Shown one piece after another: positions 1 to 64,000 of a DNA stretch of 64,000 nucleotides. How positions within the stretch are numbered: position 1 is the stretch's first letter; each line of letters opens with the position of its first letter. The position numbers and the translations under genes are program-made. The notes below the pieces were generated by a model, which was not told where the DNA came from, made no database searches, and saw only the letters and a program-made list of their open reading frames with translations. Origin of the DNA: Raillietiella orientalis (Eukaryota); contig JAYWIR010000005.1 of NCBI GenBank assembly GCA_036172245.1, positions 1,364,001-1,428,000 on the forward strand, read 5' to 3'.

Positions 1-3000
1 CAGCGACGAGGTGGATTGCGGTAGGGAGAGCCACCTGGAAGGGTGGAACCATCCACGCTTACCGTTCCCCCTCCTCTCTTTCTCGTAACCTAGAAACCGA
101 GGCGATTCGGCTGAAGACGTATCCTCCGGAGCAGAGCATCAAGCAGGGTGAGTCGTCGTCGTAACGTCTTTGTTTCCCCCCTCCTCCCCCCGTCCGGCCT
201 TTCTCGCATTCCTCTTTTACTGACGGGTGTTTCTTTTCTTTGTGCTGGCAGTGGAGCCAGGTAAGCCTCCTTCTCCTCCTCCGCCTCCCCGTCTCCCGGG
301 AGACGGTCCCCGACCCCAGCAAACCCACATCAACACGTTCCTCTTTCTCCCGAAAAGGTTCGGAGGTGGTCTTCCAGTGCAGGGACGAAGGCCAGCGTCA
401 CCTTGCTGTGCGCTGGGTGAGGGCCAACAACCTTCCTTTCCCTCCGGACACAACGGACATACGGGGCAGGCTGACCATGTCCAACGTCCAGGTACGTGAC
501 GCCCTGGGGGGGGAAATTTCCTTCCACCCAGACCCCCGGCGGTTCCGACCCTCACTCCTGCGACCTCCCTCTTCCAGCTCAGCCACAGCGGATACTACAC
601 GTGCGAAGTGATCGGCGTGCCTTCGTCCACCCCCGGGGCCCGGGCGTCCGTGCTGCTGCACGTGGAGCAGCGTAAGAACCTAACCCCTCCCTGCGCATGC
701 GTCCTTGGCTTTGCGTGACGGCGGCGGTCGGTGCGCTCCCAGCCAGTTTCTTCAGCGACCCCTCTTGCCGCGGTCCTCCGAGTGTCGTCGTCTCCGTCAC
801 CCCTATCGATCATCCCTGCTGCCGAGGTTCTTTGAGTGACCATCATCTCCATCGCCTCTATCAACTTCTCCTGCCTCAGTCCTCCAAGTGACCTCCTCCC
901 CCCCCCTCACGCCGTCTATTCCTCCCCCCCCCTTATCCTTAGAACACGTCGCGTCGTCATTCTTCCCGCTTCTCTTTTCTCCCCCCTGCTTGCGCCCCCC
1001 GTAACGACACCCTTCCCGAAGAAGAGATTCCCGCCGTTCCTTCGCCGCCACCCTCGAGGTGCGGCTACAACGAGGCCACATGCATGACTGGCGAGTGCAT
1101 TCCGAAGGGCCGCATCTGCGACGGCGAGAGGGACTGCTCCGACGGCAGCGACGAGATGGGCTGCGGAACGGGTAGGGAGGGTCGCCGCCTCCGGGTCTCT
1201 GACCTCCGTCTTCTCCCCCCCCCTTCCAGAGGCCGGCTGCCAGCCCAACGAGTTCCGCTGCGCCAACCGACGCTGCGTGCTGAAGACGTGGATGTGCGAC
1301 TCAGATGACGACTGCGGGGATGGCAGTGACGAGGCCGACTGCGGTGAGAAATTGCGCACCTGCGGTCTCTCAGGAAATGCCCCCTCGCCCCTCTCTCCCT
1401 CCCTTCTCCCGTTCCCGCCGCAGAACCGGACATTCCCGGCGCTCCATGCTCCTCCAAGGAGTTCCAGTGCTCGGACGGGTCGCAGTGCATCCCAAAGGCG
1501 TTCCACTGCGACAAGCAGGTCGACTGCCAGGACACCTCGGACGAGATCGGCTGCTCTGGACCGGTAATCGTGGTGCAGCCCGAGGCGATGATCATGGTGG
1601 AGCTGGGCGAGTCCTTCACCATCCGCTGCCGCGCGGTGGGAGTGCCCACGCCTCTCATCGTCTGGAGATGGAACTGGGGCCACGTGCCAGAAAACTGCGT
1701 CTCCACCAGGTGAGGCGCCTCCGGGGAGTCTCTCGACCCCTCTTCTTCCCGCCTCGTCTTTCGAATCGACCGCCCTTTCCTCCTTCCGGGAGCAGTGTCA
1801 ACGGGAGCGGCACGCTGGCGTGCTCCAACGTCCAGAAGATCAACCAGGGAGCGTACTCCTGCGAGGCCATCAACCCTAGCGGCTCCATCCTGCATCCGGT
1901 GGACACCGTGGTCATCGTCAAGCTGCCGGAAGGCATCTGCTCTCCTCCCACCTTCAACGTGAACGCCAGGACCGTGAACGAGTGTATCCCGTGTTTCTGC
2001 TTCGGCGTCACGGACCAGTGTTACAGCAGCGACCTCGTCTGGTCTCAGGTGAGCCATCCTGCAGCGGCGACGGGGCGGAGGCCCCCTCCGCGTTCTCCCC
2101 CCCCCATTCCCCCGCGGATCTGCGAACAGCCCTCCTCCTTCCTCCTCCTCCTCCCTCGCACAGATCTCCCTGCAACCGTCGGCGGAAGACGTCAAGTCCG
2201 AGTTCGCCAGACTGGACCCCGTCCGGGGCGTGTACTCCATCCACGAGTCTCGGTTGCCTTCGGACCACCTGGTGCAATCGCGAACTCTCGACGCGACCGG
2301 GTCCGTTCGCCTGCAGACCTCGTCACTCGCCCTCGACCTCGCCTCAGGAGATGGCGTCTACTTTAGCCTTCCTCCTGGTTTCCTGGGCGACAGGACGAAC
2401 AGCTATGGAGGATCGCTCCGGTACCTCGTCAGCTACAGCAGAGGGGGGCCGCCTTTGCATGTTCCTGACGTCATCATCAAGGTGAGGAACGTGACGTCTC
2501 CTTGCCTCTCCGTGTTCCTCCCGTCACCCCTTTCCTCTCTTCCTCGAGATGCTCCTCCAGTTGTATCAGCACCTTATTGTTTCTCTTGCCGCTTACCTTC
2601 TTCTAGTGTTCTGTTTGTTATCGTCGCCTATGGTCTTCGTGGCCTTCTTCTGGTTGTTGTTTCTCCTGCTGTTGCTGCTCTTGCTGCTGATCTTCCTCTC
2701 CAGGCATCCATCCTCTTTTGCTCTCGTTTTTAATCTGCTTGTTGTTGCTGGTGTTCGTGTTGCTGTTGTCGTTTCCTGTTGCTGCTTTCTTTCTTTCCGA
2801 TGTTGGTACTGTTTTTGCTCTTTTGTGGAAACAAAACCTTCCTCCTGCTTCTCTGCCTCACTTCCCTACTCCCGTTTTATCTCCTCTCGTTTGCTGATCC
2901 CCTTCTCCGTTCCCCTGCCCAGGGAGCTGGGATAACGCTCCTGCACTTCCGCCGCCCGGCCGTCTCGCCGAGGGTCGTCAACTCCGTCGAGGTGCCGCTG

Positions 3001-6000
3001 CTTCAAGGGGCGTGGTACCTGCGCCACGTGGAGGAAGACGCCGACTTCATAAAGCCGTCCCACGTCGCCAGTCGGGAGGATATCATGGAGGCGTTGTCCG
3101 ATGTGAAACACCTGCTCATCCGGTAGGGCCGCGCCCCACCCGTACCCCCCGGTGGCACGCACATGCTCCCTCCCTCCCCTCTTCCTTCTCCTCAGGGCTC
3201 AGTACACGTCCGACTCGATCGTGGACGCTACCCTGAGGGACGTCTCTCTGGACTACGCTACGCCGGGACATGCAGGGGCGCGGGCCATCACTGTGGAGAG
3301 CTGCGAGTGCCCCAGCGGCTACGTGGGACTCTCCTGCCAGGCAAGCGGCCGTTCCTTCCTCGTGCGCGACGCCGTCCTCCCTCTTCTCCCAGGACTGCGC
3401 AGAAGGCTTTGAGAGGCAAGGGACCGGTCGCATCCGGGGCCGCTGCGTGCCTGCTCGGACCGAGTGCCCCAGAGGGAAGTACCTGTCCCCGTCCACGAAC
3501 CGCTGCGAGCCGTGCCTCTGCCCCAACTCGCTCTCGCCGTAGGTGTAGCCCACACCCCGCCCCCGGCTCTCGTGCTTCCAGGGGGCCCCGTCCTCTCTCT
3601 ACCACCACCGCCACCCCTTGCCACCTCCCTTCTCGGCCGGAAACTCGACCGCCGCAGGCATGTTTCGTGCGAAGCCGGGCCAGGAGGGACTCCCGTGTGC
3701 AGGTGCCCCGAAGGAACCGAAGGCCGAAGGTGCGAGTACTGCTCTCCGGGATACGTTGGCAACCCCGTGCGTGGGGAGCCCTGCGTCCCCGGTAAGCGCT
3801 GGGGAGGAGAAGGGAGAGAGTGACGCCCCAGGGCGTGTTTCCTCCTAGGGGCGGAGTGCCATCCCGCCGGAGGACAACCGGACGCCCAGGGTCGGTGCCA
3901 GTGCAAGGTAAGCGCCCAGCCCCTCAGCCCCCCGGGAACCGCCCTGCTAACGCGGCTCCCTCTCCGTCTCTTTTCATCTTGCTTACGCGTGGGGATCGGT
4001 GAGTACCGCCTTCTTCTTGGTCCTCGCTTTGCCTCGTTGCTGTGTTTCCTCTTGTTGTGTCTCTTCTTGTCGCCCCTCTTTCTCCTCCTCCTGCTGTTGC
4101 TGTTTGTTTCTCTTTTTGCTTTTCTCCTTTCTCCTTTCTGCCATTGCTGTTTTTGCTCTCGCTGCTGCTGTCGATGTTTCCCTTGTTCTTTCTTTCTCCT
4201 CCTCCTGCTGTTTCTTTTATTGCTGTTGTTTCTCTTTTTGTTTTTGCTGTTTTTGTTGTTACCATTGCTGTTTCTGTTTCTCCTATTGTTTTTGTCCTTT
4301 CCGTTGTTTCTCCTGCTTCTTTTATTGCTCTTCTTGTTTTTGTTGTTTATGTTGTTGTTACTGCTGTTTCTGTTCCGTTTTTCTCGTTGCTGTCCCTTCT
4401 CCTGCTGCTGTTTCTCTTGTTGCTGTCGTGGTTTTCGTTGTTCCCCTGCTGTTGCTGTTGTCGTTTCTCTCGACGGTGGCTTCCTTGTTGCTTTTGTCGT
4501 CTTTGTTATTGTTTCGGCTGTTCATCCTCTCGTTGTTGTGCTGTTTTTCTCGTTGTTGCTTTTCGTGTTAATGTTTTTTTTTTTCCCCCCCCCTCTCTTG
4601 TCGTCGCGGTTGCTGTTTCGCTTCTTGTTGCTGTTTCTGTTGCTGCCGATGCTGCTGTACGCCCGCGACGCGGCGTCCTTTTTTGCCATCCGTCCTTTCC
4701 TCCTCCACAACCACCACAATCACACTCTTCCCTGCGAAACGGCAGGGCACCTCCGGGAACGGACCGCTGCGGTGCGCCGCCCTGAGCTCTGCCGCGGAGG
4801 AGGAGCAAAGGGAGCGTCGACTGACGCTCGCCCTGCTCCTCCTCTTATTCCTGTTCCTCCACCGCCTCCGCGCGGTGCACCTGCCACCGGTTCTTACTTG
4901 CCACCCGTGCCCCACCCTTCTGGCTCTGTCTCCGCCGGCCGCCGCGACTGCGGCGGTGGCGACCCCGACGACGGCGACGCCCGCCGTCTGAGGCGAGACG
5001 CGAGCCGAGAGAGGCAAAGAGAGGGATCTCGGCTGTCCTTTGGCCTCCTCCTTCCTCGCCTGCAGGTCCCCTCCCCCTACGCCCCTTTCCTCCCAGACCC
5101 CTTCAGCGCATGTCTTTCAGGTTCTCCCTCCGGAGGAACCACGGATCACAATTAAAAGCGTTTCTTTTAATTTCTGCTGTGCGTCCTTCTACTCCTCCCT
5201 TCCCCTCCCCCTCCTTCCTTCCTCCGTTTTCTTTTACCTGCGCTGCTGCTTCTCCCTATGGAGAAACATGATGGAAAGAGGGAAAAGAACGTAGGGAAGG
5301 GGAAGGGAGCTACAAGGAGTCCTCTTCCGGCAGGTGCTGCTGTCATCAAACCCTCGTTTCGAAGTGGAAGGGGCGTGGCAGTCTCATTTCAACCCTTTAT
5401 CCCCTCTTTGTTTTTTGTGAGGGAGGAGGTGGGAGCAGGAGGAAGGTCCCTCTTCAATGAATGCTCCTCCCTTTCCTCCCTCCACTCGAGGCAGGGGTTG
5501 GCAGCACAGGTTCTTCTCCACTTCCTCCTGGGAGCTCTTCGTGGCCAAACGAGGACTCCTTTCGCCGCTCCCTCCCTCCTCTCTTCTCGTTTTCCTTGCG
5601 CTCCGTCGCTTCCCGCAGGAGAGGGCCTCCCGGTGGCTTCCTCCTCCTCCTCCTCCTCTACGCAGCAGCAAGGAGGGGATGCCACGGAGTACGCCCTTGC
5701 CTTCGCCGACTTCGCCTGAGGCACGCGGCCACAACGGCGACGACCCGCGCGGTCTAGGAGGAGGAGGAGGAGGAGGAGGAGGAAGGGGGGGGGGATGGAG
5801 TGGAAGAAAGGGCGAGCGCAGGCGGTTTCTGCCTTCTCTTGCCCCTCGGAGGCCCGCCCGCCCCCTCACCTTTTTGCCCTTTCGTGGCGGAGGGGAAGCT
5901 CTGGGGTGGCCGCCCCTGCCCTCCGGCACATCTGGTCTCCTTTCAGAGCAACGTGCAAGGCGCCAGCTGCAGTGAGTGCAAGCCCGGCGCCTTCCACCTG

Positions 6001-9000
6001 AACGGGCAATCCCCGTCGGGCTGCATCCGCTGCTTCTGCATGGGCGTCACCGACCAGTGCCAGAGCTCCAGCTGGAACCGTGACCAGGTACGAGGACAAC
6101 CTCGGCCCCTGGGGCGAGGTCTCCATGGCTCCCTTCCTCATAGGTCGCTCTCACGTCGCCGGAGGGAGTGACCCTGATGGAGAAGTCGCAGAAGAGGGCG
6201 CTGATTCCGCAGCACGGCGGGAGGGGCGACACCCTGCGCTACGCCTGGACGCACATGGAGCCACCGTCGAACGTCTTCTTCTGGAACCTATCCGCCCCTT
6301 TCCTGGGCAACAAGCTGACGTCCTACGGAGGCGAACTGCGCTTCACCGTCACCTATTCCGCCTCAGGCTACGAGTTCGCCCAATACCCTCCCACTGCACG
6401 CCTGGTCGAGATCCAGGTAGGGCGCGCTCGGCCCCCTCCTCCGCCCCATCGTCGACCCTTCGCGGAGGAGGAAGCTCCTTCTTCTCTCCCTCCCATCAGG
6501 GCAACCAGGTGCACCTTATCTACTCAGTCCCTTCGTCGGACTTCGAGCCCAATCGCGCGCTCACCTTCAGCGTTCCATTCTACGAGCACCAATGGAAGCG
6601 GATGGACGGCCTTCCAGCTACCAGGGAGATGCTGCTGATGGCCTTGGCCGACCTCAACCGCTTCCTCATCAGGGCAACTCACTTTGAACCCACCCAGGAA
6701 TCGTGGTAGGTTCTTCTCCTGACTGCGAAGAGAGGGTAGGGGTGGTGGACTCCGGACAGGGTGGATGAAAAGGAAAGAGAGAAGGAAGTGAGGGGGAGGA
6801 GTAGGAAAGTACGAGGAGGATTGGAAGAGGGAGCATGGAGGAGGAAATGAGAAAGAAGGAAAAGAGGAAGTAGGGAGGAGAAGGAGGTAAAGACGAGGAA
6901 GGATGAAGTGAGTAGGAGGAAGAGGCGGTAAGGACGAGGGAGGGAGGAGTAAGAAGAGGTGGAGGAGGAAGAGGAAAGGACGAGGAGGAAGGAAAGAGGA
7001 AGGATAGGGGAGTGAGTGAGGAAGGGAGAAGGAAATGAGAAAGAAGGAAAAGAGGAAGGGGAGAGGAGGAGGAGCATCTGCTTTTCGGCAGAGAGAGAGA
7101 GAGAGAGAGAGAGAGAAGTACCTGAAAGTCTCTCTTTGCCAGGCTGAAGGACGTGAGGTTGGACGTGGCGCGCCCGGAGTTCACGCAGCAGAAGCCGGCC
7201 TACGAAGTGGAGCAGTGCTTGTGCCCTGAGGGCTATACAGGCCTGTCCTGCGAGACCTGCGACCGAGGTAGCACGCGCACCCAGGGAGGACTCTACCTGG
7301 GATTGTGCTCTCCCTGCCGCTGCCATGGTCACTCCCAGACGTGCCATCCGGAAACGGGAGAATGCGAGGTGCCCTCCTTTCTCCATCGTGCCCATTCCCT
7401 CACCCCCCGCTTCTCTGCAGGACTGCCGCGACCACACCTCGGGACCACACTGCGAATCCTGTGAGTCAGGCTACACGGGAGACGCCACGAGGGGGACGCC
7501 TTTCGACTGCCGCCCCTCGTCCCGCTGCGAGTGTGACCCAGCTGGCAGCCAGCTGAGCTACTGCCCTGACGGGGTCAGGTGCGTCTGCAAGGTGGGTCTC
7601 TCCTCCTCCTCTCCTGGCCTCCAGCAGCAGCGCTCTCTCCCTCGACGCAGAGGAACGTCCGAGGCAGATCCTGCGACCAGTGCTCCCCGGGGTTCTTCAA
7701 CCTCCAGGCGGACAACCCCGACGGCTGCAGGGAGTGCCACTGCAGCGGAGTCAGCACCCGCTGCCGCAGCAGCGACTACTACCGCACACAGATCCCCATG
7801 CAAGTCTTCGACGAGCGGCACAGCTTCTTCCTGACCAACAGGTGAGAGAGACGCCCCGCGTGCCGCGACCACCTCCACGGAAACGGCCGATGACGACCGG
7901 GGTCCAGGTTCGTCGGCGTGCGGATCACCCAGGGGCTGCAGGTGAACGACCTCGACAACCAGATCGGCCTGCCCCGCTTCCTAGAATCCATGGTTGGGGA
8001 TCACGGTGAACTGTACTGGGCCCTGCCAGACGCCTTCACAGGGAACAAGGTTCGCTGCCCGCAGTCTCCAGCTCTGACGGCTAATTTCCCCCCCCCCCCC
8101 GTAGCTGACCTCTTACGGAGGGAAGCTGTCGGTCACACAGAAGTTCTACGGGGCTTCCGACGGACTGCTGCGGCCGGAGGCCGAGGTCATCCTCATGGGT
8201 AGCGGACTCTCCTTGCACTGGAGAAACAACTCCGCCCTGAGGTCCCTGGAGGAGACCACCTACGAGGTGCCCCTCGTCGAGTCGGAGTGGTCCTTCGCCG
8301 ACGGGCGCCCCGCGGCAAGAAAGGACTTCCTGGCGACGTTGTCCAACCTAGAGCACCTGCTCGTCAAGGCGACCTTCGCCCCGCGGATGTTCTCCACCTG
8401 GATCAAGAACGTCGTCCTAGACACCGCCGTGCCGCAGGTCACCGGGCAGGAGAGAGCCGTGGACGTGGAGCAATGCGAGTGCCCCGAGGGATACTCCGGC
8501 CTGTCCTGCGAGGTAGTGGCCGCCGCCGCCGCTCGCGGCGCCCCGCCCGCGCGCGCGCTCTCGGAGTGGCGCATCCCCGGCTCCGTCTCTCCCCCAGGCC
8601 TGCGCGGAAGGATTCTACAGGGAGGTCTTCAGCCCGGTCACGCACCTGGGGTCGTGCAAGAGGTGCAACTGCCCCCCACACCAGACGTGCCACCTCGTCT
8701 CCGAAGGAGTGGTCACCTGCCACGACAGCGGCAACGCGACCGGTACGACGCGGACCTCCATCCATCCGCCCGCCTCCTTTTTGTCCTTCACCCCCCTCCC
8801 CCCCCTCTTGGGAACGGCGGAGAGACCTCTTGGGAGGTTCTCCCCAGGGTGGGCCTACCGCCGCTGGGAGGCTGACCACCCTTTCACCTTCTCCTTCCCC
8901 TCCGCGGACCCTATTCGCAGTGTCCGGCCGCAGGGCCGCGAAGGGCGCGCGCATTTTCCCGTTCTCAGCCTGCCAGCGACCACCCCTTTCTTTGACTTCG

Positions 9001-12000
9001 TCCGAGGTCCCCGCAATAGGGCGAGGTGAGGCGGGAGTGCGCCACGACCCGACCCCGGAGCGCGCCAGGGAACTCTCCTTGAGCGCTCCGGTTCCTCCTG
9101 GAAGGACCCGAACGGATCCAGGGGAGGTGGCCATCAGGAGAGTCAGAGTGGGGTGCGAGGGGTGCTATTCTTCAGAGGGAGGGGGAAGGGAGCCTCACCC
9201 TCCCCCCCCTCACGCACCCTTTGTCCAATAGCATCGAGCACTGAGGGAAGTTCCGTCTCTCCCCACCCCGCGTGGAGCGTCTGCGCATGCTCTTCGACGC
9301 TCGCCCCGTGGGAGTCGCTGTCCCCATGCGGGACCTCTCCTCATCCCTGACCAGGGCCTTTTCCGGTCCTCTTCCGCGCTGGAGTGTCGGATGGACGATA
9401 CCGGCCGCTGCAGAGGGCCGGCTGGAAGACCCCGAGCGCGGCGTCTTCCGCTCCAGGACGTTGCCATGGAACCCTTTTCCCGGCTGTTTTCTACCTGCGA
9501 GTCTGGCACTCGGGAGGATCCAGCGGTCTTGTATGTGGTCTCCGTCCCTCCTCCTTTCCCAGCTCAGAGGCACGCACGGAAACCGGCAGTCATTTCGGGA
9601 AGACGTGGCCTCCAGCGGCGATTTCGTCTGGGCCACTCCCCCCCCCCCCCCGAGCTTCCGTGCCTCCTTCCCCGGTAGGGGTGTCCCCGAAATCCGAAGC
9701 TTCGCCTCCAGGGCCTCCGCTCTGTCTCCCTGGAGTCGGAATCCCGCAGCCGTCCAATTGCTGGCGGACGCGGGCTTTTCCGCGGACTTTTTCCTGGGAG
9801 GGAGCCGTCTGGGCGGGCTCCCTCCCAGGAAGCTAATTCCAGGGCAGCTGATGCCGACCCGCTCCGGAGGTCGAAAGGGATGTCAGTACCACTTCCATGG
9901 CGTCCCCCCTGTCTCCTCTTTTGGCGCACACACGCGATCTCGGAGGAAGGGTGGAGGGGGCACTTCCTTTTTGATCACCTGCAAGCGCTTCCCCAAGGAG
10001 CCTCCGGGACATCCACCCTCCCGCAAGACGCTTTTCGCCGCATCTGGTGACACTTATGGCGCCCGCGGAGAGAGGAGCTGCAGTCGATCCCTTCGGCTCC
10101 TAAGGGAGGGGGGAGGGAGACTCCCTCCCGGCTCGTTCGTTCGGATCTGCGGGTCATAGGAAGCCTTCCAGGCCGACTGGCCAGTCCGACGGCTGCACTT
10201 CGCGCCTTGGAGCCGACTCCCTCTCCTCGGCACAGTCGCCACGCCGGCGCCACCTGTGTCCTCCGCATCCCAGTCTCGCTGCGTCGTCGCCCTCGTCGTG
10301 GTCTCCTCTGAGTTCCCAGAGGCACTCCGAGAGCGCTTCTTTCCCCGGGTTGAGGGGCCGGTCCGGCCTCGCAGGCGCAGCATCCGCGCGCGTCCTCCGA
10401 GGTGCTCCGAGGCCGCATGCGCCGTGCCGGTCGGCGGCGGCAACGACTCCCTCCCTTCCTGGCTCCCGGCGGAGCCCCGAAGAGTTCGCCAGATTCGTGT
10501 CTCCCCCTCCCCCCTCCTTCAGGGGAAGCTTTGTGGACCGTCGGCCGTGCCGAAAGGCCGGCGGCGGACCGCCCTGGAGGGCGGCTGCTACACGCAACGA
10601 GCTCACCAGGGACGAGTGGACGTGTCGAACGCCACCACGCGGTCGCGTTCCAAAGGGACGTCGAGTCCCGGTTGCGACCGCCTCCCTCCCTCCTCCCCTT
10701 CTCCGCACCCGCGCGACCTGCCTGCCGCGAGTGGTGCCCCGCACACCCCCATTGGTGTCGCCAACAGGTCGCAGCGTGCTGAGCCTGGAGCCGTTCCTGG
10801 TGTTCTCCACGCCGAACACGCCGATGCGCTTCACGTGCACGTACAACGCGTACGAGATGAGGCGCGAACACCCGGATTTCGTCTTCAAGGTCCGTTCGCA
10901 GGCGAACGGCGAGGTCAAGTACCCCAGCGTTCCGCCCGCGACCATCGAGCGCAACTCCTACTCGGTCCAGCTGAGCTGGATCGGTGGCCAGACTGAGGAG
11001 AAGATCACCTGCGAGGTGCACGATAGGCAGCTGCAGGAGATGATCGGCATGGTCAGCGCTTTCATAAAGCCCGGTAGGCGTACGTGTCCGGGGACCTCTG
11101 GCGCCCCCCTGTCCTCGTTGTCTTTGCTGCTGCTCTTTCTCTGTCGGAAGTGGCTCTCCGGTTATGTGTTCGTGTCCGCGTTCCCCTCAGTGTGCCTGCA
11201 GTTCCCTTCACTCAATGTGCTGCCCGAGGTCGTGGAGTCCATTCATGTCTCTGTTGTCCTCGTCCGTCTCCTTCTCCACACCTGCAGAGCTCCGTTGCCA
11301 GAGAGAGCACGACACCTCTGCATCCTTGCCTCCCCGGCCGTTGTCTTCTGTCGGTCTCCCGTCTCCGTTTCCTCTCCTCTGCCAAGCAATGACTCTCTAT
11401 CTCTTTATCTCCCTCCCTCCCGCAGAAAGCCCGTCCCAGCAGCCCGCCATAGAGGTGGTCGTCAGCCCGCCCTACCAGCAGGCTCAGCCGGGAGAGACCG
11501 TGTCCTTCGATTGCCAAGCGCACAGGAAAATCGATCGGGAGGTGAGTGGGAGTGGGGGGGGGGGGACCGGATGACCGCTCTCGCGCACTCCTTCCCTCAG
11601 CCGCTGCAGATAACCTGGAGGAAGGAAGCCGGCCAGCTGCCCCCGTACAGGTCGTACGTCTTCGGGAACAAGCTAGAGTTGTACCGGGTTGACCCGTCCG
11701 ACTCCGGGACGTACGTGTGTACCGGAGAGTACGGGGCCAGGTCGGAGGAGAAGTCCGTCCAGCTGGTGGTGCAGGGTAGGGGCGGTGGCCGACTGGGGTG
11801 TCCTCCACCTCCTGCCCGCAGATCACCGCTACGAGGAGGCGCCCACCGCCATCGTGTCGCCTCCTTTCGCGGAGGTCGTCGTCGGAGACAACGCGACCTT
11901 CCTGTGCACATCCAGCCCCCAGCCGTCCGAGGTCGAGTGGTACAGGGAAGATCGGCGGCCCATAAGCTACAGGGTAGGCGGAGGAAGCCCCTCCACTACG

Positions 12001-15000
12001 GATGACCCCTCTTTTGCCTGCAGACCTACGTGCAGGGCGGCACGCTCTTCATCCGGAACACACAGAAGGAGGACGGAGGGCGCTACGTGTGCCAGGCGAG
12101 GAACGCGCGCGCGTCGTCCACCACCGTCGCCGAGCTGGTGGTCAACGGTGAGACCCTCGAGGAGGCGCGCGAGCGAACGATCTGGAGGGTGACAACCTCT
12201 TACCTCCTCTCCCCCCTCCATTTCCGTAGACATCCCGCGTCCTTCGCCGCCGTTGGCCTTGCGCGTGTACGTGACCCCACAGTCGGCGACCGCCTCCCCA
12301 GGGGAGAGCGTGACCCTGATGTGCAGCGCCGAGGGAGGCATCCCCCCCCTCACCGTGGCATGGCTGCGGGACGGTGGGTCCCTGGCCGAAGATTTCAGAC
12401 AAACTTCCCACCTCGGACAGGTGCGTGCGACCAACCTACCCCCCGTGGGCCCCCCTGCAACCACCCTTTCAGGCCCCCACTTCCGTCTGGAGAGCGGAGC
12501 AGCCCGGAGTGTACACGTGCGAGGTCACAGACGCCTTCGGCCAGAGGTCTCAAGCGGAGTCCGTCGTCTCCTCCGCCTCTTCCGGGTGAGCCCATCGGTT
12601 TTGGGAGGGGAGGAGCCGTCGCCCGGGCAACGAAGGGTCCAGGTCTTCCCCTCCGAAGGCGAGCATCGTGCCCGAGCAGCAGACGGCCTTCCAGGGCTCC
12701 AGGGCCGAGCTGCGCTGCGACATCAGTGGCCGCCCACGCCCGACCGTTCAGTGGAGCAGGTTCCAAGAGTCCCTCCCGGCCAACGCCCAGGTGAACGGGG
12801 AGTCTCCCCCACCTCACGGACAACGCCCCCTTTCCAGGTTGTCGGCGACCTCCTGGTGTTCGCGAACGCCACCGTGGAGGACAGGGGGATGTACGTGTGC
12901 GAGGCGACCAACGCCCTGGGGACGACGCAGGCCTACGCTATCCTGGAGGTCGAACGTAAGCGCGGGGCGGAAGCAGAGGGTTGCCTCTTCCCGACCCCTT
13001 CCGTCGCGCCCCCACGGGGGCGGAGGCGGCGGACCTTTCGCCTTCCTCTCTCATCCCTCGATCTCCTCCACCCCAGGGAGGGAGCGACCCCTCGTCGAGG
13101 TGCCGTCCCCAGACAGGACCCTCCCTCCGGGAAGCAGCACCATCTTCGCGTGCAGGGTGCTAGCGGGCATCCCCGCCCCGAACATCACGTGGTTCTTCGA
13201 GGGACGCCCCGTGGAGGGCGTTGGCAGGGCGCAGCAGGTCGACACCAACCTGAGGTGTGCCCCGATTCCCCGGGAGAGGGGAGGGAAGGAGAGAGAACCG
13301 GCTCACCCCTAGCCTCCCCCTTTTCCCTCCTCCAGGATTGTGGACGCGACCGCTGCGGAAGGAGGACGCTACTGGTGCAGGGCGACCAACATCCTGGGGA
13401 CGTCGGTTGCCGAGGCGATGGTGAAGATCGAGGTAGCACCCTCTCACCCCTCCTCCTCGACCCACCCCTCCTCCCTTCCCCAGTCTCCTCCGGAGGTCAG
13501 CTTCCCCTTCTCGAACCCCTACTACGCCAAGAGGGGTGACTTCGTGGGGCTGGAATGCCGGGCCGTTGGAGCGCCCATGCCGGTGGTCACCTGGAACAAA
13601 GTCCCGGACTCCAATGACCCGTTCGTCTTTCCGTAAGTCTCAGGGAACCCGCGCTGGGGAGAGGGAAAGGGGAGGGAGGGAAAGAAAAGTCCCCTTGGGT
13701 AGGGGGGGAGAGGATTGGCGGTCCGCCGCGCGCGTCTTGGATCGCTTCCATGAGAGCGGCAGCGGGAGCGGTGCCTCCCTGCACCGGGCCCGGGAGGATG
13801 CAGTCCTCTTTGTTCCCTCCGGGTCTGGACCTCATGGATCGCCGAATAGATCGCGTCGCGGGGCTGGGTCGGAACGGGACGCCGGGAGGGGGTGTGGAGG
13901 GAACGCACGCACACGGCTCGAATTCGGGGCACCGAGCCAACACCCCGAGGTTTCGCCCCGTTCGCTTCTATCGAGGGAACGCGGAAGCCGCTCCGAGCGC
14001 AGCGCCGTCGTAGCCCGGCAACGGCGGTGGAGATGAATGGTCCCCGGGATCTCCTGTTGTGGGATGCCGCGGCCCCGTGTGAATGGGGGGAGGGATGGGG
14101 ATGAGGTGCCGCGTCCTGTATCCTGCAAGCTTGGCAACAGACGGAAGGGAATCGCCCCACGCGCCCCCAGCCTTCTGTCGAAGGGCACCCCGAGATGCCC
14201 CGGCAGGAGGTCCAGACCGTGGTCCGGGATCTCGTTATGAGTTCTGTTCCGTCCGGCTTCCACGAGAAGGACCCCCGTCGCAGTGGCAGGGGAGGAACCA
14301 ATCAGCTCCTCTGCCCTCACAAAGGACAAGAAAAGGAGTAGGGGGAAGGGGGAAGAGGGACGATTTCTCGAGGGCGTCCCCACGTGCAGCGGACGCGCGA
14401 GAGAGCCGGTGAGTCCACCGGAGGCAAGGTGACCCTCGGCGCTTTGCCCTCCTTCCCCAGCGGGGTGCCGGCTGCGCCTCTCTGGACCAGAACTGCACTC
14501 CTGAGCGCTCAGCGGAAACGCGCGTTCGCGCGCACCCGTTCTGCCATCTAACCGCCTCTCGCGCAACTAAAGCTGCTACCAGTCCCCCTTCCCGGTTTTC
14601 CGCGTCCTGGCACCAAGAGAACGGGGCTCGTTCGCGGGTCGTGCTCGCGGCTAGGAGCATCGAGGGAAAGAAGGGGCTGCTCACAGGCGGGATGGGGCGA
14701 AATCCTCTTTTTTTTCCTGCCGAAAGCCGTGAACGAAGGAGGCAGAGCGAGTCCTCTTGTGGCATTTGGCGTGAGAAGGGTTTAGCAAAAAAAAAAATCA
14801 TGGTTTGCGGGTGCAGGAATACCCAGAGCCCTGTGTCAATTTGAACGGTTCGAGTGCAGTGGAGGGGTGGAGACGTTGGACGAATCTGCCGAGCGCGCGA
14901 TCGTCTTCGCACGCTTCACGCTGGTAGCCTTCCCTCGCTATTTGCATCCCAATGCGCGGAAGAGGAAGAGAAACCCGGAAGCATCGTGGCTTTAGGAAGC

Positions 15001-18000
15001 TGGGGCCTCTCAAGCCCCAAAAGCACCCTGGAGCATGCAGCGCTCTCACCACGGCTTACCCTGGCGTTCCCTTGCCGGAGGCGCCGACCGCCATCAGACG
15101 CACCGGCGAGCAGAGGACCGAAATCCTCGCAAGCATCGCCCCCGAGAGGTTCCCGTCTTCTTCGGCGTCCCCTCAACGAGGAGGCGGCCTCATGGAGCCA
15201 GCCGTTCGGACGCTCCTGAGGACAGGAACGCGGCAGCCAGGGTTGGCGCCAGCGAGTACCCCACGCCGCGGTGGATGGGGAGAGCTTCTGGGTGACAGTG
15301 AGGTGGCGGGGAGCCCTGAAACACTTGGCGGAGGAAACTCCTCAAGGGGTTCCTTTCACCAAACGCTCCTCCGTGCATCGAAGGTCCTGCCTTCCGAGGT
15401 CGGGACAGGGATAGTGGGCGGCGGACCCCCAGAGTGAGGGGAAGCGAATCCGGGTGCGAATTCTGCTGAGCGTTTCGTCGGGCAGGCAGCACTTTCCTCG
15501 CTTCCTCGAAGAACCGAGAGGCCGGGTGTCAAAGAGCTCCCTCTGTGGTGGGGACGTTGGGGGTGCAAAAGCAAGCCGCTGGCCTTTCGCGGCTGCGTTT
15601 GTTCCACGGTCGCTGGCCACGCTGCAAGATATCTCCTAGCCCAATTACCCGGCACAGCACACACTCGTGCAGCAACGCGAGTGGCCTGTCGAGGGTGGAG
15701 CGGAGCTCGCGTCGCTAAGGGGGAGGGTCCGAACCCTGCGATTGGCTTTCGAAGGAGCCCGGTGGGGGCAGTTGAGAGCCGCCAGCGGGTGCGCTCCGAG
15801 GCGATGCGACGTCGGCCTCCCCATCTAGGCGGAGATCGCGATCGGTGCAACGCGGGAGCGCGCGCGCTTCAAGGAAAAGGGGAGAGAGATGCGTCCGCGA
15901 CGGGTCCCGGAAGCTCGGAGCGGGGCAGCTCCGCCTGAAACCGCGGCCAACACTTTGTAGGTTGAGGAACAGCCAATACTCGAGCCAGGACGCCATCGCG
16001 GTGCTCGAGTTTTCGCGGGTGGAGCCGGAGAACGCGGGGCGGTACGTCTGCCAGGCCAGGAGCCCTGCCGGTACCTCGGAGAAGCAGGTCGAGCTGGTCG
16101 TGCTGGGGTCGGACGACGAGGAAGCCGTCTACCACAGACGGCGGCCGCCGCTGCCGCTGCCGCACGAAGACTCCTCCTCGGAGGTCTTCTCCGGATCTGT
16201 CGGAAACACTGTTGAGCTGAGTTGCAAGATAGAAGGTGGGGAGCGGCCTGGCAGTGAGAGAAGGACTTCATCGCCACGCTCGTTTCAGGACACCCGGGAG
16301 AGGCCCTCCTGATTGAATGGAACAGGCGCCCAGGCAACGGCACGCTTCCGTATGGATCCAGGGTTGCCGACGGCATCCTGATCATCCCCGTCTTGCAAGC
16401 CGAGGATGCTGGGGAATACATCTGCTACGCCGTTAAGGACGGGGTGTTGGTGGCCGAAAAAAAGGTCACTCTCAACGTCCACGGTGAGAACCAGCCTCTC
16501 CCGAAGGAGAGAAGAAGCAATTTCTTCCTCTAACACTAATCCTGATAATCTGTACCTACTTCCCCTTTCTGGGTCGCGGTAGTTTCCCCTGTTCTACGTG
16601 TTCCCCCTTCCCAGGTCTCCCCAGGATTCGTCTGAGTCCTGTCAGCCAGCGCGCGAGCCCGGGCCAACCCGTCTCCATCGTGTGCGAAGCGACCGCCGAG
16701 GAGCCGTTGGTCATACGCTGGGAGAAGGCCGACAGCCCCTATCAGTACCTGGACGTCGTCAAGAGCGGCAACAGGGCCGTCCTGCAGGTGACTCTCTGCA
16801 CGCGCGACGCCAGTCCCGAGCGCCTGGGCGTTCTCGTAGTTCTCCAGTATCCAGAACGAGGACGCGGGGAGATACATCTGTCTAGCCGAGAATCGCCACG
16901 GGTCCAGCCAGGAGCTTGCTGAGATCTCCGTCGTCGGTGAATGGTCCTTGGGATCCTCGCGTTCCACCTCCGCCGCCTCCTTCCAAGATCGCTTCGCCCC
17001 TGCATCCATCCGCGCGGAACGCAGCTCCGTGAATGTGGAAGCCGGCTCGGACGCGTACCTGAAGTGCATCGTGTCGGATCCCCGACTGCCCGTCCACTGG
17101 AGGAAAGTAGACAGCTTCCTCCCGTACTTCGCCGACCCGCAGAAGGATCTGCTGCGTCTGCACAACGTGCAGGTCGAGGACAGCGGCCGCTACGAGTGCT
17201 CGGTGCCCACCGACGACGGAGGCGTCCAGAGCGACGTCGTGGATGTCTTCGTGGTGAAAAGCTCTGACGGTAATCTGTGAGAAGGGACAAAAGAAGGGAC
17301 ACCTCCTTCTCCTGCTTCTCTCCCCTCCCTCCCTGCACTCCTGTGGGCGCTCACGTCTTTTCGCTTGCAGCCGCTGCCATCAGCATCGAAGCCAGCAAGG
17401 AGGTCGTCCACGAAGGAGACGACCTGGACGTCATATGCGAGTCTCCGGAGATCTATGCGAGGATATCGTGGACTAAGTCCAGCTTTCCCCCGACTTTCCC
17501 GGACAACATCAAGGTGTACGGACCCATCCTAAAGTGAGTCTAGCAGAGAGACCTTCACCCACCCGGAACGCGCGTCCGTTCTCCTGTTCCAGGGTCATCA
17601 AAGCGAGACCAGACGACCAGGACATCTACGTGTGCGAGGTGACCACGGCCGCGGGAACTTCCAGGAAGAGCTACAACCTCACGCTGGCAGGTCAGCCAGA
17701 GGAAGATGCGCGAATTCCAGAATCTCCCTGGAATGTGCGCTCACCTCCTCGCCCTCCTCCTCCTTCTGACCTCGTTCTTGGTGGTGATGGTGATAGGTGT
17801 TTTCTTTCCTTTTCTTTTCGTTTTGGGTTCGCGTTGTGCCGCTTCTCGATCGATCACGACGGTACACCATCTCGAGCACGCCGTGCATGCTCGCGCCAAG
17901 CTCAAATCTCCTCCATGGTGCGGCGTAGACTCTCCTGAGGAACACAACTTCCCTGCGCTCGTGAGGGCGACGAGCGACATGAGCGGCGAGGAACACGCGC

Positions 18001-21000
18001 AGCGTCTGGGAGATGCGGCCGAGCCCCGTCCAGTTGGCGCATTGGCACGCGCCTTGGGCTGGCGTCGACCGGGAGGCACCCGGAGTGATAAACGGGCGAC
18101 GCCCTCGTCTTCTCTTTCGAGTTTCCCCGGGACGCATATCGGTGAATCATTCAGATCCCCCCTTGGTCCTCGGAAATTCACGTGTTGCGGTGGCCACTTG
18201 GCAGCCTGCTGTCCGGCTGCAGCCTCTACTTCCGGGACGTTGATGGATCCAAGCGGGCAGCAGCCACCTCGACCCTTCCTGCGCTCCAGGCGTGTCCTTA
18301 GCGGTGCGGAGCTGAGGTCACGCTACGCGGAAGAGCGTCGCGTCCCTACGATTCCCCGCGCCCATGCGGCGTAGATTGCTGAAGGAGTAGGACGGCTGAG
18401 AACTCTTCGGGTGAAGTAGGTGGCGAGGCGCGGAAGCATCCGCTTCGAAGCCAGTGATGCCTCCTTCCTCCAAGTGACCACTGACGGAGATGATGATCAC
18501 TGGGTGGCTCGAAACCTGCGGCTGCACCCGCAGCCTCCTTCCCCTCCTCCTCGCCGAGCTGGCAGATAAAGCGCCGAGGTCCTCTTAGCGTCTTCGTGGT
18601 CAGTCCGCGAGCACTTGATCCGAAAGGATTCTGGTAGCGTTTGCCACTGTGGTTGATGCCTCCGCGTCGATGGACTCCACAGGCGGCACGTTCGCGTTCG
18701 ACGAAACGGCAGCGTAGAGAAGCGGGAATTAGGCCCAAGCGCGCGTGCGCTCTCGGTCGGCGACGGGGTGCCTGCCGTCCATCCAACACCATCTGGCGTT
18801 TTTCCCGCTAACTCTCATGCATCGCATCGTTGTTAGCGGATCCCCCACCCCCGTTCGAAGCGTCTTCGTTCTCCTGGCACGCCCCACGATGCAAGCATTT
18901 CTTTAGAAAAAGCCAAAAAAATCAAGCGTCTCTCGGAATTTTAGCTCTGGTTCCGAATCTTTCATCCAGCGTTCAACGTGCATCGTAGTATGCTCAGACG
19001 GCTGCAGACTGTTTATCTCCTTCTTCCGTGTTCGCTCATGGATTTCAGGCTATTTTAGGAAGTACACATTTTCCCGTTTGCCTCGTTCCTTTATGAAACT
19101 GGATACTGGGGATGGGGGGAGACAAACAAACAAGAAGCAGCGTCTCCGTCGTTTTCTCGATGAAGAATCTGTTCTTGTGGCTCAGGGATCTCTCCACCAC
19201 CTTCAGGTCCGCGTGATGTTCCATTACTCCTTGGATCAAGCCATTTCTCTGTCCAGCCTCCTCGAGCTAAGTACATGAAATTGTAGGAGTGTAGGACCGT
19301 CTATGCATCTCCCATGGCATCCAGCGCTCGTGGGACGACGAGTGAACCACAGATCGAAGCTCTGCACTTCTCTTCGGGAGTTTTCCGTGGAACAGTTCGA
19401 TGCTTTTCCGATCCATCTCTCGAAAGTTCGGCACTTTCCCCTCCCGCTTTTGCTCACGACTGCGAAGCAAGGAATTGCCCCATCGTGCTGCCAGCTCGTT
19501 CCCTTTTCGACAGTTTTGACGGTTTCGGGCGCCGGTTGGGACATCGACGCGTAGATGATGCTGTAGGGTCTCGCGGGGCGTCGGGCAAGAGGCTCCCTGA
19601 CCGATGGCGCTGGAGAGTTTCCCTTCCTCCTGGAACGCAGATCGGCTGATGCGGCTGCAGGGAAGAAGCAGAGGAAGATTCCTCATTCTTCTGCAAATCC
19701 TGTTTTCCTCCATTTTCCCTACGTCGTGGCCGTGCGAAGTCCTCAGCTCGCGTCTTGGCCGTTGCGGCTTCTCGAGTCAGAAGGGATAGAAGAGATGCAT
19801 CAGAGGAGCTGCGTCGAAAGAGAGGAGAGTATGGCAGGTGGCCGAGAGAGCGAGGAGCGAACCGCGGAGCAAAGAAGCGACCGGAGACGGACCAGCCCAG
19901 CACCGCCTCTGCGCGTCCTTCAGGAACGGAGCAACCTACCCAATGACGAGGAGCACCAGCAGGGAGGGACCTGGGAAAGTCCATCCAAGGCAGGGAGCTC
20001 CTGGATGTCTTTCAGCAGCAAGCCTCACTCACGTTCGTGCATTCCCAGGAGGGGAAGAGAAAGGGAGGACTCCCTTTTTTCCTGTAATCCTTTCCCCTGG
20101 TTCCCCATGACAAGCACAAGGTGCACGTGAAGAGAGCACCAATGAGCTCGCCGATCCCGTTTCTTTTCGTGTGTTCTTTTCGGAGAGAGACCGCAGTGGG
20201 GTGTCTGAGCTGTGGGTCAGTCCGCTCGCCGTCGCAGCGCGCGCGGGGGCGAACGGGAGTCCCCACGGCCCGATCTCGACAGGTTGGACCGATGCGTTGG
20301 CGCCTTCTCTCTCGAAACTTCCGGGGATGCTAAGCCGGGGAGAGGAATCCCAGCATCCCTCCCCTACAAGAGAACGGCGGAGGAGACCTGGCTGGCTGCT
20401 GACCTCTCCCCTTTCTCTTTTCCAGACGATCGGCGCCACTTCGCGGATCCGCCCCATGACCAGCCCAAGGTGCGGGTCGCGCGCTACGACTCTTCGGTCG
20501 AGTTGGACTGCGACATCGCAAACAGGCGGACCGTCTGGTCCAAGGAGGGCGGCGACCTCCCCGTGCTGTCCTTCCTGGTGGAAGGCAGGCTCAAGATACT
20601 CAGCCTGAGGAGTGAAGACGCGGGGATCTACGCCTGCAGACCCGAGGGATCCCCTCAGGACCGAGAGCACAGGGTCATCCTGAAGGTCGAGGATGTGCTG
20701 TACTTCTTTCCCCAGAATCCCATCAGCTACGTCGTCGTAGCGCCTTCTGTGGACAGGACCAAGGACTTCGAATTGACCGTTTCGTTCAGGCCGGATTCGG
20801 AGAACGGTACCATATCCTAGGAAGTCGTCCTCCTCGCTTTTTCCTCTTCCTATCTCTGGCTGCGTCTCTGTTTCCCTCTTCATCTTCCTGCCCTCCACTT
20901 CCTCTTCCCCTCTTCCTCTTTCTCTTTCCTCTTCCTCTTTTCCTCTCTTCCTCCTCTTTTCACTCCTTGCCCTCCACTCCCTTCCCTCGAGGGCTCAGCG

Positions 21001-24000
21001 ATTCGCTTCGTCTTCCCCAGGCGAGAGGGCGGAGGACGCGACATGTGGCGCGCCCTCCATCCTCTCTCCCTCCTAGACGCAACGACCATCTCTGTGCGCG
21101 ACCCTGACGCCTAGAAACCGCTCCCCACTCAGGCTGCTCTACTGCTCCCTAGAAACAGCACCCTTTCAGGGCTCATCTGGTACCGCATGCACCAAGACTC
21201 GACGCACTCCATGTATCTGGAGCTCAGCGAGAAACACATCTTGCTCCACGTGGGCACAAACAACAGCAAACTGCTCATGAGGACGTCGACTCAGTTGCGA
21301 ACTGGGGAGTGGAACACCGTGACCGTGAAAAACATCGGCGGCCAGTACTGGAAGCTGCTTGCCCAAGACCAGGAGGAGGTCACTCAGCGGTCCCCTGTGA
21401 GGTACAGCGACCTGGACCTAAACCCCTACCTGTATATTGGGGGTACCCCGGACAAGGCCGGGTTCATTGGTAAAGCTGTTGCTCCTGCGAAGTCATGTCT
21501 TCACCTCTCCATCCCCTACTCCTCTTCCCCCTCCCTTCTCACGCCACTCCAGGATGCATCGGCCAACTGATATTCGGATCGGAAGCAGCGGACCTGCAGA
21601 GCCAGTCGGTGGAGAAGCACGGTGTTGAATTTTGCCGGGTCTGCAAGGGTCACGAGTGCCAGAACGACGGGGTGTGCCAGGATGCTCCCAACTCCGTCGG
21701 CCACGTGTGTTTCTGCCAACAAGGATTCAGGGGAAGCCAGTGTGAGAGTCCACGAGACCATGCTTGCGACCATCCAGGTACGAAAATCAATGGAAACTCC
21801 TCCTGATCCTCCTCTTTCTATCTCTGGCTGCCTTCCTGTTTCTCTCTTCGTCTTCCTGCTCGCCTTTTCTTCTCTTCCTCTTCCTCTTTGAGTCTTTTCC
21901 TCTTCCTCTTCTTCTCTTCTTGTCCTCTTCCTGCCTTCCTATTCCTCCTGCCCTGGTCTATAGGGCCGTCTCCTTCTGCTTCCATCTTCCCTTTCTGAAA
22001 CAACGCTTCGTGTCCACCAGAGACGTGCGGCGAGGGCACTTGCCAGATGGATGCCGCAGGGGAGTACCGGTGCCTCTGTTCCTTCCGCAAGAGCGGTCGG
22101 AACTGCGAGAAGCCGGTCCTCATTACCTCCCCCGAGATGGCGAACGACTCGTCCTTCGTGCTGTCCCTTCCGAGGAGGCAGGACAGGTAGAAACAGGGAT
22201 CTCGGGGAGGTTCCGAGTCGGCAGGTCGGATCATCGTTCTCTTTCCCCTCCCCTCCTTTTCCCTCGAAAGGCTGGAAATCTCCTTCCGCGTGAAGTTCTC
22301 GGACTACCGGGATGGCGTCATCATGTACCTCCCGGAAAGAGTGGGCCAACGAGGGTTCTTCCTCCTGCTGTCGCTGAAGTCCGGCGCCATCACCCTCACC
22401 TACAATCTTGAAGGTCTGACTGGTGCTCTCTCTTCCGGCCGGGAAATTCCGCTGCTCTTCTCCCCCCTCTTCACCCCTTCTTTCCCTCTTCCCCCGCCCG
22501 CTTCCCTTCCAGAGCCGTACTGGCCAGACACCCACACTTTCCCGGAACTGAGTCTCATCTTGACGGAAGAGTGGAACGAGGTCTCCGTGAGGGTGGACAA
22601 CAACATCGTTGGGCTGTCAAACGATGGGGCTTACAAATTCCAAGGGATCACCAACTTATGGAACGACTTCCGCGCGGAGCAGCCCATCTTCTTTGGGGCG
22701 CCCGCCCCGGACGTGAACCTGCAATTCTTCGGCGCTCCGCTGAACAGCTTCCAAGGATGCATCGGAGAGGTCAGTGTGGATAGAGGGGGAGGAGGGATGA
22801 CCGGCCCCCCGGGTTTTGTAGAAGGTCACCATAAACGGAGAGATCCTGGACCTGTCAGACTCCGCCTTTAAGGCGTACGGCCTCCGGCAGTGCTCCGAGG
22901 GAAGGATGAGGGAAGAAGACTCGTGCGCCCCCGGAGACCCGTGCGTTTCCCTCCCGGAAAGAAGTACCCTCGGGCGCTAACCTCCCCCTCTTGTATCCCG
23001 AACAGGTTCTGCGGTCCCGGTTACCATCAAGCCCACCTCCCCGACGCCCCTTGTGAGCCCAACCCCTGCTGGAACGGCGGCACCTGCTTGCAGAGGGGCG
23101 ATGGCGCCTTCAGCTGCTGGTGCGCCAACGGATTCACAGGGAGGAACTGCGAGAAAGGTGAGATGCTCCCACACCTCCTCCTCCCACGTCCACCTCGCTC
23201 TTCTAACGGCTCCGCCGGTACTCCAGCGCCGGATTCCCAGTTGGCAGTCAGGTTCGGCGGCTCGGGATTCCTGGAGCTCGACAGGAACTTGCTGGTGTTG
23301 CCGAACGCAGAACGGGAGACAGTCAGCATCGAGTTCACCACCCAGGAACCGGATGGGCTGCTGCTCTGGCTAGGGCAGCAGCCGCACGTGGATGGAAAGG
23401 GCAAGGACTTCCTCGCCATCGCGGGTGAGCCCGGAAAAGAGAAAGGGGGAAAGGGCAGCTGCAAGCGCTCGCAAAACCACCTGACCTTTTCGATTCTTTT
23501 CTTCTTATTATTATTCCTCCTCCTCCTCCTTTTCTTCCTCCTCCTTCCCCTCCCACACGACAACGCGCTTCCTTTGCGCGGCGTTTCACTGTTTCTTTTC
23601 TTTCCGCCCGTGCCGAGCAGTGAAGAACGGACGCGCTCAGTTCAGCTACGACCTCGGTAACGGGACGGCGGTCATCGAGTCCACTTCCCGCGTCAACGAT
23701 GGCGTGCCCCACCGGATCGTGGCCAAGCGCGTCGGTCTCGACGGGCACATGGAGCTGGACGCGAAGACCAAGATCTACGGCCGGACGCCGGGCTTCCTGC
23801 AGGTTCTGCACACCAAGGGCAACGTCTACCTTGGTACGAGGGGCGCTCCTCCGCGCGCGCGTCTGGCCCCACTACCCTGCTCCCACCCACCCCGTGCTTG
23901 CAGGAGGAACTCCCGACGTGCCGCTCATGACCGGCGGGCGCTTCACGGAAGGCTTCCGGGGTTGCGTCCACAGCGTCTCCCTGCACAGCTCGGCCCCGCT

Positions 24001-24049
24001 TTCCCTGCCCGAAGCTGCCGTCTCCAGCCTGGAAGTCGGCTCCTGCTGA
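1..24049 (+). CDS. HSPG2: Perlecan (basement membrane heparan sulfate proteoglycan core protein, trol/unc-52 orthologue); 5'-truncated by the window, about 53 exons
   Basis: The manually spliced exon chain gives the perlecan domain order. LDLa end (SDEVDC), Ig ([21 protein letters not shown]), 3 LDLa ([43 protein letters not shown]), Ig, three laminin-B/L4 plus laminin-EGF modules ([32 protein letters not shown]), about 12 Ig domains, then LamG-EGF-EGF-LamG-EGF-LamG ending [16 protein letters not shown]. Introns are GT-AG except one GC-AG, and phases are consistent. Confidence 0.96.
1022..1560 (+). other. Perlecan domain II: three LDL-receptor class A repeats
   Basis: Exons 1022-1171, 1230-1342 and 1424 onward encode [32 protein letters not shown] and [16 protein letters not shown]. 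Confidence 0.9.
4005..4660. repeat. Intronic low-complexity (TTG/CTG/TTTC)-rich cryptic simple repeat
   Basis: Nearly A-free run of ctgttgttgtttct-like words; a similar tract lies at about 2560-2900. Confidence 0.85.
6760..7116. repeat. Intronic polypurine (GGA/GAA) tract ending in a (GA)n microsatellite
   Basis: Almost only G and A on the + strand; pure GA run at about 7089-7116. Confidence 0.85.
10768..20690 (+). other. Perlecan domain IV: about 12 immunoglobulin domains (first one atypical)
   Basis: Repeated C..W..DxGxYxC Ig signatures starting at about 10768, 11426, 11822, 12230, 12643, 13076, 13484, 16180, 16615, 16988, 17371 and 20426. Confidence 0.9.
20691..24049 (+). other. Perlecan domain V (endorepellin-like): three laminin-G domains plus EGF repeats
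   Basis: [94 protein letters not shown]. Confidence 0.92.
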
Positions 24050-24331
24050 GGCGCCGAGGCCGGAGGAAAAAACCAACACTGCCACGACGACGCTGCCATT
24101 ACCCCAGTGCCTTCTTCGACCTGCTGTCGGCGAACCTAGTCCCGTTGTTCTTGTTGACCGACAGTAAACAGCCCCGCTGCCAGACGTTTCTGGACGTCTC
24201 CGTTCTTTCACTGGCAGACGCCGCGGGGCGAACGGAAAGCGGCGGCGCTCTCCGCGCCACCCGAGCCGAAAGGCCTTCCGGGTTGCCACCGCCCGCCCGT
24301 GGTGCTGGCCCTGCCCTCCCCTCCGCGGCTG

Positions 24332-24337
24332 AATAAA
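24332..24337 (+). terminator. Probable polyadenylation signal of perlecan
   Basis: AATAAA about 280 nt after the stop, in an otherwise GC-rich context. Confidence 0.6.
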
Positions 24338-27300
24338 CGGGTGCTTGGAACGAGATCTGGACGATGGTATCACCGTTGCCCGCCTCGACTGCCTGCGGCT
24401 CTAGGAGGGGACGGAGGATGAGAGGGGAGGGGGTGCAGGTACGCAGTGTCGTCACCCTTTCAGCGAAGTGGCCGCGCTGCTGCGCAACCTGCGGAATACT
24501 CCACCGCGCGCTCGCCCTGTCGTTGGGAACGGAGTTGTCTGATGGGGAAAGTTCCAAGCTTTTCCACGCGACCGCAAGAGGGTACTGCGCCAGCTTGCCT
24601 CCGCCTCCCCGGCGCCGCCTTTCTCTCCCTGCCCTTCCCGTCCAGGGGATGAGGGGCAGGAGGTCGCCCTGGAGCCGGAACAGTGGTGCTTCCTCCTGCT
24701 CGTAGCGCGGTTCCTGTGCAGATCCTCCTGCTAAGTCGTCGCCGAGGAGATCTCAGCCTAGCAGCCGCGACGACCCCCAGACCGCGGAGCAGGGATGGGA
24801 TGCGTTGGTCCTCGGAAGGCCCTAGTCAAAGAAGGAGTGGGCAAGGACAGGATCAACAGGCACCTCGTGCCTCCGAAGCCCTCGGCGCTGCGAAAGTGGC
24901 GTCTCCTCGGAGAAACTTAGAACCCGAGGAGTGTGCGGCGTCGCCGAGAGAGGGAGGGCGAAACCGACAAGAGGAAAAAGCGGGAAGGAAGTGGGAAAAA
25001 GAGGAGCAGATCCCTGGGGGCTCCAGAGGCTGACCTCAGAGTAGAGATGCTGCAGAGAAGGAACGGCTGCAGATGGAAGAGGATCCCTTCAGTGCGGGAA
25101 GGATGCGGAAAAGGCGGATCCCCATGAGGAATCTGCGCCTCCGCTGCGAAACCGGAGTCGGGAGAGGTTGGAGAGGCGGGATGCGTTTCTACCTCCCTTC
25201 CCCTAGCCAGCTCCTCCTGGCGACGGGGAGCACTAAAAATAGGCGTTGCGCTTTCTCTACTCCAGCGCGTCTTCCACACAGAAGTGTTGCGCCAAGGTGG
25301 AGAGTGGGCGTTAACACGGATGGGCGGCTCGCGTTGGCTTTCCCGCCCGCGCCCTTTCTCAGCTGGCGCCCGCATCCTCGTGACCCCGATTCGCTTCCCG
25401 TGCGTTTCCTGTGTCGAGGCGGACTTCTGCTCGCGCTCCCCTCCGTGGATGAGCCGCCTATTCCCGCCGTTGCCTGGTGACGCGCGTCCGCTTCGTTCGC
25501 GGGAAATGGAGCAGCCGGGACACCGCGGCGCTTCCTGTACTAAGCGCTTGCCCCGCTCTCCGGTCAGCGCGGCATGGGGATCTCTCGTGGCCCTCCCATT
25601 ACCAGACGCGAGCGTGGTAAGCACCGCCGCTCCTGCACGCGGAGCGCTCCTCCCACAGCGGCCCCAGCAGCTTCCGTCGGAGAGCTTCGACTTGGAAGAG
25701 GCCCACGGGGGGGTGGAGATCCGACGGCTCCAAGGTGTCGCTTCCTCCTCCCGTCCCGACCTTCCCGGTCACTCAGGGGACGGTGCGAATTGCAACAGAC
25801 CCCGAGGTAGGCGCTGCATGCGGCGCGGCGGACGTACGGATCGCGCGAACGCCTTTTTTTTTTTTTTATTCATTGTACACTCGTGCAAAAGGAGGGAGGT
25901 CTCCTCTGCTAGGGGGAGACCGCAGGGGTCACTCCCACAGGTTCCTTCCCGCGGGAACCTCCCGCTCCCTCTCCTTTCCCCGCTTCCTCAGGGATTTTCC
26001 CGGGTACGCTCTCGGAGAAGGGCGAGGAGAAAAGCCCAATGGCGCATTGGCACTCCGCCCGAGGGCGAGGAAGGGCCTGCAGAGGAACCCAAGGGGGGAC
26101 AGGGAGCGCCTAGCGGACTCTGGCTCTCGGTCGCGTGACGCCGCGAGCGAGGGAGGTAGCTCCGCCCTGGTGGCCCAAGGGCAGCACGCCGGGAAAGGGA
26201 ATCCAGCAAGTGGAGCTGCCGCGCCCCAGACGATGGGCACGTGCAAAGCAGGAAGCGGCCCCTGCTTTCCTCTTTGAGAAGACGCTTCGGAGCGACCCCG
26301 TGTAGGAGTGGGGCACCAGCGTTCCCTGATCACCGCAGGAGCGGGCAGGGGGAGGTCCTCCACTCAAGGTGGCGCGGCACCAAACGAGCGGCGAAAAACA
26401 AAGGCCGAGAAAAATGAAAAAAAAAAAGAGACATCGCATGACTGGTGGGGTCATGCGGCCTGAGGAGGAGGTGGTCAGCTACATAGAGGATGCAGCCGGG
26501 AGTCCTGGGGCGTCGGACGGCGCAGGCGGTGCATTGCCGCGGGACAAGACCGCCTGCCGGCTCGGCACACCGTGGCAGGAGCGCCAGATAGCACTTCCTG
26601 GCGCCTTCCGTGCCTTGGCCGCACCACCGAGACGACGACGCGAGCGCCGCAGGGCACCTTCGCCGCGCGGAGACCCCGCCTCCGTGCCAGGAGGCAACAT
26701 CTGTCTCGGCCCCCCGGGGCGGGAGGGCGGCAGCTGGCCTCTCTCCCCCACTCTAGCCACCGCGCTGCTCCGGCTGGACGTTGCGGAGCGCCTCCGGGAG
26801 GCGCGCTGCTGTGTCCCGCGCCCACGTGAGTCCCCCAGTTCGGGAGATCATCCCTGGTGCGAGTCGTCGCCACGTCGGGTGTTCGGGCAGGGGTGGCGCG
26901 GAACGGGGCGCGGGACGAGGGCTGCCATCACCTGGAGCACGTGGCGTCGCCTGACATGGGGGCGGAGGCCACCGCAAGAACGGGAAGCTGCACACTGCGG
27001 TGTTCAGATGAAAAGGAGAAAAGGGCCGTTGGTGGACCGGCAGGAGGGGCGCCGCAGGGCAAGGGGAGGTGGTCTCTTCCTGCTCTGACCTCTTCTTCCT
27101 CTCGGAAAGGGAGAGGCATCGCAGGCTCCTCGGGGGTCATCCCGAGGTCCTTAGCACCACGCATGTGGATGCTGGATGAAGTGTACGTGGATGTACTGTA
27201 CCATCCATTTTGGACTTTGCACGAAGGGAGATGACCCGGTCCGCGTGCAGGGCGTTGCGCAGCCTCAGGCCACATCGTGACCTCGCCGAAAAACGCCCGG

Positions 27301-29839
27301 ATGGCGAGGCGCTCGCCGCTCGTCCTTCCGAAAGAGCTGCTGCCATCTGCACACGGCCCTCTAAGGCGGGAGGAGTGCGAAAAAGTGGTGCCCTCTAGGC
27401 GACGGGAAAGGGAGGGGTGGGAGGAAGGGGTCACAGGTGTTTCCCCACGTCTGGGGCTGTCCTCCCCGCGTGGCTGATGGTGCGCTCGTCCGAGAGGCGG
27501 CCGCAGAGGCTGCGGAAAGGTACCGGAGCATCGCCGCCCCCTCGATCTGAGGGGTTGGAAGAGACGCATTTCGCCCGCGCCCCCGGCACTCCGTCGTCCT
27601 CAAAGCCCCGTCTGCTCCGAACATCTTCCCAGGGTTGGTAACCCCGTCTCCTACCCTTGACCCACCCCTTTCTGACCGGAGGCAGTGCCGAACACACCGC
27701 GACGCGTCCCCAGCCGCTCATCCGAGGGGAGGGAGCAGAGCGCGCCCTCTTCCTGCCTCCAAGATCCATCGCGGCGTCTCCGCCTTCCCGGCTGTCGGCA
27801 TAGCTCCCGTCTTCTCCCTTTCCCCGCCACCTGCTCACCACCTCCTACAGGGTTCTGCCCCAAAGGGCGGGTCCCTACTGCCCCGCCTCCTGTTCGTGGA
27901 CAGGGCCACGGCGCTTCCAGCTGCCTCCACCAGGGGCGGAGCGTCTCTGCTCAGAGTGAGGGAGCGATGCTCGCGCACCGGGAAGGGTGCGTCGTGGTGC
28001 CTCCGGCTGTCGCCTTAGCAGCCGACGAGGAGACGGAGAAATCGTTCGGAAAGGGAGGGGGATCACTGCAAGCTCCCTCCCTCCTCCGCCTCTTCCTTTC
28101 CTCGCTTCCTCCCTTTTTTTCTCTTCCCTCCATTCCTCCTTTTCGTCTCCCCTTAAAAGGCAGGGACAGATGTCATAAGAGTGAGGTGCAGATAGATGAG
28201 GCGTTCTCATGGCGATGCGTTCCGCTGAGCTCTGAACTTTGGTGAAGGCGGTGACACTCTGTGCAACCGTGCAGGCAGGGGTGCTCACCTTTCGCCCTGC
28301 AGAGGGCGGGTCGATCCAGCACCGGCTCTGCTCGCCGATGACGTCACCGCGCCTCCGAAAACCCCTGACCAGTGGAGATAATTCCGAGCTGCCTTCCCAT
28401 CGGCACGTGAAGCTGACGAGACGCACGAAGGTGAGAAAGCAAGGCGGAGGCTGGAAGGAAAAAAAGAAGAAAAACGCGCGTGCGTGCGCCCTCGCACGAA
28501 AACGACACGCGGTCTCACCTCTCGGGTCATCCCTCAGCTCAGAAACGTCAGAGGTCTGAAATATGGGGATCTCGACAGCCTCAGGGTTCGATGCGCGCGC
28601 TCCCAGATGATCGTCTTCGCTGGATGGGAAGGGGGGGGGGCAGCGGCCATTCCGGCGTGACGGATGGCGACGATAAATCCCTTCTCGGCACTTCGGCTGC
28701 TGCCGTGGACGTCTCCGTGGTTGCAGATCAATAATGACCGTCCGCGAGATGGCGCGCGGCAATCGGAAGGCAGGAGGCAGCCGGGTTCAGGCAGCAGCCA
28801 GCAGCAGCCGCCGCACCGACTTCCGAGGGTGCACGAGGAGCGCTGCCACTGCTGCGCGCTAGCCACCCACCTTCCGGTCGAGTCTCTCGTCCCGTCCTGC
28901 CCTGGAGTTGCGTCGCCTCCGCCCCTGGAGGCAGCGGACGGTGGCACCATCTCCTAGACCCAAGGGAGCCAGACGCTCCGAGCCTCCGCAGCATCCGAAC
29001 GGATGGAACGCTTCCTGGAGACGAAGCGCTTTCGTGCCTTCCCTCTGCCCCTTGATCCTCCCCAAGTCGGGAAGTCAAGGTGGCGGACGCGCCCCAGCCT
29101 CTGCCGGAACAGCGGTTGCCGGTTAGCAGCGATTCCACTCGGATCGTTGCCGCAGAGGACCTTCGCAGGAGGAGAATTTCGATCTCGCGGTGGCGGCATC
29201 TCCATCTGCCTCTCACGGGCTGCTGTCACGCTGCACCGAAACGACAGGGATGGACCAATCCGTTCGTTCCCTAGGTGGCAACCGGATCTCCGGCGGAGAG
29301 AGAGAGATCCCCCCCCCCTCAATCATGTGACGCATGCGCCTCCCTCCCCGACGGCGATCCGATCTTCGGTGGCGACTCCCTCTCTTGCGTTGCGTGACTC
29401 ACACCCGCTCGCGCCTGTTATCAGTGGGTGCAGGGAGCCCCCGCGCTAACGGAGACCTCCCTCCCTCTCTTTCCTACTTGCCCTCTCCTTCTCGAACGGG
29501 GAAGATCTCGTCCAGCCAATCAGCTGCAGACGGAGGGCTCCCAACGAAGGGGGAGGGGGGGGGGGCGAACCGAGGAGCAAACGGGCGCATGTCTTCCGCC
29601 GCTTTCCCCGCAGGACTGTCTTAGGGAGGCTGTCCTTGTGAACGCCGTGTAGATTTGAGTTCGAAGGTAACCCGGAAACGATCCTCCATCAGGAATTTCT
29701 TCTCCGGAGGGAATTCGAAAGGGAACCGCTCCTGTTTACTCCGATGAGAACAGCACTTCTTCCCTGGGTTCCCTCGACGGGGAGGTCGCTGCAGCAACGC
29801 GGGGGAGCGAGAGTCGTCTTCCTCTCCGCCCGCTCTGGT

Positions 29840-30295
29840 GGCCGCGCGCGGAGGCACCTGGAGCCACAGGTTCGAATCCCCACGTGGAGGATTCGGCGCC
29901 GAAAATGTGGGGGCTCATCGCAGGTTTCGATTCCCTCCCGCGAAATGACTCTGGTTGCGGCTTCGACTGGCCTCGGATGCGGCACAGGTGATGGAGACCG
30001 GAGGTCTCCGCTGACCGACTGAGAGCCCTCCAGGTCCTTCAAGGGATTGAGGAGCCCTTCGAGGTTTCCCTCGTTGTGAAAAGGGAGCCGATTGATGCCC
30101 CCGTTTGGGGGGGGGGAGGTTGCCTCCCCTAATTGCAAGAAGCTCGCTGTTCCCTTCGGGGTTCTCTTCCGGAGAGGGAACCAGGAGCGGATGCCTTCCG
30201 GGTTCCCTCCGGTTCCTTGCAGGATTCCCCCTGCATGGGGTCTCTCCGGAGAAGAAACGAGGAGGAGGTTCCCTTCGACTGCTGGCGTGGACGTA
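29840..30295 (+). repeat. Copy 1 of a composite repeat of about 0.5 kb (GGTTCGA-containing head plus degenerate ~40-bp minisatellite)
   Basis: catcgcaggtttcgattccctcccgcgaaatgactctggttg (about 29916-29957) matches catcgcgggttcgagttcctcccgccagatgactctggttg (about 31200-31240). The downstream ttcccttcgggg..tccggagag units are also shared. Confidence 0.7.
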
Positions 30296-31129
30296 AGCAG
30301 GATGGACCACTTTCTTCTCCGGAGTCTTTCTGGTCCCCCACGGGTCACCCCCTACAAATCAAAAAGGTCCGAAGGCAGTACCAGCGCCAGCGAGCGCTTC
30401 CTTCCTCAACCGCGGCCATGCCCGCGCGACGCCCGCCCGAATCCACGGCGGGAGCCGTCGCGCCACTGCCGGGAAGAGGCGACGAGCCCGTGGCCGCGGG
30501 GCTCATGCCATGCAGTCCAGGAAGGAAAAAAAGGGAGGAGTGAGGAGGATAAACCGCGCGCCCTAGTCGCGGACCCGTCTCTTCGCAGGGTGGAGGAAAA
30601 GTATATAGAGATTTTACATGACTATATAACTCATTTTTCTCCAGCTTCTAACCCCTCGAGAGCGCAGAGTCCCTGGAAGCCTCTGCAAGGACAGGAGGTC
30701 GGTTGGGCCGCCGAGCGGTCTTGTGACCGTGCGCGGTCGGGCACGGCCCGAGGCAAGGGAGGAGGAGGATCCGGTCCAATAACGTCAGCCTGAGCTCGAA
30801 GAAATGAGCTGCGAGGCAAGGCGTGGCCAGAGGAGGGAGGCGGAAGTGGACCGAGCAGGAGGAGGGACCTCGAGGATGGGACTGGGTCGAAGGCGCCCAT
30901 CGGAGGGGCAGAAAGCACCTCCCTAGATGAAAGGCCCCGATGCCTCGAGGTCGCGGAGGCAATCACAGCCGGTTGGGAGCGGGGGTGCGCCCTTCCGATG
31001 CCTGGAACCCGATCAAGAACATCACTAAGACCTTTTCGCTTCTCCTTTCCTTGAACCGATGTGAACAGGAAGAGCGGAAGCACGTTGGCCGTCGGCAGGT
31101 GCCCACGTCGGAGACCACGTGGCTGCTGA

Positions 31130-31690
31130 GCTCCGCGCGTGGCACCAGCCGAGCGTCGCGAATACTCAGCAAGAATCGACGCCTAGAGATGGGGAGCTGC
31201 ATCGCGGGTTCGAGTTCCTCCCGCCAGATGACTCTGGTTGACCTGCATTCATTCGGGTGCGGCGGTAGAGGTTCAAACCGGATACCCCCGATGGGGGCCG
31301 GGACAATGGGAGTCGACCTCCGGGTCCTCACAGGAATCAAGGAGTGAGAGTTCCCTTCCGGTTGTGCGAAGGAGCGGACCACCCAGTTTTGGGTACCTCT
31401 CCCGGTCGTTCTGATGGAGTAGGTGTGTCGCCACCTCTCCAGAGTGCAGAGAAGAGTGCCTCTCCCTTCGGGTAGCGCCCTCCAGAGAAAATTCAGAAGC
31501 GTCCCTTCGAGGTCCTCTTCAGAGATGGAGGAAATCAGGAGCGGTTCCCTTGCGGGTTCCCTCCAGAAAAGAAAAAATGGAGCGGACCCCTCCAGGGCTC
31601 CTTCCGGAGAGAATAAGAGAGGAGATTCCCTTCGGAGGCAACCAGGGTGGAGCGTTCCCTTCGGGGATCCCTCCCCGGGGGTCGCAGCTC
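31130..31690 (+). repeat. Copy 2 of the composite repeat; about six ~40-bp tandem units at 31460-31690
   Basis: Units of the form gcg(g)ttcccttcgggNtccctccagagaa start near 31460, 31499, 31541, 31582, 31622 and 31652; the head is homologous to copy 1. Confidence 0.7.
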
Positions 31691-34600
31691 CCCGAGTCCA
31701 GATCACCGAGCCTCCGGAGAAGATTCCAGCCGCAGGGTTCGATCCGACTCGTGAGGATGCATCCCGAACCTTCCCGAAGCACGAGGGGCAGCAAGCGCGT
31801 GGGAGCAAACCGATCTCCTCATTGAGACGGCGGAAGAGGGTGATGGTGTCCGAAGGAGCCTCGGTACGCATTGGAGCTCTGTAGAGGCACGCTCACCTGT
31901 TGTAGCCATGGGATACCAACGTAAGAGACAGCAGCAGCTGGCGGAATCCACAAGCGGCCTCTTGCGCGCGGCAGCAGAGCGAAGGAGGCAGCACAATGGA
32001 CTTCAGGGAAGCTGCCCTCAAACCTCAAGGGCTGCTGGGATTCCAAACCCATCAAAAATGATCTTCGAAAGGCCCTCACAAGAAACGAAGATGCGCTGAC
32101 AGAGAGAAAGAAACGTCTCTTGAAATGAAATTTCCATTGAGAAGACGACATGAGTTAAAAACTGGAACCGTTTTTCTTCTGGTTGTCTTGCCGAAACGTT
32201 CTTCCGGGGACCCATGCCTGTGCACAGTTGTAAGCAGGGCCGCTTCCATCATCTGCAAGGACAGAAATACACCCATTTCAGAGCGCTTTCGTTGCTCCCC
32301 CTCGTTTTCATTTCATTTGCTGCATTTCGTTTTTTAAATAGAAAAAAGAAAAATAAATAAACCAATAAAAAAAACACACACACACATAGTCTTGCCAAGC
32401 CTTCAAATATCTTGCAAATTTATTTTATCGCCTAATTTTCTGAGCAATCTATATAAGCGAAAGCAGAAAAGAAATAGAAAAAGAATCACCGACACAAAGA
32501 ATCCTGCCAATCCTCAGGGGGTCCGCAACCAAAGTTGAAACCCCTCGACAAGTGTTGCCGGCTTTTTGCTACCGAGACCTCTCACGCTGGAAAATCTACG
32601 GATCAGTAGCCCTCAGATGCAGCCTGATGGAGCACCAGCTACCATCTCCAAAGAGAAGCGTTAATCAAACTGCGATCATCCCATCCACCTCCATCGAATT
32701 GGAATGATCGACGCTGTGGTTCTGTCGAAGCTGAGATTTGAGGGATTTCCTTGGACGGTAGCCACACCCTGCTGGTTAAGAAGCCATGGTTTGGAACTCA
32801 ACACGAAATGGGCGTTCTGATCTCATTAGAAGCTGCAGTCTTCGAGGGACTGCTTGCAAAGTGATATCCCATTCCTCAAGAAAAAATGACTTCCATCTAA
32901 TGATGCAGAGAAACCAGCTGCCTCGTGGCCATCGTAGCTTTTTTTTTTTTTTTCCTAACACTTTTTCCTGGTTTTTCCTGGGTGCACTTTTTTTTTTAAA
33001 AAAAAAGAAAAAACATTTTTATAGGACACGGAAAATGTCCCTTGAAAAGGGAACTCAGAAATTCAGAAACGGTAAATCAACGGCACTCACACTTCGTGGC
33101 AAATAAAGCAGGAGGGGATATACATGATTGGAAGGACATCCTTGCTGTGAAGTATGGAGCTTTAGAAGCTCCTTCGCCCCGTATGTGAAAACAAAATTGT
33201 GCATCTGTACTTGCTCAAGCTGATTCTGATCCAATTTCACAATGCTCGCGATGTATTTTATGTGAGACACCTTCAAATGTGGATTCGTCATTACCAGAAT
33301 GTGGGGAAAAGAGTTCGCAGGGCTCAAGAGAACCATTATGAAATGGTGGCTAAAAGATGGCCGATGTGTGGAACGCACGTAATTCTAGGAGATACTGAGG
33401 CTGCCCATTACGCCTCCCCAGTCGGTTACGATTCGGTTTTCCTTGGAAATGCCTCAACACGAGGTTTGGACGCCCCTGAAACCGGGATTCAGCCGAGAGT
33501 TATGACGACTTGATAGCATTGCCAGCAGGGACAAACGAAGAATGCAACAGACGCGTCATCTAAAAATATGACTAGACGAGTGAATGTGTGTGACTAATTT
33601 GATCTCGTTCCCATTCGCGTCCTGTGGCTAAATCTCGTCGCACCAACTGTTGGTACATTCTTTCGGTTCCTCCTCCCCCCCCTGGGAGCCCACACTCTGT
33701 TCGGTTGCCCCGGATGCGTGTCCAGAGTTGAAACCACATCAAGCCCGACACAGCTCGCTCCCAAAGTGAACTTGGGGTTGAGGCCGGCCTGATGCAGGTG
33801 CATTCCGCGAGCTCGTCTCGGAAAGTGTCAACGAGCAACGTCAGCCCGCAGACATCTGCGGAAGACTTCAGGTACCGAGGCGCGCGAGAGAACCTAAATT
33901 TATGCAAAGACTGCGCACATCGAACCAAACGGCAGTTGCATCTGATGCATTTGAGGTTATGCAGCTCTCATGGGCGTGACTCTCTCTCGCTATCCACGTA
34001 CCTTCCAGACTGGGAGCAGATACCAGCATCGAGTTGTGTTTGAGGACTGTCCTTTCTCCGATCCAGTTATGCTTTCCCCATAGTTTTTTTCCTTCCGTTC
34101 ACGCCGTGGAAAGGCAGGACAGGGGAAAACAAAAAGATTTTTTTTTGCCTCCGTCGAAGCTTCTCATTCGAATGAAACGTAATATGCGATGAAAAGATAA
34201 GGAGTGGTTTATATTCCTAAATTTATCTTTTTGTGCTTCTTCTTTTTTTTTTTTTTTTTCGAGTTAAAATACCTTTTAAAGGTGTTGGGACTGGAAATGG
34301 AAAAAAAAAAAAAAAGCATGTTGTAACGTGGATGGCCTGGCAAAACAAACAAATTCCTGCTCGACGCGGAATTGCAGTTTGTGGCTGCCCAGAGTGGAAA
34401 GAAAGGCATTGCGGCTGGTAAACTGCAAGCGTGACGCTTCTTGCGTGGGGTCTCCGTCGTCGCGTGCAGCTCCAAGATGATTTAATTCATCGTGATGCAA
34501 CCGAAAGACGCTTTCCTTTTTTTCTTTTTTTCTTTTCAATACACAGCGGAGGCTATCGTGGCTCGGCTGCCATCGTCCTCGATACAAATTTTTTTTTTTT

Positions 34601-35215
34601 TCCTTTCCACCCCCATGCTGCATTGCTTGACAAGCGTGATCACCATCAGCACGGCAATAGTAAGTAGTTGGTTTGAATGGAAAAGCTCCTGGGGCGATGG
34701 ATGGTCAAAATGGTCTCGCGTGAACGCGAGCAAATCAGCTGTTCAGGAGGAGAAGAGAAGAGAAGAAAACGCAGCAGCAGCATCCATTTGGACCCATTCC
34801 CTACTGCTGCTGCAAATCGGGTTAGTGGTGAGGCACACACACGCAGAGGGACAAAGCGAAAGTCGATCCAACGGGAAAATGCCGTCCGTGCCTTGATGCT
34901 GCGCAAATTAGGAAAATCGTTTTCTCCCAGAACCGTCTTCTTTCTTTTCTTCATCTTCCACCTCCTCCCCCTCCTCCCTCCCTCCCTCCCTCCCCCCCTC
35001 CCTTGTTTCGAATGCCCGCTCGTTCGGAAGCACCCGTGAAAAATGAAACAGTTTTTCACGTATGAAATAATAATGCGAAGCACCGTGAAGAGTCTCAAAG
35101 TGTGAAAATCTTTCCAGCAAAGCCGAGATCCACGGTGTTTTCCGAGATCTGGAACGCGACCCTCGGTTAAAAATTGGCAGCGCAATATCCTACTTAACGG
35201 TGGACTGGTTATACA

Positions 35216-36299
35216 ATGGACTCAATAATTTGTGTATCACTCGCGTGTGCATTTATTTTGTGCCTCATTGCACTGCTGACTCTGTGGCTCAAAGCTTGTG
35301 GTTTGCTGAGTGAAATAATCATAAGTGCTGGGCACCCACCGTTCGGTGAACTAACGATTGCTTACAAGTTTGCCAAAGGACGTTACAAAACTGCAAGAGA
35401 TCTTATTAAGGAAGTGACTACACTTGTACCACATCTTCAGAGAATTGGAATATATTATAACGATGTGAAGCACGTGAGTTTTGCCATTTTATACGAATGA
35501 AAACGTTGAACGTTTTGAGTGCCGTTGATTAAAAAAAAAAAAAAAGAAAAAAAAGTCATTGGGAAACTGGTGATCAGATAGACAGAGTAGCTAAATTGAG
35601 AAGGATGTGTAATAATGAAAGCAATGAAAGAGAGAGAGAGAATGATCTGATCTGTTTACATATGGATTCTATCATTTCTTAAAAATTTTATTATTGAGAC
35701 TGTGCATCCTAGTTGCAGGTGCCTACTAATCACCTTGGTTATGCTGTAGGAGCAATACTGAGCAGGGGATTGCAATTAGTATCAGAACATGACAAACAAC
35801 TGCTAATTGCTCATGGCTATAAGCTTTTCAAGATTCCTGCAGTTACTCACATGGTGCTCACAACTTTTCCATACACAGGAAGCTTGTCCCTGTTTATAGC
35901 AGTACTCCGTGTTTATCCAAAGCTTGCTGCATATATTGAAGTCAGTAATAATTAGCCAGCACTGGCCTGATTGTCTCCTTTTAGGAAAAGAATTTATGTG
36001 CTCACCCATTTTTGGAGATTTTTAGCCCAGGAAAAATCCAATTTTTGGCCCCACTGAGCCAGCAGGATGAATTTTATGTCCCAGAAACCCAAATTGGGAC
36101 AGATGTAGAAGAATTAGAATCACACAGATCTGCCACTGATTCTGACTCATTACAAGGAAGTGAAGATCTGAGATCAGCAGATGAAGAATTTGCTTCTCGT
36201 GCTCTAGATACCCCAACAAAAGATGAGGAGAGCAATGGCTCCACGTTTGAAGTTGTGGAACTTGCAGACCTCACCAGTCAAATCAATAGAAACGAATAA
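35216..36299 (+). CDS. TEX264: TEX264 homologue (ER-phagy receptor; N-terminal TM, GyrI-like domain, C-terminal LIR); exons 35216-35473, 35719-35940, 35985-36299
   Basis: Hydrophobic N-terminus, then GLLSEIIISAGHPP..TIAYKF..G.Y, IGIYYND, YAVGAIL, TFPY..SLFIAVLRVYPKL, LCAHPFLEI and PLSQQDEFYVPE. Acidic tail with STFEVV (LIR-like). Introns GT-AG. Confidence 0.9.
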
Positions 36300-36308
36300 A
36301 CATGTATA

Positions 36309-37952
36309 TTAAAGTGCAGTGGGACCAAGGGATGGCGTGGCAACTGTCAGTCTTTCATCACCATGATTGTTGGGTGTTGTTTCTTTTGAGTTCAGAGATG
36401 AAAGGGATATATTGGGGGCATTGGGAGCTTTTATGAACATGTACAAGGGTCGTTGGAATCCTGCAAGGGGATGGTTTGGTGTACCCAGAATTTCATAACT
36501 GCTGAACCCCACTTCCTGGATAAGCAAATCAGGAAACTGAGAAGGACGCAGCTGCAAATTCTGGTAAGTGTTCCAAATATGTGCCTATGGAAATGGTTGC
36601 ACAGGAAATAACGACAAGCACTACTTACACTAAGCTTCCGACGGCGCCGATAAGACTCCCATGGCTGGCACTCCAGGAACAGACGTCCTCCTGGATACAA
36701 CTGGGCAAACATCTTATGGAAAGCACGTAATAACCCATCATCACCCCAATTGAGATGCAACCACTTGGTGATGCTTAATGCCAGAATGACATGGAATTCA
36801 GGGTGAATCATTTGCAACTGCACATCATTTTCAGGAACATAATTTCCCTGGGAAAGAACATGAAGACATGATCCTTTTTGCCACTGATTAACTTACACAC
36901 ACAAACTGCACATTGTATGGGAAGTGACCCAAGTCTTCCTGGTTCTTTGGTGGTGAAGGAGCCCTAAGTGGTCCATACCGGCTTACTATCCCTGTTGGGA
37001 ATGCAGCTTGTAGATCGACAAATAAATAATGCCGCACATTTTTGCGTGCTATGCTGACCAAATATGGATCAATGTCGATTCCTAACACCCTACGGGCTCC
37101 AAAATCACGAGCAATACATAAAGTAATGTGCCCCACATTGCATCCTATGTCAAGAACATCAGCATCCTCAAACCAAGCGTGCTGCAACATCGCCAATCGA
37201 ACATCTCCCTGTTTCTCTGGGTTCCGCTTGCCATAGTACTTATTGTAATTCCCATAGACAAAGCGCTCAGTTTGCCGTAGCCTATGAGGCTGTCGGCTGG
37301 GCTGACAATTGGCACGCCCTCCTTGGGTGCTCAGGCCACTGCCAGACTGCAGCGCACTAGAGCTCTCAAGTTGATCTTTACACAGAGCACTCTCACCCTC
37401 TGGGGTAGATGTATCATCTTGTCCACCAGTGGACTCACAAATGCTACGTTTCTTTTGCCGGCTTCTACGTTTATGCCGATGAGGTGGATCTATGGGAGCA
37501 GCATCAGCACTGTTCAGATTCAGAGGATCATTAATATTTGTGGGAATGACTAAGTGAACTGCACAGGATGTACGAGATGCAGGGGAACCTTCTGGAGTTG
37601 GTTCGTTCAAAGACCTGTTCACTTCTTCATCCTGAAGACTGCCTAGATTCAGTGGATCTGTAATGTTGCCTCCCAATAAGAACTTCTTTAAAGGTGCAAC
37701 TGATGATATTCTACGCCTCTTATGGCCGTAAGACAATTTTGCATTAAAAGGTGCACTTATGGTCCTTTTAAAGATTTTTCTCGCACTCACAGGCCTTTTT
37801 TTGGGGCTACTAACAAAATCACTTTTGAGTTCATTCATCTGCATAACTAATTCATTACTTTCAGAATGAAAATTCACAGTTTTATCAATAGAGAACGGAG
37901 CAGAAAGCTCTGGCTCACAATCAGATGTCATTTTCAATAAGCTATCCAGCAT
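36309..37952 (-). CDS. MEPCE: 7SK snRNA methylphosphate capping enzyme (MePCE / Bicoid-interacting protein 3); exons 37952-36897, 36847-36629, 36584-36309
   Basis: FLLGGNITDPLNL, YGNYNKYYG, VLDIGCNVGHITL, GIDID, FPYNV.F..GNYV, LSITKWLHLNWGDDGL..F, LECQPWESY and GFQRPL: Bin3-type SAM methyltransferase. The first Met follows an acceptor-like TTTAG, so an upstream exon is likely. Confidence 0.93.
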
Positions 37953-40900
37953 CTAAAATGAAAGTTTGTAACCAAACTGAATTAACATGCGCGCGCTGGG
38001 TGAAAAACCCAAGGATGGATGGGCGGGTGATTCATTTTCACAATTCCACCAACGGTACAACCAACAACCGCAGAGCAGCTTTTCACGGTGTACACTTTAA
38101 AAAACAACAACAATAGACCACATATACCAACACGACAAGCGGATGCTCCGGGTCACCGAGGAACCCCAAGTTACTGCCGAATGCTGTACAAAACTAAAGT
38201 GAGAGTGCATCACGTCGCACTTACACAAGGTAATTAGCACGGGAAGAACACACGTACATGTACAGGATGTGTGGCATGTACATCCCGACGATCCAGATAA
38301 GTAAAGGAAACGTACTCGAGACACTTTCTGTTTGCCCAGCTCACACAGTACTTTTCAGGGGGGTCGAATTATGACTCGTGCGCCGTTCCTTTTCAGAGCA
38401 AAAGGCTCAAATGGGGAAAGCGGTGCCCCGAAGCAAAGCTGAAGCCAAACGAACCACCAGACATGACTCGGACACCACTGTATGCTCCCCGGACACGTCC
38501 AGAGCCACTTCCCCAACACTTTCTCACTGAGCCGTGTTACCGTTGCGCTAACATCTTATACCCCGAAATTGAGCGTGTTGAAAAGAAATCCCCCCAAAGT
38601 AAAATACATTACATCGAGCGTGCAGTGTACTCACCCCAGCGAATTATTTAATTGCAAATTCAGGGTTTGGGATTTTTCTTTTCTTTTTTTTCTTTTTCCC
38701 TGCCCCCCCCCCCCGTGAGTGAGTGCTGGGGACCGCGGCACACGGGCCACGTAAAAATGCAGGAGATTTGGGAACCCTCATTACACTCGAAAAATGCTTG
38801 TGTTGTGCGAACACTGTTTCAGTGTTCGTCTGGAACAAAGGAAATTGAATAGGAACGAGAGGATACGTGCACGCGTTTTATTTTTTTTCTCAACCTGATG
38901 AAGGAACTGCTATTGATTTATGAATCATATACATCATATGCATGTTTCTGATACATTTTTTTCTCTCTCTCTCTCTCTCTTTTCGCCAGTCGTCAACGTG
39001 AATTTTGATTTCCAAACCGCGGGGGCATACCAAATTTTGTGTTCTTTTCCTCACGCGTGGTGCTGAGTAGCTGAAAGAATTATTTACTTGGTGCACGATC
39101 GATTCGCTCTGTGTGATATAACTTTAATCACACCCTAGTTGAATCATCAGTGCAAGAAATTCAGCCTCCATCCATCCCCGAAATCCCTCAAGTTCGCACA
39201 CCAGCAGATGGCTTTCACAGCAGCATGTATTCGAGATGGAAAAGATTGCAGAACACTGCCGAACATTGCACGTCCATCCCAAATGGGAACACGAATTCTT
39301 CCAAATGCTGACTGCCAGTTGGGTCTTTCCAGAGTGCCCAGAACTAATTTCTCAAAAGAGGAGGAATTAAATGGACGGGTTTTCAAGCTTTCTTCATGGC
39401 TACAAAATATTTCGTCCTTTCCACGATTTCGTTGTGGTAATATTTGCTGATTTTCGAACAAGCATGATAAACACATGTGCATGTGCTGAATTATTATAAT
39501 TTTTCATTCCTAGCGTGCATTTATTAAACACAGCCATCAGTATTCCATGCAAACAGCATTTTGCAGCACCCTTTACGGGTTGCACATTCTGTAAACCGCA
39601 AAGGATTCGTTTTTAGTGCTCCTTGTGTTCGTGCTCCTTCACCCAACGAACAAACTTTAAAGTCCACTGTTCCCTTATAGGGCGTAGGGAGCTGGAATGG
39701 AGAAATGTGATAACAGGGGTTCTGTTGGTCTCTTGAAATACGAGGATATTTGACCCCCCTGTGAACACTTAAATAGAATGCCTGCGTCGTTATCTGAAGA
39801 GGTGAACTAGGATTTAAATTTAAAAAAAAAAGGGAGATAATGGAATGCATTTTAATTACAAGCATGTGGCAGTTTGCTGAGTGTTTGCTTCACAGAGCTG
39901 ATTGTGTGAACTGTCATAGCACATCGTTGCACAACAAAGTGTTGCAGTGTGCTCCGAGAAGATAATGACTTCAAAACTCAGTGCATTTATGTAATTCGAG
40001 CCTATGGCTTTCGTTGGATACATGCTCATTTGAGAAAGAAAATAACTTTGAAATGGGAAAAGACTTTCGACTTAATGAAATGAGTTTTCCGGACACTAAT
40101 CTGGTTTTCTTTTTTTTTTTTTTTTGCTGATAAATGTGATTTTCGAACCAGACTGTTCTTGAACAGGGATGTTTTGTTTGCAGTGGAGGAAATCAGAAAC
40201 TTTCGTTTTCTAAACTCTGAAACTTTCATTCTCTAAAAAAAATCCTTCTTCCAGCAAATAGCTAAAATATGCAGACAGTAGAAATGGAATGAAATTGGTG
40301 GTAAATGTCTAGTCACGATATTGATTAAGCTGCTGCTGAATTTAAAAAAAAAAAAAAATAAAGTCAGTGCTGTCCACACAGTCACCACGAAGTTGAATGT
40401 CGCCTCAATTCCGGAGACATTTTCTCAAAATCAAAGGTTTCTTATTTATTTATTTTTTCCCTTTTTAGAAGACTAATTGCAAACGTTTTAAGTGAATTAT
40501 ACAATCAACAGATGAATCGATGACATCAACCTCAAAACATATCTCAGTAGATTTTTCAGAGAATTCAGAAGTACACTCTGAAAAATCTGAGTAAAGAGTC
40601 AAATACTAAATTAGGATTGTCCATTATGCGAATTGATTTTACCGAGGGCAAACTTCTTACTCTTCTTGTAATCTGGAGAAGTCCCGAATTAGGATCTGAC
40701 TCTGACGAGAAATGATTTATTAAAAAGCAGTCGCCCACTTCGAAGGGAAAATGCAACGTGGAGCAAAAGTATGACAGCTAAACAGTAAAAGTCTTCAAGG
40801 ATGAAAACAATCATAAGAATGGTAAAAAAAAAAAATTGTTTGGTTGCAAATGATACCGGCAATAGTAATAGTGATTAGTCTAATGGTTTTGCAAAGTCAA

Positions 40901-42441
40901 ATAAAAGACTAAAATCACTGAAGCTTAACATAGAGAACTATGCTTATTGGGGGTAATCATATGTGCCATATACTACCATTTGCAATGTCCATAATTAAAG
41001 ATTACCTTCAAAACTACTTGAGATGGCTCGAAAACACAATAGTTATCCAAGAATTCAGTATGCGAATAACCAGTGTTTCTTGATTTACTGGATTTTCCCA
41101 AAATTTATTGTTCTTTGAATGATGGCATCCTTGCAACAGTTTCCAGCACGTTCAGGTTCGATTCTTTACGTGTTTCCAGATCACGTACGCACTCTTTGAC
41201 AATCTGGATGGTATTTTCAAATTTATTCAAATATCTCAGCATGCATACGCATGGCCGTCAGCTAATCTTCTTCCATATCCCTGGACTGCAATTCAGCGAG
41301 TTTCTTCCAGGTAATTCACTGAATTGCAGTCAAAAGTCACAAATCAGACAAAGAAAAACACTGGCCTGATCTCACCTAGTGATCCCCAAACCTGAAGACT
41401 TCCTTTGTCCATCAGGAAAAAAAAGAATTTCAAAAATGGTGAAGAGAGCTCAAAGAAATGGAGGAATTCGCCACAACACTTGGCTTGGTGCAAGAAAGGT
41501 TTCATAATCCCGTTATATCTTGTAAGAGTCCCAAAACTGCCTTTTCTCCAGCTCGGGACAACCATAAAATGGATGATTTCAGTCACAGCTCCCATAAACT
41601 TCCTGCAAAGATTCCCAGTGTTTGATGCCAGTTTCCGTGAGCCAACCTCGAGGAGAAGAGCAGCCAAAGCAATGCTCGAACCCAGTTCTGAAATCCGGCA
41701 TCTGATCCGGTCCTAATTGGATTCATGTCATTAAGAGATGACATTCTTGATTCGATTTTCAAGCTCAGAAAGTGTTCTATCACTTATCCCGCATAGCTTG
41801 ATTTACCGAACGCATTTGGAGAATGAAAAAGTTCTTTGCTCAGTTTGCCTGCTATCACATGATCCAGTGTCCATCACTGAACAAATCTAAGCTGTAATAA
41901 TATCGGTATGCTCCAACCCAGGCACACTGCATACAAAAAACAAGCATCTTTTTTTTTTGGCTTGAGTTGAAACGCAATTTGCAATACTGGCCTTCCATCT
42001 CCGCCTAACACTTCCGCTTAGTCAGTAGTCTCACCTTTTTCTGGAATTTCGAAAAGCGAGTTAGGTTATGGAATCCGGAAATGTCTCCCTGGATGTTTTC
42101 TTAAAAGGTGTTCGCGACCGTTGCATGGTTCTTCACACACTCACAGATTCTGCGTAATTCGAAATATCACAAAGCAATGCTTTGAGAAATTCCAACGTTT
42201 CAGCGGAGCATTGAATTGCAATGCGTTCTTCAGTTTTCATCAAAGGTACTACTTTCTTTCACCTTCGTTCTTCAGTTTTTGCCAGAGATCTCTTCACAGC
42301 TTCATTTCGAATAGGGTGCTGTAGTTCCGGCATAAACCACTAGTGGTTCATATCAAATGAAAGTTGTTAATACTCAGTATCCTTTCCACTCTACATGCCT
42401 TTATTCCACCTGTGTGGAAGGCTGCTAGAGCCTTGCAGCCC

Positions 42442-42977
42442 TTAATTTCCGTCGTTTTTGCAAGCTGATCTTTCTTTTTTCCTTGTTTTTGGCTCACTAA
42501 GGGACTTAGAGTTCGTGAGAAATTTATCCCAAGCCCTCAGGTTTCTGATTCCCAAATACACAGAACGATTTGTTGGCTGCTGGACCTGTTGAAATTCCGA
42601 GGATTTGCTGAATGCTTCTGTCATAATAAACAGCCTCGGCAAATCGGAGAAGAAAGATCGTGTTGCCGTGACGTCCATCTCTGCTGGAACTGTATTAGAT
42701 GAGTATGAGATAGCAGACGAAGTTATGCTTAACTCTCCAAATGTGAAGGACGAGTCAGTGCACATGCGGTCTGGAGGTTCTTCGTATGTGTGAATCTCAA
42801 ACATTTCTTTAAGCGATCCAACACTTGTAGACGTCTTCAAACACTTGTTGAGGAGTGCATTCTTCAAGCATTCCTATTCTTGGTGGCATAGAAGGAGGTA
42901 TTCTTTTCCTGTTCGATTCATCGCCCACACAGAATGCCTACTCGCCAAAATTGGCCCGTATGCCAAGGGTTTGCCAT
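42442..42977 (-). CDS. Hypothetical two-exon ORF of about 155 aa (MANPWHTGQFWR|ECLKNALLNKCL...), no recognised family
   Basis: ATG at 42977, donor GTAGGC at 42941, acceptor AATAG at 42874 and an in-frame open exon of about 143 codons in AT-rich DNA. No motif recognised. Confidence 0.22.
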
Positions 42978-45756
42978 GCTCAAACGGTGTTATTCGTGAT
43001 GTAGGTATCATTTGATACCTTTGATGCAGATGTTAGCCACATGCACGGATGTGCACATTTACTAATAATTATGTCGGATGTGAAAGAGTGATGCCCACAC
43101 AGAGGATTTCGTCGAATTGCTGGTGATGTTATGCGTCTATCGAGCGATCGAATATTCCTGACGAGAGAAAAGTAACGACAAAGCCAAAATATTCTGAAGT
43201 TTTCTCGATAACGTGCAATGTGCATTTCTCTTGATCACACACTCATTTCCACGATTGCGAGTTATCGCTGATTCCCTGTTGTCCACATAATTTCAGGGTG
43301 GGTTCTAGCTGGCAGCCCACTTGCAGATCTACAATCTGACTGATTAAAGACGCGGATGAAGTGAGCACCATGCGGAGTACAGAGAACCCATAAATAAGGT
43401 TTCTTTGGTAGAAGGCACCATACATTGAAGTCATTGTCTGAGAGTGTGTTTCTTACAAACTGTAAAGGGAATGTTTAGGATCGTCTTCCCTATGATACAT
43501 ACCTTGCAAAGAACATTCAGTTTTTTAAAATTTGTATCTGATAAGTTGGTGTGTTTTTCTCTTTCTTTCACCTGATTGTTAGTAGAACCAGCAATTACCT
43601 CCCAGCTTATTTCAGCACAGCTGATTGACAGGACACTAAATACAAGTAATCTAACATCTGTGCAAAATCTGAAACATTTTATACACATACATGGATACGG
43701 TTCATGCTTCCGCGCACACAATAAATATATGGCAATGGAATACGAAAGTGGCATCAAAAAAAAACTTCACAAATTTCAAATATCATATAATGCGTATGGA
43801 GAAATGCTCAGTAAAGTGCCGATATTCCTCGCAATGGGTAAGTTCTTCATTTTGCTACGAACGCAAATCGAATTTGCATAGATAGTAGACGAATTTGCAT
43901 CCACGTTTCCCGAATTCTACGAATGTCTTCCTGCTCTGAGCTCTGTTATTTGTTGGGCTTCAACAAGCTCCTGTATTGGTATCCGGGAGTTTCCTTGAAA
44001 AAACTCTTTTCGAAGAAGGCAGAAATAATTTGCCTTTCTACCAGATGATTCTGGCAATTCCTAGTACTATCGAAAACAGATTATTTCAGCAGCGATATGA
44101 AATTATTAATGTCTTCAAAACTTTTCTCTAATCAATGGCAGATTCTCTATATTTCAGTTTCTGTATCCTACATGTCCTTAGGGTTTCGCTATTAGAACTT
44201 TTCGTCAGTTGCTGTATTTTAGTTTCTGACGTTTTGAATCTAGGAAATTAAAAAAAATTAACCATGATAGACTTCAGTGGCTCAGTAGCCTACAGTCTAC
44301 ATAATTTTCTTGAAGGAAGTTCATTTCAAAATTTCATCGTAGCTCTGAGATAAATGTTTCATTTCACAAATATGCATCAGAAAACCACAATTTCGATTCT
44401 TACGCGTCCATCTTTTTTTCAAACACAGTGATGATTCCCAGCTTCATATCTTGAAGACTTGTCTTGAATCCTAAAATGAACTCTAAATATTAAGCAAATT
44501 TTATCACAGCGCTTCTGAAAATTTTTTTGCGAATGGTGTGAATCATTTCTTGGGAATTCTGGTGTGTGGTATCACTCTCGATATCAGCACTAAAAATGTG
44601 ATTGTATACATAAGTATAGGACAGTGCAGATTCTAGATAAAATGCATCTCTAAGATGCATTTAATTGGGAATTCTTAAAGTATATAGCATGTAAACATTA
44701 ATTTAACTTGAGTTCCTAATCCGATTGCATTTGGAACCTTTCTGAATTCGCTGAAATGAAAACAGTCAACATACTGAGCGTCATTTGTTAATAAAAATTA
44801 AAATTCGTTTATTGTTAAATATGGATTCACATCAAACATTGGAAGCTATTCACAATGTGTGAAGAAACTTGCTTATCTTGTGCCTGTATTCTGAAAATCA
44901 GTATTAGGAATTGTTCAACGGAATCCCTTCAAATACATTTGTCCATTCATTCTCTATTCATTCTGTGGTGATTCATTAGAAATCAAACCTTTTTAAGCTC
45001 AGTTCCCATTCGATTCTATGAAATTCATAGAAAATTTCTGAAATTTCCAGCCCCAATAACAACTTTAAAAATTATCTATTAAGATCATGAAGTGCTTGAG
45101 AATCATACAATACTAATGGATAAGTGCTGATTTAAAATCTCTTGAAACTCAAATATGTAGTTATCCTGAAGTTAATTAGTCGATATTTGAATGGGAGATG
45201 GCCGAAACAAAATTGACTATCAATCTGAACTCATGAAAATTAAGGTTGCAAGACATTTAATTTGAAAGTAATTCATAAAATGGCTTTAGATTTTCAAATA
45301 TATTTTCTCCACTTATCTATATTTGAAATTATTGAAATTATCACCTGATTACTTGATATCTTTCAAGTTTTTTTTTCATTTCATTCTTAATTAAAATGTT
45401 ATTTAATGAATGGGATGTTTTTACATTCAATTTCGATGATAATCCTTGAAAATTTGCCTTGAAAATTTTGAGGCCATTTCAACAATTGTTGATAGTTTTT
45501 CTACATTTTGAAACAAATACAATAAAACGATGCCTATTTAATTGTTCTGAGATAGTACTGTTTATAAAATATCATTTTGTAATACCGAATCTAGACAGAC
45601 TTTCACGTATATAGCTTCCAGTGCTAAAGAGCACAAAAGTGTTTCAATAAAATGTTGTTATGTTCAAAAATATGCAAAGTGAGTGAGACTGAGAACACTG
45701 TTGGTGATGTATTAAATATGCTTTCATCTGCGGATTAAAAGACGATACAAATCACA

Positions 45757-48700
45757 ATGGTATGCTTTTGTATAATTTTGGGCTTTATGGTTTTTAATTC
45801 AAGTAAATAAAAGTGTGAAATTGGTTCTTCATACGTGTTGCAATTCATTTAATTGTCCTACAATTAATGATATGTATGTCTATTTTTGTGAAGAGAAAAA
45901 CAAGAAAAAGATTCGCCAGGAAATTAAGGATGAATGTATTTTAAGTTATTGTCCGTTGCAAAATAAAATTTTGTAATGTTTCATGGAACATTTTGGTAGT
46001 GGAATATTTGTATTTTTGTTTGTAAATTTGTTAATGAGAAATAGGATTGCTTTCCAAGGTGCCTTTTTGAATTAATCCAAGGATGTTAGCCTTCCCAGGT
46101 TTAGGGGCAGAAATCTTTTGGTTTGCAAAGTTAGCGTCGGCGCATGAAAATAAGTAAACTATTTCACGCGTTTTTTTATTTTTAACTGATTGATTAAAAT
46201 TATAGCCAATGTGAAGTGTTTGATTGTTCCAAATTACTATTTTCTTTGAAGCCTTTAAGATTGGAAATCAAGAGGAAGCTCACTTCACGATCAGATAGGG
46301 TGAAGTGTGTGGATCTCCATTCTAAAGAACCTTGGATGCTAGCTGCATTGTACAATGGAAATGTGCACATATGGAATTATGAACTGCAGCAATTACTTAA
46401 ATCCTTTGAGGTACCAGGAGTACTAAGATTATAATCTTATTCATGTAATCCATATGATGATCTAGGTTTGTGATCTTCCTGTTAGAGCAGCCAAATTTGT
46501 AGTCCGTAAGAATTGGGTGGTCACAGGTTCAGATGACATGATTGTCCGTGTTTTTAATTACAACACCTTAGAACGAGTACATAGTTTTGATGCACATTCA
46601 GATTACCTACGAAGCATTGTAGTGCATCCAATGCACCCATTTATTCTAACAAGCAGTGGTCAGTAACAGGGAGTTTAAAATTTCCTGTGATGGGAGACAC
46701 TAGATGATATGTCCATAAAACTTTGGAATTGGGAAAAACAGTGGAGCTGCCAGCATGTCTTTGAAGGTCACACACACTATGTTATGCAGATTGTAATTAA
46801 TCCCAAAGACAACAATACATTTGCCAGTGGATCACTAGATCGTACACTTAAAGTAATTGATCTTTTTTGATGCATCTAATAACATATTTTATAGGTATGG
46901 CAACTTGGTTCATCAGTAGCCAACTTCACACTTGAAGGCCATGAAAAAGGTGTGAATTGCATTGACTATTATCATGTTGGTGATAGGCCATACCTTGTTA
47001 GTGGTGCTGATGATCGCTTAGTTAAGATCTGGGACTATCAGAACAAATCCTGTGTGCACACGCTGGAAGGCCATGCTCAAAATGTAACAGCAGTTTGCTT
47101 CCATCCTGATCTGCCAGTAGTACTAACAGGCAGTGAAGATGGCACTGTGCGTCTTTGGCATTCTGGTACTTATAGATTAGAAGCTACTCTGAACTATGGA
47201 CTGGAAAGAGTTTGGACAATTGCTGCTAATCGTGGCTCCAATAATGTGGCTCTAGGATATGATGAAGGTAGCATTATTATCAAGGTAACTTCTGGGTTGA
47301 CTGATGTCAGCTTGAGTGCAACAAAAAAATAGTTAGGGAGAGAAGAACCTGTTATATCCATGGATGCTAGTGGAAAGATTGTCTGGGCTAAACATTCTGA
47401 AATTCAGCAAGCTCACATTAAGTTGTCTGGAGACACATATCCCCAAGATGGGGAGTTGCTCCCACTTACTATAAAAGAAATGGGTAGCTGTGAAATCTAC
47501 CCTCAAACCATATCCCATAATGCTAATGGACGATTTCTTGTGGTTGTTGGTGATGGTGAATACATTGTGTATACAGCTATGGCACTACGCAACAAGGCTT
47601 TTGGCAGTGCCTTAGAATTTGTATGGGGAGCTGACTCATCAGAGTATGCTACTCGTGATATCAGCACAGTTACAATATTCCAAAATTTTAAAGAGCAACG
47701 CTCTTTCAAACCTGAGTTTGGTGCTGAAGGTAAGTAGTTCTTAATACCCTTGGAAGAGGATGTGTGGGTTTCAGGTATATTTGGTGGTGTTCTGCTGGGA
47801 GTACGTTCCAACATGGGTTTGGCCTTCTACCAGTGGGATAATTTGAAATTAGTGAGACGCATTGATATACAGCCACGACATGTCTTGTGGGCAGAGTCAG
47901 GAGAGTTGTTATGTATTGCAGCTGAAGATAGTTATTTCATTCTGCGTTATCAGTCTCAGAAGATAACTGATTCAACTGCAGATTCAGAGGATGGTGTAGA
48001 AGGAGCTTTTGATGTAAGATAAGCCTTGTTGTAGTTCCTTGTTGTATCCTATGACATTGTATCAATTCAGGTAATAGGGGAAATCAATGAGTCTGTGAGA
48101 ACAGGCCTATGGGTGGGTGATTGTTTCATCTATACCAGTTCAGTGAACCGACTAAACTACTATGTGGGTGGAGAAGTGGTGACAGTGGCACATTTGGATC
48201 GTCCCTTTTATCTTTTGGGCTATCTGCTGAAAGATAGTCGTTTATATTTGGGAGATAAGGAACTTGGCATAGTCTCCTATTCATTATTGTTGCCTGTGCT
48301 GCAATATCAGACAGCAGTCATGCGCCATGATTTTGAAGCTGCTGATCGTCTTCTTCCTGCTATTCCACGAGATCAGCGAACTCGTATAGCTCATTTCCTA
48401 GAAAAACAAGGGTTTCGTCAACAAGCACTTGCTGTTAGTACAGACCCTGATCATTGCTTTGATTTGGCCATACAATTGGGTGAATTGAATATTGCTCGAA
48501 AGTATGCTCTGGAAGCTCACAGCGAGTTCAAGTGGAAACAGCTAGCTGAACTGGCAACCAACAAAGGACAGCTGACATTGGCAAAAGAGTGTCTTACTAA
48601 TGCAGGAGATCTAAGTGGACTTTTACTTTTGGCTTCTTCTTGTGGCAATTTGGAAGTGATTAAGGAAGTGGCAAAAAATGCTCAGGATACAGGGAAAAAT

Positions 48701-49315
48701 AACGTAGCTTTCACATCCTATTTCATATTGGGCGATGTGAGCCAGTGTTTGGATATTTTAATAGCTACAAAACGTCTTCCAGAGGCAGCTCTTTTTGCTC
48801 GAACTTATGTTCCCTCTAGGGTGAATGAAGTAGTGCAAATGTGGAAAAAGGTTTTGTCTTCCACTAATCCTCGAATTGCCCAAGCTTTGGCAGATCCTGA
48901 GAATTATGAAAACCTTTTTCCTGATTTTACCAATTCTCTCAAAGCTGAACAGTTTTTATTGAGGTCCGATCAACAACATATACCTGCCTCTCAGGCATTT
49001 CTGCAGCCTGTAAGAGAAAACGTTCCTTGAATTTTTATTATGTAACCAATAGATGAATCGCGATCGAAATCCAATACAAGAAATGCTGCAGTCTGACCTG
49101 GAAGGTCAGTTGTCTTCCAGGGACGAAGAGAGAGAGGCAGGAGACCATGATGTTGTAGAGGTAATTGATCACCTACCAGACTTGGAATTTTCGCCAATAT
49201 CAGCATCTCAAGACGACATCCCAACAGGTATTGTTATTTTGGATTCATAAGATGGTGATGATATGGTTTCATTTCAGTTACTCCTGTAAGAGTGTATATG
49301 CGACCAGAAGAGTGA
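45757..49315 (+). CDS. COPB2: Coatomer subunit beta' (beta'-COP); exons 45757-45759 (ATG only), 46252-46410, 46466-46658, 46704-46852, 46895-47284, 47333-47729, 47775-48013, 48071-49009, 49053-49227, 49278-49315
   Basis: [26 protein letters not shown]40 repeats ([40 protein letters not shown]), [47 protein letters not shown] and [10 protein letters not shown]. The start exon (CACAATG|GTATGC) and last small exon are less certain. Confidence 0.96.
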
Positions 49316-52191
49316 CTATAATTCTTCGCCTATCTTATTGTGTAATCATTAAGCACAATTCATAACAATGAAGCAGGCTATCAAGTCAAGATAATGAAAT
49401 TTGCAAATCAATGAGAAAGAACTGAAATATATGGTGTATTTGTTTTTCACTGGAAAATTCGTGCTTCACACGAAGAATTACTTAGGAACTGCATTTATAA
49501 AATATGTATTGCGCCACAACATTAAGGATTCAACACAACATGAAGATTAAAGTAGAGCATAAAATTTGGATGGTTTATCTTTACGTGCAAGCTTCCAAAA
49601 CCAAACAAGGCTTGGGTAGCTTATTTTTAAAGATGAAATTTTTTTACTAAAATTTTTGGAAGCTCGTTAAGTAAATCGTGAAAAACTGTTACGCGTGATT
49701 ATGAAATCCTAATTAAAGATTCCTGATTGCTCAATCTGCACATACTTTGGCAATCGGTATCTTACGTCAATTTTTGCTGAATTTGCTTGCTTTGCAAGTG
49801 TTTCGAAAGGTAATGATTTCTCCTTATGATAGGGAAAACAGCATCTTTGTATCCAGTATTTTAAACTTTGAACAAAATAAAATAAAACCGTTGTGCTTTT
49901 TTGCCATTTTTGGGGTCTTCAACAGGTGTAATGTCAGAAAATGCCACATTTTTAACAGATTTGGTGCTCATGGAAAATACCAAAGCACAGCGCAATTGGT
50001 CTTTCCCAAACTTTTTTCCTGAATAGATTGAAGATTTTATTTTTTAATATTATCAACAAGATAAGTAACCCTGTTACGGTATTATAGAATTATTGACAGA
50101 ACGTTCATTTAAAAGTAATTATTAAAAAAAAAAAAACTTTCGAAAGGAAGATCTCAAAATGTCTCAAATTAGATAGTAGTTCTATGAAATAATGATCACA
50201 GCAGGTCTAAGTTCAATTTTAGAGATTACCGTCATAGCTTGAGTTAGTACAATTCACAAGCCAAGCATTATTTGGACTACAAAATTCTCGTAAGTGGAGG
50301 ATGAAGACTGAATAAAGAAGAAATGTAAATTCAACAGCAGTGCAGATATCTCTGTCTGGCAAAGCTTCAGATCTCGCAAATGCATAATCAATGTTTACTT
50401 GCCAGACTCTACTAGAATACATGAATTGTTTATATCAAACTTTTCCATTTCAGCTACCCCTTTCAAGGGCTAGTCTTCAAGAAAAGAGGTGCAAGACCAT
50501 GTCTATTGGGAAGATGACTGAAAACACATCCATCTCTAGCCCAACAAAGAATATCTATTTATGAATAGTCAAAAAGAAAAGCACACAGTCACCTTAATTG
50601 AAGAATTTATTACACAATCATTATTACTGATCAATACTTGTTGGTTTTTGGCGAGCAATGAAAGTACTTCAGAAGATAGTGAGCTGTTATTATTATCTGA
50701 GCACTAGAACCAATGCCCAGTGTTGAGCAGGTAGCAAGCCCATAACAGGAAAAAAATTGGGAAAAGTTTCTGATATGCAATTTCTGAGCAGAGAACACCT
50801 CCAGCTGCAAGATTGTGCTTGGTTCTCTTAGCCATCACTGGCATACGGCAGATGCACAATAACAGCAAATCCTTGAGAAAAATATCACCTTGCTGTGGAG
50901 GCTTTGCGGTAGCAGGAAAAAAAACTAGTTAACTTGCAGCCCCAAATATTGCCAGCACCGTTTCCATTTTGTGGTTCTGGTCCCTTACATGAATTTTTGG
51001 AGATCCTAGTTGCAAGAGATGCTTCTTCCGTAGCCGACCGCCAACTTTCGGTTCTCGGCCGGTCCACGTAAGATGGTTTTTTTCCTGGGATGCTGAGCAT
51101 TTCCGGGTATCTGAAATTTTCATCGCAACTTTTTCAATCGGTTTATCGTAAGTTCTGTGCATCCCCTTCGGGAACCACGGAAACCCCGAGTGAAAACTTT
51201 AGGGGGTGAAACAGAAAAGGGTTGTTCCCCATGGAGGCGGTCATGATCCCCCAAGGTGGCTCCACAGAAAGGGTCGTTTAAAGTGAGGAGGCATCAGCTC
51301 TGTCTCAATGAATTTGCCCGTTATTATGAGGTTTTGATTTTCCTTTTCGAGAACTTTGTAACTTTAATTACGATCGCTTTGTTTTTTGTGCGGAGTGGTA
51401 CACATTTTTTTTTTTTAAAAAAGTTGATCATTCTATGGGTGCCCTTTGCATTCATTCAGGTACTCCTATAAATAAATAAAGCAAATGAAGCCGAAGCTCT
51501 AAATCCCTGTTTATGTAAATGCTAAATGTCTTTCTTTAATTCCAATTTTTAGGTAGTTCAGTATGAAGTAGCTGACCTTTGCAATCACAAAGAACAAAAA
51601 AACTTTAGCCTTTTTGGGGTATACACATTCCTGTAATACTTAAATATCGGAATTAGATTAATATGATAAATAGCAATAAATTCTGAAGTATTGTAGAGTT
51701 CTCTCACAAAATGAATTTTTTTGTTTTGTGACGAAAGTGTTTGGTGCTCGGGTGTGTGAAAATGACAGGTGTGTGTAAGTTTCTAATTTTCCTTGAAGGT
51801 TTGTTTTAATATGGATCTCGGAGAGTAGTGGTTTATTCACTATTCGCTTCCTAATTACCTACTGTCAGCCAGTTTGTAGCAAAGAGTAGTGTAGTATATG
51901 TAATAGGTATTTGAAATCAAATTAGCGTGATCGGTAAACCCCTAAAATGGAAGTAGAATTGAAAAATTTACTGCATTTGCTTGCTGCTCCGAAAATTCTT
52001 TATCATAATTTATCCCCATTTTTTATCATCATATTGATGATATGTATGTTATCATTTGCAAATATCTAGATTAAAGCCCTAATTCCAGATGAGATATGTA
52101 CTTGATTGCTGTTTGTGCTGTTTCTTTTGAGAAAAAAGGAAAATTAACTACCTCAGTTTAATGTTAATTATGGAGTTTAAACTCGATTAGA

Positions 52192-53332
52192 ATGGTCAAA
52201 CAAGTGGTTGAATTCTTCAGTGGAATAGGTGGCATGCATTATGCTTTAAACAGTAATGTAACATTTAAGTGGCATGTAACTGCCCTTTCAGCCAGTCATA
52301 ACTGAAATAAAAACGTAATTTTTAGAATCGCAAGTGGATGCAACTGTTGTAGCAGCTTTTGAAATCAGTAATGTTGCTAATCAAGTGTATAGTAGGAACT
52401 TCAATTCAGATATTGTCAAGCAGATTAATTTAGAATCTCTAACTGTAGAAAAGCTTCAACATTTGAAACCAGATGTACTTTTACTTAGTCCACCATGTCA
52501 ACCATTTACCAGGTTTTTTGTTTCATTTTTATTTCCGGCAGTGTCATTTCATCTGTTCCCAGAACAGGTTTGAAGAGAGATATACATGATAACAGATGTA
52601 AAGCTTTTACAAATATCTTATATTTGTTAAAGCTCTTGCAGCCTAAACCAAAATATCTATTTTTGGAGAATGTACAAGGTTTTGAAGAATCTGAAGCTTG
52701 CTTGCAGTTGTTGCAGGTACTGCAGAAGTGCAAGTATCATGTGCAAGAATTCATATTGTGTTCTACTCAACTGGGATTTCCCAATTCTCGCTTACGTTAT
52801 TATCTGTTAGCTCATTGGGATTCTTCAAAAGAACCTCAGCATCAACAAGTAACAAACAACACCAAAGAACCCATTTATTGGTTATTTCTGCTTTGTAGTT
52901 AAGGAAACAGTTTCCTGTTCTTGTAAATCATGTGATGCAATCACATATTAGTGATTATCTAGTGGAAAATGCAGAAGACAAATATTTTTTATGTCCTGAA
53001 ACAATTGACCATTATGGAAATGCCATGGATGTGGTGGAATCCCATGATCAACATTCCTGTTGTTTTACTCGCTCTTATGGTCATTATATCAAAGGTACTG
53101 GGTCGATTTTACGTACAGAAAATGGACGACTCCGTTACTTTACACCACGAGAAGTTGCCAATTTGCTAGGTTTTTCATCAGATTTTGGTAAATACTTTTC
53201 CCGGCACACTGTTTCTATGTCTCTGTAGTGCTTCCAGAACTCAACACCCGCCAACAATATCAGTTATTAGGCAATAGCTTGAATGTTGGTGTTGTGGCAG
53301 TCCTTTTGAATTATTTATTAAATTGCTGTTGA
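52192..53332 (+). CDS. TRDMT1: tRNA (cytosine-38-C5) methyltransferase DNMT2; exons 52192-52252, 52326-52512, 52563-52848, 52899-53187, 53229-53332
   Basis: C5-MTase motifs EFFSGIGGMHYAL, SPPCQPFTR, LENVQGF, PNSRLRYY, LRYFTPREVANLLGF and LLGNSLNV, plus the DNMT2-diagnostic CFT (CCFTRSYGHYIKGTGS). Confidence 0.95.
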
Positions 53333-53649
53333 AGTTTATTTCTTTGGCATTAGATGCATGAATATGCTGACAAGGAGCAATGTGAGAGGATCTTAAAGCC
53401 AGTTTTTTTCCTGATTATGCTGAACAATAGTTGTACAGTTAGCCTTGGTGTTATTTCAGATGCCCTGATGTATACTGCAATGGAATACAGAATGGATATT
53501 GTACAACAATAAAAACGTGCCTGATTATGGTAACTTTTTGGAGAGCATTTTAATGATTTCAAATTGGTCATTCCTGTATAAGTGTAGCATTGTGATTAGC
53601 CCTGGTGTGACACCCTTATTTTTTAAAATGGGTTGTAACATCTGGTTGT

Positions 53650-54065
53650 TTTATGATAGTGAAAAGTACTGAAAAGGATTTAAGTAAATAATAAGAAAGT
53701 ACTCAGGTTAACTAACTTGGGTACTTTCTTTTGTATCAGAGTAAAATAAATTAAAAATTTATATTTAATGTTCGAATGTTTATGAGTTAAATAAAGTGAT
53801 TGCTATGCGTGATAAAGTATAGTTGAATTTTATTTGGAGGTGATATGCTGACAAATTAACATTTCTAATTAATAGGTAATGGAGCAGGGATAACCTTGTT
53901 TTTTTTGTAAATGTAAGATAATAATGATAAGTTATGGGCTTAGAGGTAGAGGGTTTTAATACTAAGTTAATATTGATTTTTAAAATATTATATAAATGAA
54001 ATGTAATTAATAATAATTTATGTGAAATAACGTTTTAATTAGTAAGAATGTTGAATAAGATTAAG
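53650..54065 (+). pseudogene. rrnL: Probable NUMT: degenerate 5' part of mitochondrial large-subunit (16S) rRNA
   Basis: Very AT-rich, C-poor island with collinear motifs I recall from arthropod mt 16S: agtactgaaaagga, cttttgtatcagagt, tcgaa..gagttaa, gaggtgatatgc, gggataa, ggcttaga and aattagta. Confidence 0.6.
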
Positions 54066-57000
54066 TTGTGAATGTGCAGCTATTTTCTTTTTTCTCGAAA
54101 GAACCCATTGCATGTTTGAGTAACTGAAGTACCAGCATTTTTTGCTTCTTTTCTCCGTTAAAAGTTCCGCAGGTTTCTTGCTTGCAGTCTTCAAAATAGT
54201 TGTCTCAGTTCTCATGCAGTTTGAAGCAAAAATCTGTTCTGATGCTTCTGTTGTTTAATCACCTGCTTTCATGCCCTAAAAGAGTTTGCAGAATTCCCAA
54301 TCAATAGGAATCGTTTTGAGTCATCAACTTGCACTGCCATCATGGAAATCTGGTTATGGAATGTACGTTGAATCTTTACATATGACAGCTACAGGCAATC
54401 GTTGCCACTGTCTGCAAATTCTGTCATAGAGAGAGAAATAAAGAGGAAAGACCGAATCGAATCATTGTTAATAAACACGTTTCTTGAAACGGTTCATGAG
54501 GGCATCTTGTATTCCCATGATCTGTACTAGAAGCCCAGAATGTTCTGCTTTCTGAAGCTGTTACATTGTTTTGTGAGGACAAGAAAGAATCTAAAGCGAG
54601 CATTCACTATAGCTGGAGAAATCAAAAAAGCACTGCCAAAAGACATCCAAGCTGTTTCCGCAGCATGGGCATCCCGTTCCCCTGAGACAGGCTCGTTTCT
54701 GTGGCCAATTCAAAGCTGCTGTTCGTTGTTACTTTGATGCTGGCTCATTGGTATGGCAGTTTCTTTTGTAGGTATGCCCTCAGATGCTAACCATCATTTG
54801 TGGCCACACAAATCCACAGTTTGTGCATTAGCATTATTGTTCCGCTGAAAAATAAGACTCCATCATGGTCACATCTTTTGCCATCTTTTGCCTCTGTGGT
54901 GTTTTTGTTGTCAGCATCCTGCATTTCTTCATGGATTATGTGGAGCTCATCTTTTAGTCTTCTACAGTCTCTTGGTCTGGGAGTAGGACACAATGTGCGT
55001 GCTTGTCAGACAATATGTAATATTGTTTAGTTTCTGCAAGATCACTGAAAACCAGCAAGATTTGTACACTTCTATAATCAGTAAATTCCAAGCTGTTGAA
55101 GGCCGAATGCAGGTCTGAACGTTAATTTTCAGATGCTCCTCTGAGATGGCCAAGTCAAAGAAATTGAGAAACTGCGTGCAGCTGCAAACTAACGCAAACA
55201 TTTCATGGCGAACGCGTGTTGAAAAGGCATCTGTTGAAAGAGATGATATTACACCAAAGACGACATTGATCCCATTAGATGCAGGAAACTGTAAGCCCAA
55301 GACTTCATTTTGAATTTTATGGAGTCGTAAAGGAACTGGATTCAAGTGCTTCAACATCTAATCCAGCCCCTGGCCACAACTTTGATGAAACTTGTGTTCC
55401 CAATATCATCTTTAGATCAAGCACAAGGTAGCTTAAATAACGTTAAAGAAAAACAAGGTTTGCCATCACCGGGATTCCATGAATAGAAAATTCATAATGT
55501 AACTACTTTCGTTCTCATCAAAGCATTTAAACAAATGTTATCAGTGATACGTTCTATTTAGGGACCATAGATTTTGCCAGAGAATCGGATCTTTTTAATA
55601 TGCACTTTGAATCCTCGTATCAAAATGCACCGAACGTCGAAAAGCACGATGCTGAGAGTAACTTCATGTGAAGCTTTTTTGTTTTCCTTTGGCTTCCCTG
55701 AAACCGTGTGAAAACTACGCGGAATCGGTGGTGACCATGGACAGCATGCTTTCCGGGGCAACATGCCAACCATCTATGTGGCTCGAGGCAGGCAAACATC
55801 AGATGCGGCGGATCATGTAATCTCCGCTGTCGAACAGACCACACTTGATTTCTATTCCGTGGAAACGCTGCTGACATCTGAGTCAAGAGCGTGGTCTCAA
55901 GGTGCAGTTTGCACATAAGCACAACGAACTTGGTGGAGCAAGTGATTAATACACTAACACTTCATTTCCGTCCCCGACGCAAATACTGGACGCTGCATTC
56001 TCAAATAATGAAGTACGTCAGGAACGAGCAACTCTTGATATTCATCGATCAAGGGTTGCGTTTTTGACCAATTCCTTGTATCCCTGTTAACTGTCAATAC
56101 TGTTGCACGAGCTATAAGAAGGGAAATGTGCAATGTTAGGCGGAGCACAAGCTTAAACCCATGTATGCATGGCTCTATCTGAAAAAAAGGAGGATCTCGG
56201 AATGATGCACAAAGAAATGGATAAGGTTCAGCCTGGAAGAAAAATGAATGGATTAGACATGTTGGTAGATGTAACTTTTAAGACAAACGGCGTACCCTGA
56301 GCGAATGAAAGACCAAGAATTCCAATTTGAAGCGAGGTATTGATTGCAATGTGTTTAGGATCTGCTTGCTCAGAATCTTTGAACGATGTCATCAGTTTCA
56401 TTTCTTTCATTCTACTTCCTCCCTTTTCAGCCTTTAACATTCTCTTCGTGTCTTTTGTTGCGGCCAGCTTAGCTGAGGCGAAAGACAGAAAGAAACATAC
56501 ACGATAGCTTATGTTCCTGGAACCATTAGGAGTGAAGATCTTGTTCCGGTCTATAAAGGAGCAAACTTACATGGAAACAGAAGAGATGTCAAGTTGCCAA
56601 TGGATCTCGGGAACGAGCATTTAGTTCTCTGCAGAGTGTCTTTCCTCCCCATGATAGCTGATGCTCCAGGGAAGCATGAAAGAACAGGACTCCTGTTATG
56701 TTTCCCTCAAATAGAATTCCATCAAGAAAAGAGAATAATGCCCTCAGGAGATGAACTGCTTAACTTTTCCTTAAGCATGAAGTTCTAGTCGAGTGAACAG
56801 TGAGATTTAGACTGTGAAGTCCAGCGTATTCTCAGCGGCTCCAGCTTCGGAGAGCAGTCCCTCTGCTCTCCTTCTTTCCATCCAGCAGCTCCTGTTTCTC
56901 TATCGAACTCCTTCGTCGGTGCGCTCGTTTACTCTTCCCACCACTTTTGGTCTGATCATACTCCTCGTTCTCTCATTCCCTCTCCTCTTATTCATATCTT

Positions 57001-57949
57001 ACCACATCCTCTGCACAGCTCTGCCTTCCATTCTCCTGCATCCTTTACCGATTCCTGCCACTTAATCCGCTCCCTTTGTCGTTCTTACGATTTGCATTGA
57101 GGCTGTGCACTTAGTCGCTCTCGATCCGCTGGTGCTTGAAGGGATGCTGTGGCTTCAACAACTAGTGGAAACACTAGTGGCTGGAGAGCCATTGTGGTAT
57201 CATTGGAAGAACACCAGGAGGAGGGCTCTTAAGTCCTTTTTTTCGGAAAAGCTGCCTAACTAGTTCCTGCGCCGACACCGCTCATTTCACACGGTGCCAG
57301 CACAGGCTGCGGATGGGGCATTCAGTGGCGCTCCGCTGCAGCTCATCCACGCTGCTGGCATCCGAGCCGGAGATAAGATTGGGTCGAAACGGAGATAGCA
57401 TTGCAACTTTTGATGATGCTTTCGGAAGCACAGAAGTCACCACAGCGGTATCCACCTCGTAAGTGGCTACACAGAATGATAGAAGTAAGACCATCCTGAA
57501 ACGAACGCACACGCCAAAGCCATCTTGCATCACTTGCTGCAACTGTCGTTCAAGAACTAGTTACGTGGCTTTCCCGGAATGTTTGGTGCAGCGAAACGAT
57601 TCTGGAGTCTGGAAAAGGAGTTCTGTGTTGCAGAAGAGTAGTCAGTCTGCCTTCAAAAGGTTGAGATGGCTCTCGGTCCGTTCCTGGATTTTGTCTTGTT
57701 GGGACGGGCTACCATCTAGAATACTTTTTTCGCTTCCTTCCTCCGACATTTGTTTTTTGTTTGTCCGTCCCCTTATTCGGGCGCAGGGTCTCCTTAAGAA
57801 AGGTCTGTGGAGCGGCGCAAGTTCCCGTACTCTTCTGAGAGAATTGATGGCGCCGCGCCAGGATTCTGGCTTGGGCATCTTGATGATCCAGAAGATCGGA
57901 CTGCAGGCGCAGCTCCGTCTATTGATACTGTGTGCCAAATTGTAGACCT

Positions 57950-59128
57950 TGCTTTTCTGCCTCATCCTTCGGCGATGGACTTCTTTCATTGCTGGAGCGC
58001 AGCCGTCACAGTATAACGGGATTCGACTTTCCCCGGAGGCAATTATCTTTACTCTTGAAAGTTCATCCTTGAATCTCCTGCTTCCCGAAAAATTCGCACG
58101 CCTTGTGTTCAGAGGCACTGAAGTCCTGGACTGCTACTCTACATGTGCGTAAAGAGAAACTTTTTCCCCTGAGGAAACTCTTCTGCATATCCCGGGAGAC
58201 AAACTGCAGGATGGGCGCAGTTGCTCCGTCTGACCATCACACCTCGTGCCACAGCACTCTGTGCTAAGGGCAAATGATCAAAGCAGCCTACCAACTAGGT
58301 GGAGGTTTTCCTGCACTATTGAAAGAATTACGAAGCTCCTGGATGGCTGGAAGATGAGTGAGTTGGTGGACGGTGCCATTCCTAGTTCCCAGGCAAATGG
58401 ACTCCTTCGGTAGGGTGACTCCCAGAATTACACGTAGTCTGACCCTTGTGGGTAGACACAACGGTGCACCCGTTGCAATGAAAACGGAATGTTCTTCTGT
58501 TTCTGCACTGGAGCTTGCAGTGCAACCAGAGAAGGCATCTGGTTTACAGGGATGTTGCCTCCTAGGACTGTTTAAGGAGAAGGGGAGCAATGGTATCGTT
58601 CACGCACCTCTTGAGAGGCCCTCGAGGAATTCTGGAGGCTGTATTTGGCGCTCCGCCATTCGGAGTACACCGCCACGGACCTGCTGTGGCTTTTTTTCGC
58701 GTGTGGCGGACTTTCGGACCGCACTGTAATCGCAGCGAGGTGTTGCATCTGCGCCATTGGCACAGCCCGCGGCGTACTAAAGCTCCGAGTGCAGGGAAGG
58801 GAGGCCGTCTGCACGGCAGCTGCCTTGATGAGGACGACTTCCAGGTGGCTTCGCCTCCAAGAAGCTTCCAGAGAGATCGCCAGCATCCAGCTCCAGGAAG
58901 AAACGAGTGAGTGGATGACACCAAAGACCCCCCATCCCATCTCCTTCTTTTGATTCTTTATTGTCCCCTCTCTCCCGCTCTCGACTTGCTTAAAAGTCGG
59001 TCTGCATGTCCGCGGTCATTTCTTGCGAATTTATGTTTTGTTGCTGTTGTTTTCCGGGAACTCGGTTCCCAATGATTAGTAGGTTTATTTATGTTTAGAT
59101 GAATGTCCCGGAGTCACCAGTTAAGACC
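57950..59128 (+). mobile_element. Unknown ORF-bearing repeat family, copy A (decayed)
   Basis: Across stops and frameshifts it reads ..LQDG..KLLDGWKMSELVDGAIP..NGLLR*GD..GPRGIL..AARCCICAIG..GREAVC..LMRTTSRW..EIASI. Then a T-rich tract, a hairpin at 59056-59070 and the terminal motif atgaatgtcccggagtcaccagttaagacc. Confidence 0.6.
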
Positions 59129-59559
59129 GAGAAAGGGGTGAGAGGCGATAAGAAAACAGAGGTTATCCGGCACAAGGCGGACGGAGTCCCAAGAAGGCGG
59201 AGTGGGGAGGACACACCGCGCAAAGAGGGAGATGGGAGCATGACAAATGGAGCGAGCAGGACGCGCAGAGATATGCGGACGGGAAGCTTGATGGCAAGCG
59301 ATGCTGCACGTCAGAATCGTCGCGCCATACTGACAATAAAGCACGAAACGCGTCGGCCATCGCCGCTCCCTGCCTCAAAAACGATCGAGCGCTACGCAGT
59401 AGTGCCACTCTTACCACCTTCTCTGTACAGTCAATCACTTTCTGCTCGCCTTGCCCTAACCCTGAACAAGTGCTTCTCACTGCAAACCATCCGCTTACAC
59501 GCCCTAGGCGCCACGCTTGTTGCTGGCACGTGGCCGCTCTGTCCTTGCGTAGTCCGTTA

Positions 59560-60213
59560 AACTGCAGCCTGCCACCATCGCTTCGCTTGGCTACAAAAGT
59601 TTTGGGTTCTCACGCCAAGTGTCCTATGTAGCGTGTCAAGAAGTCTCACCTCGACGCCGATTCTGATGATCGTCTAGCGAAGACCCTTAGAATTCCGATG
59701 GGTGGCCCCAGGGGCATCTTCAAACACCTTTTCGTGCTTGCCTCACTGTTGCCGCCCTCATCCCTCACAGTTCACTGTTGTCTTCTGCGGTATAATGGTG
59801 GCCTGGAACTCAGGAAGACGAGACCAGAATGGAAGGGGCTCCATACACAGGACGAAAATCTTCTTGAGGACCGCCACGACATGGCCCCACCGGGGCAACA
59901 TCCCGAAGGAACTTCTCGCCAGCATCCTGGGTAGTTTGCAGAGAACGTCTGTAAACTATCCAGCGAACAGTGGTCCCTTCTCCAATCTTCTTTTCTCCCC
60001 TCGAAAGACCTCTCTTTCCTTTTTTGTTTCTTTATTTTTGTTTTCGGTTCTCCCTTCCCCTTCGCTGCTGAACTGGACCTCGCCAATCCGCGTAAGGGGA
60101 GATTCGCAGCTTCACTGTTTTTTTTTGTTTAGGACTTGTAGGACCAAGAGTCCTACTAGAAATGGCTGTTTATTATTTTTAAAATAGATGCCCCGGAAAA
60201 ACCTGGTGAGAAG
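59560..60213 (+). mobile_element. Unknown ORF-bearing repeat family, copy B (decayed; 5' limit uncertain)
   Basis: TLRIPMGGPRGIFKHLF..VHCCL/GIMVAWNSGRRDQNGRGSI..FLRTATTW..ELLASILGSLQRT. T-tract at about 60010-60050, hairpin at 60138-60156, terminal motif at 60187-60213. Confidence 0.6.
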
Positions 60214-60227
60214 CCTCGACGTCGAAT

Positions 60228-60975
60228 TTCTCATCTGGTTGAGGCGGAGCGTTTATTGTATTCAATAAACATACAAGGGTAGTGGCAGGACTGTCGGTCG
60301 CATCACGTCCACTGATCTATGAAACTGTAGAAACCGGCGAGGAACGCCTCGACATCAGTAGGGAGGGGAGCAAACAAAAACAAAAATAAAGCAAAAAACA
60401 AATATGAAGGAAAAAAAGGAAAGAAATTTTGGAGGTCTCGGGAAGGGATCATTGCCTGCTTTTGAGCGTCCTCTGAATCCATTCAAGGATGCCGAGCAGT
60501 TCGGGCTGCATGCTTCCCAGACGGGTTCATCTCGTTGCTAGGAAACGGGCAGCAAAGTAAATGGTGTTCCTGCCGTTCTCGTCTCCTCTCTCGGCAGCGC
60601 TTCGGGCGGCCACAATCCCACGTAGGCAGCCAAGAGCTCGTAGGGATGCGGCAAGCGGTTGGGTATCAGGTGCGAAGAGGCGTTTCAAAATGTCTCTGGG
60701 GTTGCTGTCCGGGATTCGAAGGGTAGACGGCAAAACGTTCCCTTAGGGCCGGAGGGCAACACTTCTACTATTGCATTGGGATTCCTCAATGCAGTAGTAG
60801 AAGCGCCGAATCCTGCCACTTGAGAGGGAAGGTGCCACTGTTCCAAAGCACTGAGAGCCACTTGAGATGTTCGCGGAGAATTCTCAGCAGGACCCCGAGC
60901 GCTTGAAATCATCCATCTCCCACCCAAGCATACACTCTACTGGAGAACGCTGCTAAGCAACTCCTCCCTTTTCCG
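60228..60975 (-). mobile_element. Unknown ORF-bearing repeat family, copy C (decayed)
   Basis: PLKWQDSALLLLH..TLRIPDSNPRDILKRLF..AASLRALGCLRGIVAA..GRNTIYFAARFL..LLGILEWIQRT. Clear nucleotide similarity between 60464-60762 and 62005-62299. Confidence 0.65.
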
Positions 60976-61479
60976 GTCACTTAACAGTGCAAGGCCCTTA
61001 TAGATTTCCTGTTTCCGTCCAGCAGTCTACGACCGGACGCCGACCATCATCTGGAAACTCGTGCAGCACGTGGCAAGGACGTGCCAAGAAAAAGGACGTG
61101 CATTTACTCCCTCCAGAGCAAAGCTTTCTGTCTTTGTTTTTAGCTTTTTTTTCTTCCCATTTCCGTTTCCTCCTCCCCCTTTTCTTTGTTTCTGTTTGTC
61201 CCTTTTATTGGCCTCTTTTGCTGTTTCTTCGTTGTCTTCTTACGTTTTTCCACGCACGATCATGCGTTTGCAGAAGGGTGACAATGGCAAGGCGACCTTT
61301 GCCATCTTGTGAGGCTCATCTCTTCGACTCATCAGTATGAACTTATAAAGCTTTCAGCTAATGTGCGGTCCCTGTGCTGTGCTCTTTGGATCTCCTAAGG
61401 AATGTTTCGCCAAGCTTGCTGATTGGTTGGCAGCATGTTCTAGAAAGCTGCTTTGTGTTCATAAAAAAAGAAATCACGA

Positions 61480-61808
61480 GTGCAGCGAAGTATGGAAGTC
61501 TGGAATCCAGTATTGCAACTTTGGAAGTGCGCTCAGAGGAACTACGGCCGCCACAGAATCTCCTACGTAAACCGCTGGGAGATCTGCTGCAGGATGGGAC
61601 GCAGCGGTCCCGAGTAGTCGTTTCACCCCTTGCCACACCACTATCTGCCCTTAGGGCAAGAAATGACAGCAGCCAACTGTCGGAGCGGGAGTTCTCCTGC
61701 AACATTGCATGAGTCGAGAAACTCCTGGACAGCCACAAGACGAGAGAGTTGGTGGACGGCGCCGCTCCTCGTTTCAGGGCAAAGGGACTCCTTCGATGAA
61801 GTGACCTG
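61480..61808 (+). mobile_element. Unknown ORF-bearing repeat family, copy E (internal fragment)
   Basis: ctgcaggatggg..gagttggtggacgg..ggactccttcg is shared with 58204-58409; it translates GDLLQDG..KLLDSHKTRELVDGAAP..KGLLR*SDLLG. Confidence 0.65.
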
Positions 61809-62800
61809 CTTGGTTTATAACTCGGTCACGCCGGGACATTCGTTGTAAAAAGTAAACATATAGGTGTAGAGCCATCTGCCCTATATCGTTCGAAAATGTT
61901 TGGAACCTGACGAGTAACCGGCACATAGGCCGGCGAGGTTCGCCTCGGCAGCGGAGCGGCAAGCAAAAATAAAAATTAATAATAATAATAATAAAAACTC
62001 TGGAGGGCGTCCTCTGAATTCTTTCCAGGATGCCTGTAAGTTCCATCTGAGTTCCCAGGTTCCCAGCTTGCTGCCGTCCTCAGGAAGCGCAGGACGAAGC
62101 AGATGGCATCCCTGTCGCGCCGTCTCCCATTCGCGAAGCTCCAGGACGCCACAATCCCACTAGGCAGCAAAGAGCTGCCAGGGATGCGGCAGGCGAAAGG
62201 GCATCGCGCACAAAGAGGCGCTTCATCACATCCTTGGGATTGTCATCGGTGCACCAAGGGTCGTTGTGTAACGCAAGCACAGGGGCCGGAGGGCAACACA
62301 GTCTACAATCAAATGCGAGAACTGGGATTCCCGGTCCCCTCACCTGTAACACTTGGGCTCCACAGCCCCCCAGGTCCAGTGAGACCGGTGGACGTTTCGG
62401 GAGGCCCCAGTGCAACAGCCGAAGTGTTGATTCCTGCCACTTAAGGGAGAGGACCCGATTGTTCTTCAGCTCTGGAGGCCCCTCGAGGTCTTCCTGTGGG
62501 GTTCCCAGCAGCTCACCCCAGCGCAATAGTCCTTTCGGTGGGGCACTTGGGGTCTCAGAGTCTGTGAGTTGGTCCATGGGCCAATCATCTAATTCCTCCG
62601 TCTGAGGACCTATTTCGCGACTAACTCCCCATTTGACCGGCTGGTTACTGCCCAGGTGCTCTCTGAGGGAGGGCAATGCCGCGGCCAAAGAGGTTCTTTG
62701 CGCTCACGCACACGTGGTGGACTGCATGATGACGTCCTGCAGCGAGCTGTTGTCGTAGAAAGAGCGCAGTAGCCGCTGCCCCATCTCCGGTCTCGTTTCG
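61809..62800 (-). mobile_element. Unknown ORF-bearing repeat family, copy F (best preserved; 202-aa ORF 62688-62080)
   Basis: KGLLRWGELLG..LSLKWQESTLRLLHWG..PVSLDL..RLCCPP..DNPKDVMKRLF..AASLAALCCL/GIVASW..RDAICFVLRFLRTAASW..ELTGILERIQRT. (TTA)n/T tract and terminal motif at 61843-61811. Confidence 0.65.
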
Positions 62801-62984
62801 TCGGGTTCTTGGCCCACGTGCGAACTGTTTCCTGCAACCATGCACTACCGTTCGCAGGCCGGCAAAAGATCCAGTTGTTGGTCCTGGGTCAGCTTGGCCA
62901 CTCCGGAATTTCAGTCCGCAGCTGGACAAGTCGCGTCTGCGCCGGCGCGCCAAGAACAAAGACAGTCCCGCGTAGCTGGTGGCT

Positions 62985-63790
62985 CTCTTGACCAGGTTTT
63001 TCACCCGGATAAGCCGGGCTTTTACTATTAAAATTTTACAATAAAATCTTATAATAAAGTCTGGTTCTTTCGGAAGTTTTTTCAGTCAGAACATAGTTCT
63101 GACTGTCTTGTCGCACTTGTCCATACCGACCCGCAGGCCGGTGAGATCCTCTACACGGGCGAAGAAGGTGGGGAAACCAAAAAAAAAAAAAAACCAAAAA
63201 AACAAATACGCAAGGGGGGACAAAGTTCTAAGGAAAGAGGAGGGAAGGGAAAGGATGACAGTACGCCATGAGGAGGCCTCTGCATCCGGTTTTCGATGCG
63301 GACAAGTACCGGCAGAATTTTTCTTAGCCGGCGCAAACGGAAGCCTTCTCCATATAGATGACCGCCCAGTGAATGGCATTTCGACTACTGCGGCCTCTCC
63401 TTGACGCGGTCCACTTCTCCAGGATTCCGCGTATGCAGCAGAGAGCTGTAACACACGCGGCGGCTGGAGGGGCGTCCCGCATCAGGAGGCGACGCAAAAT
63501 GTTTTTTGGGTCGCCCACCGAAATGTTCACAATCGACGAGAGTCGATTTCACATAAGCGGAGGGCAAAACACTCGATTATTAGGTGGGGGAAGCTCTTCC
63601 TTTCCCCAGACTCTGCACAATTGGCATCCATACTCCCTAATGTCCAGTGGGAGAGGCATCCCACCAAAGAAGACGGCATCCAAAGCCATCCCACTTCCCC
63701 GTGTCCTTCTAGGGAGCGGAGGTGGTTTGGCATTGCTCAGCGGTCTAGTTAGTGCGAAGGTTTTCAGTGGTTTTGTCTGGTGTGTAGGAG
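62985..63790 (-). mobile_element. Unknown ORF-bearing repeat family, copy G (may extend to or beyond the window end)
   Basis: PLPLDIREYGCQLCRVWG..RVFCPP..GDPKNILRRLLMRDAPPAAACVTALCCIRGILEKW..RNAIHWAVIYM..RMQRP. T-tract at 63207-63174 and perfect hairpin at 63083-63105. Confidence 0.6.
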
Positions 63791-64000
63791 AGCCGGTGTC
63801 CCATGGCAGAAATGCCTGAGGACACCGCGATGGAAATTGGGGGAGGAGAGGCGACTTGCTCTCCACCACCTATGAAAGTGGGGGCGTCCGCCCCCACGGA
63901 ATCCGGGGCACTTGCCCCATCGGAATCGGGGGCAGCCTCCCCTTCGCGACCCTCTTCGCCAGCGGCGAGGAGTTGGAGTGCCGTCGTTGCTGCACCATCC

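Follow-up and report, generated by a model that had tools for sequence, protein, structure and literature searches.

The end of the window (the whole stretch of 64,000 nucleotides analysed) raised the question of what kind of sequence unit had accumulated there in disrupted copies of both orientations. Tblastn and profile searches showed that the region from 57.9 to 64 kb holds at least six mutually homologous, degenerate copies (A, B, C, E, F and G) of one protein-coding unit on both strands. The longest open frame of copy F (62083-62703, minus strand, 207 aa), used as tblastn query against the window, matched G at an E-value of 4e-6, A at 6e-6, C at 2e-5 and 1e-3, and B at 4e-3. All-vs-all tblastn of the 187 stop-free peptides from 57-64 kb produced 24 non-self matches at E ≤ 1e-3, and all 24 fell within 58.1-63.7 kb. 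These results agreed with the first-pass annotation, which had proposed six mutually homologous segments here. At the nucleotide level, only the closest pairs were detected by blastn, namely A 58204-58409 with E 61587-61795 (71% over 209 nt) and C 60609-60687 with F 62148-62225 (80% over 79 nt). Profiles from the copies gave no other convincing match in the remaining 58 kb of the window; a single marginal profile match outside the cluster was located at 39403-39612 (minus strand, E 0.015-0.04). Stops or frameshifts, already noted for the whole set, were seen in 6/6 copies, and all copies at this locus are dead.

Copy A (57950..59135, plus strand) was delimited by tblastn and by Smith-Waterman alignment against E and F and is near full-length with several frameshifts and stops. 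Its 5' limit is an estimate from collinearity with E and F, its 3' end gave a 3'-end profile match at 59084-59135, and the tryptophan of its KGLLRW motif is replaced by TAG at 58411-58413. The stretch that follows (59136..59560, plus strand) may be the decayed 5' half of copy B, judging from a weak collinear match only (18 residues weakly collinear with F, hhalign E 0.25; zero profile matches). Recognisable copy B (59560..60225, plus strand) consists of the C-terminal domain with one frameshift, a pyrimidine-rich tract (60013-60050) and the 3' terminus (profile match at 60167-60225). Copy C (60215..60975, minus strand; profile match from 60273 down to 60215) is 5'-truncated and, of all copies, preserves the C-terminal domain (60452-60742) best, a single TGA standing in place of a W. 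Copy E (61341..61812, plus strand), 71% identical to A in nucleotides, comprises the 5' part only, with a 116-aa open frame (61362-61709) plus 28 aa, and breaks off directly behind the KGLLR*SDLLG codons, where the 3' end of F cuts in. Copy F (61812..62986, minus strand; profile match from 61860 down to 61812) is a complete unit of 1175 nt with two in-frame TGA codons and two frameshifts near the C-terminus, and is bounded on its 5' side by the terminus of G. Copy G (at least 62987..63869, minus strand; profile match from 63043 down to 62987) lies head-to-tail upstream of F. Its C-terminal domain spans 63327-63548, its middle part (63552-63869) shows weak similarity, and its 3' UTR is longer; the 5' extent is a lower bound, the window end being reached. 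All six segments first proposed thus stood, and their limits shifted slightly with the 3'-end profile for A (end at about 59135), B and C and to the extents given above for E (from about 61341), F and G. A candidate 3' fragment, D (60976..61340, plus strand, pyrimidine-rich tract at 61130-61250), was read by eye; nothing was found there by nhmmer with the 3'-end profile and no profile supports it. Extra truncated copies Z (upstream of A) and D (upstream of E), which together would give a textbook pseudo-LTR layout, were not supported.

The unit is approximately 1.15-1.2 kb long: a short leader is followed by one ORF of about 300 codons and a 3' UTR of about 230 nt, which holds a pyrimidine-rich tract, and the last 50 nt or so form a conserved 3' terminal block. 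Nhmmer placed the block in 5/6 recognised copies, ending at 59135, 60225, 60215, 61812 and 62987, with a profile built from these same five copies; other matches in the window all had E ≥ 0.7. Copy E, cut by the 3' end of F, is the sole recognised copy without it. On the 5' side A, E and F extend to roughly the same point, and B and C are shorter or unrecognisable upstream. Among the recognised copies, 3' ends are kept preferentially and 5' extents are variable. The termini read ...GACC, ...AGCC, ...AATT, ...AACC and ...AACC and pass directly into other sequence. No poly(A) or microsatellite tail was found at the copy termini by reading of the ends and TRF, and no telomeric repeat was present according to TRF. 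No target-site duplications were found at these abutting decayed copies, which do not permit their assessment. An AATAAA-like word was read by eye about 25 nt before the terminus. The terminal block also has a short palindromic word, CCCGG..CCGGG, perfect in G only. A suspected 3' hairpin was no better than shuffles (z -1.3 to +1.2 in 6/6 folds).

All six protein motifs listed in the first-pass annotation were found, in the order given there. KGLLRWGELLG is intact in F and has a stop at the W in A and E, LKWQ(E/D)S was found in F and C, and xP(K/R)xIxxRLF in F, C, G and B. ALCC(L/I)RGI was found in F, C, G, B and A, RxAIxxxxxF(L/M) in C, G, B and A and, past a frameshift, in F, and GILxxIQRT in F, C and B and, frameshifted, in G. 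The N-terminal and middle part of the ORF is poorly conserved and probably disordered. The C-terminal domain (about 85 aa) is conserved and predicted to be four-helix, with a domain model pLDDT of 72; the larger protein model had a pLDDT of 44 and was unusable. Differences per site at codon positions 1, 2 and 3 were 0.44, 0.40 and 0.56 in a DNA-guided alignment, and pS was 0.68 vs a pN of 0.36 when pooled over 547 protein-guided codons. The third-position excess of differences indicates that the lineages diverged with the ORF under selection, and from these substitution patterns most copies appear to have diverged under purifying selection and decayed later. A coding origin followed by divergence as functional lineages, as first suggested, was upheld by both measures.

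Searches for a known identity gave no assignment. The copy ORFs had zero Pfam matches at E ≤ 1, nucleocapsid and gag-like families included, and a six-frame read-through of 54001-64000 at E ≤ 0.1 showed no reverse transcriptase (RT), integrase, transposase, Rep, helicase, GIY-YIG or nucleocapsid domain. The earlier reading of the cluster as free of RT, integrase, transposase and Rep domains therefore held in every frame across 54-64 kb, and no RT partner was found in the same interval. The full profile had no sequence match to PDB chains at E ≤ 10, the C-terminal domain model (the only one used for fold matching) had none in BFVD below E 0.89, the best being a phage protein, and there was no Atlas match and zero matches among the viral contigs searched. 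A Rfam gathering scan of the window gave 0 matches, hammerhead included, and the E-value mode over 56.5-64 kb gave 5 chance rows and no ribozyme.

A profile search of 1.84 billion representative proteins found only one relative, the 87-aa metagenome fragment P0001, matched in the same frame at E 1e-17. This fragment, from another sample, shares 64-71% protein identity with F, and as an independent match it shows, together with the matches among the copies and the third-position excess, that the family and its frame go beyond chance. Neither the 1.84e9 representative nor the 5.8e9 clustered proteins yielded an intact or annotated member. In addition, a single public DNA run from this organism contains exact pieces of the locus and many further diverged copies: 128 contigs align to 52-64 kb at ≥80% likeness, 96 of them being <90% alike and 117 fitting partially. 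This copy number comes from one low-coverage run with short contigs, in which dispersed and arrayed copies are not distinguishable. The in-frame TGA of E at 61710 has G in place of T in four of the contigs. Within the cluster, adjoining copies are not nearest kin; the closest pairs are the A-E and C-F pairs detected by blastn. C and F differ by about 33% over the C-terminal domain; F-G and B-C differ by about 41-46%; G and F share about 27-47% protein identity. With neighbours that are not nearest kin and a multi-copy state elsewhere, the locus fits an accumulation of separate lineages, and the initial suggestion that they came together later at one locus would be in line with this.

The junctions between copies are of several kinds. 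G and F are head-to-tail with a unit spacing of 1175 nt, and 1090 nt separate the terminus of A from that of B. B and C meet tail-to-tail, overlapping by about 10 nt across a palindrome (60218-60227), and the terminus of F sits inside E, mid-ORF, with F inverted relative to E. Another recognised copy adjoins 3/5 intact 3' termini, and a self-targeting element, an idea already raised for this cluster, is possible. We favour, at even odds (a probability of about 0.5), a nest in which six or more decayed copies of an unclassified mobile element have accumulated, with a non-autonomous retroposon as the most likely identity of the unit. The unit would make only its own protein, of an RNA-binding or packaging type, and an RT acting in trans, from a LINE or Penelope-like element, would recognise the conserved 3' end and copy the unit into the genome. 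Copying of this kind would explain why 3' ends are kept and 5' ends are variable, and would account for the head-to-tail, tail-to-tail and nested copies. Against a retroposon are the failure to find an RT partner, target-site duplication, poly(A) or microsatellite tail or ribozyme, an only outside relative that is itself an 87-aa fragment with no intact copy found, and a head-to-tail spacing of about one unit, which is also expected of a tandem gene array.

Penelope-like elements are among the closest known parallels. Sections of Craig et al. (2021, PMC8557442) describe 5' truncation, partial tandems and adjacent inverted copies for these elements, non-autonomous derivatives which have 3' ends in common with autonomous ones and form head-to-tail multicopy insertions, and the Naiad and Chlamys clades without a hammerhead ribozyme. 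The copies here resemble what those sections describe in their 5' truncation, head-to-tail and adjacent inverted copies, shared 3' end and nests that are hard to delimit. Of this insertion architecture, head-to-tail G-F, inverted B/C and truncated C were found, and the pseudo-LTR-forming copies before A and E were unsupported. Unlike Penelope-like elements, however, the copies lack RT, GIY-YIG (in any frame) and hammerhead, and the unit carries its own orphan ORF. The unit is also 1.2 kb against 3-4 kb, and the inverted pair B/C is tail-to-tail, whereas head-to-head pairs are described for Penelope-like elements.

HeT-A of Drosophila telomeres is described, in sections of PMC5537684, as a pol-less, single-ORF retroposon in head-to-tail arrays. 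The likeness to HeT-A, within those sections, lies in one structural protein, no enzyme, dependence on a partner RT, variable 5' truncation and head-to-tail arrays in which the 3' UTR runs into the 5' end of the next element. HeT-A as portrayed there is about 6 kb long, with a poly(A) end, and occurs at chromosome ends only and in one orientation. The copies here have no poly(A), mixed orientation, no telomeric repeat and no gag-like Pfam match. HAL1 ("half-L1") elements are a case similar to HeT-A. Arrays of protein-gene-derived units of about 1.2 kb with degenerate members, which could feed small-RNA silencing, are also known from Stellate and Suppressor-of-Stellate in Drosophila. Units of the Stellate type are near-identical within an array and derived from a known host gene (CK2 beta), whereas the copies here are deeply diverged and their protein is an orphan.

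The main rival is a lineage-specific host multigene family arrayed in tandem and inverted order, perhaps fast-evolving or near a telomere, in which all members here are pseudogenes and local duplication and rearrangement acted without transposition. We consider it rather unlikely. It would accommodate the unit-length head-to-tail spacing (1175 nt from G to F, 1090 nt from the terminus of A to that of B), a unit resembling a small intronless gene with leader, ORF and a 3' UTR carrying the AATAAA-like word, the past purifying selection on the ORF, a conserved C-terminus and 3' UTR beside a variable N-terminal half, and the failure to find a transposition enzyme or terminal repeat. However, neighbouring units are not the most similar ones: E, F and C have their nearest kin at other places in the genome or in a different sample. 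E is also cut mid-ORF exactly at the terminus of an inverted copy. The preferential retention of 3' ends, the lack of an intact or annotated member among the 1.84e9 representative and 5.8e9 clustered proteins and the death of each copy within 6 kb also argue against a host family.

Very unlikely, in our judgement, are endogenous viral elements, that is, repeated integrations of a gene such as a nucleocapsid from an unknown virus lineage into a trap locus, maybe a piRNA cluster. Such a trap would fit a single locus with many diverged dead copies in either orientation and an orphan protein whose conserved domain is helical, and the host resembles an under-sampled invertebrate (COPB2 ≤67% identical among the proteins listed, insects best), a kind of host in which trap loci for viral integrations are known. 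Yet no viral protein family, structure or contig matches, and the ends are without poly(A). Moreover, tens of further family contigs exist in the genome, and conservation in deeply diverged copies extends beyond the ORF to the non-coding leader, the pyrimidine tract and the 3' terminus, which points to a self-contained genomic replicating unit rather than to repeated capture of a viral mRNA. The phenuivirus nucleocapsid lead of the first-pass annotation was not borne out by Pfam, PDB or viral contigs, or by the best BFVD fold (E 0.89); the likeness to phenuivirus or tenuivirus nucleocapsids is limited to a loose spacing of few residues, small size and helical character. Concatemers of a rolling-circle or circular replicon inserted at the DNA level, whether Helitron-like or a small circular element, would produce head-to-tail units of constant length and a conserved terminal block with a palindromic word, perfect here in G only, but this origin is highly improbable: Rep and helicase domains are absent, the hairpin is not significant, and the ends (...ACC, ...GCC, ...ATT) are not the Helitron 5'-TC...CTRR-3'. 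With about 27-47% protein identity, G and F did not arise as a concatemer of a single molecule. The cluster most likely stems from an unclassified mobile element of a poorly sampled invertebrate and not from a virus.

A bolder form of the mobile-element reading, which we regard as distinctly doubtful, is an undescribed kind of enzyme-less protein-coding element of 1.2 kb that hijacks a Penelope-like or LINE RT, targets its own copies, inserting beside or within them, and builds nests of mixed orientation that could be small-RNA source loci; its only product, the orphan protein, would combine a possibly zinc-binding CxxC...H...C stretch with the four-helix C-terminal domain. The find is modest, as new invertebrate genomes commonly contain orphan repeat ORFs and activity or function is not evident from any copy here. 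Should the mobile-element reading be true, the copies would represent a compact, RT-less, ORF-bearing repeat family of a poorly sampled invertebrate lineage. Such families escape domain-based transposon annotation and inflate the unclassified repeat fraction, and the junction pattern could then inform how partner reverse transcriptases make tandem and inverted insertions.

The last 6 kb of the window contained at least six decayed copies of one protein-coding unit: A (57950-59135, plus), B (59560-60225, plus), C (60215-60975, minus), E (61341-61812, plus), F (61812-62986, minus) and G (62987 to at least 63869, minus). The longest open frame of the cluster was found in copy F (62083-62703, minus, 207 aa), and a tblastn search with this frame against the window matched G, A, C and B at E values from 4e-6 to 4e-3. 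An all-against-all comparison of 187 stop-free peptides showed 24 non-self matches, all within 58.1-63.7 kb. Both searches showed that the mutually homologous segments described in the first-pass annotation were a real feature and had been rightly described. Its six protein motifs, including KGLLRWG(E/D)LLG, ALCC(L/I)RGI and GILxx(I/L)QRT, were all recovered by three-frame readings and local alignments with the same order in each copy, and the stops and frameshifts that it reported were found in every copy. At the DNA level, similarity detectable by blastn was left only between A and E (71% over 209 nt) and between C and F (80% over 79 nt). In-frame TGA in E (61797) and C (60524) and TAG in A (58411) were located at tryptophan sites of the other copies or of P0001, a metagenome relative of the repeat protein, and are ordinary G-to-A decay of TGG. 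An alternative genetic code behind these codons was rejected; frameshifts occur too. Separately, the conserved CC..GI motif of the repeat protein had one marginal counterpart (E 0.015-0.04) in an AT-rich intergenic stretch at 39403-39612 (minus); coincidence or a relic of great age may account for it.

Read in the sense direction, the ORF ended soon after GILxxIQRT and was followed by a pyrimidine-rich tract of 30-110 nt and, approximately 150-200 nt beyond this tract, by a conserved block, about 50 nt long, with the end ...GAGAAACC or a variant of it. An nhmmer profile of the 3' block, built from the same five copies that it finds, placed the block ends at 59135 (A), 60225 (B), 60215 (C), 61812 (F) and 62987 (G), and no further block was found in the window below E 0.7. 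Since copy F is bounded at both sides by 3' termini, its length is 1175 nt. The 5' point of A and E was approximately that of F, as seen from collinear translated N-terminal parts, with no start codon assignable. A candidate 3' hairpin was rejected; the short palindromic word of the block folded no better than shuffles in all six of six folds.

The copies were joined in several ways. The terminus of G led directly into the 5' region of F (head-to-tail), and B and C were joined tail-to-tail, with an overlap of about 10 nt that spans a palindrome (60218-60227). The terminus of F adjoined E straight after the KGLLR*SDLLG codons, and E therefore has none of the downstream parts. The A-to-B terminus distance was 1090 nt, and 430 nt between the A terminus and B were matched to no copy. 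Two further truncated copies had been suspected upstream of A (57463-57945) and of E (60976-61340), which if real would have produced a textbook pseudo-LTR layout; both were unsupported by hhalign (E 0.57) or by the 3' profile. Two more pyrimidine-rich tracts were observed upstream of A, within 56800-57950 (plus), at approximately 56850-57060 and 57740-57800. Their spacing is what would be expected if further units, decayed past recognition, lay upstream of A, but such units had no support from any profile. Upstream of G, an Ala/Pro/Ser/Gly-rich frame (63745-64000, minus) was open to the window end and contained 2.3 copies of a 24-nt tandem repeat at 63892-63946. This frame showed no similarity to the N-terminal part found in the other copies.

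Protein-guided alignments of 19 copy pairs (547 codons in total) showed 225, 184 and 315 differences at codon positions 1, 2 and 3, with a pS of 0.68 and a pN of 0.36. As protein-guided alignments favour a low pN, the count was repeated for the C-terminal region with a DNA-guided MAFFT alignment, where five copies in ten non-independent pairs gave 0.444, 0.396 and 0.563 differences per site at positions 1, 2 and 3. Variability was highest at position 3 and lowest at position 2, which is the prediction of the named strand and would not be given by a codon-aligned antisense frame. P0001 was called independently in a frame identical to that of the copies. The A/E pair was the exception (pS 0.28, pN 0.24), and its divergence is mostly from after inactivation. 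The coding origin proposed for the cluster is confirmed, with dN/dS well below 1 rather than near 1 for the deep splits.

The repeat protein is an orphan without a known family. Pfam searches of seven copy ORFs produced only sub-threshold noise (DUF4186, E 0.042; Itfg2, E 0.11), and when all six frames of 54-64 kb were read through, with X in place of each stop, there was one sub-threshold match only (DUF4232, E 0.055). Among 61 ORFs of at least 90 aa in 31-63 kb, taken from 82 after the 21 overlapping the copies were left out, host genes alone matched. Searches of the PDB by sequence gave no match for F or for profile A4, built from natural fragments (271 positions), and just two rows, both chance, at an E of about 1.2 for a second profile, A6. 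The ESM Atlas gave nothing usable with F or with P0001 (best score 0.80), and Rfam gave nothing in the window, including 56.5-64 kb searched also by E value. Against clustered proteins, a word-seeded homologue search with F had no matches and the C-terminal profile found P0001 alone. Profile A4 had two matches at E ≤0.001 among 1.84e9 representative proteins, P0001 and P0002, the latter of which was rejected as a relative because it is a low-complexity repeat protein. P0001 (87 aa, from a 2870-nt metagenome contig) spans exactly the C-terminal domain, is 64-71% identical to F and is the one member of its 90% cluster. Searches with P0001 found no metagenome contigs, and those with P0001 and F found no viral contigs. 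Six metagenome loci obtained with a degenerate codon pattern for ALCCLRGIV were all rejected as chance, the similarity being confined to the motif itself. AlphaFold produced an unusable, mostly coiled model for the first 231 residues of F (10 rows, pLDDT 44) and four helices for P0001 and the C-terminal domain (9 rows, pLDDT 72), for which Foldseek returned generic helix bundles only (best E 0.89 in BFVD and 1.2 in the PDB). The description of the protein as unassigned thus stands, since Pfam, PDB, Atlas and Foldseek gave no family. Upstream of the conserved domain, a CxxC...H...C stretch was seen by eye in both F and B, with parts of it also in G and C, and is only a lead for possible metal or nucleic-acid binding.

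One public DNA run contained exact 151-nt pieces of the cluster locus (0.10 share of words), which indicates that its source was this organism or one very close to it. A total of 128 contigs of this run were placed on 52-64 kb at a likeness of at least 80%; seven were at ≥99%, eight at 95-99%, 17 at 90-95% and 96 below 90%, and 117 of the 128 fitted only partially. The differences from the locus were mostly transitions, and four contigs carried G in place of T in the TGA of E at 61710. So many diverged contigs indicate that many more diverged members of the repeat family exist; as the contigs were short and depth cannot rank parts, no copy number or 5'/3' gradient follows from them.

The window is eukaryotic and animal-like in character and did not have any long prokaryote-style ORFs. 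Pfam identified a Bin3/MEPCE-type methyltransferase gene (36.3-38.0 kb, minus), a coatomer beta-prime gene in a single frame (46895-49027, plus) and a gene fragment whose open frame encodes a C-5 cytosine DNA methylase domain (52489-52899, plus, E 4e-11), which indicates at least one gene of this kind in the host. The coatomer beta-prime frame was broken solely by short in-frame stop-bearing stretches at 47330, 47735 and 48020-48034, which resemble mini-introns a few tens of bases long, and the best relatives of its product were at most 67% identical, insects first. The host is accordingly a bilaterian invertebrate with no annotated species closely related to it. The GC content was 0.62 overall (0.57-0.67) in 1-32 kb, 0.30-0.46 in 32-56 kb and about 0.53 in the cluster, with a sharp compositional break at approximately 32 kb. 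The CpG observed/expected ratio was 0.88 in 1-32000 and 0.41-0.74 in 32001-56000, and was 0.41 at the coatomer beta-prime gene compared to 0.81 in the repeat cluster. Many short open frames in 1-31000 resembled by eye laminin-EGF, laminin-G, EGF and immunoglobulin I-set exons, and their translations suggest a perlecan- or agrin-like gene. A long low-complexity stretch at 3319-5155 had several frames open, with K/N/R-rich and L/F/C-rich translations.

Any explanation of the repeat has to account for a self-contained, multi-copy unit in which non-coding ends are conserved together with the ORF, old subfamilies evolved under selection, different subfamilies adjoin, 3' ends are kept preferentially, junctions are head-to-tail, tail-to-tail and nested, and no enzyme of its own is present. 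We consider a mobile element to be the leading explanation, with a probability of about 0.5. Unit spacing and a gene-like layout would fit an array of host genes from one family as well, but neighbours are not nearest kin, E is cut by an inverted terminus and no intact or annotated member was found among the 1.84e9 representative and the clustered proteins, which makes such an array rather unlikely. The virus relic faintly suggested in the first-pass annotation was not borne out by any viral contig, Pfam or fold match; endogenous viral elements, for which no positive evidence was obtained and against which the joint conservation of ORF and non-coding ends argues, are improbable, and the cluster is best read as a family of orphan repeats, not as the relic of a virus. 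A rolling-circle or circular DNA element is more improbable still, with no Rep found by Pfam in 54-64 kb, the wrong ends, and tandem neighbours too different from each other.

For the mobile element, a retroposon mechanism in particular is put forward tentatively, as possible rather than probable. A non-autonomous retroposon, in which the unit would supply its own protein only, is favoured because of the mobile-element-like features, the 3'-anchored pattern, which would reflect reverse-transcription-based insertion, and the precedents of Penelope-like elements and HeT-A. For Penelope-like elements, PMC8557442 describes strong 5' truncation, partial tandems and an often adjoining inverted copy, and for non-autonomous derivatives common 3' ends and head-to-tail multicopy insertions. 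HeT-A is presented in PMC5537684 as a pol-less, single-ORF retroposon that forms head-to-tail arrays and relies on the reverse transcriptase of another element. As for hallmarks of these named families, no RT or GIY-YIG (Pfam, 54-64 kb), ribozyme (Rfam), poly(A) at the termini or partner in the window was found. The earlier idea of a piRNA cluster is a matter of putative function and not of origin. The main interest of the cluster is an ORF-bearing repeat without an enzyme that piles up in a Penelope-like or HeT-A-like manner.
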